A stretch of DNA of 64,000 nucleotides from Octopus vulgaris. Taxonomy: Eukaryota. The position numbers were made by a program, and so were the translations under genes. The stretch is taken from positions 99,696,001 through 99,760,000 of the forward strand of contig OX597815.1 in NCBI GenBank assembly GCA_951406725.2, in the 5' to 3' direction. Shown here one piece after another: positions 1-64,000 of the stretch; position 1 is the first letter of the stretch, and each line of letters starts with the position of its first letter. The notes under the pieces were generated by a model, which did not search any database, was not told the origin of the DNA, and saw only the letters and a list, made by a program, of their open reading frames with translations.

Positions 1-372
1 CGTACGTGTGTGTTTGGGCGTGCGTGACGGTGCATACTCGTGCACTAATGTATGCGCGTGCGTGTGTGTTCATAAAATACTTTTTAACATCTTCACTCCT
101 CCAGTGATACTACTATTGTTGGGAATGCATTAGTGCTCCACATTACATTCTCTTGCAAATATATTTTTGATTTTCTATAGTGACAAAACACATACCAGTT
201 TCTGCTCCGGTGATGTATGTGTGCGTATGCGTACATATGTGTGAGTTCTGTGTGCGCATGTGTATGTAGCTGTGTTTATCAATATGAAAATATAAAGTGA
301 TTAAAGGAATATATTTATTTATTTATTTATCTACCGCGATAGTTGCCATCGATACCCCTCTCTGACACCCTC

Positions 373-431
<59 letters not shown>

Positions 432-1549
432 CATACATACATACATACATACATACATACATACATACACACATATTTATATATATAGATATATATATAT
501 ATAGGTCTTTACCACTTTACCGAGGTTCCGCTCGATATATGTATGTGTGCGTCTGTGTGTGTATGTGTGTGTATGTGTGTGTGTGTGTTTTGTGCTTTTG
601 CGTGTGTATGCGTCTGTCTGTGTGTGAATACACACACAAACGCATATATACATATTTAAATGCGATTTCCTCTCTCTCACTGTCTATGCGTGTGAGATTG
701 CGTGTTTTGTCGCCTCTAATTAACTACACGATATACCTGGACAGCTAAAGAGATAAAAGTATTCATAACGATATGAAAACTAATCTCTGTCTTCCCTAAA
801 GTATATAGAAAACTTTGAAGTATTTCTTTTTCCTTATTGCCGTTATTGAAGAATCCTAAAATCTCGATGCTTTATGTTCAGATAAGTAGTACCAAGCTGT
901 AATTTGTGATTTCTGATTACAGAATCAGCAACGCTATATTTAGTTGTTGAAAATTAAGGAGCTCATAAAATTTATTCCAAATTCCGTCTGTGCTGGATTG
1001 TAATACATTTTGGGTAATTGCTGTTCATACTTAACGCCGTTTTCTTGCTTCAATTTGCTGCGTTCGTTAAAGTAAGGAAACTCTGAATGGATGATATTTT
1101 AAAATCTAAACTCCGTTAATGACCCGTGTCGGAAAACAGTTACTGATGTGTTCATTAGAAATTTTGATATGTCCTATGAGGTGTAATGTTGTGTGTCGGA
1201 TAACTCTACTAGGAAGTTCAGAGAAAGATTAGATCATTTTAATTGCTGTAAGATATCAAGTATCCAATGTTTGAGTCTTCTGCCTTTTTGGTAACCGAGA
1301 ATGACTGTAACAGTGGTTGAATTGTCGCTTGATAATTGATTTGTTATTTCAGCATTTGCTAACGTGCAACCTATATGACAAAAGAAACTTTTCCTTTATC
1401 GCCGTAAGATGGCGGGCAAGAAACATCACTCACTCTGGCAATGAAAGATATGGAGCTCATCTATGAACTTACTTAGATAATGAGATAGTCGAGTCTAAGT
1501 ATATCACAAATATATATTTGGAGAGTAAGTATGTTTATGCGACTGTATG

Positions 1550-1680
1550 TTAACTTCCCCTAAAAATGGTTCTGGAATCAGTTCCACTGTGTGGCACATT
1601 GAGCATGTGTCTCATACTATGGCCCCTGGCTGAACAAGACCTTGTGAGTGAATTTGGTAGGCAGAATCTGAAATATGTGT
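1550..1680 (+). mobile_element. Degenerate tRNA-derived SINE copy (same family as 54113-54275)
   Basis: atggttctggaatcagttccactgtgtggcacattgagcatgtgtc...ccttgtgagtgaatttggtaggcagaatctgaaa aligns by eye to the better-preserved copy at 54113-54275. Confidence 0.6.
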
Positions 1681-1703
1681 GTGTTTATACGTGTGTATGT
1701 ATG

Positions 1704-1793
<90 letters not shown>

Positions 1794-1808
1794 TGTGTGT
1801 GTGTACAT

Positions 1809-2779
1809 ATATAATATAAATAATATATAAATATATGCATATATACATATATGTACATACCTACACATATATGTATATCTGCATGCATATGTGGGTACAG
1901 GACATCAAAAAACGTAGACACAATGTAAAACGAAAATAAAAACAAAACCATAGAAAACTTTCTTTCGAACAACGAAAAAAACAAGCAGAGAATCAAGACA
2001 TGAAACATAAAGAATATTCCCTTCATCAGTTGTCCCTGTTTCATCTACTCTGCTTTCCGAAGGTAAAAACAATACGCGCCTTCGTTGAAACAGTCCTTCC
2101 AGCAAAGCAATTTAAATAAAATTTGGGATTTTTTGCGGAGGGTGAACGTGGTAAGAAAAACAGGACAGTGAGAACAAAACAGTAAAAACAAACGGTGAGG
2201 GCTGTTAAGTCAAGACGATGTGAACAATTTATGAACGCTAGAAAGACGAGCTTTGGGAAGAGACAGGTAAAATCACGTCTTGTCTTTACGAAAGAAGTGG
2301 AAGAAAGAAATATAGATCAGCTTTCGTCACATGTCAGCGACGAGAGAGTCAATGAGGAAGAGTAAGAGAGAGAGAGGGAACGGTGAAGGGGAAGGGAGAA
2401 GAATAGGGAAAGCGTGGGAAAGAAAAACAGAAAGGAAGAAGAACAAGAGAGGGAGATAGACAGAGAAGTCGCGTATTGTCCTTACCTTCAAAACGGGGAG
2501 TAGATGAAACAGGGACAACTGATGAAGGGAATGTTCTTTAAGCTGCATGTCTGGGTACTCTGTTTTTTTTCATTGTTCGAAAGAAAGTTCGATTTCTATA
2601 TTTTTGTTTTTATGTTTTTGTTTCTCATTGTATCTACGTTTTTTGATATCCTGTACCCATATATACATGTATATATACATATATGTAGGTATGTACATTT
2701 ATGTATGTATATATGTATGTATTTATATATTATTTATATTATTATATGATCGAACGCCACACATCCTTTTCCAAGTAAG

Positions 2780-2781
<2 letters not shown>
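1809..2781. repeat. Diverged inverted repeat (arms about 1809-2083 and 2465-2747) between microsatellites; probable Penelope-like terminal-repeat derivative
   Basis: cccttcatcagttgtccctgtttcatctactc (about 2020-2050) is the reverse complement of gagtagatgaaacagggacaactgatgaaggg (about 2498-2529). The similarity extends about 275 bp. A third partial copy lies at 12739-12885. Confidence 0.8.
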
Positions 2782-2836
<55 letters not shown>

Positions 2837-2903
2837 TGTTATATTTCGGAATGGTCATATTGCCAGTTTAGCCAATAAAATCTTGCACAACAAATATTTA
2901 AAC

Positions 2904-2986
<83 letters not shown>

Positions 2987-3607
2987 AATACACACACATA
3001 TATACATATGTGTGTGCGCGTCTGTCTGTTTGTCTTTGTACTTGTCCTCCCACTGATTGACAACCGGTGTTAGTCTGCTTACGTCCAGAAATCTAGCGGT
3101 CCAGCACAACAGACCGATGGAATAAACATGCCTATGTTCCCTTTATTGTTGTCTATGCATCTCTTATTTACACATAAGTACAGAACATAGTAATTCTTTT
3201 CAAAGATAATTTGAAATGCGGTATAAACATCTATATAATAAATATAAAACATATCCCCGTTGTGAAAAGTATTCAAAAGTGCCACACCAGAGGATTTATC
3301 TACGTATTGGTAGATAAAGGGATCGATCTGACTTGTAAGACATCTATAGATGTATTGTTATATTTCAGGTTATCGCAGAGAAAATTAAATGGATATGACC
3401 GACAAGACCATAAGTTGTACAACCGAACTAGTAATATGCCGTGTCACATTCCTTTGATTTACTCATGTTCTTTTATAATATTGGTATGGACAAAATTTAA
3501 GTTGCTCAGCAAAGCAGTCTCCGCAGAGTAATTCGTCATATGAAAATTAGTAGACAAATTTTTCATTTCGCACACCACCATTCTCAACATTTAACTTATA
3601 GGTATTG

Positions 3608-3960
3608 TTAGTTAGTTAGTTAGTTAGTTAATTTGGCTCAAAAGCAAATAGCAAGGCCATGTAGGGGGACATGGAGTTAAGTACAGGGTGGCGTTCATGT
3701 AAAGAGTTCAGGCCACTTGAGGTCAAGGGAGGCTTTGAACAAAGCGGTCGTGGGCATCTTCACCATCTCGTCTAGCAGCTTGTTCCACGGATCCGCAACC
3801 CGGACGGAAAAAGCTCCTCTCCTTCGATTGAGATGAAATCGTCGCAGGTAGAGCTTTTCGGAATGACTCCGCAGCCGACGCTCTGGAGCAGGAGTGAAGA
3901 ACAGCTCTTTCGAGAGGTTACACTTTCCACTTATGATGTTGTGGGCGAGAATGAGAATTG
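3608..3960 (-). mobile_element. 3' end of a CR1-group LINE with (CTAA)n tail
   Basis: Minus strand reads LRSHSEKLYLRRFHLNRRRGAFSVRVADPWNKLLDEMVKMPTTALFKASLD, the F..RV...WN.L....V.......FK..LD C-terminal motif of CR1/L2 ORF2. A short UTR and (CTAA)n follow. Confidence 0.75.
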
Positions 3961-4492
3961 TATATTGGTTATCACTGGGTCAACTTCCACCTAGGAGACC
4001 TATGATTGAAGATGCTCCTCTGCTGACCATCACGTACATCTTTCAGGTATTTCACGCCTAAATTAAAGTTTTACGGGTGCGTCCACACTTTTCAAGACGG
4101 AATTGTGTGCTTATAAGTAGAATATGCTGCTTCTTCTAGCTTCTGTCACGGCGCGCACTTTTTTTGTTCTCAAAGAGGTGTTGCAGTGTCCCTAAACTTC
4201 GAAGCCCTTCAAAAGCTTGACTAATCGGACAATGTACGGTAACAGACACTCCATAGAATATTAACTGAAAAATCAGCGGCGTTATCCAGAGAACATTTCC
4301 AAGCAGTTCAGTGTTAAGCGAATCTTGCCACTGGCTCTAATCCTAACCGTCACCGTGACTAGAACTGTAACAATTAAAACTGCATCTAAGCTCTTATCTT
4401 CTACTTCGTGTTTTTTCACATCACATATATATATGATAGATCGCTAGCCACTACACATTTTTTATTTTCTCTCCTTGTTTCTTTCTGTGTTC

Positions 4493-4528
4493 CTTTCTGT
4501 CGTAGAGCGTAGGCTCGAAACGTTAAAG
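4493..4528 (+). ncRNA. Minimal hammerhead-ribozyme-like motif (degenerate core)
   Basis: cttt-CTGTCGT-a-gagc(gtag)gctc-GAAA-cg-TT-aaag. Stem I is cttt/aaag, stem II is gagc/gctc, stem III is very short; the core deviates from CUGANGA at two positions. Confidence 0.45.
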
Positions 4529-4686
4529 AATTTATCATTTTCTGAGCGTTATACTAATACATCTGTTTGTTTTCTACACCACCTGTCTTCGTCTTTTATT
4601 TTTTTGTGAATTCTCCCCCTATAAATATATATATGAGTTAGTAGACAACCGAAAGAAGGGCACTCAACACATTTATTGGGAGTTAC

Positions 4687-4831
4687 ATGTATGGATCAAA
4701 ACAGTTTGATTCAATCACCTTGGTACTCTGAGTTTCATGCATGTCGCTAGTCTTCGGACTTCAATGGTCGAAGACTAGCGACACGCTTAAAACACAGAGT
4801 ACCAAGGAGTTTGAATCAAACTGTTTTGATC

Positions 4832-4838
<7 letters not shown>
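4687..4838. repeat. Imperfect 150-bp hairpin with a degenerate hammerhead motif in each arm
   Basis: atgtatggatcaaaacagtttgattcaa...tgtcgctagtcttcg pairs with cgaagactagcgaca...ttgaatcaaactgttttgatccacacat. The minus strand of the left arm reads CCGAAGA-ctagcgacatgcat-GAAA-ctcagag-TA. Confidence 0.8.
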
Positions 4839-4890
<52 letters not shown>

Positions 4891-5084
4891 TACAAAATTA
4901 GAGAATGGAGAAACATACTTAAATCAGTAAAACATCAACTATCCGATGATACTCAATCCATACTTTAATACACCATTACATATGAGTAAAGGCAATATAT
5001 AAAATGAAATGAGATATACAGTAATAGTAAAAAGATAAAGAGATATAAGTAAAAAATTTCAAATATAATATGTAAATAAATCAA

Positions 5085-5196
5085 AACTGACAGCTGTTTC
5101 GGCAGTGAGGGCAGTCATACCTCATTTAACCTATAAGCCATAAAGGCAGGTATAAATGAGGCATTAACAAGGATGCCCCACGGCCTCTTCAGAGAA
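5085..5196 (-). ncRNA. Type I hammerhead ribozyme of the Penelope-like-element class, with a long stem II
   Basis: Minus strand: CTGAAGA (5192-5186), an 85-nt foldable stem II (ggc-c-gtggggca...tgccctcac-t-gcc, inner atgcctcattta/taaatgaggtat), GAAA (5100-5097), palindromic CAGCTG, then TC cleavage site (5090-5089). Stem I is short and imperfect. Confidence 0.75.
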
Positions 5197-5448
5197 TTAA
5201 ATTAAATTTGTTATAATAGTGAAAAATATTATATAATCATATACATATAAATATAAAAATATAAAAATGTAAAATATAAAAACTTATACATCATAATGCT
5301 ACACTTATATAATATAATACACATTTGTACAAAAAAGGAAGGTAAACAGAACAAAATAAAACAAAATATATAACAGTGTATATATTAATATTAATAAGTA
5401 CCGATATTATACATATTTGGCTAATAGTTTTTTTTTTTTTTTTTTTTT

Positions 5449-5479
<31 letters not shown>

Positions 5480-5573
5480 GCTAACACATATGGAGATGAA
5501 AAATAATAATTAAAACCATGTTACAGTTCATAAAATTCTAAAGCTATAAAAGTTAATAAAAATTACTATTAAT

Positions 5574-5655
<82 letters not shown>

Positions 5656-7370
5656 TAATAAAAATAGATACAATTAAGTTAGCACCAAGTCCATCCTTTC
5701 AAGATCGAAATAACTATGAGTTAAGAAATGCTGACCACTAGGTAAAGAAAATTTAGATTAATTCGATTGGCTATTGGTTTGAAATTTAAATCACAAAAGA
5801 AAATTATACGGTTGGTTAGTCAGGGAACGCCAATATTCACACACGCATCTACAGATCAATCGCACATACACACATAGTTATATGTATATACATACACTTA
5901 TACACATACATAATCACAAGCAACAACTAGCACTTAGATAAACAAAAAAGGGAAGCAACTATGCTACCATTTAGTCCTTCAAAATTATAACTGTGCCTCA
6001 ATAACAAAAAAAGAACCATCCATGCATTCCATAAAATATTTAATTTAGATATAAATATATTTTTAAATATCAGTATGTTACTAAGTCAGATAATTATTTC
6101 ATGGGTAACTTAAAATTTATAACACCGGTTTGTTGCAGAGTAAACATACGGTTGTTAGATTTATCGTAAGTTAGTTATGATTTTAAGTACGCTAAATTAT
6201 AAAATATAAAATATAAAATATATATTAATTTAAATATTATAAATAAGTCACTTATTAACTTAATAAATATAGTGCCATAATATACCAGTTTAGGCATTAA
6301 AAAATAGAAGGGGAAGTACTAATGTAAACGCTTATGAGAACATCACAGAAATTTTAAATAAATTTTATATTATAAAGACTTAAGATGAAAAGTGATAAAA
6401 TAAATAAGAAGGAATAAATACGAAGGAATAAATACGGTTATACACATAATTATAAGTACAAACCAGTATATATGTATTCATATATTATTAAAATTAAATA
6501 AAAATAAATGATAGATATGTATGTATAAAACTACCCCAGTATAAGTAAATAAGTAAAAAAATAAATAGGTAACAAATTAGATGACTTGATATGTATGTAA
6601 ACATCTACACTTAAATAGGCAAATAAATAAATAAATAGAAGACTAGATGCAAAGATTGATAACATTACAATAAAATGGAAAATAAATAAAAAATAAATAA
6701 AGTGAATATATATGTTATATTGTTGAAAGTAAATATGTATGGAAGGATAGTTTAAAGTACAGATCCAGAGGACTATAGATATAAACTAAATATATAAGGC
6801 TGGTAATAATTATAAAGCAAAATGCATGTAAATGAGAAAATGAAAAAAATGAAAAAGGTTTATCAGTGAATAGCATAAGATACAAATTAAGGTGAGTACA
6901 AAAAAGACCAAGTATACAATAAAAACCTTCCAAATAAACACATACAAAAAACCTATAATCTCAACCTAAACCCACCAAACTCACAAAAGGCTCTCATATA
7001 TTACATATTATACAATATCATTACATTATCCAGAGCTAGGTATCTAACCAAGATATATATATATATACTATGCAATATACTATGCAAAATTGGAAAACTT
7101 CAAAAATCACACATTACAAGGCAAATACCAAAATGAATATGTTATTTTATGTCATATTGCATTTCTCTTAAAAAACAAACAAAAACCCACATACAAAAAA
7201 CAAGAAACCAATAATACTAGACACATCCATTAATTATTATACAAATGTAGCTATAAAAATTATAAAATTATAAAATTTATAAATTGTATACTTTAGAATT
7301 ATAGAAGACCACAGGTATATTTAGTTAAAGAAGGGAATTAAAAAATTAATAATAGTGGAAGTGCTAAGTT

Positions 7371-8177
7371 CTATTTGAATCTAGAAAAGGTGAACGGTAG
7401 CCTATGAATACAAAAGAAGTTTTTTTCATTAATGTTGTTAATAATTTGCCGACCCGCTTTAATAATGAAGAAAATTTCATTAATACATAGAGAGCATTTT
7501 TTATTTTTTCCATTATACACAGGTGCTGAAGTTAGTATTTTCCAGTTTAATCTAAAATCTAAGTTCTTACTTTTAAGTTCCCAAATGTATGCACTTAGCC
7601 CTGTAGAGTACATTCTATTTTTATTCCTAAAAGTATATCTGTGATAATTCCATCTTTGTTTAATGCTATTCATAGTTGCCCCGATATACACCCTACTACT
7701 CAATTGTGTATCTACAGTGCATTGGTAAACTACCTCCTTCCTGAGGCATTGATTACCAAATACACATTTATTTTTATTTCTGCAATTACAAAGATTAACA
7801 GAATGAGGAAATCTAAGATTGGACACCACCCCTATACTACTATTCACATTATAAGTGTTACAATTGTTATCATCATCCAAACCCAAAATCAACGAATGAG
7901 TTAATTTCACATTATCGGCTATATTCCTATCACTAGTACTAGTATTGGTAGTAGTAGTATGATCTATTACATTTATATTATCTCTGACAGGTACGGTGCA
8001 CTCATTATTAGTAAGGAGGTTGTTCCCATTCGTTCCAAGAAAGTTTCTATTCCTATTATTAATGAAGAGGGGCAAGTTTTCCTGGTCTAAATTCAATTTT
8101 CTATCCTTATAGAAGTGATCCAGTTTCTTAGGAGAGAATATATGAGAGTTGGTTTGCTTGAAAATAGATCTAAGTCT
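7371..8177 (-). CDS. Penelope-like GIY-YIG endonuclease domain with Cys-rich motifs (C-terminal part of a retroelement ORF; RT absent)
   Basis: [15 protein letters not shown]...VVYQCTV...VYIGAT...KQRWNYH...[12 protein letters not shown]...WKIL...KKCSLCINE...CIHR. The frame is open upstream of the tracked TTG start (8096) to a stop at 8178-8180, adding [14 protein letters not shown]. Confidence 0.85.
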
Positions 8178-8275
8178 TCAACACTGCAATATATATATAT
8201 TGCTATTTTCAAGCAAACCAACTCTCATATATTCTCTCCTGTGAGGAGATAAGCCTCTTTTCTCCATGTATATAC

Positions 8276-8312
<37 letters not shown>

Positions 8313-8436
8313 CACACACATATGTATATACATACACACATATACATATTTATTCATATATATATTTGCGTGCATGTATGCATATATATACATATATACA
8401 TATATATATATATGTATGCATATGTATATATATATG

Positions 8437-8480
<44 letters not shown>

Positions 8481-11400
8481 TATACAAGTGCACATCTATA
8501 TATCTCTCATACCCTATTTGTGCAGTGTATGTGCGCGCGCGCTGGAGTGTGTGTGTGTGTGTGTGTGGGTGGGTGTGTGTGTGTGTGGTGGGGGTGTTGT
8601 ATGTGTATTCATCTGGTCAATACTTACTGAACAATGGATTCAATTGTGAAAAGTATTTATGCAGTAAATTTCCAACTTGAGAAGTAATGTTTAATCTAAG
8701 AATAGAGACTTCAAATAGTTTCTAATCATTTACATCTTCCAAGTCAATGAATCTGCAATAGCAGAAAAAGATAACCAAAATGGTTTGTAAAGAATTAGTA
8801 TACAAAATTTTATATAATCCAATGTAGATTATATGATATTCTGTATAAGTTATAATGGTAGCAGTTTATTAACCTTTTACTAGCATCCAATTTCCTGTGT
8901 AGATTCATTAAAATATAATCAAGGGACGCAAGGTAAGCGGGTTTACAATGGCGGAGTTTGTAAATTCTTATTCTTGTGTTCATGCACCAGTTTGCAACAG
9001 GTTTTGAATTTGTTATTTAGAAAATCATGATTGATTTCTTAATTAGAGAAGGAGACGGTATAATTTAAAGGAGACAATCGCTGTACATCGATTCACCTCG
9101 TGTATTTATTTATTTCACTGTCCGTGGAAAGGCAAAGCGATATTCAGCAAGCGCCGAAGTCAAAACACCGAAGAAATCCTTTAAGCAGTTAAATGTTGGT
9201 CAACCTACTTAGTGCAGTGATGCAGAAAGAATTATTCAATGGCAATTATAAGTATAGTGAAAAGAAAATCATTATCGTTAATTAGAATTCATCACAATAG
9301 GAGGGAGAAAACTATGAAAAGCAACAAAAAAAAACATCCGAAAAACAAAAGTTACGTAGATCATGCAGGGGACAGTGAGAGTGATCTTTGATATCTATGG
9401 TGATAGAGATAAGAAGAAAGCTGATGGAAGACGGATTGTCTTGATTATACGCAATAAACAATGTTAAGATTCATCTTCTACAGACTCCAGGAGAATATCA
9501 AGGACATTAGGGCACAGCGACTATATAGAATATCATACAGCAGTAACACAATGTACGATTGGAATATTAACAAAATTATATGGTAATTGTGTAGGATAAT
9601 TTGTGATTGATGCAGATACATTTTCCTACACCCTTAAAAGAAAAATCATTAATAAAACAACAAAAATCTCGTTTTTATGGCCCAATCGAAAGAATAAGTT
9701 ATTTTCAGGCTTGGGACAGTAGACTTCCTTTATAAGCATCCATTATTTAGGAGGTGTAGTTATATTGGGTAACGGATTATACATATCATAGCATGATTAA
9801 ACTTAATGTTTATTTTTATTGAGGTAGTGACAACATGGTCAGTAAGATGTAACAAAAATAGTCAACAGGAATTACTGAAGTGAGGGCTGGTGTTTTAATA
9901 GAAACAGTAACAAGAATATATGTCATAAACATATGGTTCATAAAGATATTAAGAACCACGCAATCTACGTCTCTATTATTATGCGAAAATGCCTCATTTT
10001 ATTAATTATGAGATATAGTGTACTGTGATCAGAACAGGATGTCCAGACAGTTTCATTTTCTTCATTACTACCGTCTCCAAAGTACAAGTAATGGAATCTT
10101 ATCATGACAGAAAGTTTCTCTTGTAGGCTTCGTTATTTCAAGGCGAGTATCATATGGAAGACACGTTTACGGATATAAACAGTAAGATCGTTAAAAATAA
10201 GGGTTACACTACATAACATCGATTACAGTATTTAACTCTACTAAAGAAGATAAGGTTGTTCGCAAAGAATGAAACAGAGAAGTTGAGAGCGAGAGCGAGA
10301 CGCTTGTGTCCTAATTATATTTATATTCAACAGGAATAATCTAAGTTAACGGTTATTACATATAGGATAAAAGCTATCCATTTTTATATGAAAAAGACAT
10401 GAAAGAGGGAACACAGCTTTATATGTACCTTGGTTGCTTGGTTAATACACACGGTAGTTCATTAAGGGCGCTCAACCGCTCCTAGCCATGAGATGCAATT
10501 TTCTCACGAAGAACAGTGAGATCGAAAGATGCGGGAATTTATTATAGAATGAATGATGTTATAAACAAAGGGTAATGACAGTTAATAAGACAATTATAAT
10601 CAATTCAATATATGAAACATGAATAATATCTACACCCTTCGTGCATGTATATGTTTTTACTATACGTTTCATTGATTATCATTTCGACCAATCTATTTGG
10701 TTACAGCTGGTTGCGGAAAATATGGTTATGCAGCCGTCTAGTACAGAAATATCTGAAAAAGAAATATAAAAGGTGATATAAAAATACAGATATAACGGTT
10801 TATCCAAACGTTACTTCTGTAAATGATGATACTCTGAAAAAATGCTCAAATAATTCTAAGTCTTTTTCTCTTTCCTGCATATGCTAATACTACTTAGATG
10901 ATGGAAGGAAGTAAAAAAAAAACGACGTAATTGATAATAATATATGCTAATGTTTTTACTTCCTCATTTCCGTTTGATTTCGTTCTTCCCAATAAAAAGT
11001 AGTCGTTGTATATAATGCAGTCTGCAAGCTGAAAAACGATCGATAACAATCGAAAATAATCAAGCTTGTAATTTATTCAATATTCCAATTTCTCGTACCA
11101 GTTTATTAATTATATATTTATTTACGTTTTTCTTTCTTTTTTTCTTTTTGCTTAATATTGAATTGTCCTTTATTTATTTATCTATTTATATATTACATAT
11201 ATATGTTTGTTAGTTATTTTTTCCATTTTATCTTCTTTTTACTAATTAACACAACAATATTTCACTTTCAAATTGCCTGAATTAAGTGTCATCACAGAAT
11301 TAATATTCTGCCAATCTAATACATCAGTCTCCACTTTATCATGTATTCTTTGATATCATTTAATACAATTTTAAGACAATCATTTTTATTTCATCGGAGA

Positions 11401-11544
11401 TTAAAATGATGGTGGGAGTGATGGTAGTTGTGATGCAGAGTTTATCAATTAAACTGTAACACATTCACGGCCTATACACACTAAACAGAATAGTCTACAT
11501 GTACAAAGATGTGCCTGTGTTTACCTCATATCTGTCTTTTATCT

Positions 11545-11764
11545 TTTATCTTTTATCGTTTACTTGCTTTAGTCATTAGACTGCAGCCATGTTGAGGCAC
11601 CGCCTGAAAGAATTTTTAGCCGAATGTATCAACCGCAGTACGTACGTTTTTCTAAAAGCTTGACACTTATTCTATCCGACTCTTTAGCTGAACCGCTAAG
11701 TTACAGGGACGTAAGCACACCTGCACTGGTCGTCAAGCAGTTGTGGAAGAACAAACACACACAC

Positions 11765-11816
<52 letters not shown>

Positions 11817-11920
11817 TCTCCCACCACTGCTTGACGACCAGTGCAAGTTTGCTTACGTCCCTGTAACTTCGCGGTTCAGCTACAGAGACGGATAGAATAA
11901 GTGTCAGGATTATAAAACCG
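11545..11920. mobile_element. Two oppositely oriented SINE-family fragments around a (TG)n tract
   Basis: gcttgacgaccagtgcaagtttgcttacgtccctgtaacttcgcggttcagc and its reverse complement at 11670-11740 match the repeat at 54330-54440 and 3020-3130. Confidence 0.6.
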
Positions 11921-11929
11921 TAAGTAAGT

Positions 11930-12248
11930 TAGCCACCTAACTCCCCAGGTTGCAATACCCTTGAGCGAGGGACCAAGAAAACTCCTTGTAGCACCAAAGA
12001 TGAACTGAAGGCAAGGAATATGGCAATATTCACCAACTTAAACAAGGTGACCGTTCAGAAGAGTTACAACAGATTCCGAAATCGTCTGGACGCCGTAGCT
12101 GAAGCTAATGACGATTTTGTTGAATGAATTTACTCTTTAGTATTTCAAGATATTTTTATGTAATTTTGGTAAATATAGCAGTTAAAATGAAATGTCAATG
12201 TTATTTTTATTTTTGCGTAAGTTAGTCAATTCATTCACCTCGCCCTGT
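11930..12248 (+). mobile_element. 3' fragment of a Tc1/mariner-superfamily transposon (maT-like C-terminus)
   Basis: PPNSP...KTPCSTKDELKARNMAIFTNLNKVTVQKSYNRFRNRLDAVAEANDDFVE*. It ends in attcacctcgccctg followed by TA, a typical CAG-type terminus with TA target. Confidence 0.7.
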
Positions 12249-12269
12249 ATATATAGATATATATATATA

Positions 12270-12392
12270 TAATAATAAATCTCTGAGCGAGGTATAAACA
12301 GTAACTGCTCTTTAATATAAGTGGGATCAGCCATCTGAACACCCCCACCACCCCGCCCTGTCCCTAGCCACGTTCAGATGGCTGATCCCGCT

Positions 12393-12400
<8 letters not shown>
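12270..12400. mobile_element. Short asymmetric inverted-repeat insertion, same family as the 59360-59822 palindrome
   Basis: 12270-12340 matches the reverse complement of 59755-59822. 12339-12400 matches 59721-59783. Arms are 12313-12340 and 12372-12399; (TA)n lies on both sides. Confidence 0.8.
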
Positions 12401-12449
<49 letters not shown>

Positions 12450-12451
<2 letters not shown>

Positions 12452-12700
12452 TTATAAGAGGTAATGGTGTCAGTAAGACCCACAAGGTGTCAGGTAATGC
12501 TAAGTAAGTGCTATGGATAGACCATAGTTAAGCTCCAGGTTCTGTGATCATGCGAATAAGGAGTTCAATGTAGGCCATATATCAGCATATATAAAATATA
12601 AAATACTAAATATATTTTTTAAACTTGAGATAAAAACAACCAAGGCTGTGAAAGTGTTCTAAAATTTTCACAGTCATGTTTTTTTATCTCATTCTGAAAA
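12450..12700 (-). mobile_element. Repeat fragment homologous to the hammerhead-bearing element at 37195-37465
   Basis: atggtgtcagtaagacccacaaggtgtcagg...atagttaagctccag versus atggtgtcattgagacccaaaggtgtcaga...atagttaagttccag (37201-37275). Confidence 0.65.
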
Positions 12701-12906
12701 TAAATTTTATATGTTATTATTATAGTCATAATATATATGGGTACAGGACGTCACCAACGATGCAAATAACATGAAATACGCAAACAAACGAGTTAAATAT
12801 ATAAACAACGAGAAAAAATGGAAAACAGGACAGGTAAACATAGAGAAATGACGCTTCATCAGTTTTCAGCTGTCTATCTACTCCTCATATATATATATAT
12901 ATATAT

Positions 12907-13326
12907 ACAATTGCAGTGTGGAAGGTGTTTATAAGCCATTTAAGAAACGCACAAAAACCGTTAGATTCACTTCAACATTTAAATTTAATTTGCCAAAATA
13001 TTTTCTTCGCTTCGAGACCGCGACCTATTCACTGACAAAATTTCGTGCTGCATCAGTGAACACTTGATGTAGGGCTTCCGTGTTGAATGTGAGGCCGTGT
13101 GGGTAGATAAATCACTAATGATTACTTCAAACACCATCAGTATCCCTGATTTTGTCAGTGAACAGGTCGCGGTCTCAAATCGACGAAAATATTTTGGCAA
13201 ATTAAATTTAAATGTTGAAGTGAATCTAACGGTTTTTGTGTGTTTCTTAAATGGCTTATAAACACCTTCCACGCTGCAATTGTTTTCATTCCAGCACACG
13301 ATCTCAGATCAGGTCACTTGCTATGC

Positions 13327-13331
<5 letters not shown>
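12907..13331. repeat. Asymmetric inverted repeat (arms 12907-13041 and 13149-13283, about 107-bp spacer, 48-bp tail)
   Basis: acaattgcagtgtggaaggtgtttataagccatttaagaaac... pairs with ...gtttcttaaatggcttataaacaccttccacgctgcaattgt with few mismatches. It is flanked by (TA)n and (CA)n. Confidence 0.85.
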
Positions 13332-13414
<83 letters not shown>

Positions 13415-13530
13415 CAACGGGCTTCTTTCAGTTTCTGCGTACCAAATCAAAAGGCCTTCATCGGCCCGAGGCTCTAATAGAAAACCCTTGCCCAACTTGC
13501 CACGCAGTGGAACTGATCCCCGAACCATAA
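13415..13530 (-). mobile_element. SINE fragment (54113-54275 family)
   Basis: acgggcttctttcagtttc...tgccacgcagtggaactgatcccgaaccat is the reverse complement of the family sequence. Confidence 0.65.
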
Positions 13531-13924
13531 ATATTTATAAAATCAATTTAAAGTCTTCTAATATTTCCAATTCAAAAAATCTTTTTTATCATGACTTACT
13601 ATCATCCACTCAGCTGATTGATAAAACCATACTCACTACACGTACTCACTACTACGCCCGCTTACGTATATTCTCTTCTCTTCTGTTTGCCTCAAAGGCA
13701 CGTTCGCGCCAATTAGACCAGCACAACACACTGTGTCTTCCCCTCGGCCCTCAACTCCTTCTGATGCTACCACTCTTTCCTATATTGAACTGTTCCTTGC
13801 CTATGTAATTGATTTATATCTTGACCTGCATATATTCAGATTAAATACGGATTGTAAAAATCTCAAAAGTATGCGAAGACAGCAACATTGATAGCAGCTC
13901 TTTCTTCTCCCACCTATCTTTCTT

Positions 13925-13979
<55 letters not shown>

Positions 13980-14030
13980 TCCCTTCTCTTTCATTCTTCC
14001 GTTTTCTGTTGCTGTATGTGTGTGTGTGTA

Positions 14031-14107
<77 letters not shown>

Positions 14108-14812
14108 ATTTATCTATGTATATGAGAGAGAGAGAGAATGTGCGTGCTTGGTATTAATGTATGATTAATGTGAAGTTATGTTTAAAGCAAGGAAAAAAAA
14201 CAACATTAAAAATTTGAGCAAAGTACGAGTACATGTTTATTATTTTTTGCAGGGAAACTGTTGACAGTGACTTCAAAATTTCACCTTGACCGTTTTTATT
14301 CGAGCAAAAGCGTAATGTGTGTGTGTGTATGTGTGTAAGAGTGTGCGTGTGTGAGAGTGTGATTGTGTATTTGCGTGTGTGTATTTGTGTGTGTGTGTAT
14401 GTGTTTGTGCTTGTGTTTGTGTTTGTCTTCGTGTGTGTATGTGAGTGTGTGAGTGCGTTTGTGTGCGTGAGAGTATGTGAATGCGTTTGTGTGTAAGCGT
14501 GCGTGTGTTTATGAGTGTTACACACATACAGCTTGGTCTCGTTTTAAAATAATTTTCACCTCTACTGCAATATTTCAAGCAATTGTATTTCATACCATCC
14601 TTCATTATTATAGATTCACTGGTTTCCAAGAGCCAACACACAAGGTACACCTACGTAATTGCTCACGCTGCATAACTATGTAGTCTTGAAACTATGTAAA
14701 ACTCTTGGATACTGCTCCTCCATTTTTGTTTAAATCTTAAATAATTGTCATTCTGAAATCACAATATTTGTGCATCTCGTTGTCTTCGAGCCCGATATTG
14801 AATACATTACAA

Positions 14813-15100
14813 GGCAGCGAACAAGCAGATACGTTAGCACGCCGGGTGTAATGCTTAGCGGTATTTCGTCTGCCGCTACGTTCTGAGTTCAAATTCCGCC
14901 GAAGTCGACTTTGCATTTCATCCTTTCGGGGTCGATAAATTAAGTACCAGTTACGCACTGGGGTCGATATAATCGACTTAATCCGTTTGTCTGCGCTTGT
15001 TTGTCCTCTCTGTGTTTAGCCCCTTGTGGGTAGTAAAGAAATAAATATTTCGTCTGTCTTTACGTTCTGAGTTCAAATTCCGCCGAGGTCGACGTTGCCT
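14813..15100 (+). mobile_element. tRNA-derived SINE with a partial tandem duplicate of its head region
   Basis: B-box-like gagttcaaattcc followed by gtcgactttgc.tttcatcctttcggggtcgataaattaagtacc, which resembles the Nin-type conserved SINE domain. It recurs at least 7 times in the window. Confidence 0.75.
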
Positions 15101-15204
15101 CGGAAAAGTCCCTTAGGAAAATAACCATATATTGAAGGCTACATGTAATATGAAGCAGTTAGAGATGAAGTAGATGACAATTACATCAACAGACATTAGA
15201 ATAT

Positions 15205-15408
15205 GCGAGCTGGCAGAAACATTAGCACGTCGGCGAAATGCTTAGCGGTATTTCGTCTGCCGTTACGTTGTGAGTTCAAATTCCGCCGAGGTCGACTTTG
15301 CCTTTCATCCTTTCGGGGTAGATAAATTAAGTACCAGTTATGTACTGGGGTCGATCTCATCGAATAGCCCCTCCCCAAAAATTTCGGGCCTTGTGCCTAG
15401 AGTAGAAA
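15205..15408 (+). mobile_element. tRNA-derived SINE (same family as 14813)
   Basis: gcgagctggcagaaacattagcacg...gagttcaaattccgccgaggtcgactttgcctttcatcctttcgggg. Confidence 0.75.
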
Positions 15409-15710
15409 ACTATATTGAATACACTACAACCCTATTTCAATGGTTACCATGCGCATGAAATATATTTCGTGTGTTCTTTACCTCTAAAATCACAAACGTG
15501 ATTGTCAAGATTTAAACTAAACATTAACCGCATTTTTTAATTATTTTATTCTTTTACTTGTTTCAGTCGATAAACGGCGGCCTTGGTGGAGCACAGCCTT
15601 TTATAATGATGCTGGGGCTCGTCCGATAGTGCATAATAACTGCAAGTTATTAATTTTGAAGTGCTTGAAGTGAAAATAAAATTGCTCCTCATTTCCAGTA
15701 GTAGTAGTAA

Positions 15711-15790
<80 letters not shown>

Positions 15791-16309
15791 CCTTCCCAGA
15801 GCCCAAGGAGATCGAGACTTCATCCAATTTGAAAATCTCTCACAGGACCACCACAAATGGATTGGCTGTATATCTTTAAACATCTAACGACTGGATGCTA
15901 AAACTCATGAAAGGCATAAGAGACATTGTTCTGTCATGAACAAACGTTAAAACTTTGTTTTTGAGTTCATGCATGATAGCCAGGCTGACCGTCATGACGG
16001 AGTTGCAACAACCGTTGTTGCAAAAATGTGAAATTAATGGTAAGGAAAGAAGCGCATGAACAATAGGCTGATAGAGGGGAACAAACACCTCTGCATAGCA
16101 AATATGTGGTCTGTAGCAAAGAAGCTGATGTTGAGCTGAGGCACAGCTGTCAGTGACCACGGAGCTCAAGGCTAAAGGTATAGAGAAAATACTTCTCGTT
16201 AGCTGCTCAAGATGAAAGCTTATTGACCCGAAGATACCAAGCCAAGTTGAGGAAAATTCGAGTAGACCCAAAATGCCTAATCTGCAATGATGTAATGACC
16301 GTTCACACG

Positions 16310-18370
16310 TATGACCATTCACCCGTATGGCCGAGAAGATGCCGCTGTACAAAGCAGTGTTCCACCCGCGGAAGACCGGACCGAAAACGGCTGCCTTGAG
16401 AACAGCTGACAAGAATCGATGGTCGACTCTATCGAAGGCTTTAGACTGATGTAAATCGATCAAAGCCCCACTCGTACCAGTTTCGTTACCGACCCTCTCT
16501 ATGATGTAACACATGAGGTGGAGGTTGTCGTGGATAGACCTGGTCGTGACTGCGCATGTTTGCGCCTTGCCAATCAGCTTGTCCACAACAGCCGCCAACC
16601 TCTTGGCTAACACTTTGGCCCAAATCTTCAACTCTGCTTTGAGCAGACTGATGGGCCTGAAGTTTTCTATCACGTTCCCCCTATTTAGATCCTTTCTCAG
16701 CAGTGCCACAATTCCTCGACAAACAAAGGCGGGAATTCTCCTGCTTTGTTACCAGTTACAGTAGACATCTACCAAGAGGCCCACAAATAAATCTGGCATT
16801 GAAATATAAAGATCGTAGGGCAAACCATCCAAACTCGGCGATCTACCGCTCGTGTATGTTTTCATCACTTCTTGTACTTCCCAGGCAGCAATCGGTCTTT
16901 CGCAGCACTCCGCCTCGTTCGCCGAGAGTCGCAGCAGGTCGTCCAGGTACACACCGAAGTCTGCTCCGTTGTCTATCCCACCCCTTCGTCTCAAACAGTC
17001 GAGCAAAGTGCTGCTGAAAGGCCGCACACATCTGCTTCACTTCGAACACCTCGCACCCCTTCTGGTCCACCAAAAACCGAATGGTCTCTGTGTTGTCACG
17101 CTTGGCCTTCGCCACGCAGGCCCATCGAGTGGCCTTAGTCTCCTCCCTGCTTAACGCGCCTTAGCTCTGACAACGCAGCCTTCGTGTTTGGCGTCGAAGT
17201 GTTTGTCGAGGGCCAACCTCACTGCCAACACGTCGGTCGCGATGACTGGCCTAAGAGCCTCGTCTAGATTTCTAACTAAATTTCCATCTATTTTCTTTCT
17301 TTCTACAGCTAAAGCCTTACTAAACCTAATTGATTCTACTCTAATTGCCCTCTTAAGAGCAAACCACCAGTTTTTGACGATCGCCCCCGTCAACGCCCAC
17401 TTAACTAATACGCTAATCCGGTCTCTGTAAGCTTTGCATGCCGTTAATGATGCGCTTAGCTTCCAGTAACCGGGACCTTGTCTATAGAGCCTATCTAAAT
17501 CGACTGTACAGATCACGATTTTGTTGTCTGTGTAGTCGACTATGTGGAATTGGGGACACCCTATGCTTTCCTCATCTGCTGGCCTACAGAAAACTCTATG
17601 TACGATCTAGACGACCCGATGCGATTTGTCCAAGTCCACATTGGCACGTTCGGGTTGTCTAGTCGATATCTGTCAGACAGTTGAAAACGTCTGAGCAGGT
17701 TGGTGAGGCTTTTGCACCCCCTCTTCTATCAGATACTCCTGTCCCACCCGATCGAAACGTTCGTCTAAGACAGCGTTCCAATCCCCTACTAACACTAAAA
17801 TGCAAGACGTACTCAGGAATACATCTAGACGCTTAAATTAATCCAACTGCCCTGCCCCTCTCGGAGAGTAGGCAGGCACCAGTCTCAAAGCACCACCGTC
17901 ACTGCCGTTTACATCCATGACCGCCAACTTACCCTCTGGATCAAGGAAGATTGCCTTTATTTTCAGATCCATGCCTTTCCGGAACAGCACTGCAAAACCA
18001 CCACCACCCGCTCCTGGCCGACACTTGGCCTTGCTGTTGTTGTTGTCGTAGCTACTTATGTTAGTCTTGGTGGTGTTGCTGGTGGTCTCACTGGTACACA
18101 TGTTCCCAGTTCTCTCTTCCTCTCTCTCCAGTGTAGGAGCAATAGTGGTGGTGAGAGCAGGGAAATGCACGTTGAGAAGGCGGTCCAATGAACAGCCTTC
18201 GTTTTCCTCTCTAGCGCTGCACATGCCGGAAAGCTTCTTCTCCATATCTTTTTTGCCTTTTAAGGCGCGGAGTGGGCGGAGACAATTAACGTTGGACATT
18301 TCTTTTATGTAGTCGTTCGACTGCAGAGGGTGTGGTGCGTAAAGAAGAGAAGAGGTTACACTCCTCTTCA
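16310..18370 (-). mobile_element. Decayed Tx1/L1-clade LINE fragment (APE endonuclease and N-terminal half of RT, several stops and frameshifts)
   Basis: GGFAVLFRK, LVGDWNAVLD, GPGYWKLSASL, GRSPSLDGLPYDLY, NFRPISLLKAELKIWAKVLAKRL, RSIHDNL and SKAFDRVDH occur in order across ORFs 17838-18371, 17151-17516, 16749-17115 and 15876-16709. Homology stops after IRVNGH. Confidence 0.85.
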
Positions 18371-18611
18371 TAGATATTTTTGTAAAATTTCGATGTGCAA
18401 AATCGAAATTGAAAAATTTGAAATGAAAAATTCTCTCCTAAAAGGGAAAAATTCTGCCTAACCGATTAGCTCAGCAAGAGGGCAGTCGGCTTGGTTACAG
18501 AAATATGCAAAATTATTAATATATATGACAAAATTATCAATGATAATTGGGCAAAAACTCACAACTTCTGAAGACACGCCCTTTCGCTTTGAAACCAAAA
18601 ATAACAGTAAT

Positions 18612-18653
<42 letters not shown>

Positions 18654-18654
18654 T

Positions 18655-18862
18655 TCTACAGAAGGCATATGGCCTGAAATTAGGCGAGAGAGGGACTAGT
18701 CGATTACATCGACCCGAATGTTTCACTGGTACTTAATTCATCGACCTAGAAAGATGAAAGGCAAAGTCGACCACTGTGGAATTTGAACTGAGAAAGTAAC
18801 GGCAGACGTAATGTCGCTAAGCATTTTGTCGGACTTGCTAACGATACTGCCAGTTCACCACC

Positions 18863-18864
<2 letters not shown>
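18655..18864 (-). mobile_element. SINE (14813 family) between two (AAT)n tracts
   Basis: gatgaaaggcaaagtcgaccactgtggaatttgaactgag is the reverse complement of the family core. Confidence 0.7.
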
Positions 18865-18929
<65 letters not shown>

Positions 18930-18940
18930 TAATAATAATC

Positions 18941-19025
<85 letters not shown>

Positions 19026-20142
19026 CAACAACAACAATAATAATAATTCTGGTGATGGTGGTGAGGATTTCGTTGTTATAACAAACGGACGAATTTTAGA
19101 TTGCACAAGAAGGATGAGATGTTTTACATAGAACACAGAAAACAAATTATGATGATAACATGTATGCGCGCGCGCACACACACACACACACACGCAAACA
19201 CATACATATGTATGTGTGTGTACATGTTTGTATGTATGTATAAGGCAATGCAAAATGAATTCTGTCGTTGATTCCTACAAGCAAACATTGAGCTCTTCGA
19301 CATCTACCTTTAATAAATAGAGAAAGGTAGATTGAGTGATCTATTGTATTGTATTTTAGCTCTTATTCATGAGACAGATATTTGAATTTTAAGTCTTGGA
19401 AAGATAGGTAGAACGAAGATGAGAAAGACGAAAGAGAAGAGAAAAATTTTGTATTTAAATAAATATTCGAAAAATCTAGAACTCGAGTCGAACTTCAATT
19501 AAACAATTATATCCTAATTAGTGACAATGTTAAGCAATGGATAGCAAGACATGATCGGTTATCGATGGGGTCCTAGCATAAACAATAGTCCTAAATATCA
19601 ATCCATTAAAATCGACATTTTCAAGACATTTCTCATCGAAATGAAATTTCATTTTTATATCTATTTTTGTATTTTAATTACAGTTCCTATTTCTGAAATA
19701 ACTTTCGTATTCATCACGTGACATTCTTTGGGTAGTTAGAGTAATGGTAAGAGATGTGTGATGCAAATCATGGAGATGCTGATGATAATGGTCATGATGG
19801 TGGTGGTGTTGTGATTGTTGTTGTTAGTGGCAGTGAGGATGACGATGGTGGTGGTGGTGGTGGTGGTGGTGGGAGACGATGGCGATCACAATGATAATTA
19901 CGTTGATAATGTCGACGGTGATGGGGACGTAAATCATGATGGGAATGATGATGAAGTATACATCAGATATAACACTAAAACATGCAAATATAATAAGTAA
20001 TGATAATAATACTACTAATAATGATATCAATAATGATATATATAACAGCGCCAATAAATACTCTGCTTCATTCTACGCACACATACACATACAAATATAC
20101 ATACAATCTTGAAATAAACTAAATAATGCCACACATACGTAC

Positions 20143-20193
<51 letters not shown>

Positions 20194-20499
20194 TATACTT
20201 TACTGAGTTTTGCTTATCCTGTTTTTCCACCGAACATATATGTGCGTGTATGTGTGTACGCAGTTAGATATGTATCCACGCAGACGCGCACATACACACA
20301 TACTTTCATACATACATGCATACATACATACATACATACATACATTGCACGAATGCATACTCATACATACACACATACACACATACAAACATACATACAA
20401 ACATACATACAAACATACATACAAACATACATACATACATACATACATACATACATACATACATACATACATACATACATACATACATACATACATACA

Positions 20500-21860
20500 T
20501 TTGACGTTTTGATGAGATCCGAGCCACTGATATGAAATCCCGAAAAATACTAACAAGCACACATAATTTCCACATAAACAGTGACATAAACCGTCTCTAC
20601 CTAAAACGAAAAGAAGGCAGCAGAAGATTAACATCAATCTAAAATGTCTTTGAATGTCGAATCATATCCCTTCGGCAACATATTTTAACCACCAGGTATC
20701 GAAGTGCTTCCCTTGACCGCGTAATATCAGACGAGAGGATGAGCCTTTATGAGCAGAAGTTATATATATGGATATGTTTGTAGAAAGCTCCGTGATGATA
20801 GTAACATCGATCATCAAAGCAACTTATCATAGAGCAATAGCCGGATTACTACCTCCTTCTTTGAAGGATATGCGTTTGCAATTCAGGAACAGGAAATATT
20901 AACCAACTACCTGATGCACAGGAAATATTAACGAAGTACCTGATGCACAAAAGGGACAGCGATGCAGAAAAAGCAGCAAAATGTGACAAATGATGCAGCC
21001 CTTTTGGAGTTAACACTGAAGATGTCACTTACATCATTAGCAGGTATCCGAAAATGTCATGACGGTATTATCTACCGAGGAGACATAATGTTGTAGCTAG
21101 GACACTATAATGATAACCCCGAAGACAATGAAATAAGAACCCACAGTCTGGTAGAAGGCATAGCTATTCATAATAAAAAGAAGTACTGGTGGATTGTCCC
21201 AGTGAAATACTCAATAAAATGTAAGCATAACAGACCTGATATAAGGATTTGGTATAGAGAAGAGAAACTGTGTGCAGTTGTGGAAATTAGCTGCCCAGTG
21301 GATGTTAACATAAGGCTGAAGATAAGTGAATAAGAGAATACCTACGATGAACTATTGAGGAATCTGCACTTACTCTACCCAGATTACAAGTCCAGGTTTA
21401 TACCTGTAATTATTGGGGCCCTAGGATATTTATCACACTGCCTCAATACCAATCTTGAGGAAATTAAGCTTCTCAAGAGCAGGAAAGAGAAAGCTAATTC
21501 CAAACTACAGATCCAACCTATCACTGGAACTGTAAAAATCTGTAAAACTTTCCAGAAGTTTATCATTTAAATTTATATGAGCATGTCTAGATATGTTACT
21601 ATATGCATGAAAAGACATAAAGTAAAACATATAAATCTGTGCACATTCATACATACATACATACATACATACATACATACATACATACATACATACATAC
21701 ATACATACGTACGTACGTACATACACACATACATACAAAAATACCCAGTTATTGTTGTTGAAATTCCAATTAAGGAACCATGAATCTAGGTTAGAAACCA
21801 GCTCTTTCTCTATTGGCAAGAAATCTTAAAATCAAACTGAACAACGATATACATACATGT
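20500..21860 (+). pseudogene. Decayed Dong/R4-type RLE retrotransposon, 3' portion
   Basis: INRLYLKRKEG, QEQEIL, KHNRPDIRIW...VVEISCP.D, FIPVIIGALG. Multiple stops and internal deletions. Confidence 0.75.
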
Positions 21861-22115
21861 GGAGATAGAGGGAAATTAAGAGAACCAATGGGATTGCTAA
21901 ATAAAAATCTGTCTTTCTCATTTTCCCTCTTTCTCTCTCTCTCTCTCTCACTCCTTGTATATGCTATTACTCCCTTACACCTAATCAGTTATAACATGTC
22001 ATGGACATAGAATGTGCCATGCATTCGGTGACAGTTTTAGCTCCCCATGTTCTCGTACGCAAATATGGATCTTCTTTCGAGCATTCCATTCTTGACTGAA
22101 TTCTAGCAGAAAATC

Positions 22116-22190
22116 CATCATGTGACAGTGAGAAAACTGAAAGAGGACTGCATCATGTGACAGTGAGAAAACTGAAAGAGGACTGCATCA
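22116..22190 (+). repeat. Perfect 35-bp tandem duplication
   Basis: catcatgtgacagtgagaaaactgaaagaggactg twice, plus catca. Confidence 0.9.
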
Positions 22191-22373
22191 AAATTGAGCT
22201 CAATTTTTATCGATGGCAAAAGAATGAAAAGTAATATTCATCTCGTCGGATTTCGAATTGACAACAGAAAGAGCCTGAACATATGTTGTAAGCCATTCTT
22301 TGTGAATGTTAACGGCTTCTACTTATATACACATATATATCTAGCTAGCTAGCTAGCTAGCTAGCTAGCTAGC

Positions 22374-22480
<107 letters not shown>

Positions 22481-22558
22481 CTTTCTTTACTGGCCACACA
22501 AGGCTGAACACAGAGGGGACAAATACAAATGTAGAGCTTTTCTTTTCGAAGATGGAAA

Positions 22559-22654
<96 letters not shown>

Positions 22655-23329
22655 GTAGATAGATAGATGATAGATAGATAGATATCATTTAAGGTATACA
22701 GGACTTATACATCAGCTGCTTAAATTTCATGCTTACAATATTCAGTATTTAGATGGGCTAGTATAGCGTACCATACACAATTTGGGAATCTCTGAAGCTC
22801 ATATAACAGGACTGCTTATTTGGCAATTATAAAAAGAATTTCATGAAACGGTCTATACGAAGCTGTATTACTGTGAGGACAGAAATTTTTTTTACCATGA
22901 AGTGTAACGACCTTCAAAACCTGAAGTCATAAAATTTTACGTGATGAATATTTCTCAACAAGTTTCTGTTCTCTATCTAGAAAATATCCCAACCCACACA
23001 GCGTATTAGACACAGAGTTTCACAAATTTGTTAGCTTTTCCCCAGTCTACGTCACTGTGAGGTATAGTTTTTGACATCTCTTTGACATCAACATTCAAAG
23101 AGTATAATATATACGTACACATAAGCTCGCGCAAAACACACACACATAGATTTACAAATAAATAGATATAGATGAAAATTAAAAATACTGTAAGAAAGTC
23201 TCTAGAGGGTGGCTTAATACAAAAGGCACCACCAGTACTGCGATAGCAAATATGAAAAATATGCTGTGTGTATTGAGGTAAAAATAATATCTGTGGCCAG
23301 ATATATCAAAGAACTCACTGAAGCAGAAA

Positions 23330-24028
23330 GAAAATTCAAGAACCGAAGGAAGAACGAGTGGACAGATAGCAGCCAGGAGAACAAACTACATTGCTTATTC
23401 ATGCATCAAACCGAGAATTTTGGAAATAAAGAAGGCTGGTTGGGTTAACATATGTAAACTTGAAAAAAAAACTGAAGCGCTTATTATAGCCGATCAGAAA
23501 CAAGCCATTCGAATGAATTTAATACAGACAACGATTGACAAAACTCATTTTTAAAAAATTTTGGATTTGTGGGAAAGGAAACAAAAGTATTAAACATCAC
23601 TGAAGTGAATGCAGTATGCTAGCACGAAAAGAGTATAATTATTAACGCAGGCGTGACTCTGTCGAGAAAAGTGTGCACTGGAATGTTAGCTCACGGCGTG
23701 GATCCAAAGTAACAGAAAAGTGGTACGAATAGAAGCCAGGGGGAAAGATTTTGAATGATAATAATAGAATTTCACGGGATTTCTCCATAAAGACTGACGA
23801 TACTATAGAAGGAAGATCAATTATGAATATAGAAAGCAAAGAAAGGAATATAAAAGACGCCACGACAATATAGCCAGGCTTGTCCATTGGACACTTTGCA
23901 ACAAGTATGGATGTAACAGTGCAAGAAATTGGTACGTCTACAAACCTGAAGTCATCGTCGAAAATAGAAATGCAAAGATCGTATGGGATTTTATGATTCA
24001 GTGCGACCATGATATAGAGAATAGAAAG
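23330..24028 (+). pseudogene. Two old Dong/R4-type fragments (zinc-knuckle and RLE region)
   Basis: TEALII...QAI, RRRDSVEKSVHW...KWYE at 23470-23830. RHDNIARLVHWTLCNKYG...WYVYKPEVIVENRNAKIVWDFMIQCDHDIENRK at 23855-24028. Confidence 0.7.
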
Positions 24029-25202
24029 CTCTATCATGCCTGTTGAGATACTCTGTAGGCGCTAGAAGACTGCACCTGGAGACAACATGATCAATGGTTT
24101 CATTTTGTTGTTGACATACACGACATGTTGGGCTACTACCGTTCTTTAATATGTTGGCCTGGTAGTTCCTTGTTGGTAGGCATTGATCTTGAGCTGCTAT
24201 GATAAACCCTTCTGTTTCAGATTTCAAGCCAGAGACCATTAGCCACTGACGGGTCAGGGCTTTGTCAACATCTGCATTATTCGCTCTCTTTGGGTATTTG
24301 CCATTGAGAGGTTTTTCTTGCCATTTATCATTCAGAATTTCTAAGGCAGCAGTTTTGGCACGGGTTTTCATGCGTTTAGCTTTTTCTGTGCTTGTTTCTT
24401 GTATGTCAAATTCCGAAATTTGTTGTATTTGGAATTCATTTAGATATCCCTTTGCCTATTTTGTTACTGAGTATGATGCTTTCTTGTTTTCATGTTTTGA
24501 GACAAGTATTAACATCCAGTCCTCAGAGTTTTTCAGGTAGGTATCTAGGCCAATTGTAGCAATCTTCATTGTTATTGCCAGTTGTAAAAGTCCACGGCCT
24601 CCTTCTTTTCTTGGCAGATAAAGTCGTTCTATATCTGCCTTAGGGTGGTGCATTCTATGCATTGTCAACAGTTTTCGTATTTTTCCGTCAAGATTACATA
24701 TTTCAGTAATTGACCAGTTAACGATATTGAAACTGTAAGTCACGACTGGTATGGCTAAAGCATCGATCGCTTCGATCCTGTTTCTCGCATTCAGCTCTGT
24801 CTTGAGTATTGCTCTACTCTGCGATAACATTCTCTCCTGATCCTTTCCTTCATCACTGAATGCCTTATTCCGGCCCCTTCAATTACCCCTAGGTACTTGT
24901 AGCTCTCCTCTGGGTCTAATTCTTTTATGACATTCTGCTGGTCAACGTTTACATTAGATGTTTCTGTCATTTTTCCTTTGATAAAGGTAGCTTTTGCACA
25001 TTTATCGAGGCCAACTTGCATTCTGATGTCATCACTGAATTGTTTAACAATCGCTAGTAAGCCCTTGAGTTGTTGGTCATTTTTTGCAAAGAGCTTTAAA
25101 TCATCCATGTAAATGAGATGATTTATATTTTTATCAAACACTTTATATCCGTACTGTGCGTCATTGAGCAATTTTGAGAGAGGTATTAAGACTAAACAAG
25201 GC
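24028..25202 (-). pseudogene. Dong/R4-type RT fragment (YMDD through zinc knuckle), one frameshift and one stop
   Basis: INHLIYMDDLKLFAK, YKYLG, RLYLPRKEGGRGL, GLKSETEGFIIAAQDQ, CRVC...ETIDHVVSRC, RHD. It is collinear with the 26316-28745 protein, and the 5' junction is in (TAA)n. Confidence 0.9.
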
Positions 25203-25244
<42 letters not shown>

Positions 25245-25306
25245 CATCATCATATCATCATTATTGTTGTTGTTGTTGTTGTTGTTGCTGCTGCTGCTGC
25301 TGCTGC

Positions 25307-25340
<34 letters not shown>

Positions 25341-25394
25341 GCTGTGGTGGTGGTGGTGGTGGTGGTGGTGGTGATGATGATGATGATGATGATG

Positions 25395-25600
25395 ATAGGT
25401 GTAGCTACAATCATGGCTGAAAAAAGTCGGTGCAAGTGTGAAGGTAGAACTCCTACAAAAATCAGCATTACTTGGAACTGCAAGAATTCTTCGCAGGGTT
25501 CTTGAAGCAGGACTGGTAAAACAAGTACCACCTTAGTCTGCTGCCAGTGGACAGCGGACACTTTCCATCATACCCAGCTATATAAGCCGTAAGTTTTAAT
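25395..25600 (+). mobile_element. 3' end of a further Dong/R4-type family
   Basis: WLKKVGASVKVELLQKSALLGTARILRRVLE matches the family C-terminal QK..L.GT..ILRR motif. Confidence 0.7.
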
Positions 25601-25642
25601 ACAACATCAACAACAACAATAATAATAATAATAACAATAATG

Positions 25643-25722
<80 letters not shown>

Positions 25723-25726
<4 letters not shown>

Positions 25727-26040
25727 GAAATGGAGAAACTCTCAAAATACAAAGACCTGGAAATAGAGATAACTAGAATGTGGAACCTGAAAACAGAAAC
25801 AATTCCTATCATAGTAGGTGCATTAGGCATGATAAAAAAATATTCAGACAAATACATAACAAAAACTCCAGGACTTACAAACACATATAACATACAGAAA
25901 ATTGCACTACTAGGCACTGCACACATCCTACGCAGAACACTTTCCATACAATAACCATCAGAGCATCACAACAAATCACAGCACATACCCAAGGCACACA
26001 GAGCTGCGCTCGGTAGTGAATTGAAAGCACGCTATAAAAA
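25723..26040 (+). mobile_element. 5'-truncated Dong/R4-type 3' end between (AAT)n tracts
   Basis: KEMEKLSKYKDLEIEITRMWNLKTETIPIIVGALG...IQKIALLGTAHILRRTLSIQ* followed by a short 3' UTR. Confidence 0.85.
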
Positions 26041-26048
26041 TAATAATA

Positions 26049-26174
<126 letters not shown>

Positions 26175-28925
26175 GTCCAAGCAAAAGCCCAAAGAATACG
26201 AAGATTTGAGAAGAGAAACAAGTTTTACAAGCAAAATAAGCTGTTCACATCCAATGCCAAAAAATTCTACAGAGAAATAGGGAAGGAGAAAGTAACCGTT
26301 AAAGACCCTCCTCCCATGGAAGAAGTTCAAAACTTTTGGGAAAGGATTTGGAGTGACAAGAAGACGTACAACATAAATGCAGACTGGATTATACAAACTG
26401 AAGGATCCTACCAAAATTTACAACAACAAGCATGGGAAGACATCACAATAGCAGACCTAAGAAAGGCACTCACGAAGGCCCATAATTGGAAATCCCCCGG
26501 TAAAGATAGGGTGCCGAATTTCTGGCTCGCATCGCTCCCGTGCGCACACGGTAAGCTAGTTCAGCTGCTTAATGGAATTTTGAGAGACCCAAAGAAAACA
26601 CCTGAATGGTTAGCAAGTGGCATTACTTACCTACTCCCAAAGAATAACGAAACCAACCTTCCCAAAAACTATCGGCCTATAACCTGTCTATCCACCACGT
26701 ATAAAATCCTAACATCTATCCTGGCGGAGAAAACATATGCATTCATGGAGAAGAACGATATTTTCCCCATTGAACAAAAAGGGTGCCGCCGAGGCTCTTA
26801 CGGATGCAAAGATCAACTGCTAATCAATCGTATGATCCTTGAGAACTGTCACAACAAGCGCAGAAATCTCAGCACCGCATGGATTGACTATAAAAAGGCC
26901 TTCGACAGTATACCGCATCCATGGATCTTGAGATCGCTGGACATCTTTAAAATTTCCCCTGTGATTTCAAACTTCCTGAAGCACAATATGTCGTTGTGGA
27001 ATACGAATCTCCAATTATACCACTCTAATGGAGTACTTGCCTCAGAAAATATAAACATCAACTGTGGAATTTTTCAAGGTGACTCACTTTCACCTTTAAT
27101 ATTCTGCATAGCCCTAATACCCCTTACAAGTGAATTAAACAGAACAGGGTATGGGTATAAAATTGCCAATAAAAAAATAAGCCATCTATTTTATATGGAT
27201 GACTTAAAACTTTATGATAAAGACAATAATGAACTTGAAGGCCTATTGCGCACCGTGAAAGCATTCAGCGATGACATCGGGATGGAGTTTGGACTTGAGA
27301 AGTGTGCCAAGGCCACTTTCCAGAAAGGGAAAGTGAAGACCACAAATTCAGTCGTGTTAGATGTTGACACAGTCATAAGAGAGCTTGAGCAAGAACAGAC
27401 ATACAAATATTTAGGGATAAATGAAGGCTCTGGTATTCAGCATGCAAGCATGAAAGAGAAAATCAGGAAGGAATGTTATAGGAGAGTTCGTGCAGTCCTG
27501 AAATCTGAACTAAATGCACGTAACAAGGTATTAGCTATAAATTCCTTAGCAGTTCCAGTTGTTACTTATAGCTACAATGTGTTGAACTGGAATATGAGTG
27601 AAGTAAAGAATATAGATAGAAAAATACGCAAGCTGCTGAGTTGTAATAGGATGCACCACCCAAAGGCAGACGTAGATCGCCTTTACCTTCCCAGAGCCCA
27701 AGGAGGTCGAGGCCTGATCCAATTTGAAATAGCTTACAAAACAACCACAATTGGACTGGCCAAATATCTCGAAATATCGAATGACTGGATGCTAAAGCTC
27801 GTGGAAAATCACGAGAGACGAAAGAAGCTTCATTCTATCATCAAGGAAAGCAAAAAATTTGCTATTGATCTCGTGCAGGATACCCAAACTGAACAACCCG
27901 AGGGAAGTACGGCAACTATTGTTGCAAAGAAGGTGAAAATGATGGCAATGAAAAAAGCGCACGAGCAATTGGCTGATAGGTGGGAGGAGAAACCTCTGCA
28001 CGGCAAATATGTGACCCGCAGCAAACAAGCTGATGTTGACCAGAAGCAAACCCATCAGTGGCTGCGGAGCTCAGGGCTAAAAGCAGAGAGCGAAGGTTTC
28101 ATCCTGGCTGCTCAAGACCAAAGCCTATTAACCCGGAACTACCAGGCCAATGTGATGAAAAATGGAGCAGACCCAAAATGCCGATTCTGCAACGACATGA
28201 TTGAAACAGTGGACCACCTAATCTCTGGATGTAAAGTCTTAGCACCAGTGGAGTATAAATTAAGACATGACAGAGTTGGCCAATATCTACACTGGCTAAT
28301 AAGTCGGCATTACAATATCAAAACTGCCGACAAGTGGTATAATCACCACCCTGAGGCTGTAACTGAAGGAGAAAATGTAACCATTCTGTGGGACTTTCCA
28401 GTACATACAGACCGAACCATCAAGGCCAATAAACCAGATATTGTTGTGAAAGACCAAAACAATAAAGTTTGCTTATTGATCGACATGAGCATCCCCTGTG
28501 ATCATAATATCTCAGCGAAAGAGTTTGACAAGCTCAGAAAATATAAAGACCTACTCATTGAAATTGAGAAAATGTGGCATCTCAAGGCGGTTACAATACC
28601 AGTGATCGTAGGAGCACTAGGAATGATCAAGAAGGGAACCGAAAATTATATGAGAATGATCCCTGGCTTACCATCCCTGCAAGAAGTGCAAAAGATTGTC
28701 TTAACTGGTACATCACACGTATTGAGAAGAGCATTGTCGATGTGAGAACTGTTGCTGCTCATGTATTTTAATTTAACTTTAAAAAAAAAAAAAAAAAAAA
28801 ATGAACGAACTACTGAGTTTGGTTTAATGGCCTACCAATATACACTATGAGTTTCTTTGCCCTAGGAGTCGGGAAGACACTCGGCAAGAAATGGAAGAAA
28901 ATTTGAAAGAAGAAAAAAAAAAAAA

Positions 28926-28926
<1 letters not shown>
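26175..28926 (+). mobile_element. Dong/R4-clade non-LTR retrotransposon (RT plus restriction-like endonuclease), 5'-truncated, inserted in (AAT)n
   Basis: Uninterrupted ORF from the (AAT)n junction at 26175 to the stop at 28745, a 180-bp 3' UTR ending in A-rich sequence, then (TAA)n. TAA-repeat targeting is known for Dong elements. Confidence 0.92.
26316..28745 (+). CDS. Reverse transcriptase - CCHC zinc knuckle - RLE (PD-D/ExK) polyprotein, N-terminally truncated
   Basis: KSPGKD, NYRPITCL, IDYKKAFDSIPH, GIFQGDSLSPLIF, YMDD, YKYLG, CRFC-x8-H-x4-C, RHD, NKPDIV...LIDMSIP, KLRKY. The frame is also open for 47 codons upstream (VQAKAQRIRRFEKR...) to 26175. Confidence 0.95.
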   Translation: MEEVQNFWERIWSDKKTYNINADWIIQTEGSYQNLQQQAWEDITIADLRKALTKAHNWKSPGKDRVPNFWLASLPCAHGKLVQLLNGILRDPKKTPEWLASGITYLLPKNNETNLPKNYRPITCLSTTYKILTSILAEKTYAFMEKNDIFPIEQKGCRRGSYGCKDQLLINRMILENCHNKRRNLSTAWIDYKKAFDSIPHPWILRSLDIFKISPVISNFLKHNMSLWNTNLQLYHSNGVLASENININCGIFQGDSLSPLIFCIALIPLTSELNRTGYGYKIANKKISHLFYMDDLKLYDKDNNELEGLLRTVKAFSDDIGMEFGLEKCAKATFQKGKVKTTNSVVLDVDTVIRELEQEQTYKYLGINEGSGIQHASMKEKIRKECYRRVRAVLKSELNARNKVLAINSLAVPVVTYSYNVLNWNMSEVKNIDRKIRKLLSCNRMHHPKADVDRLYLPRAQGGRGLIQFEIAYKTTTIGLAKYLEISNDWMLKLVENHERRKKLHSIIKESKKFAIDLVQDTQTEQPEGSTATIVAKKVKMMAMKKAHEQLADRWEEKPLHGKYVTRSKQADVDQKQTHQWLRSSGLKAESEGFILAAQDQSLLTRNYQANVMKNGADPKCRFCNDMIETVDHLISGCKVLAPVEYKLRHDRVGQYLHWLISRHYNIKTADKWYNHHPEAVTEGENVTILWDFPVHTDRTIKANKPDIVVKDQNNKVCLLIDMSIPCDHNISAKEFDKLRKYKDLLIEIEKMWHLKAVTIPVIVGALGMIKKGTENYMRMIPGLPSLQEVQKIVLTGTSHVLRRALSM

Positions 28927-28964
<38 letters not shown>

Positions 28965-29515
28965 GATGCCCTGATGCAATACATGGCACTCGCTGTCATA
29001 ACTTCTGATGTTAAATAATTGGATGTGTTATCATATACATGTTCTGTCTGGTGTAAAAGACGGGCTACAACAAATATTATGCTTAATACCACAGATTTGC
29101 CTCTCAGTTGTTTGGCTATAACCAGTTTATACGTCCCTTGGTGGCTGAGGGTATGTGCATCTCTGATCACGAGCAAAAGTAGTAGGGGAACATCATAGCC
29201 ATGTGTTGAGAGAAATTGTTTGGGAGAGTGACTAATTCACCTCTAGAAACATGGGTTTTTCGTTCAACATTCTTAAACAATCCTTATTCAGGGACCTTTT
29301 TGAGCGGGATGGGCTAGTCGACCTGAAGAAAATTCTAACTGGACCCTTCCTGCAAAATCATGCTCTGTTTATATTGATATGAAAACACAATGTCGCATAC
29401 TTATGGTTATGATGCGTGTGCGTGGTGTATCCTTTATCGCACGAGTATTCATGACGGGTGTATAGGGCTTCGCATATTTGTACCTCAGTGACACTTCGAT
29501 GGCATGCGCTGCTCT
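28965..29515 (+). repeat. Interspersed repeat with an oppositely oriented homologue at 32400-32908 (unclassified, SINE-like)
   Basis: ggggaacatcatagccatgtgttgagagaaattgtttgggagagtgactaattcacctctagaaacatggg is reverse-complemented at 32668-32737. Confidence 0.75.
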
Positions 29516-29534
29516 CTGACATAATATTGATAAT

Positions 29535-30126
29535 GATCTTTCTACTCAAGGACCAAAATTTTGGGTGAGAGGGCTTGTCCACTACATCGACGCCAGTACT
29601 TGACTGGTATTATTCTATTGACCCCCGAAAGGATGAAAAGCAAAGTTCACTCTGGCGGAATTTGAACTTAGAAAGTAAATGAGAGATGAAAGGCGCTAAG
29701 CATTTTTTCCGGTGCGGTAACGATTCTACTTGCTCGTATAGGCACCAGGCCTGAAATTTTGAGACAGTAGAGGGCCTAGTCGATTATATTGACCCCCATT
29801 GTTCGATTCATACTTATTCTCCGAAAGGATGGAAGACAAAATCGACCTCAGTGGAATTTGAACTCAAAACGTGAAGACAGATGAAATACCGCTATGCAGT
29901 TTACCAGGTGGGCTGATGCTTCTGCTTGCTCACCGTGTTTAATAACGGTTTCAAATTTTGACACATGACCAGTAATTTCGGGGGATGGATACGTCGATTA
30001 CATCGATCTCTGTGTTCAACTGGTACTTAAATTATCGACCCCGAAAGGATGAAAGGCAAAGTCGATCTCGGTAGAATTTGAACTCAGAACATAAACACGG
30101 ACGCGATTCTACCAGCTCGGCGTTTC
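29535..30126 (-). mobile_element. Three head-to-tail diverged SINE copies (14813 family)
   Basis: ccgaaaggatg(a/g)aa..caaa.t..ac.tc.g..gaatttgaact recurs near 29625, 29821 and 30041. Confidence 0.75.
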
Positions 30127-30129
30127 TTA

Positions 30130-30200
<71 letters not shown>

Positions 30201-30692
30201 CAACAACAACAACAACAACAGCAACAACAATGATGATGATGATGATGAGGATGATGAGGATGATGAGGATGATGAGGATGATGGGGATGATGATGATGAG
30301 TGATATGACCACGGTGACTGTGATGATAATACTAATAGTTAGAAATATAAATATCATTAATAAAGTGGAAAATAAAAAGAAGAAATGAAATGTTTCTGAG
30401 TGGACCCGTGCAGATATAAGAGAATTTTACATTTCAAAATAAATCCTTATTTCTACATTAAATATAAAATAGAAAATATGAATAGCTAAGTTTTCTTTCA
30501 TTTTTTCCCAACAATCTCTAAGAAGAAATATTACCCACAAGTCGAACACAATTGCTTAATCAAGCTATTGTGGTGTCTTTTACGACGAATCTTCACACAC
30601 CCCTATACCGAACTGAAAGTTTGACGTTTTATTCAGATCTTCAACTTCACATCGCCCTTTCACTCATAGGAACACAGTGAGATTTCTATTGA

Positions 30693-30759
<67 letters not shown>

Positions 30760-31799
30760 GTAACCATCATCATTAGCATCACTATCGTTATAATTATTAT
30801 TATTTTCATTGCCATCATTATCCTCACTATCTCCTTCAAAATCACATTTATTTTGAAGTTATTTTTGTTGTAGTTACTGTTGTCCATTATAGATACATTA
30901 GTAATTGTATTCCGTTGTGTTACTGCTTTAGGGCTAAACGTTAGCTGTTCGAAGACGAGTTCAACTTTTTGTGAGAATTTTGTTTGTGCGGATATTATGG
31001 ATATACTACCTTTTTTTTATGATAGCCAGCAAGAACATAGAACAGGCCTTCTTGCAAATTGGTAAGTGATTAAAATTAATGTCTGCCATCGTATATCGCA
31101 CTTTGAAGGTTTAATAATTTTCTACCATGTTTTCTGCTAGGAATGTAGTTTCTAGTTGTCATATTTAAAGTATATTTAGCGTGCACTTATTTTTTTTCTT
31201 TTTTTTCTTTTCTTTTTATTTATTTAGATTTCATACATTAAAGTTCAATAGAATTTAGACCTTTCATACTTCAATCGAATACTCAGCCTCACATATAACC
31301 TGTATAGAAAACGTAATAGAACAGATAGTACTCCTTCTATGGTTCTGCTTTGTTGCGGTTTGTGTTCATTGTCTAAAACTTACGCACGTAATTTTACGTT
31401 CATCGATGCCGAAGTATTTTTAGAACGCCGAATTTCCCAGTTCCCATATTATTTCAGCTTCTCGAAGTTTGAAATCATGTCTCGTCATGTTGTCATATTC
31501 TTGCTTTTCTTCAGTCAAAAGACCATCTTAAAGACCCTACTAAAGTGTATGACACTCTGACGAAAGCTTCGAACTAGATTGATAATAGCCAGTTATATAA
31601 AGTTCATGGAGACATGCAACATAATCTTGGACCTCCTTTTCTTCATGGGGTGTTCCACTTTGGCTGCTTTTAGAAACTGAGTATCGGTAGCAAGCTTAGG
31701 CTAAGATATATACCAGAATATCAACCAGTTTATAATCACGATAATGATACTGACTGTAAGAACTCTATGTTAATTCATAACTGCTTTATGATCTTTTCC

Positions 31800-32000
31800 A
31801 CGGGGGTCATCAAATTAATATAATTGCAGATCTTGATAATCCAGTCATTGGGATCGTATCAAAAACCTTCTTGTGATCGATTTCAGTGAATACCGAGTTC
31901 TTTTTGTGTATATCTGTATAATCTAATAATAGTTTGTGAAACAATGAACTGATTGATTTTTCTGCATGACTTAGGTGTACGCACCTATGCAAAATGATTT
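31800..32000 (-). pseudogene. Very old RT remnant (Dong/R4-like)
   Basis: KLLLD...KKNSVFTEIDHKKVFDTIP resembles RNLSTAWIDYKKAFDSIP of the intact element. Confidence 0.45.
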
Positions 32001-32399
32001 ATACATCTATATTCAATTCACTGTTCAGCTGTTATCAAAAATTATTGCTGGATTCCAGTAGTTGCAAAAGTAAGACTTGCTGATATTGATCATATATTAT
32101 ATTGTATTGCGCTAAATATAATATCTATACTCTTAAAATTGCTATCGCTAACTTCCATTATTTTTAACACGCTGCATTGATTATTTGTATAAGTCGTCCA
32201 TTGTGTTCTTTGGCTCGTTGTTGCCGTTTCCTCCTTTCTTTTAGCGTTTCATGAGACGACACAATCAAATAATGTCATTCATATTTTCCTTATTTTGATT
32301 GTTGTGAAGAAATGTTGTAATACTAAAAAGTATTTGTTTTGAGAGATCTCTTTACATTTTTAAATTTCGACAGGTTGACATAATAATACTATTATTATT

Positions 32400-32908
32400 A
32401 TTGAGTGAGAGAACAGTGCATGCCACCAAAGTGACACTAGGGTAAAATATACAAAGCCCAGTATACCCATCATGACTACCCGTCAGATAAGGGAACACTA
32501 GACACATGCATCATAACCATATGTACGCGACATGGTGATTTCATATCAAGATAAACAGCACATGACCTTGCAGGTGGGGCCAGGTTGGAGTTTTCTTCAG
32601 GTCGAGTAACCCATCCCGCTCAAACGGTCTCTGAATAAGGGTTGTTTAAGGATGTTGAACGAAACACCCATGTTTCTAGAGGTGAATTAGTCACTCTCCC
32701 AAACAATTTCTCTCAACACATGGCTATGATGTTCCCCCACTACTTCTGCTCGTGATTAGAGATGCACATATCATCAGCCACTAAGGGACATGCTCAACTG
32801 GTTAAGGTCAAACAACTGACAGGCAAATCTGTGGTATTGAGCAGAATATTTGCTGTAGCCCATCTTTTATACCAAGACAAAATAATGTACATGATAACAC
32901 TTCCAATC
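32400..32908 (-). repeat. Second copy of the 28965-29515 repeat
   Basis: Collinear reverse-complement similarity over about 450 bp, next to (TTA)n. Confidence 0.75.
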
Positions 32909-32911
32909 AGC

Positions 32912-32992
<81 letters not shown>

Positions 32993-33013
32993 CATTATTA
33001 TTATTATTATTAT

Positions 33014-33046
<33 letters not shown>

Positions 33047-33047
33047 T

Positions 33048-33348
33048 TGTTTGAGTTTTGCTTTGTATTTGTATAAGCTGACTCCAAGTCTCACCCAGAA
33101 ACCTCAAGAGACAACAAGTTAGAAGTTCAAGTAGCTATTATGCTTAGGGTGTCATATATTTGGTTTTGCACATAGCGTTGTACTAGAGAATGTTTAAGAA
33201 ACCATAAGAAAATTATGTTTGTTTTAAAACTTGGGATTACATAGAAAGTATTTTGTGTAGGATATGAGCAGTTCCCATGAGCACTATCTTTTGAATTTCT
33301 CCCATTTGGGGATTTCCTGGTATCTGAGCTAGGTAGCAATCAGCCCCT
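33048..33348 (-). mobile_element. Dong/R4-type 3' end
   Basis: GNPQMGEIQKIVLMGTAHILHKILSM* followed by a UTR running into (AAT)n. Confidence 0.7.
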
Positions 33349-33353
33349 TATTA

Positions 33354-33905
33354 TTGGGTTGTCTAGAAAGTTCGTGCATATTTATAGTAGCTTACTGTTC
33401 GACTTATTTTAGAACATGGTTGAGTTCATAAAATAGGATTTGACTAAACCTCAATTTAGAGAAAAGCTTAAGCTATCTTTTCGTGGAAGAAGGTTTATGT
33501 TCCTATAACTTGTGTTAATTCTGTAACCCTTTAAAATGGAAGATAAGAAAATTCATTTTCGGCACTTGATGCTTTGGGAACCAGGCAAAAATTGCTGCAG
33601 CTTGGCTAAGATGTGTTACCCCACCCTCCATATCCACCAGATATTGCTCTTTCGGATTTCCACTTATTCAGGTCTCTGCAGGATAGTCTTAATGGTAAAA
33701 ATTTCAATTCCTTGGATGACGTAAAAAGATACCTTGATGAACTCTTTGCCATGAAACCACCTCAATTCTGGGAAGAGGGCATTTTCAAGTTAAAGGAAAA
33801 ATGGAGACGCATTGTACAACAAAATGGTTCATATATGGTGGATTAAGAATGTCATGGCAAATATTTATTGACCTTTTTCTTTCCTTTAAAAATCGGACAA
33901 CCCAA
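33354..33905 (+). mobile_element. Internally deleted mariner element
   Basis: Termini TA-ttgggttgtc...gacaacccaa-TA. N-terminus MEDKKIHFRHLMLWE is joined to C-terminal LPHPPYPPDIALSDFHLFRSLQ...FWEEGIFKLKEKW (variant of the mariner YSPDLAPSD motif). Confidence 0.88.
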
Positions 33906-33925
33906 TATTATTATTATTATTATTA

Positions 33926-34338
33926 CTTATTTTTTTCTTCTTTCAAATTTGCTTCCATTTCTTGCCGAGTGTCTTCCCGACTCCTAGGGCAAAGAAACTC
34001 ATAGTATGCATTGGTAGTCCATTAAACCAAACTCAATAGTTCGTTCATTTTTTTTTTTTTTTTTTTTAAAGTTAAATTAAAATACATGAGCAGCAACAGT
34101 TCTCACATCGACAATGCTCTTCTCAATACGTGTGATGTACCAGTTAAGACAATCTTTTGCACTTCTTGCAGGGATAGTAAGCCAGGGATCATTCTCATAT
34201 AATTTTCGGTTCCCTTCTTGATCATTCCTAGTGCTCCTACGATCACTGGTATTGTAACCGCCTTGAGATGCCACATTTTCTCAATTTCAATGAGTAGGTC
34301 TTTATATTTTCTGAGCTTGTCAAACTCTTTCGCTGAGA

Positions 34339-34339
<1 letters not shown>
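33926..34339 (-). mobile_element. Near-identical 5'-truncated copy of the 26175-28926 element
   Basis: ISAKEFDKLRKYKDLLIEIEKMW...HVLRRALSM differs at one residue from the long copy. It has the same 3' UTR and (TAA)n on both sides. Confidence 0.92.
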
Positions 34340-34369
<30 letters not shown>

Positions 34370-34408
34370 TATTATTATTATTATTATTATCATTATTATT
34401 ATTATCAT

Positions 34409-34551
<143 letters not shown>

Positions 34552-34876
34552 TCACCATTATCATTATCATTATTTTCATTAGCATCTTCTTTCAATTCTG
34601 TTTCCATTTCTTGCCGATTGTCTTCCTAAGTGTCTTCTTGCCGAGTGTCTTCTGTTAATCATACATTCTTTCATATAGCTCTTGCTTGGTTACATAATCT
34701 CTGTTCTGTAATTTCAAACAGATCCACTGCCTTCCATTCACTGTGCGTTCATTTTAAATACCCTCTGACAGGCACACCATTTGCGTCCACTGGAGTGCTC
34801 TAGTAGTAACACTTCATAACCATCATGTTTACTTGTTTATTCCACTTATGTCTTGTAGCATGACTAGCAGTAGCTG

Positions 34877-34969
<93 letters not shown>

Positions 34970-35880
34970 TTTTACTCTGCATGTTTGTTACAATCACTCG
35001 CCGAGACACACCCAGCGTCCTAGGGCGAGTGAAGGACAAGATATGCTACATTATGACTGAAAGCTTGGGGAAAGAGAAGTGGCAGGGGCAGTAGCGAAAT
35101 AGCTTCATGTAATACAACACACACATTCAAATTGATAGGGTTTTTCTAAGGATGTGAGCAGTACCTGCCAGCACAATCTTTTGGATTACTCTAAGACATG
35201 GTTCTCCTGGGATACTATCTAGATGTTTATGAAATCTCTTTCTTATCATACCTGGGTCACCCGCAATAACAGGAACAGTTCTCACCTTAAGATGCCACAT
35301 CTTTTGTATTTCAATTTCCAGGCACTTATATTTACTTAATTTGTAAAATTTCTTTACAGATATATTTTTATCAGTCGGAATATTTACGTCTTTTAGTCTA
35401 AAAGTATTTTTTCCGTCTTCAATGACTATATCTGGTCGATTAGCCTGGATCGTTCTGTCGGTGTTGAGTGGAAAATCCCATTGGATGATGACATTTTTTA
35501 CCTTCAACGACTGGCGCAGGATGATGTTCATGCCAGTAAGCAAGAGTGCTAATTTTACAGTGTTTACATATTTTCCAATATAAATACTATCCTACCCTAT
35601 CATGTTAATTTTGTATTGGTTTGAGACGAGATGGTTGTTTCATCAAATTTATCACTGAATTTGCATTTGGGGTCATAATCATTTTGAAGAACTTTAGTCA
35701 GGTAGTTTTTGGTAAGCATGTTTTGATCTTGTACCGCTAATATTAAACCTTTAGTCTCTGCTTTCAGTCCCCAGTTTATCAGCCACTGATGGGTTGTTGC
35801 TTGGCCTACAGCAGCAATTTGCTTTCGAAGTACATACAGTCTATGCGTAGGCTTCTAGCTCCACTACTCCTTAATTTTTT
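34970..35880 (-). pseudogene. Decayed Dong/R4-type 3' portion (another family)
   Basis: THQWL...GLKAETKGLILAVQDQ, WDFPLNTDRTIQANRPDIVI, IQKMWHLKVRTVPVIAG, IQKIVLAGTAHILRKTLSI*. Confidence 0.85.
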
Positions 35881-35929
35881 CTGCCAGTTCGTTTCTCTTC
35901 TATTATTATTATCATTATTATTTTCTCTT

Positions 35930-36040
35930 TATTCACAGTGGCAATACTCTTCTGAATACGTGTGATGTACTAGTTAAAACAATCTGTTGCACTTACTGCA
36001 TAGATAGTAAGCTAGAGACCATTCTTAAATAATTTTCACT
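35930..36040 (-). mobile_element. Short diverged Dong/R4 3' fragment
   Basis: aatacgtgtgatgtactagttaaaacaatctgttgcactt resembles 34125-34164. Confidence 0.6.
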
Positions 36041-36062
36041 TGTTGTTGTTGTTGTTATTATA

Positions 36063-36098
<36 letters not shown>

Positions 36099-36225
36099 GT
36101 TGTTGTTGTTGTTGTTGTTGTTGTTATTATCATTGTTATTATTGTTGTTGTTATTATTATTATTATTGTTATTATTATTATTGTTATTATTATTATTGTT
36201 ATTATTATTATTGTTATTATTATTA

Positions 36226-36275
<50 letters not shown>

Positions 36276-37126
36276 TTCTCTTTAATACAGGTTTTGTTGG
36301 AGTTCCTCTAACTCACTGCTGTTAATAGTTGCTAGCTGTGTAGCAACATTGCAGTGATTTAAAGCTTCTTCGACATCTGTTCCAACATTTTTTCATTTGC
36401 TCTCCAAGCAAATAGTGGTCTTCGAAGCTTCATCCTTATGCATTAATTTGCAGTCTGTTCCATTAAAAATTTTACAAATATTGTCAACTTTTCTGTTATA
36501 ACTCCTTAATCATACTATCATGTTACATATTTCTTAAACGATAATTATAAGTCCACGTCACAGTATATGGTAGACGTCATGCTGTGCAAGCGATTATTGA
36601 ACATATGTGAATATTAGGATTGATATCAGGTTTAGCTTATTTTTGATTATGGTGATCCGACGAACTCAAAAGAAAATGATTTCAACCATCAAAGGCCTAC
36701 TTCACCATTTCTTATTTTAAAAAATGATCTTTCACCTGTTTTCATTCTAGTTTGATTCCATAAGTGCAAAAAACACCGTTTGGTATATTGTCTCTAAATG
36801 GAGTAAAACAAAGCATTTGGATTATTTCCATGGACAGGAACACAGACCTGATGTCATTTATCACAATATAGCGACCGATTCGATGTCTACTGAAAAAGTC
36901 TTATCCCGTACTAAACTACGTGTAAGGTAGAAACATTTAAGTGTTTCTGTGATTAATTTATTAATATGTGTAAATCGCCATGATATTATGTTATACTAAA
37001 CAATCAATTTAGCAGACTCCCTATATTTAGTGTACTATTATTATCGCAATGAAATAATATAAATATGTAACAGAATAGAAAATATATGTATGTATATATA
37101 CATATACATGTGTGCATGCGCATAAC

Positions 37127-37184
<58 letters not shown>

Positions 37185-37399
37185 TATATTATAAGAGATA
37201 ATGGTGTCATTGAGACCCAAAGGTGTCAGAAGATGCTGAATAAGTGCTATAGACAGATCATAGTTAAGTTCCAGATTCGGTAATATTACGAATAAAGGGT
37301 TCAACGTTGGTTCTATGTCAGCGTGTGTATATACGAAATTTTTAGGTACTGAGATGAAAAACCAAGGCTGTATAGATATTAGAGCATTTATAGATAGAA

Positions 37400-37453
37400 G
37401 GTCTTACAGCTGTTTCTAGGATATTAATTAATAATATCCCTTCATCGGGGACG
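37400..37453 (-). ncRNA. Degenerate minimal hammerhead ribozyme within a (TA)n-flanked repeat (37195-37465)
   Basis: gtcc-CCGATGA-ag-ggatatta(ttaat)taatatcc-ta-GAAA-cagctg-TA-agac. It has the same palindromic CAGCTG stem III as the 5085-5196 motif. Confidence 0.6.
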
Positions 37454-37777
37454 GTGTGAGAGGAAATATATATAAATATAATATATATATTGTATGTGTG
37501 TGTGTGTGTGCGTGTGTGTGTGTGTGTGTGTAAAACCTACACAAGATACTTAGTATCATAGAAAAGCTGCATGGAAACATTCAAAGCTACACGTACACAT
37601 ATTCATATATGTGGGTGTGAGTTCGCGTGCGAAGTATGTGCGAGTATCTGTACCTTTCTATCTGTAAAGATATCGCTGCGTCAGTATGCTTATACATATA
37701 TAATATACAAACACACACACACTCACACACATATAGGCATATGTACTTATGTATATGTATATACATATATATATGTA

Positions 37778-37883
<106 letters not shown>

Positions 37884-38072
37884 GATACATACATACATAT
37901 TTACATACATATATACATACATACATATATACATACATATATTATCAATGAAGGATCCATAACAAAATATATGCTGATGGCAATTTACCTTCAAACAATG
38001 AGATTAATTTGTGCAGAAAATGGTGCTCCAACAGAGACCTATGCTTATTTATAAAAGTTACATATACACACA

Positions 38073-38208
<136 letters not shown>

Positions 38209-38281
38209 TGTATAAAAATAAGTATGGATATAGATATATATAATTATATACTGATATATACATAATATGTGTATATACACA

Positions 38282-38340
<59 letters not shown>

Positions 38341-38342
38341 AT

Positions 38343-38374
<32 letters not shown>

Positions 38375-38554
38375 GCGAGTGGGAGAAGAAATACAAGGGG
38401 GAGAGATATGTGTTCATCTATTTGAATTATTTTACTGCTAACGTCTGAGTAAAACAGAGGCACCCTGCTACGACGCAATCTTATAGTTATACACAACCTA
38501 TTTACATATATTTACTACATGTATACATGCATACATATATAAGTACATATATGT

Positions 38555-38616
<62 letters not shown>

Positions 38617-38725
38617 CGACGGTGCATCAGCATGGCCACAGCTCTGAGCTGAAACTACAGCGAAAAAATATATATGCGATCACATGCATGCACACACATG
38701 TATTCTTTTATGAATGCAAATATAA

Positions 38726-38830
<105 letters not shown>

Positions 38831-39652
38831 TGTATGTATGTATGTATGTATGTATGTGTGCGTGAGTGTATATATGTATGTACCCATGTTTGTATGTATG
38901 TATTATTGAGAGGACGGTCTCTGTTATTTAGCTTCTGGATTTGTTTATAATCGGAAGTGAATTCTGAATATCTGCAAATGACCAATTAGAAAGTATGCAT
39001 CTTCAGACAACAGTTACATTGCATTAGCAATGAAATGCGATACCTCAACCACGACACACATAAATGAATGGAAATCTACAAAAGAAGTGAATCGCCTTTG
39101 GCGGTATATAAGCCAGAATTTTAAATAACTCCTCTATATGTATACTATGGTGTTCATTTCCGCTTTATTTATATTTTACCTAAATTTATTCCACAATATT
39201 TGCAAACTGATGCGACGTAAAATATATAGTCATAATTTCTCATACATACAAACACTACGAGCACAATACACCAAACTCGTGTATATGCGTTCTTGCGTAT
39301 AACTATATTCATCATGATATACATACATACATACGTACATACATACATACATACATACATACATACGTAAATACATACACACATAACACATACATACATA
39401 CATACATACATACATACATACATACATACATACATACACACATACATACATACGTACAGTGGGTGGTGAATTCCAGTGTCCAACATTGACTTTGTGGAAC
39501 ACGAGTGAGGATGAGAGAACTCAATGCATATATTATTGAGAAGATGGTGTATTTAAACTATTTCTTCTCGCTACATGAATTTTACGACGTGTCGCTCGTC
39601 AGATAGGAGCAAAGAAATTCACATGCATCGAGAAACATATGTGTGTGTGAGT

Positions 39653-39703
<51 letters not shown>

Positions 39704-39809
39704 CGTGAATTTGCTGGTCTTCACTTTGAAAGGATTAGTAAAACAAATCGACCCTAGCACTTATTACATTATTTTGTAGAACCGCTAGGTTGTATATATA
39801 GATATATAC

Positions 39810-40160
39810 ATGGTGGTGGTGACCCCCTTCGGCCAGACACTGACCATGGGTTTGCACATAGAGAGTTACCCTCCGAAGCACAAGTCTGGGCAAGGTTGTT
39901 TTTTTTATGGAAGACCAGCAGTCGCCCATGCATACCGGCCTCCCTCTCCACGTCACCGATGTTGTCCAAGGGAAAGGCAAGGGCCGATACAGCTTGACAC
40001 CTGTGACGTCGCAACTCATTTCTACAGCTGAGTGAACTGGAGCAACGTGAAATAAAGTGTCTTGCTCAAGAACACAACACGCAGCGCGGTCCGGGATTCG
40101 AGCTCACAACCTAACGATCGTAAGCTCAACGCTCTAACCACTGAGCCAAGCACCTTCACG
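39810..40160 (-). mobile_element. tRNA-derived SINE
   Basis: Minus-strand A box tggctcagtggttagagc and B-box-like gctcgaatccc, then gtgttcttgagcaagacactt...ctcagctgtagaaatgagt. Confidence 0.75.
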
Positions 40161-40169
40161 CATATATAT

Positions 40170-40204
<35 letters not shown>

Positions 40205-40239
40205 AGCATATATATATATATATATATACATACATATAT

Positions 40240-40275
<36 letters not shown>

Positions 40276-40328
40276 GTACATACATACATACATACATACA
40301 TACATACATACATACATACATACATACA

Positions 40329-40359
<31 letters not shown>

Positions 40360-40372
40360 GCATATACGTAGG

Positions 40373-41818
40373 TGTAACGTTGATGTTCTGGTGATCTGAT
40401 CAGCGAGCTTTCTTGATTTGCATTGATTTTGTTAGAGTACAGTAGTATTGTATAATGATGAGTTTTGTACTTTTAGTTCTCTACGGAGCTGAAGCTTATC
40501 AAGTTGTCGAAAGTGTATCCCGTTTCAGGAAGCCCTCAATCTCCTCGATAAAACTTTATCAAGAAAACCTTTTCTACAATGGCTCCACACAGACTACGTA
40601 ATTATACTGAAGCAGGAGATCAGTCAATACAAGGCTTTCTATTAGAGTTAAAAGAAATCTTGCAAAGTGTATCATATACAGAAAAACAACGTAACTTACT
40701 AATTCGCGATTCTTTCGTCTCAAGAATAAATTTACCGACCATTCCTCAACGCTTACTTGAGTCTACAGAAGACGACCTAGGACCATTAGATAACATTGCT
40801 TTAACCTTTGAATTAGCCAACGAGGACAACCGCTCTACTAGATACTGTATCATATTGGACCTTTATTTGTTTAGATCATACAAAAGAATTTGGGCTTCCT
40901 CTCAAAAAAGCATATCCTTTTAGTTGAAAACAGACAATTTAACATCCGTGAAGCGTATTTAGTACCTCATGAGTGAGATGGATGCTATTACGAAGTAGAA
41001 GTGTAAACTGTTGAGTCACATGTGTCACCCATTGATTAAAAATGAACGTTTTAAGACTGCACAAAGTGGTAATGTTAAATCTAGACGGTAATAGGGACCC
41101 GATGTTTGTTTGAGTTCCTCATAAGGAATTAATTTGCCAACGTTTAAGTCTGCTACCCGGCGTCGATATGTCTAATCTATCAACGATCGCTACGAAATCC
41201 CGACGAAACCATCGTCATAGACAGTCCATCGAAGGTGAAATCAAGAGAATTTTGAAAGACGATTATTAAATAGGAAAGTAGAAGCACATCATGCGCACGG
41301 TCATTCGCCGTATAAAGAGAGAGAGAATAAGTGAAGACTTTGATTTAACTCTACCAAATCATAAATCGCTTTATTCCTATTTACGCTTATTCTGCTGCTA
41401 ACAGTGGTTATTTATTCAAAAGAATTGCGTTCAGTCATCACATCTCTACTATTGACCTGCAAGAAGCCTAGCCATTGCGCGAATAGGATTTTCATTTGAC
41501 TGCCTTCGAAGTCAGTAACAAACTGTCCGAATTTACTCGCCTGTCATTCGAGTGTACCTATGCTGATGCCATCTTTCAACGCATTATGGATTCATTTATT
41601 CAGGAAGAACACGACTGTAATGTGGTCAAATTCCTGTAGGCAGCTGAGCAAGCCGGCATGCATCTGAAACGGGATACACTTTCGACAACTTGATAAGCTT
41701 CAGCTCTGTAGAGAACTAAAAGTACAAAACTCATCATTATACAATACTACTGTACTCTAACAAATCAATGCAAATCAAGAAAGCTCGCTGATCAGATCAC
41801 CAGAACATCAACGTTACA
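40373..41818 (+). mobile_element. Decayed Gypsy-type LTR-retrotransposon remnant (gag and RT pieces) bounded by about 155-bp inverted repeats
   Basis: gag-like HRL...DQSIQGFLLELK...LIRDSFVSRI...QRLLE (40579-40830). RT-like STIDLQEA, TAFEVSNKLSEFTRLSF...AIFQRIMDSFI and EHDCNVVKFL (41444-41670). 40373-40528 is the reverse complement of 41664-41818. Confidence 0.8.
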
Positions 41819-41848
41819 CCTACGTATATGCATATGTATGTATGTATG

Positions 41849-41880
<32 letters not shown>

Positions 41881-42040
41881 TGTATGTATGTATGTATGTA
41901 TGTATGTATGAATGTATGTATGTATGTATGTATGTATGTATCTATCTATATATCTGTCTATATATATATGTAGGTCCCGGGTTGAGTCGGGGTTAACCAC
42001 AGTAAATAAGGTACTCAATACATAGCAGAGTAAAGTAATT

Positions 42041-42166
42041 TATTTTATAGAAGGAGCTTCTACAGGACTAGAACTGTTTCATTCAGATGAAATCTTCAGG
42101 AAGCTTCCTGAAGATTTCATCTGAATGAAACAGTTCTAGTCCTGTAGAAGCTCCTTCTATAAAATA
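42041..42166. repeat. Perfect 126-bp palindrome with a hammerhead-like core in each arm
   Basis: Axis in aagctt (42103/42104), no mismatches. The right arm reads CTGAAGA (42108-42114)-tttcatctgaat-GAAA-cagttctag-TC. Confidence 0.9.
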
Positions 42167-42186
42167 TATATATATATATATATATG

Positions 42187-42290
<104 letters not shown>

Positions 42291-42384
42291 CAGATCAAGT
42301 GCCATACTGTTCTGTTTTTGTTCCCAGCTTTGACCCTCCATAAAATCCAAAAGTGAGGACAACCGACAACTGATATATGTATGA

Positions 42385-42423
<39 letters not shown>

Positions 42424-42444
42424 TATATACATATATACACATAC

Positions 42445-42515
<71 letters not shown>

Positions 42516-42561
42516 AATTATAAGTATATGAAAGAATGGAGTTGAACGACTAGTTAACAAA

Positions 42562-42640
42562 TATCATATGTTTCGAAGGCTGCATATTCCTATTTCCGAA
42601 GGAATAAGGAGTACATTATGCAGATTTCTCATCAGGAAAA
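42562..42640 (-). ncRNA. Degenerate hammerhead motif with long stem II
   Basis: CTGATGA (42635-42629)-gaa-at-ctgcata...tatgcag-cc-ttc-GAAA-catatg. Stem III is palindromic, but the cleavage triplet and stem I are broken. Confidence 0.5.
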
Positions 42641-42838
42641 TCAAGGAACTTATGTCGACATCAAAATGCACAAAAAACTTTTAGCTGACCGCTCTCAAGG
42701 AGCCCATGACGTAGCTTCAACCGTGTTCTTTCTGATGTGAATTTGCTACCCAGGTATCGGTTATCTTTCGAATTATCCTTAATAAGATAATTCATTCAAT
42801 TACTCAAATATATATATATATATTCATTCATATATACT

Positions 42839-42874
<36 letters not shown>

Positions 42875-43466
42875 TATATATTATTTATATTATTATTTAA
42901 CTGAACGCCACGCATCCATTTCCAAGTATATATATGTGTGTGTGTGTGTGTTTATACATATGCATATATATGTTTATACACATACATTTATATTTTTACA
43001 CATATACATAGATATGTATATTCATATCCATATATACATGCCTACGCACACGAATATATATGTAGGGCTCCAGATGAGCCTACCTCACGACAGGAAACAT
43101 AGATGGGGGCTGTATATCAAACTTCCCCTTTCACCTAATACTACATATCAGAAAATGTTTCAGATAATGTTATACCGCATCCAACGGTGGTGCCTAAAGC
43201 TGAAGCAGTTTAGAGAATTAAAGAATACATACATACATACATATATACATACATACATACATACATACATACATACATACATACATACATACACACATAC
43301 ATATATGCAACCGTGTGTGGAGATGTTTGCGTGGGTGTGTTCAAGCACGTGGAGAGATATATATGCATTTCAATATACGTATATACATGAATGCATACAT
43401 ACATATGTGTATGTGAGTGTGCCAGTGTGTTTATGTGTGTGTGTGTGTGTATAAATTTGTATATGT

Positions 43467-43518
<52 letters not shown>

Positions 43519-43525
43519 CCACAAA

Positions 43526-44664
43526 CACAGATGACAGAAGAAAATAGATACCCCATAAAGCATCGGTTTTTGTTAATTTTAACTTGAAAAGGTTTGTGTT
43601 TTTTTATTAATTAGTATTTTTATATTTCAGGTTCTGTATGTGATTGTTTAATTATGCCACGTAGAAAACGAGCCTTGAAACACTCTTAATTTCAAAGATG
43701 CCATATTGCGGGTCAATAAAAAGGTAGACTTAATCAGCGTAAAATGGCAGGAAAATTTGTGATTCTGCTTTCTTCAGCTAATAGAATGATGGTGCAATTC
43801 ACCAGAAAGAAGGAATCCACATCACCTCGCCCAGGTTTGACAGGACCCTTCGCTTTTTGAAGAGAAGTGTGGAGGATAATCTTTGTTGCAAGGCCTCCGA
43901 CATAGCAGAACAAGTTCATTACTATGGCAGAGCTGCAGAAGAAAGCAATAACCCCGATCAGCCAATATCAAGTGGAGGATAGATTAAGCCAGTGGGATGG
44001 GGGAGAGGCCACTACCATTTTGGGAGACTGTTATATTCTCTGCTGAGTCCAGATTTGATTTATTTTCTGACAGTGGTCGAGTGTGGGTTTGGAGATTCTG
44101 TGATCAAGAATTTGACAGTAAAAGATTGCAGCCTACAATGAAACACGGTGGTTATTCTGTGATGGTCTGGGAGCAATTTGGAGCAATGTGGATCAGAGCT
44201 GGTGGAGTGTGAGGGGAAGATAAATATATGTCCATATTGCAGAAAGAACACCTTCTAATCATCTCTAGTGATGAACTGATTAAAGAAAGCAATTTATTTG
44301 TAGAAGATGTGGCACCTTGATCCAAGCTTCCATGGTCAAACCAGTGAGCAGATATGAGCCCTATTGAACACCTCTGGGGAATAACGGACAGGATATTTCG
44401 TAAAAAGAACAAGAAAACATTCCCAAAGCGAGATCTTTTAAGATTACTGCGTGAAATTTGGCAAGAAATTCCTCAAGAGAATATTCGACATCTGATCAGT
44501 AGCATGCCTATTAGGTTCCATTCATTGAAAAATGCAATAGGTATGTCTCCTAAATATTAGATATTCACATTATAATAACTAACAAATAATTTGAATGTAT
44601 AATTTCAGATTAAAATAAATTTTAACGATTATAAGGCTGTCTATTTACTTCTGTCATGTCTCTG
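43526..44664 (+). mobile_element. Decayed Tc1-family DNA transposon
   Basis: [15 protein letters not shown]...RVWVWR...[13 protein letters not shown] and DMSPIEHLW. TIR-like ends atgacagaagaaaatagata / tgtctatttacttctgtcat...ctg-TA. Confidence 0.85.
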
Positions 44665-45070
44665 TATATATATGCGGGTATATATCACAATAATATAGAC
44701 TATATACTTGCGTATATGAACAGATGAAAAGTACGCATCTACTCATATATATACGGAGTCAGATACGTATGTATATATGCATGGGTGTATGTTTCTATGT
44801 ATTTATGAACTGATCAATAAAGTGATAAAATGAGGGGTAGATCAGTCCCTGTCAAATAGCAATTTGTTGTATTGCAGCTTGTTTCCTAAAATATATGATC
44901 TCACACTAAGTCATAACAGCTACGAAAACATATTACTGTTTCTTGGCTCATAGTGTGAAATTGAATTTGGCAGGCATATAATATCAAGTTATAAGAATGA
45001 TGACGGTAGTATCTATAATGCATATGCTAGCCATAACTGCTCGGGAAACAGACGAATAATATATGTGACG

Positions 45071-45157
<87 letters not shown>

Positions 45158-45377
45158 TGTGTGTATGCATATATATTGTTTTTCTTTCCAATATACATAT
45201 ATATACTTATATATGTTATATATATTTATATATATCTTCGATGTATTTATTTAATATCTATATATGCATGTAGTATATAGATGAAAACGAAGGAAAATAT
45301 CAAATAAGCATGTCTTAAAATATTAAGTAATGGTACAGACGTTAAGAGGAATGCATTTGTGCATGCGTCTATATCTA

Positions 45378-45411
<34 letters not shown>

Positions 45412-45657
45412 TATTTGTATGTGCGTACGTAAGATTAGTGGTATGCGCATATCATTACATGCATGTGTAGTCGTATTTCTATCGCATTATATTGCACTTT
45501 TCTACGCAATATTGTGTACTGGGATAGAGCCGAATTGAATCGAATATTTGAATTGATAGGAAACTGTCTCTTGTATTCGCGTATCTTACACTGCTTACAC
45601 CCAAGCAACACCTTTGTTCGTTTAGGCAGAAACATCTCTTCGCTTCCTCGCTCTTTC

Positions 45658-45693
<36 letters not shown>

Positions 45694-45760
45694 CATATAT
45701 ATATATATAAATACATATATATATATATGTGTATGTATATGGCTATATATGGATATATAT

Positions 45761-45902
<142 letters not shown>

Positions 45903-46725
45903 TTCTCTCTCTCTCTCACTTTCACTTTCTGTCTTTCTCTCTAAAGAAATATCTACAATTACTTAAGCTAAATGAATAACTTTTCTTTAGAGCTAATATT
46001 GTCTCGATCAGATAGTAGTCACTAGAATGAAAGCAAATGATGTATAAGGCCGTTTTCTGGCGCCACCAACAACCGTAATTCAATGATAATTTAAATACAA
46101 GGTAAAAACTCAATAACAATGATAAAAGAATATCTAAACACAAAAATATAAAACAAAGCTGGAAGACAAAGACAAAGACAGAAAGAAAAAGAAAAGAAAG
46201 AAAAGAAATCAAAAATTAGCTTACAAGGAAAAATAATTTAGTATATTCCATGGGTTCATATATTCACGCACGAATATATATGTGTAATTATCGTGGGAAT
46301 AACAAACCTGAAATTTCCTCTCAATAATCTTCAATTGTATTTCATAAATATGAAAACAAAAGCTAGAAATAAAAACTACGTTACTCTTTTAAAGTGTAAA
46401 GAGAGAAGACTTCTGTTTCAATCTGTCTAATTTACTACAGAGAAACTGTGTTTGGTCGGGAGATACTTTGCTACATTTCACACAAAATGTTGCTTTCTCT
46501 CAAATGAATAAAGTTGCTTGCCACTAGCAAATCCTACACTTTCTTCATTCGATAACTTTTGCTAATATGCTCCGTATACACATTCGCGCACACACGCAGA
46601 CACTGACACAAAGACATACACTCATGAATACACATATATTTGCACGTGCATATGTGTGCACACACACACACACATATATATATATGCACACATATCTACA
46701 CGTGTGCGTGTCTGTGTGTGTATAT

Positions 46726-46780
<55 letters not shown>

Positions 46781-46846
46781 TATATATAAATATATATATA
46801 TATGCATTTATACATATATGCATATATACATATATAAATATATATA

Positions 46847-46897
<51 letters not shown>

Positions 46898-46906
46898 GCG
46901 TGTGTA

Positions 46907-46966
<60 letters not shown>

Positions 46967-47762
46967 CATATGTATTTATATACATATATACGGTCATGTA
47001 AATTCGAGCTGAAAAATGATAGTAACTTAATGTAGATATAAATAATAGAAAAAATATGAGCGTATGTACGAGGGTGTGTTTGCATGTTGTATTGTTCATG
47101 TGTGTGTTTATGTGTAACCACCAACCTCTATTATTTATGATCATAAAGAAATGTATAAAAAGCGAGAGTAGTCATCAATGAAATCAACGAAAATATTTTG
47201 GCAAATATGGAGCCATTTTTGTGGTAAAGTTTATCAAATGAATACCAAGAAAATAGATGAAACAAAAATGCAGACATTTTAATTCCTCTGACTGCTAAAA
47301 TAAAATAAGTATATGTATATAGTTTGTGATTCGTAACTCCCGAATTTCCTTGCCTAAAGCCTTCATTCTTTGTTTTGTTTCATTCTTAGCCATTTGACAT
47401 CGAAGTGCATCATGTACTGCATTGTTCCGTGATGTGGTAATATACGAATCACGCGATGCCGAGTACGATTCTTGTATTACGCACCTTGAATATGTTATAT
47501 CAACGTTACGGATAAATTATATCATATATCTGTTTTTGTTCTTGAGTGGTAATTTTAAACCAAACCCCGACCCTTCAACACCTTGTCAGTTCTGCTGCAA
47601 TCATTTCAATAATTCAAAGTCTTGTTTTTGTGGCGAAGAAGTTCTCTTCGCAACAGAGGTGAGTTGGAACTCAAGTCTCACTGCATGGCATCTTTGGTAT
47701 GTATTTCTTACTAAAACATCGGCCTTGTGAGCGGATTTGTGTATGTGTTTGTGATTGAGTGA

Positions 47763-47810
<48 letters not shown>

Positions 47811-47949
47811 TTGTATGTGTGTGTGTTTTCCTTATCGCTTGAAGACGGGTGTTGATTTGTTTACGTCCGCGTTAACTAGCGCTTCAGCAAAAGTACCAGA
47901 CCAGACTGAAAAGAAAAATAAGTACTGAGGCCAATTTGTTCGACTAAAA

Positions 47950-48200
47950 TCCTTCAAGCTCAAAGTGCAACATCCCCTCAAAATTCCAACAAACACACAA
48001 TTTGACCTTCTGTCCTAACCGCCCTTTTTGTGACAACAGGTTCTGAAACCCGAATGGAATGAAGCCACTTATTTCTGTCATTAGAATTACGAAAACAATT
48101 CCATTTTTCACCCCCGGATACATTTCGATGTTTTTCCAGCACTTCTTTGCAAATGTTCGTACGTCGTTGAACCTGGTCATTGGCCAGTTCAAGAAGAATT
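47950..48200 (-). pseudogene. Old mariner transposase fragment
   Basis: QKVKLCVCWNFEGMLHFEL resembles mariner KVMLCVWW..G..HFELL. Confidence 0.55.
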
Positions 48201-48825
48201 TCTTGGCAGCGTTTTTTTTTTCACATTTTCTTTAAGTACTTGATTCTTCAGATGGTACAAAAGCCCACATAATAGCATTGTAAATGCAATCTCAAGAAAG
48301 AATAACTCTGAAAGCTATATTCTTTGACTTTGTGAGTTATGTATTTTTTTTCATTTTACGTTAAGAAATAAGAAAGCTTGACTATGGAACAAAACTAACG
48401 ACAGTATTTATGTTATTCATTCTGCTACAGTATGTCGGTAAAGTTTTGACAAATTTTAACATGTATATTTGAGAAAAAATATTATAAAAACGCCTTGCCC
48501 AAAACCTTGTTATTCTATTGTTGTCCATATATGCATGTGCTTCTATTAAGCAGAGGATAATGAAAATATCTGAAGCACGTGCGTTAAATGACTGGGGATA
48601 AACAAAATAATCAAACTACCCTGACACCAAGACCACCACCACTAGACTCATATTAAATTATTTACCAATCAAGATTATTTCTATTTCTATTATCTAGCTT
48701 GCTAAATGTATATCTATCTATCGACAAGTATATGTATTCATATTCATATATAATTGTAGATCGTCACAGAACGACCGACTACCTTCTAACTATTTATCTA
48801 TGTATCATATCTGCCTTTCTTTCTG

Positions 48826-49435
48826 TACTTACTTGTACTTGTGGCGACATTCACCCTGGGTGGGTTGAGTCGGCTTCTTCTACCACCCTCGAGGCATCTC
48901 GAACCATGGCAGCCCACGCACGACGGTCCTGAGCCAGTTCACTGGAGATAGCGAGCCAGTCACGGTTCCATCGGCGCAGGCCGACCACCTGTGGTCCCGT
49001 GAGTACGGAGATGTCCTCCTTAAACGTCGTAACCCAGGTCTTCAGCTGCCCGCCCGCGCGTTTCCGCCAGTTGGGAAGTGGAGTTGGGAGAAGGATATCA
49101 CGGCTCAGTTCACCCACCGAGAGTTCATGGAAGAAGTTTCGTGGGAATATGTGGATTTCACAAGTGGTCCCCAACAATCTCGCATGTAGAGACATCCTGT
49201 TTACCGGAGATTGTCCGCAGACGCAGGGACAGAACGACCGAGGAGCCGCTGGTTGCCGAAACATACACTCCGAGGATTTTCTGCCGGGTTGTGGCCCTAA
49301 TACCACTCAGTGTCAGACCAATCCGCCTTGGGTGGCCCTACCAGGAATCGAAGTTCCCGACGGCATAGCTCTGACACTACCCGTTGCCAGCGTCCCCACC
49401 ACAGTGAGGAGGGAATGGACTTTGTCGGTGGATGC
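48826..49435 (-). mobile_element. Internally deleted RTE-clade element (5' UTR joined to ORF 3' end and tail)
   Basis: ORF end WRKRAGGQLKTWVTTFKEDI...ELAQDRRAWAAMV, with tail acaagtacaagtaagta. The 5' part gtggtggggacgc...gagctatgccgtcgggaac...ctggtagggccacccaaggc resembles RTE 5' UTRs as I recall them. Confidence 0.7.
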
Positions 49436-49709
49436 ATCTGTTTTTATCTGCTATTAGGTTTAGGTATTTAAACCGAATAACATATACCAACAGTATAAAG
49501 GCAGTGCTGTATCATGGTCATATCCTTTAGGCTGGAACGTGTAAAAGAGCAAAATCCACAGCTATTTGTTAGCTAAGGTTATTTCATATTCATTTAACTA
49601 CCTAGCGATATATCTCGCCCCTCATCTTTCTATTTTCTAATCGTCGATGTATTTATCCAGGTGGATATGTAGATACATCGTGGTCCCCTTCCTTTCGGTA
49701 AACATACTT

Positions 49710-49774
<65 letters not shown>

Positions 49775-52699
49775 GACACACATACAAAGACGTACACGCG
49801 CACGCACGCACACACGCTAACTCTTTGCGTCTACTTCTAACTCTACCATATTTCTGCGCAAACTCTTTCCATTTCGTTCACTTATTCTTTACTATCACTT
49901 CAACTAGCGATTTAACAATACGATAATACAATAGCAATCCATTTCTCCTACCTCTTGTCACTAGCATTCTTCTTACTCATTTTGCCTCCTCTTCAACTTG
50001 CGGGTTAAAATTTAGACGATAGGATCTATTGCAGCAGTAATGTGAATTCATTACATTTTTATATACGGGATATAAAATGTAAGAGACCAGTTTTTATTTG
50101 ATCCAATCATCTTTCATCATATTCAGTAATTATTTAATCTGAAGACAAAAGAAAGACATGAACATATCTGAAAATGTACAGGGAACTAAAACGTCATGTA
50201 TATGTTGATCCTAACGCTATATCGTTTCTTTTCCTTTCAGCTGACCGCCACTAACTGTCGGGATGATGATAGTGAGGAGGTGGTGGTGGTGATGGTGGTG
50301 ATGGTGGTGGTGGTGGTGGTGGTGGTGGTGGTGGTGGTAGTGGTGGTGGTGGTGGTAGTGGTGGAAGGAGGAGGTGGGGGAGGATGGGAGGAGGTGGGGG
50401 AGGAGGAGGAGGAGGGGGGAGGAGGAGGAGGAGGAGGAGGAGGAGGAGGAGGAGGAGGAGGATAGATAGATATGCCGCAAGTTGCTGATGATAGGAATGG
50501 TAAAAATTTCGAGGATTCTGATTAAGAAGAATGATATGGCTGCGATGATAGTTATGTTGTTGTCATCTCATTTTGCTCAAGCTTTGTTCTGATCCAGTAG
50601 ACCTATGATCAAAGATGGTACAGGCCTGTCCATCCAACCATTTCTCATTAAGCTACAACAGCAAGTTAATGTGGTATGACGTAGAGGTGGTGCTCGGGAA
50701 AGTTTGCCAAGTATAGTTTGTAGGTGCACTTTAGTGAGTGCAGGTATTTGGGTGGATGATCAGGGGATCAGTAAGTGTAGATGGTGCGGGTGATTAACGT
50801 GTGGAGGTCATGAGAAGGATGTGAAGGAGTTTTAGGCTATTTTGGGTGGGTATTGAAGATGAATAAGAATAGTTAGTGAGGATCGATGGAAGGCGAGTAT
50901 AGTTTGTGAATGTGGTTGAATGAATGTCGTTAGTGAGGTGAATCGCGAGAAGGACAGTGAGGACTGCTAGGTCTCTGTTTCAGTTGGCTATCGACTTCTC
51001 CTGGCGATTCACTGCCTACAAAGAGTGTGGAAGTTTCACCGTAAAATTTCAGGTCATTTTCATTGAAGTTGAAATCCTGGGAATAGATGTGACCTAATAA
51101 CTGAACCTTTTGGGTCTGTTCATTATCAATATATGAGATGGATTTTAAGAAAGTTACTAGATATATATTATGATACAAGTTCCGATATTATTTAATAAAA
51201 TATAATTTTAAAATAGCTATTAATTCCTCCTTAACTGAAGGATGAAGATAAATATGTGCCAGTTAGAGCACAATTTGAAATGTGGTGAATTATTTGAAAA
51301 TGAGGTTTATTATGTTGAGAGAATATAGTCCTGAATATGGGGACGAATGTTTTTTGAGGTATTTGCAAATGTTTAATAGAGCGTAAATGTCAATACTTTC
51401 AAGAAAGTTTTGTAGTTAAGTGGAAGGGATGACTTAGTAATTGTTTCAGAAAATATACATCCACCTAAATGCTAAACCATGTCCAATTATAAATTCTAAA
51501 ATGAAATGTGGTAGAAGTAGGACTGCTTCTGCACTTAAGTGTTTTTCTGTTTGTATAGTGATGAAAATAACGGTAAAAAATCTTTTAAAGTTATTTTTAT
51601 TCTAATTCTTTTTTTTTTATTTCTTATTAAGGACCAAATAATCATTAAGCACGTACACACGATCAAAGATGGTTACGTTGAAACAAACTTGTCTTTTGTT
51701 TACAAAAATAATGTATCTAAAGCAACATTCAGCAACATGCCCTGCGTTTTTAAAGATGGTAGAGCGTGGTTTGAATAATATATGGCTACTGTTGCAAGCA
51801 AATCTGTGGAATACATAGGGTCATGTTCTCGTTGTCATTATTCATAAATGACTGTAGTTGATAATGATACTGTTGTCATTTTTCTTTTTGCTGCTGCCCT
51901 TTTGTTATTTCTAGCACCTCCAGTGACCACATAAATGTTATCCAGTTGTTTCTTAAATATGTATTTAGCAAATGGGAAAAGGTTGAACATGATAAAGAAT
52001 GAATTATAGGAATAAGGTCGCTCATTTCACTTATGATGATTGATTTCATCAAGTAAATATTATGATTGATTTCATTGATGTGTAACGTCTATGATATTTT
52101 ACAAGAAACGGAGAAGAAAGTTAATAGCAAATCGGAAATCTGGCCTGAATGCCTGCACTAGAGTGGATTCCGCCAATGGCAAAGAGAAGGAAGATGCCAT
52201 GTAGTCTCCTTCAACAAAATTCCGCATGTAAAGCATTTCTCAACTAATAGCTATATTCGGAGATTCTTACCGAAAGTCCCGAGTAAGAGACCAACGTAGA
52301 GCTACGTATTCTTTAAATTTATGCCAATACTTTCCTCGCTAGTATTTCATTCTAAATGTATAACAGGCACTGTAAATCCAAATTAGATTCTCTTTGCACA
52401 GCATCTTAGCCAAGCCTTCCACAAAGAGCATTGTGTGTATATGGCGCTTGTTTGACAAAAGTTTGGCGAAAACTCTTCATTAAATATGGTCACAAAGTTT
52501 TAACCTGTTTTACTAAAGTCTACCTCAGACTGAAGAATAACTGCTTTATGTTTCTATGTTGTCCTTACAGGAAGCTCTGCACCATTCCAATATGCCTCAT
52601 TTAGTTATAGTCAGGAGTGAGAGGGAGAGGAGAATAGTATCTTCCCCAGGAACGTAGTCAGCACACGCTTACGAGAAATTATTCAATATTAAAATCGGT

Positions 52700-52885
52700 T
52701 TAAACTTTTGACATTAGGCCAGGAATTTCGGAGGGGACAAATCGATTACATTAACCCCTGTGGTCAACTGGTGCTTATTTTACCGATCTCGAAAGGATGA
52801 AAGGCAAAGTCGACTTTGAACTCAGAACATAAAGACGGACGAAATGCTGCCGAGCATTTTCCCGGATGTGCTAACGATTCTTCCA
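52700..52885 (-). mobile_element. SINE (14813 family)
   Basis: cgaaaggatgaaaggcaaagtcgactttgaactcagaac. Confidence 0.7.
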
Positions 52886-53015
52886 ATATAAATATTGATC
52901 AGTTTGGTGTTGTTTATATAGAATTAGAAGCTCGCTTGTTAACTCAGAATAACCAGCTTCTAAACTCTATAACCTACTGATAAATTAGAGATCTTTATAT
53001 TATAAAATATTATAT

Positions 53016-53054
<39 letters not shown>

Positions 53055-53123
53055 GCACTCAGAAATATATATATATATATACACACATACACAAATATAT
53101 GTATATATAATATATATATGTAA

Positions 53124-53503
53124 TCTCTCTCTATATAAACGGCAGTTTGTCTGTGCGTGTTTCTGTGTGTCTGTTTGCTTGTACCCTCACTCTGACCACG
53201 GCTTTCAACCGATTCTGATGAAACTTGACACACACATAGCCCAATGTCATAATTCAAAACTAACGCAGCGAAAAGTTTGAAAAGTTCCCCCAGTTCTGAA
53301 AAAAATTGATAAATTCGACATGGGGTCGAGAATCAGAAACACAAACCGCAAACTGTCTAGGGGACGCAACTCCACCTTTTTTAACTAAAAAAAAATTACC
53401 ATCAGTTTTTTCCATCTTTTTGCTGTTTTTTGGCTATAACTCTCTAAAATGCTTTATAGTTATTTCCCTTACAAACGTGAGCAACGCCGGGCGATACTGC
53501 TAG
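53124..53503 (+). mobile_element. Non-autonomous Helitron
   Basis: Begins A|TCtctctctatata and ends with GC-rich gagcaacgccgggcgatactgCTAG|T. It has 5' TC, 3' CTAG, insertion between A and T, and no TSD. Confidence 0.8.
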
Positions 53504-53509
53504 TATATG

Positions 53510-53557
<48 letters not shown>

Positions 53558-53646
53558 GCACTCATAAATATATATACACACACATATAAATAACTATATA
53601 TAATATATATATACGTAATATATTTAATATATATAATATATATATA

Positions 53647-53688
<42 letters not shown>

Positions 53689-53889
53689 CATACATACATA
53701 TATGTGTGTGTGTTTGTGTATGTGTACAACTGTTGGTTCACCAATTACAAAATTCAATGCGCAGATGTACTGGAGTACTCTTTAAAGTATTATAACCTAA
53801 AATCGCCCAACTGGTGATTTTCATCTGATCTTTCAGATAATCATCCGGACCTTTCTCATATTTGATTACATTCTTTCATTCTTTTATTC

Positions 53890-54044
53890 TTTGATTTGTT
53901 TCAGTCATTTGCCTGCGGCCATACTGGAGCACCGCCTTTAGTCGAACAAATCTACCCTAGGACTTATTCTTTGTAAGCATAGTACAATAGTACGTACTCT
54001 ATCGGCTTCTTTTGCCAAACACACACACACATATATATATATAC

Positions 54045-54108
<64 letters not shown>

Positions 54109-54570
54109 TTGCGTAGGAGTGGCTGTGTGGTAATTAGCTTGCTTACGAACCACATGGTTCCGGGTTCAGTCCCACTGCGTGACAGCCTGCGCAAGTGTCT
54201 TCTACTATTGCCTCGGGCCGACGAAAGCCTTGTGAGTGGGTTTGGTAGACGGAAACTGAAAGAAGCCCGTCGTATATGTATATATATATATATACATATA
54301 TGTGTGTGTGTGTGTATATATATGTTTGTGTGTCTGTGTTTGTGCCCCCCAACATCGCTTGACAACCGATGCTGGTGTGTTTATGTCCTCGTAACTTAGC
54401 GGTTCGGCAAAAGAAGCCCATAGAATATGTACTAGGCTTACAAAAAATAAGTTATGGGGACACTTTGGTCGACCCGAGACTATAGTAGAAGACAGTTGCC
54501 CAAAGTGCCATGGAGTGAGATTGAACCTGGAACCATGTGGTTGGGAAGCTTCTTGCCAAACAACCACACC
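53890..54570. mobile_element. Cluster of SINE copies (best preserved 54113-54450 on plus; fragments on minus either side)
   Basis: taggagtggctgtgtggtaattagcttgc...ccgggttcagtcccactgcgtg (tRNA-like head), with reverse-complement fragments at 53890-54020 and 54462-54570. Confidence 0.7.
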
Positions 54571-55369
54571 ATTGAAATCTTATACAAACGCTATCGAGAA
54601 AACGGTTGTCATTAATGCTCATAAATAAAAACGACTGTCAAGATCACACTTTTACTTTCATTTCATAAACTCTTGAGAATACTCAACAAGTTTGTCTTTT
54701 TCTCTGTACTTACCATAGCATTCTGCTTTTGAACCTCAAGCAAGAGAGGTCATTCGAAGAACTGTTGAAGCAATTATTTTAAAACAGTTTTTAAAATACA
54801 TTTCGAAACATTTCATCATTTTCAGGTCGATAAAAAAATACCAGTTCAAGCGGTACAAGCGGTGATATTGTTTCTGTTTTTCCTTCTACCTCTTTCTCCC
54901 TCTGATTTGCTTCTGAGGTAATCTCCGATATCTTATTAGGAAAGAAATATGTTTAGAATGCGGTATGTTATGGCAGTTCTTCTATGACTTCTCCAGAAGT
55001 TGGGGCCTTAAGGAAACACGCATTTGTATACACACGCAGTTAAAAAATATATCCTGAACTTCCTATGAAGGTAGACTCTATCTGAGATTTTTCTCCTTCG
55101 TTAATCATATTTCAACCGAAATCGACCTGTGTACAATGAACAACATTTTCTTTGATTTCACTCGGTAGTGAAGGTGTAAGATTTTAACAGGCGCTGCCCG
55201 CTTTTCAATATTTATAACTAACACAACTGTAATATCAAAAATTGAGAAACAAACCAAAGAGTTGTAATTTCGACCTAATTGCCTTTCATTATTCTAATAT
55301 ATGAATAATTTAATTACATATTCTCGAGTCTGTTACACAATTTTTTTCCGAAAAATATATGTGCAGTAT

Positions 55370-55429
<60 letters not shown>

Positions 55430-56263
55430 TATATGTGTGCGTATCAGCAGTGTGTGCACTCGCTTGCAGGTACGTACATAGGTGTTGTATGTCTGTGAAG
55501 TGTAGACGTAAAAATATTAAAATGTTGTTTTCGAACGAAACTATGAACATATATAAATATAATTGCAAAAGTGAAAAAGCACTTCCAAGCACATAATTTC
55601 TAACAAAATTATTTATATTTATTTATCATTACATACGCAAAATAATCTATTTAGTTGAGTGTTGAAAACTAAAATATTAGACATTTCAATACCTTTATTG
55701 TCTGTCAACAATCAAATTGAGAATAATTGCAAAGTTGTCTTTGTTTAGAGTTATTTTTTTATTTTATTTTATTAACTATCTAGTTACCTATGCTTATACA
55801 TATGTGTGTATATGTATGTGTGTGTGTGCCTGTGTATGTATGTATACATACAAACCAGCATACACTCACAGACACGCACACACACAATCATATATGTCGT
55901 GTGTACATATGTCTGTCAATGTACACATATTTTCAATGTGTGTTAGCAACTTTATAAACTTTCCACGCATACATGTGTGCACATATATATATATTATATT
56001 TTATATGTATCTATGCGAATGTGGACATAAATGCGTGCGTGCACATACGTGCATGAACGTGCGTGTACGTGTACATTTGTATGTATGCGCTAAGTTTGCT
56101 TCACTTTTGAGTAAAATAGCAAAGTACTCAATATGCATCAGAAAAGTGTCACATAGAAATAAACACGCACTAATACATATATTTACATCAGTAGGTACTT
56201 ATCTTTCTTAGTCAACCAGTCCTTCAATCCGTTTTTCTCTCGGTAGATAGATGGATAGATAGG

Positions 56264-56341
<78 letters not shown>

Positions 56342-56403
56342 TAGATAAAGATATAGATATAGATGCAGAGGAATCACGCACGCACACGTTATACATACAT
56401 AGA

Positions 56404-56442
<39 letters not shown>

Positions 56443-56460
56443 AATATATATATATGTACG

Positions 56461-56566
<106 letters not shown>

Positions 56567-57189
56567 ATAATTAAGTATGGAAATGTAGACCTAACCTGTG
56601 GTACGAGTGAAATTTCAAAATACCATAAACAAAAGCAACGTAAACAATATTATGGATGCAGGAGCCAAATGATTAATCAAATTTTGTGTACAACTTTGTT
56701 GGCTGTATATAGTGAGGAAGCAATTACGTTGATTGCTAACACACAAAATCTTACGCCTTGAAGAGAAGTTATAGAAACGATGTCACAAACATATCTGTAA
56801 ATTTATTTAAAAACAAAAGTTGACAAAATAATATTGTTTTACCAAATTACCCGTTAATTAGATTTTATCGTTGTTTCTCATGTAGATATGTATGTATAAA
56901 GATAGGTAGGTATGCATACATGCACTCATATATGCGTGTGTGTGTATGTGTGTATGTATGTGTGTGAGTGTGTATGTATGTGTGTGTATGTACATGTTTA
57001 TGTATGTATGTATATTTCTAAATATTTTTGTGATACATTATATGTATGATATTTTTTTTGATGAAATAAATATTTTACGAAGGAATTCATATACAAGAAC
57101 ACATTCATATACACACACATATGCAAATATACATGTATAGTTTCACATATATATGTTTATGCGCCTACATATATATGTATGCATGTATC

Positions 57190-57220
<31 letters not shown>

Positions 57221-57549
57221 ATATGTATGTATGTATGTATATGCAAAATTAGATTTCAAATTATCAGCGTTTTTCATACTCAAGGAATAAACTGCTCAAC
57301 TTAAAAGATCTAAAGAATACGTTATGAAATTTCTAAATCTGAAACTAAACCGGAAATAGACACTACAACAACTAAAAACAACTAACTCTTTTCAGATAAC
57401 AGTGTTACAGTGTCTTTGAAAAGCTGAAACCAACGAAAACTACTTAAAAGGAAAAAAAAATGCGTTCTATAAGGTTTGTTGTCATTCAGTTCATTTTATA
57501 AAAATGTTTTGTATATATATATATATATAGTTATTAATTTCAGTCAACC

Positions 57550-57854
57550 GGTACTATTTAAGAAGAGTGGTCCCGGTGCGCGCACTCACGTACTCGCGCA
57601 TCCGCTCTGGCTAGTCGTGACTAGTCGATCCTACAATCATTACCTAGCAAAGTAAATAAAACAAATAAATAATAAATAATTTTAATTTATACAAAGTAGA
57701 TAATTTGTTAAAACAAAGTAAAGAAAACACAAAAACACAAAGCAAATAACTTATTTAAACAAGGTAAATAAAACAAAAAGACACAAAGTAAGGATCGACT
57801 AGCTAGCGCGGATGCGCGAGTACGCGAGTGCGCACACCCACCGGTCATAGTACC
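57550..57854. mobile_element. 305-bp MITE with 9-bp target-site duplication (Merlin- or Mutator-like)
   Basis: TSD cagtcaacc at 57541-57549 and 57855-57863. Termini ggtactat/atagtacc, GC-rich subterminal inverted repeats, A-rich interior. Confidence 0.85.
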
Positions 57855-57924
57855 CAGTCAACCTTTCTTGTTAATATATTGCGACCTGAATTATCCCTGA
57901 TATATATATATATATATAAATATG

Positions 57925-58333
<409 letters not shown>

Positions 58334-58346
58334 CACATATGTATAC

Positions 58347-58414
<68 letters not shown>

Positions 58415-58420
58415 GTACAC

Positions 58421-58483
<63 letters not shown>

Positions 58484-58534
58484 CATATATGTGTGTCTAT
58501 GTGTGCATGCATGTGTTTATGTGTATGTATGTGT

Positions 58535-59261
58535 TAAAAAAGGGGCAATCAGAATTTTGGATAATTCTTTAGTAGCGCTTTCGTTCATTTAACCGAACTC
58601 TTCAAAGGAAATTGAACCTAAATAATAAAAACAGAACGCTTCATCGTTTTTTACATGAATCGAAGAGCGGATGTCTTTTGTTTTGTGTAGAAGAGGAGAA
58701 AATGTTGTCTTTTGAAGAAAGGGAGAAAGAGAGGAAGATAGTGAGCAGGACATTCGAGAAAGAATAAGAAAAGCAAAGGTAGGGAAAAGATAGAGAGAGA
58801 GAGAGAGAGAGATTTCTTTACAATCATATTGTATTGGCGTAGTTAATATACATACGGACACTATGCATGAACACGCCTTCAAATTGAACAAATTATGGAC
58901 ACTACGTAGTTAGCTTACACAGACGTTGCGCCCAGCTAATACAACTGTGAAGAAATTATGGAAGTACTTGAATGCTCCAGTTTGGCCCTCCTCCAAACAT
59001 ACCATTTTAAAATCAGTCAACATTAGAACGAATGTACCTTTTCATTGACTTTGAACTCTTTTCATTTCATACTTTATATTTGTGTTGCACTCACTTAAGT
59101 ATAATTTTCTCACTCCTCAAAATGTAATGTGTATAGCCACAAACACGTTAATATGTATCCATCTTCGTTTTTCTCTTTTAAACAAACAGAAGAACGTATA
59201 TGTACACATATTCGTACTCACACATGCACACAAACATACACAGATACACACAGACACATAA

Positions 59262-59332
<71 letters not shown>

Positions 59333-60442
59333 ATTTCTTTAATCCTAATATATATATATATAACATAAGGGACGTTAGCCATCTGAATGTGGCTAGGGAC
59401 AGGGCAGGGCGGTGTTGGTGTTACTGATGCATTTAGCCCCAGGCGATCATCAACGTCACCAGGAGGACTGACGCCATCACGGCGTCCTCTAGCCTGCAAA
59501 GGGAGATCATTCCCCGAAGAATCGGATGCCACATACGGACCTAGGTTTCAAGGTGTTTGCCTATTATCAACGTTGATAATAGGCAAACACCTTGAAACCT
59601 AGGTCCGTATGTGGCATCCGCTTCTTCGGGGAATGATCTCCCTTTGCAGGCTAGAGGACGCCGTGATGGCGTCAGCCCTCCTGGTGACGTTGATGATCGC
59701 CTGGGGCTAAATGCATCAGTAACACCCCCACCGCCCTGCCCTGTCCCTAGCCACATTCAGATGGCTAACGTCCCTTATGTTATGGAGCAGTTACTGTCTA
59801 TATCTCGTTTAGAGAATTATTATATATATATATATATATATTCACAAACATTAATATGTATATAATGATAGAAAGAAAAGGAAAACAGAAAGAGACGCAA
59901 CCAAAAATGACATCTTGAATTGCGATTTAATATCAATGGCTTGACCACATATTAATCAGAAAATGTGTATATTTACAAATATGTTAATATGTATATAATG
60001 AGAGAAGAAAGAAAAAAGGAAAAAGGAAGGAATGCTTCCGAAAACAATGACTGAAGCAAGAAAACTACTTGAATTGCAATTAAATCTCAATTCGTTGTCC
60101 ACATCGATCCAGTATAATTGAAAAGAAAGCCTTCCCTCTTCATCTTTTTCTTCCTCCTCTTTTTTCTTATCTTTCCCATCCTTCTTCCTAAAATTGACAT
60201 CTTGAAAGGTCATATAGCCACTACCTCCTACCCCCCTCCTCTCCTCCCTTCCATATTCACAAACAGTACAGTATGTATATAATGAGAAAATGTGTATATT
60301 TACAAAAATGTTGATAGATATATGAGATAAAGAAAGGAGAGAGAAAATGCTTTCAAAAGTAATGACTGAATCAAGAATAGCGTCTTGAATTGTAATTAAA
60401 TTTCAATTGCTTGACCACATCAATAAAATATAATTGAAAAGA

Positions 60443-60478
<36 letters not shown>

Positions 60479-60757
60479 ATTTATCTATCTCTCTATCTTC
60501 CTCCTCTTTGCATTTCTTACTCTTTCTTGAGTGTGATGCTCACTATTTTCCTCTCATTCTCTCTTTTTCCAAAAGACAAAATTTTCTCCGATTCTAAACG
60601 AAACAAAAACGTAATAAACATCCGGTCTTTGATTCATATAAAAAAATGATAAAACGTTCGGTTTTTATTATTTGGTTCAATTTTTCTTGATAGGTTCTGT
60701 TAAACGAGCGAAAGCGCTAATAAAGAATTATCCAAAATTCTGACGGCCTCCTTTTTC
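58535..60757. repeat. Old long inverted repeat pair (about 58535-58835 and 60420-60757), probable foldback DNA element
   Basis: tcagaattttggataattctttagtagcgctttcg pairs with cgaaagcgctaataaagaattatccaaaattctga. Similarity continues through a (GA)n/(TC)n tract. Confidence 0.75.
59360..59822. mobile_element. 424-bp near-perfect palindrome (59360-59783) plus 39-bp tail, hammerhead-like core next to the axis
   Basis: Axis in aacgtt (59571/59572), 4 mismatches counted over 212-bp arms. The right arm starts acg-TTGATAA-t-agg(caaaca)cct-t-GAAA-cctagg-TC-cgt. (TA)n lies on both sides. Confidence 0.9.
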
Positions 60758-62571
60758 ATAATATACAATATCTGTACCCCACTTCAAACACCCCTGTTTG
60801 CGGCTACTCAATCGAAACCTCGAATTAACTCTCAATATTTTCCTTATGATTATAATATGAATATATCTTTTGAACGATACAGAGGTATGCATGTTTGTAT
60901 GTAACTATAGAAGTCTCTTCTATTTTCTTAATTATTATAAATCTTCCACTGAGAAGGGAGCCGGTTTCCAACAAAGATACAAGGCTCTATCTTTGGCATG
61001 TAGTTAACACAGACAAATTCACATTTGGGACTTGAGAAAAGTCTTGCATATATTTAATGTTCCCCTCACAGATTGCACTTGTAATGTACGAATTAGTCGG
61101 TCGATTTCTCTTTCTGAAAATCCTATTTTATCCGTGTAAGTGTGTGTCTGTATCTACATAAATATATATATGCATATATGTATATGTATGCATGTTTGCA
61201 TGTGCATGTATATGTATGTATGAATGTTTGTATATGCATTTATATATTTCTGTAGCATTTAGCGGAAATCGATCCTTTCTGCAGCTCAATATTTTTTTAC
61301 TGCATCATCCATACCACAGCGTCTCTATTTTCTTCGAACCACGGATAAAAATATTCGCGAAAACTGAAGAGAGATTGAATCTTATTCACGCTCGTAACTC
61401 TTTCTCCTTTGAATATATACGCAATTATTTCTACTCTGTGATTTCTTACTAAAACAAATACGCAATCCAATGTTTCCTTATTTTGTTGAGCTCTTTGTAT
61501 GGCCACTTAGCCTAACCCCTTATTTATTGTTTCTGTATCAGCAGCATAAATATAAACAGCTTCCATTGTCAATGGGGTCACGCGTACGATGATAAGAATG
61601 CAGAAACGTATCACTGCAGGAAAATCAGTCCCTCGGACTATCTACGTCACAGTTTACGGTATACTGAATTTCACTAACAAGGATTTGGTTATGTTTTAAT
61701 ACACTTGCCCAAGATATCGTGCAGTGAGATCAAATCTGCTACTAAGTTTTTGCAAAACGTATTTTTTTAAAGTGCACAAAATCTTTACGCCAATAGTAAA
61801 CCAGTTTTATGATAAGCTAACTAGAAGCAGCAGCTTAATCTTCCTCAAATCAAACCCACCGTTATAGTTTTATTTAAAGGAAGAATGGATTTAGTATTGC
61901 AATGCCAGTTTACCCCTTAAAATAGGGGGGGGGGTGCTTACGATCAGAGTGCGTTAAAATGTAGGTCTGTTCAGACCGCGTTATTTTAATGGGAAACAAC
62001 AAAAAAAAAGAACTGGCTATAATATCTCATGATTAATTCATTCAAAATTAATTCATAAAAACTAAATCAGAAACACAAAGCACGCTACAGATTAAACTTA
62101 AACGTGTGTATATGTATATGAGATTATGTGTGGATGTGTGTATGTGTATGAGTGTGTGAGCCTCCTTTCCTTATTAAACAGAACTAATTTTTAAAAATGA
62201 TCTCTCTAAGACACGAAACTTCTTCAACGATTTTTCAGGCAGAAAACTGTCATCACAATGAGCACTAAAAAGATTTCAGCATTTATAAACCAATTTTTCT
62301 TTTTGTTTAGTTCAATTGAGTTTTGAATTCTTGTGATAATATCTTATACTGCTGGGCAGCCAGTGTCTCCAGCTATTTTCTTTAGGCTTTCCTTCATAGC
62401 TTTCAGGAATTCGTGCATTTCACAAAACCATTCACAGATTTGCTCTTTTTATTTTGTTTTGTTATGCGTTTTAATACTATTGGAAACTTTTTAGTTACTC
62501 TTTTTTCCTCCTTTTCGATTTCGGTACCCTGGTGACAAATAGAGAAGTTGCTGTTGCTGCTACTGCTGCTG

Positions 62572-62624
<53 letters not shown>

Positions 62625-62640
62625 GCTACTACTGCTGCTG

Positions 62641-62682
<42 letters not shown>

Positions 62683-62834
62683 TTTGTTATTACTACTGCT
62701 ACTATTGTGCATTGTTGTTGTTGTTGTTATCATTATTAGCATTATTAATCTCTCAGTTGAAAAAACTATTATAAATGTATCTGAACCAAGAAATTGTACT
62801 AAAGTCTTTGACCTTTCAAAGACATATACATACA

Positions 62835-62873
<39 letters not shown>

Positions 62874-64000
62874 CTCTCCACTCTGTCTCACTTTCCCCCT
62901 TTCATTCAACGTTTGAATTTTTTCTCTATGATAATATGAATTGACTCACGATGGAACCCTCACAGGAACAGACGAAGGAAAAAAAATTAGAAGGAAAAAG
63001 AGGAATATCTCTACGTTGATAATCTATGTAAAGCGAAGTAAAAACAAATACTCGACCAGTAAGCAAATTACAAGAAGTAAGTAATGTTAAGAAGAAAAAA
63101 ATGTAAGTTATATATAAACGAAAAACAGAGAGTAAAATTAAATAGAAATTTCTATTTATTTCAAGCAGGCATTTCAGAAAGAATGTTATTAGATCTCACC
63201 CTAAGTCTTGTTTTTTTCTTCCCCTGTCTGAATCTCACAGTATACACACCTGAATACTGGTGTTCATGACAATTTTAGACTCCAAATTACGTTGCATTTT
63301 TCACCTCACCGTACGCGAACTGACTTTAACAAGATATCATCAAACTTTGGGCAAACTTCATTTCTTCTGCCGAAAACTTATATGTATTAGTAAATAGATT
63401 TATTAGCCAACAAGAGAATCTCTTCTTGCCGCTTCCACGTTATGCAGACTTTCTACAAGCTTTTGTAAAAATTTCAAAGTTGATTCCTTTGAACAGTATT
63501 CTTCATAGATAGTATCAGGCCATGGTGCATATTGATTGAATATTTCCTTTCATTCTGATCTTAAATGTAAAGAATTTAAGTCCTTCCTCAGAACAGGCTA
63601 TTTTTGCAATGATATTGTTTGTCTTCATCTTCCTGTATATAGTGTGTTGATAAGAAATAAAATTTTTGTTTTTCTTGTTTGGCCTAGTATTTATTTTTCA
63701 TAAGAAATTTTCAATCGCTGTCTCAAAGACACACCTTTAAATTTATTCATTTTTCTTCAAGACTGTAATTTGTATAATCTTCGTATATTTTTGTTCATAC
63801 TTCCTTAAGTTACAGTCAATATCTTTGAAATTATTATTCAATTTACATTTTATGATTCTGCAGAGCAGATTTTTCTTTTCTTTTTTTCTTTCCTTTTACG
63901 TTCAGTATCTGTCTAATTACTTATCTTAATATATTTGCATTACCGTGTGAACGGCATGTATTTCCAATAAATGATGGAAATTCTATAAGAACTAGCATTC

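What the first reader, a model, noticed from the sequence alone, without database searches (positions are those of the whole stretch)
59360..59822. 424-bp GC-rich palindrome whose axis abuts a variant hammerhead core (UUGAUAA)
The right arm begins acg-TTGATAA-t-agg(caaaca)cct-t-GAAA-CCTAGG-TC-cgt. Stem I (acg/cgt), stem II and a palindromic stem III with a GUC site are all in place, while the core differs from CUGAUGA at positions 3 and 8 in both arms. C3 and G8 form a tertiary pair in hammerheads, so U3-A8 is a compensatory change, which argues for a functional variant rather than decay. This is the clearest example of the snap-back architecture.
Basis: partly seen in the sequence, partly recalled or inferred. 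Interest (0 to 1): 0.75.

Follow-up and report, generated by a model that had tools for sequence, protein, structure and literature searches.

The report
Mirror-image insertion of a ribozyme retroelement
This 424-base palindrome is one copy of a multi-copy, non-coding repeat carrying a known variant of the hammerhead RNA motif; a Penelope-type retrotransposon likely pasted it into an AT repeat back to back, and this truncated copy is predicted to be inactive, so it is a new example of a known kind of insertion.

Summary
The palindrome is real: 59360-59783, 212-bp arms, 4 mismatched pairs, plus a one-sided 40-bp extension, in (AT)n. Head-to-head arms, a one-sided tail and a microsatellite target are the published footprint of Penelope-like element (PLE) insertions. 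Natural U3-A8 cores are also published. They also show that this copy keeps only 3 bp of a likely 6-bp helix I, and the long hairpin disfavours the ribozyme fold by about 68 kcal/mol, so it is predicted to be inactive. One low-depth contig joins the tail head-to-tail to the next hammerhead, implying a ~356-nt retrozyme-like parent. A second, diverged copy at 12272-12400 has the same two ends, no hammerhead, and a lopsided junction that simple snap-back cannot make without a later deletion. Two cDNAs primed from the two nicked strands and joined at a short self-complementary word fit both copies (inferred). This scan already reported palindromic mini-PLE insertions on other DNA (e1-7858806). 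Verdict: new member of a known kind, with a testable twist.

The parts
59360..59571 (-). Left arm: inverted copy of the element without the tail, ending at the family's inner 3' end (equivalent of 59783)
   Evidence: 98.1% match to 59572-59783; it differs from the right arm at 4 letters, none listed as a family variant
59572..59783 (+). Right arm: 5'-truncated sense copy of the element
   Evidence: X9 record 26 matches 59595-59782 with 1 other letter in 188
59784..59823 (+). One-sided 40-bp extension, likely the PLE-type 'tail' between two fixed 3' ends; both ends read TTAT next to (AT)n
   Evidence: 7 X1 contigs leave at 59783 into (AT)n, and X7 records 23 and 24 end at 59823; the same two ends occur at 12272 and 12400
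59570..59573 (.). Native 4-bp self-complementary word ACGT on which the axis is centred
   Evidence: 5 contigs (X3: 1, X7: 4) align through 59570 and differ from the window before it (table 7)
59570..59608 (+). Truncated type I hammerhead: U3-A8 core (U3 = 59573, A8 = 59578), U10.1.U11.1, hexaloop CAAACA, palindromic helix III, GUC site 59603-05; helix I only 3 bp here
59535..59573 (-). Mirror copy of the truncated hammerhead in the left arm
   Evidence: core starts at 59570 on the minus strand
59609..59618 (+). Unpaired remainder of the helix I 3' strand, whose likely partner lies in the upstream sequence missing from this copy
   Evidence: by-eye pairing with loose-end letters; duplex controls were weak
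59346..59359 (.). Left (AT)n target remnant
59824..59841 (.). Right (AT)n target remnant; a target-site duplication cannot be read in it
12272..12400 (.). Second, diverged (81-86%) head-to-head insertion of the same family in (AT)n: tail-bearing arm 12272-12340 (-), tail-less arm 12338-12400 (+), 3-nt overlap, no hammerhead
   Evidence: BLAST 74.3 and 65.3 bits against a maximum of 31.9 in 100 shuffles; alignment

Best explanation
The palindrome with its one-sided 40-bp tail is one insertion, in an (AT)n microsatellite, of a multi-copy non-coding repeat family with a U3-A8 hammerhead motif, likely a ~356-nt retrozyme-like unit that a Penelope-like element's reverse transcriptase/endonuclease likely inserted in trans. 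Steps: (1) The parent RNA likely carries a complete type I hammerhead. The core and its conservation are shown; the 6-bp helix I is inferred from loose ends; cleavage is untested. (2) A PLE protein likely nicks both strands of (AT)n and starts reverse transcription at two fixed internal sites 40 nt apart. The two fixed ends are shown in two window copies and in the runs; the enzyme is inferred from published PLE work. (3) The copy runs about 35 nt past the GUC site (shown), so its template was likely uncut or re-ligated RNA. (4) The two minus-strand cDNAs, one growing from each target end, likely annealed at the native self-complementary word ACGT and were filled in, giving a head-to-head palindrome with the tail on one side. 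This step is inferred, about 55:45 against fold-back copying. (5) The result keeps 3 bp of helix I (shown) and is predicted to be locked in a 212-bp hairpin, so it is predicted to be an inactive copy.
For: Architecture: head-to-head arms, a one-sided 30-40-bp tail and (TA)n targets are described for PLEs. The tail equals the interval between two RT start sites, and the anole PLE protein nicks and extends both strands and uses mainly uncleaved RNA. Family: 374, 754, 249 and 4 contigs laid in runs X1, X3, X7, X9; 7 X1 contigs leave at 59783 into (AT)n; no variant row at U3, A8, GAAA or GUC; the one frequent change inside the ribozyme (59601 A>G, 29-48% of depth in the three large runs) keeps the dimer helix III paired through G.U. 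Parent: X9 record 25 carries 59753-59823, then 102 other letters, then 59570-59597, same strand, 0 differences, which gives a 356-nt unit. Mussel (350-390 bp) and axolotl (330/350 bp) retrozymes are that size, and the axolotl Amex2 ribozyme has the same U.U at the base of helix II and cleaves. Loop 2 CAAACA is one letter from the Schistosoma CAAAUA loop. Two-cDNA step: in copy 2 each arm holds sequence that the other lacks, with a 3-nt overlap. At the main axis a fold-back would rest on 1 pair and a 2-nt loop, whereas two ACGT ends give 4 pairs. A GIY-YIG remnant lies at 7371-7805 (-); one long homologue shows RT and GIY-YIG motifs by eye.
Against: The 356-nt unit rests on one contig of depth 2.3 in a run only guessed to be RNA, and the 102 letters were not displayed. 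No tandem array or circular RNA was shown. The element is 53% GC, whereas non-LTR retrozymes are described as below 50%. 59606-59823 folds no better than shuffles (z = -0.05, 92 of 200 as stable), whereas retrozyme circles are described as highly self-paired. The helix I extension is by eye: the three loose-end motifs alone were matched or beaten by 199, 190 and 1144 of 5000 shuffles, and other 17-mers paired better. No autonomous partner was found: the GIY-YIG remnant shows no BLAST match to the element and no Pfam match itself. No contig crosses this axis in 4 of 4 runs. A later central deletion also explains copy 2, and three window palindromes (59.57, 42.10, 4.76 kb) fit fold-back as well.
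Confidence: 0.62

Rival explanations
1. Same element and enzyme, but the second arm was made by fold-back (snap-back) copying of the first cDNA, or by self-priming, as the first reader implied and as Arkhipova et al. 2013 proposed in a related form.
For: The left arm is wholly contained in the right arm and shares the same allele at 14 of 14 family-variable sites (product of allele shares 0.1-0.9% if independent, at most 21-30% if fully linked). The 42.1-kb and 4.7-kb palindromes are also nested. Junction palindromes were read as self-priming in PMC3846280.
Against: Copy 2 has arms that are not nested. Fold-back does not by itself explain why the second arm stops at the family-wide 59783 end. 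A hairpin at ACGT would have 1 pair and a 2-nt loop. One RNA or one subfamily feeding both cDNAs also explains the shared alleles.
Confidence: 0.4
2. It is the truncated pseudo-LTR end of an ordinary autonomous PLE, and the head-to-tail contig is a one-off partial tandem or rearranged locus rather than a retrozyme unit.
For: Most PLE insertions are 5'-truncated, and dual opposite-strand minimal hammerheads 100-700 bp apart were reported in Schistosoma. One frame is open through the tail, as pLTR tails often overlap the ORF start. Only one contig shows the short unit.
Against: The only displayed contig that runs past the tail returns to the hammerhead after 102 nt. Between the two window copies the changes in that open frame are mostly amino-acid-changing (read). 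The ribozyme looks canonical (hexaloop, likely 6-bp helix I with an internal loop) rather than minimal.
Confidence: 0.25
3. The palindrome is a locally functional unit: a self-cleaving or long double-stranded RNA kept for a host role.
For: A perfect 212-bp hairpin could feed small-RNA or editing pathways (general knowledge). The U3-A8 core is intact.
Against: The right arm is nearly identical to a run contig (1 difference in 188), as expected of a recent insertion. Helix I is truncated and the ribozyme fold costs 67.6 kcal/mol. Nothing shows conservation of this locus.
Confidence: 0.05
4. The mirror image is a library or assembly artefact (fold-back chimera).
For: No contig covers 59545-59564 in any of 4 runs.
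Against: The flanks differ and do not mirror each other; the arms differ at 4 letters; the left arm stops at the family-wide 59783 end; copy 2 and other families in the window show the same design. Short-read assemblers tend to break at hairpins (general knowledge).
Confidence: 0.03

Closest known systems
EN+ Penelope-like element insertions with inverted pLTR and one-sided tail (Arkhipova et al. 2013, PMC3846280; Craig et al. 2021, PMC8557442; Frangieh et al. 2024, PMC11167929)
   Same: Head-to-head inverted 5'-truncated copy, palindromic junction, inverted copy shorter by one tail length (37 bp in Pen2a_Av, 40 bp here), (TA)n target, hammerhead near the 5' edge of the terminal repeat.
   Different: No ORF: the whole insertion is two terminal pieces, and the only displayed downstream contig returns to the hammerhead after 102 nt instead of entering an RT ORF.
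U3-A8 hammerheads (Perreault et al. 2011, PMC3088659; about 1,300 hits in Schistosoma mansoni PLE-type minimal hammerheads, Cervera & de la Pena 2014, PMC4209133)
   Same: Same core covariation. U10.1.U11.1 is also reported in natural hammerheads, and opposite-strand pairs 100-700 bp apart were noted in S. mansoni.
   Different: Here U3-A8 and U10.1.U11.1 occur together, with a short helix II and a hexaloop of canonical type rather than the long helix II of minimal PLE motifs.
Metazoan non-LTR retrozymes (Cervera & de la Pena 2020, PMC7229834; Li et al. 2026, bioRxiv 10.64898/2026.07.22.740005), especially axolotl Rtz_353/HHR_Amex2 and mussel 350-390-bp repeats
   Same: Likely ~356-nt non-coding unit with one type I hammerhead, 2-bp helix III with a palindromic tetraloop, U.U at the base of helix II; molluscan host likely.
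   Different: In the parts read, those papers describe tandem or monomer copies and argue PLE mobilisation from shared features, co-occurrence and phylogeny, not from inverted, tailed insertions. GC is higher here; circles and tandem arrays were not shown.

Membership tests
Type I hammerhead ribozyme | Core with a 3-8 Watson-Crick pair, U4 G5 A6 A9, G12 A13 A14, A15.1-U16.1 and H17 | tested here: met
   59573-79, 59594-97, 59604-05; U3-A8 is a published natural form
Type I hammerhead ribozyme | Stable helix I in this genomic copy | tested here: not met
   3 bp only; hairpin penalty 67.6 kcal/mol
Type I hammerhead ribozyme | Helix I of about 6 bp with internal loop 1 in the parent | tested here: inconclusive
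   By eye, the loose-end letters of 6 contigs extend it, one variant with a mismatch; duplex controls on the motifs alone were weak
Type I hammerhead ribozyme | Core conserved across family copies | tested here: met
   0 of 14 substitution rows fall in the core; 4% threshold; edge effects possible
Type I hammerhead ribozyme | Match to an Rfam hammerhead model | tested here: not met
Type I hammerhead ribozyme | Self-cleavage at the GUC site | not testable with these tools
   needs an in vitro assay
EN+ PLE-type insertion | Inverted 5'-truncated copy joined head-to-head | tested here: met
EN+ PLE-type insertion | 30-40-bp tail on one side only, with fixed ends | tested here: met
   59784-59823; same ends in copy 2 and in run contigs
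EN+ PLE-type insertion | (TA)n microsatellite target | tested here: met
   2 of 2 window copies; 7 X1 contigs
EN+ PLE-type insertion | Target-site duplication | tested here: inconclusive
   cannot be read inside (AT)n
Autonomous PLE | ORF with RT and GIY-YIG endonuclease in the element | tested here: not met
   no ORF of 120 aa or more in 59360-59823; X9 record 25 returns to the hammerhead after 102 nt
Non-LTR retrozyme | Head-to-tail unit of 150-450 bp with one type I hammerhead | tested here: inconclusive
   one contig, depth 2.3, implies 356 nt; no genomic array seen
Non-LTR retrozyme | Expressed as linear and circular monomer RNA | not testable with these tools
   only contigs of a run guessed to be RNA
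Non-LTR retrozyme | Highly self-paired RNA | tested here: inconclusive
   218 of about 356 nt folded as a linear strand: z = -0.05
Non-LTR retrozyme | GC below 50% (descriptive trait in PMC7229834) | tested here: not met
   53% over the palindrome; the 102 unseen letters could shift it
tRNA-derived SINE | tRNA-like head | tested here: inconclusive
   ARAGORN found 0 genes in 59300-59900; the parent's upstream 102 nt were not seen

The most novel reading that the evidence does not exclude
An octopod ~356-nt retrozyme with a U3-A8, U.U hammerhead leaves dispersed copies that carry the full PLE integration footprint (two fixed internal start sites, head-to-head inversion, (AT)n target). That would be sequence-level evidence that PLE machinery moves retrozymes. 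The copies would also show that PLE inversions are built from two cDNAs, one primed on each nicked strand from uncut or circular RNA, joined at a short self-complementary word rather than by snap-back.
Probability: 0.33. Interest if true: 0.58.

Novelty: new member of a known kind. Interest (0 to 1): 0.35.

Why it matters
What remains of value: which enzyme mobilises animal retrozymes is still argued indirectly, and how PLE inverted ends form is unresolved. A short, abundant family with fixed ends and variable junctions makes both questions testable by counting in an assembled genome.

Tried and rejected
No whole genome is held for this window, so copy number, tandem arrays and the autonomous partner could not be sought. 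Rfam: 0 matches at gathering score; 8 weak non-hammerhead matches at E<=10, treated as hairpin or microsatellite noise. Exact-pattern scans found 0 loci in metagenome contigs, viral contigs and prokaryote genomes. No RNA holder listed on record; 2 of the 24 listed runs held next to none of the words, and 2 more held a 0.06 share that I did not lay. I laid 4 of the 24 runs. No contig covers the left-arm side of the axis. The short open frame through the tail was rejected as a conserved ORF start because most changes in copy 2 alter amino acids. Hammerhead cleavage as the cause of the axis was rejected: the axis is 34 nt upstream of the GUC site, and copy 2 has no hammerhead. Unconstrained folding of the short hammerhead stretches did not give the hammerhead fold (z 0.5-1.05). 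The duplex test of helix I was weak. Pfam did not recognise the 7.4-kb endonuclease remnant; 1 of its 9 homologues tested had a sub-threshold GIY-YIG match, E = 0.0013, and P0139 had no PDB match. Look-ups of this scan's findings by sequence, genome and relatives were empty. Literature searches that showed no listed paper on this family or on inverted, tailed retrozyme insertions: (titles and abstract starts; open-licence library only). The supplement of PMC7229834 could not be read, and the supplements of PMC4209133 and the 2026 preprint were not seen; they may list cephalopod retrozymes or this family.

Full report
Observation. The window is microsatellite-rich animal DNA (34% GC). The only named protein among four homologues looked up for a window endonuclease remnant is from Octopus bimaculoides (62% identity), so the host is likely an octopod. 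At 59360-59783 there is a zero-spacer palindrome with 212-bp arms, 4 mismatched pairs and 53% GC. A 40-bp extension follows on the right only (59784-59823), and (AT)n lies on both sides. A relaxed descriptor finds it in both arms and finds one other palindrome at 42.1 kb: 4 sites, against 0.73 per shuffled window and 0.03 with a palindromic stem III (30 shuffles). Rfam does not detect it.

The family. 22 of 24 listed public runs hold the right arm or part of it, 19 with half or more of the words, under four organism codes; none is on record as RNA. I laid 4 runs on 59545-59826 at 80% likeness with a 4% threshold: 374, 754, 249 and 4 contigs. Of 14 substitution rows, none is at U3 (59573), A8 (59578), GAAA or GUC, and no T>C change is listed. 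The one substitution inside the ribozyme, 59601 A>G (29%, 29% and 48% of depth), keeps the self-dimer helix III paired through two G.U pairs; a one-letter insertion in loop 2 occurs in 2 runs. Limits: U3 lies 3 letters from the edge of homology, 61 loose ends were not displayed, and the runs were chosen for holding this sequence.

This copy is truncated. Six contigs (X3: 1; X7: 4 + 1) continue upstream of 59570/59571 with letters unlike the left arm. By eye, the last three loose letters of the X7 majority (CAT) pair with 59609-11 (ATG), extending helix I to 6 bp. After a 3-by-1 internal loop, six further letters pair with 59613-18, and the three variants differ there by G.U/Watson-Crick exchanges; the X3 variant has one mismatch in the inner helix against the window's letters. 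With loop 2 CAAACA, one letter from the Schistosoma CAAAUA, this resembles a canonical, tertiary-stabilised type I hammerhead. The computed support is weak: each motif alone was matched or beaten by 199, 190 and 1144 of 5000 shuffles, and the first folded in another register. In the window only 3 bp of helix I remain, and forcing the hammerhead fold costs 67.6 kcal/mol against the -444.9 hairpin. The copy is predicted to be inactive.

The parent. X9 record 25 (201 nt, depth 2.3) matches 59753-59823, then has 102 other letters, then matches 59570-59597, on one strand with no differences. That is a head-to-tail junction of a 356-nt unit, tandem or circular. Mussel retrozymes are 350-390 bp, and the axolotl 350-bp family has a U.U pair at the base of helix II and cleaves. 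Against: it is a single contig in a run only guessed to be RNA; GC is above the <50% described; and 59606-59823 folds no better than shuffles. I put a retrozyme-like parent at about 0.65-0.7.

The insertion footprint. Seven X1 contigs leave at 59783 into (AT)n, and listed X7 contigs end at 59823. A second family copy at 12272-12400 (74.3 and 65.3 bits against at most 31.9 in 100 shuffles) sits in (AT)n with the same two ends, the tail on the other side and no hammerhead. An inverted 5'-truncated copy, a one-sided 30-40-bp tail and (TA)n bias are standard for PLEs. In vitro, the tail is the interval between two internal RT start sites, the protein nicks and extends both strands, and uncleaved RNA is the main substrate. 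In agreement, the right arm reads about 35 nt through the GUC site.

How the mirror formed. Both arms carry the same allele at 14 of 14 family-variable sites, so they come from one molecule or one subfamily. Fold-back requires one arm to be contained in the other. That holds here and at 42.1 and 4.7 kb, but not for copy 2, where the tail-less arm has about 34 nt that the other lacks and the other has the tail, with a 3-nt overlap. A later microhomology deletion could produce this, and such deletions are reported for Penelope copies. The alternative is that each nicked strand primes its own cDNA at one of the two start sites, and the two 3' ends anneal where they are complementary. This gives head-to-head orientation, the one-sided tail and both junction types, and the main axis sits on a native ACGT that offers 4 pairs between molecules but only 1 in a hairpin. 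I favour it about 55:45; it is inference. Unexplained: in three different families in this window (59.57, 42.10, 4.76 kb) the axis lies 1-10 nt upstream of a hammerhead or hammerhead-like core.

Comparison with what is known. U3-A8 and U10.1.U11.1 are natural variants. U3-A8 gave about 1,300 hits in S. mansoni, where opposite-strand motif pairs were also seen. It works like a PLE-mobilised non-autonomous element and meets the PLE footprint tests; it fails the autonomous-PLE test; retrozyme membership is likely but not established. My searches listed no paper on this family or on inverted, tailed retrozyme insertions; unread supplements may bear on this.

What I saw of each paper. PMC11167929: parts 1-2 of 4. 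bioRxiv 10.64898/2026.07.22.740005: parts 1-3 of 5. PMC4209133: parts 1-2 of 4. PMC7229834: parts 2-4 of 6, supplement unreadable. PMC8557442: 12 of 22 passages. PMC3846280: 8 passages and the Discussion. PMC3088659: 6 passages. PMC2632901: 12 of 28 passages. PMC6962438: 2 passages (235 hammerhead loci in giant squid). No figures were seen. The hammerhead numbering and the label 'Neptune-like' for the endonuclease remnant's cysteine linker are from recall.

Verdict. Real feature; new member of a known kind; interest 0.35. The retrozyme-with-PLE-footprint and two-cDNA reading has probability about 0.33 and would merit about 0.58.

Noticed in passing
window 41972-42169: Another zero-spacer head-to-head palindrome in (AT)n from a different family: C3-G8 core, U10.1.U11.1, 6-bp helix I, axis on AGCT 4 nt upstream of the core, one-sided extension of about 66-69 bp.
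   Followed up: partly
window 4625-4841: Older imperfect palindrome (89% arms) with a degenerate hammerhead-like core next to its axis and a one-sided extension of about 60 bp, between AT repeats.
   Followed up: partly
window 7371-8240 (-): GIY-YIG-like endonuclease ORF remnant with an Asn-rich linker, likely the 3' part of a Neptune-like PLE; a short inverted duplication (8130-8240) marks its 5' truncation. No BLAST match to the studied family.
   Followed up: partly
window 12907-13283: 135-bp inverted arms (96%) around a 107-bp spacer, with unique sequence beyond the right arm; possibly another PLE-type inverted insertion.
   Followed up: no
window 26025-28946 and 33906-34345: A non-LTR reverse transcriptase ORF (RVT_1, E = 3e-29) whose 3' end recurs inverted 5 kb away at 97% identity.
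   Followed up: no
window 59685-59764: Summed contig depth is about ten times higher here than over the hammerhead in X1, X3 and X7, suggesting many short 5'-truncated copies or a sister subfamily. It includes a small hairpin (59748-59767) kept in copy 2 with a G.U change.
   Followed up: no
window 40220-40528 and 41664-41969: 309-bp inverted repeat at 95% identity about 1.1 kb apart, next to the 42.1-kb palindrome.
   Followed up: no
window 58537-58802 and 60484-60756: Diverged (82%) inverted repeat pair that brackets the studied insertion.
   Followed up: no
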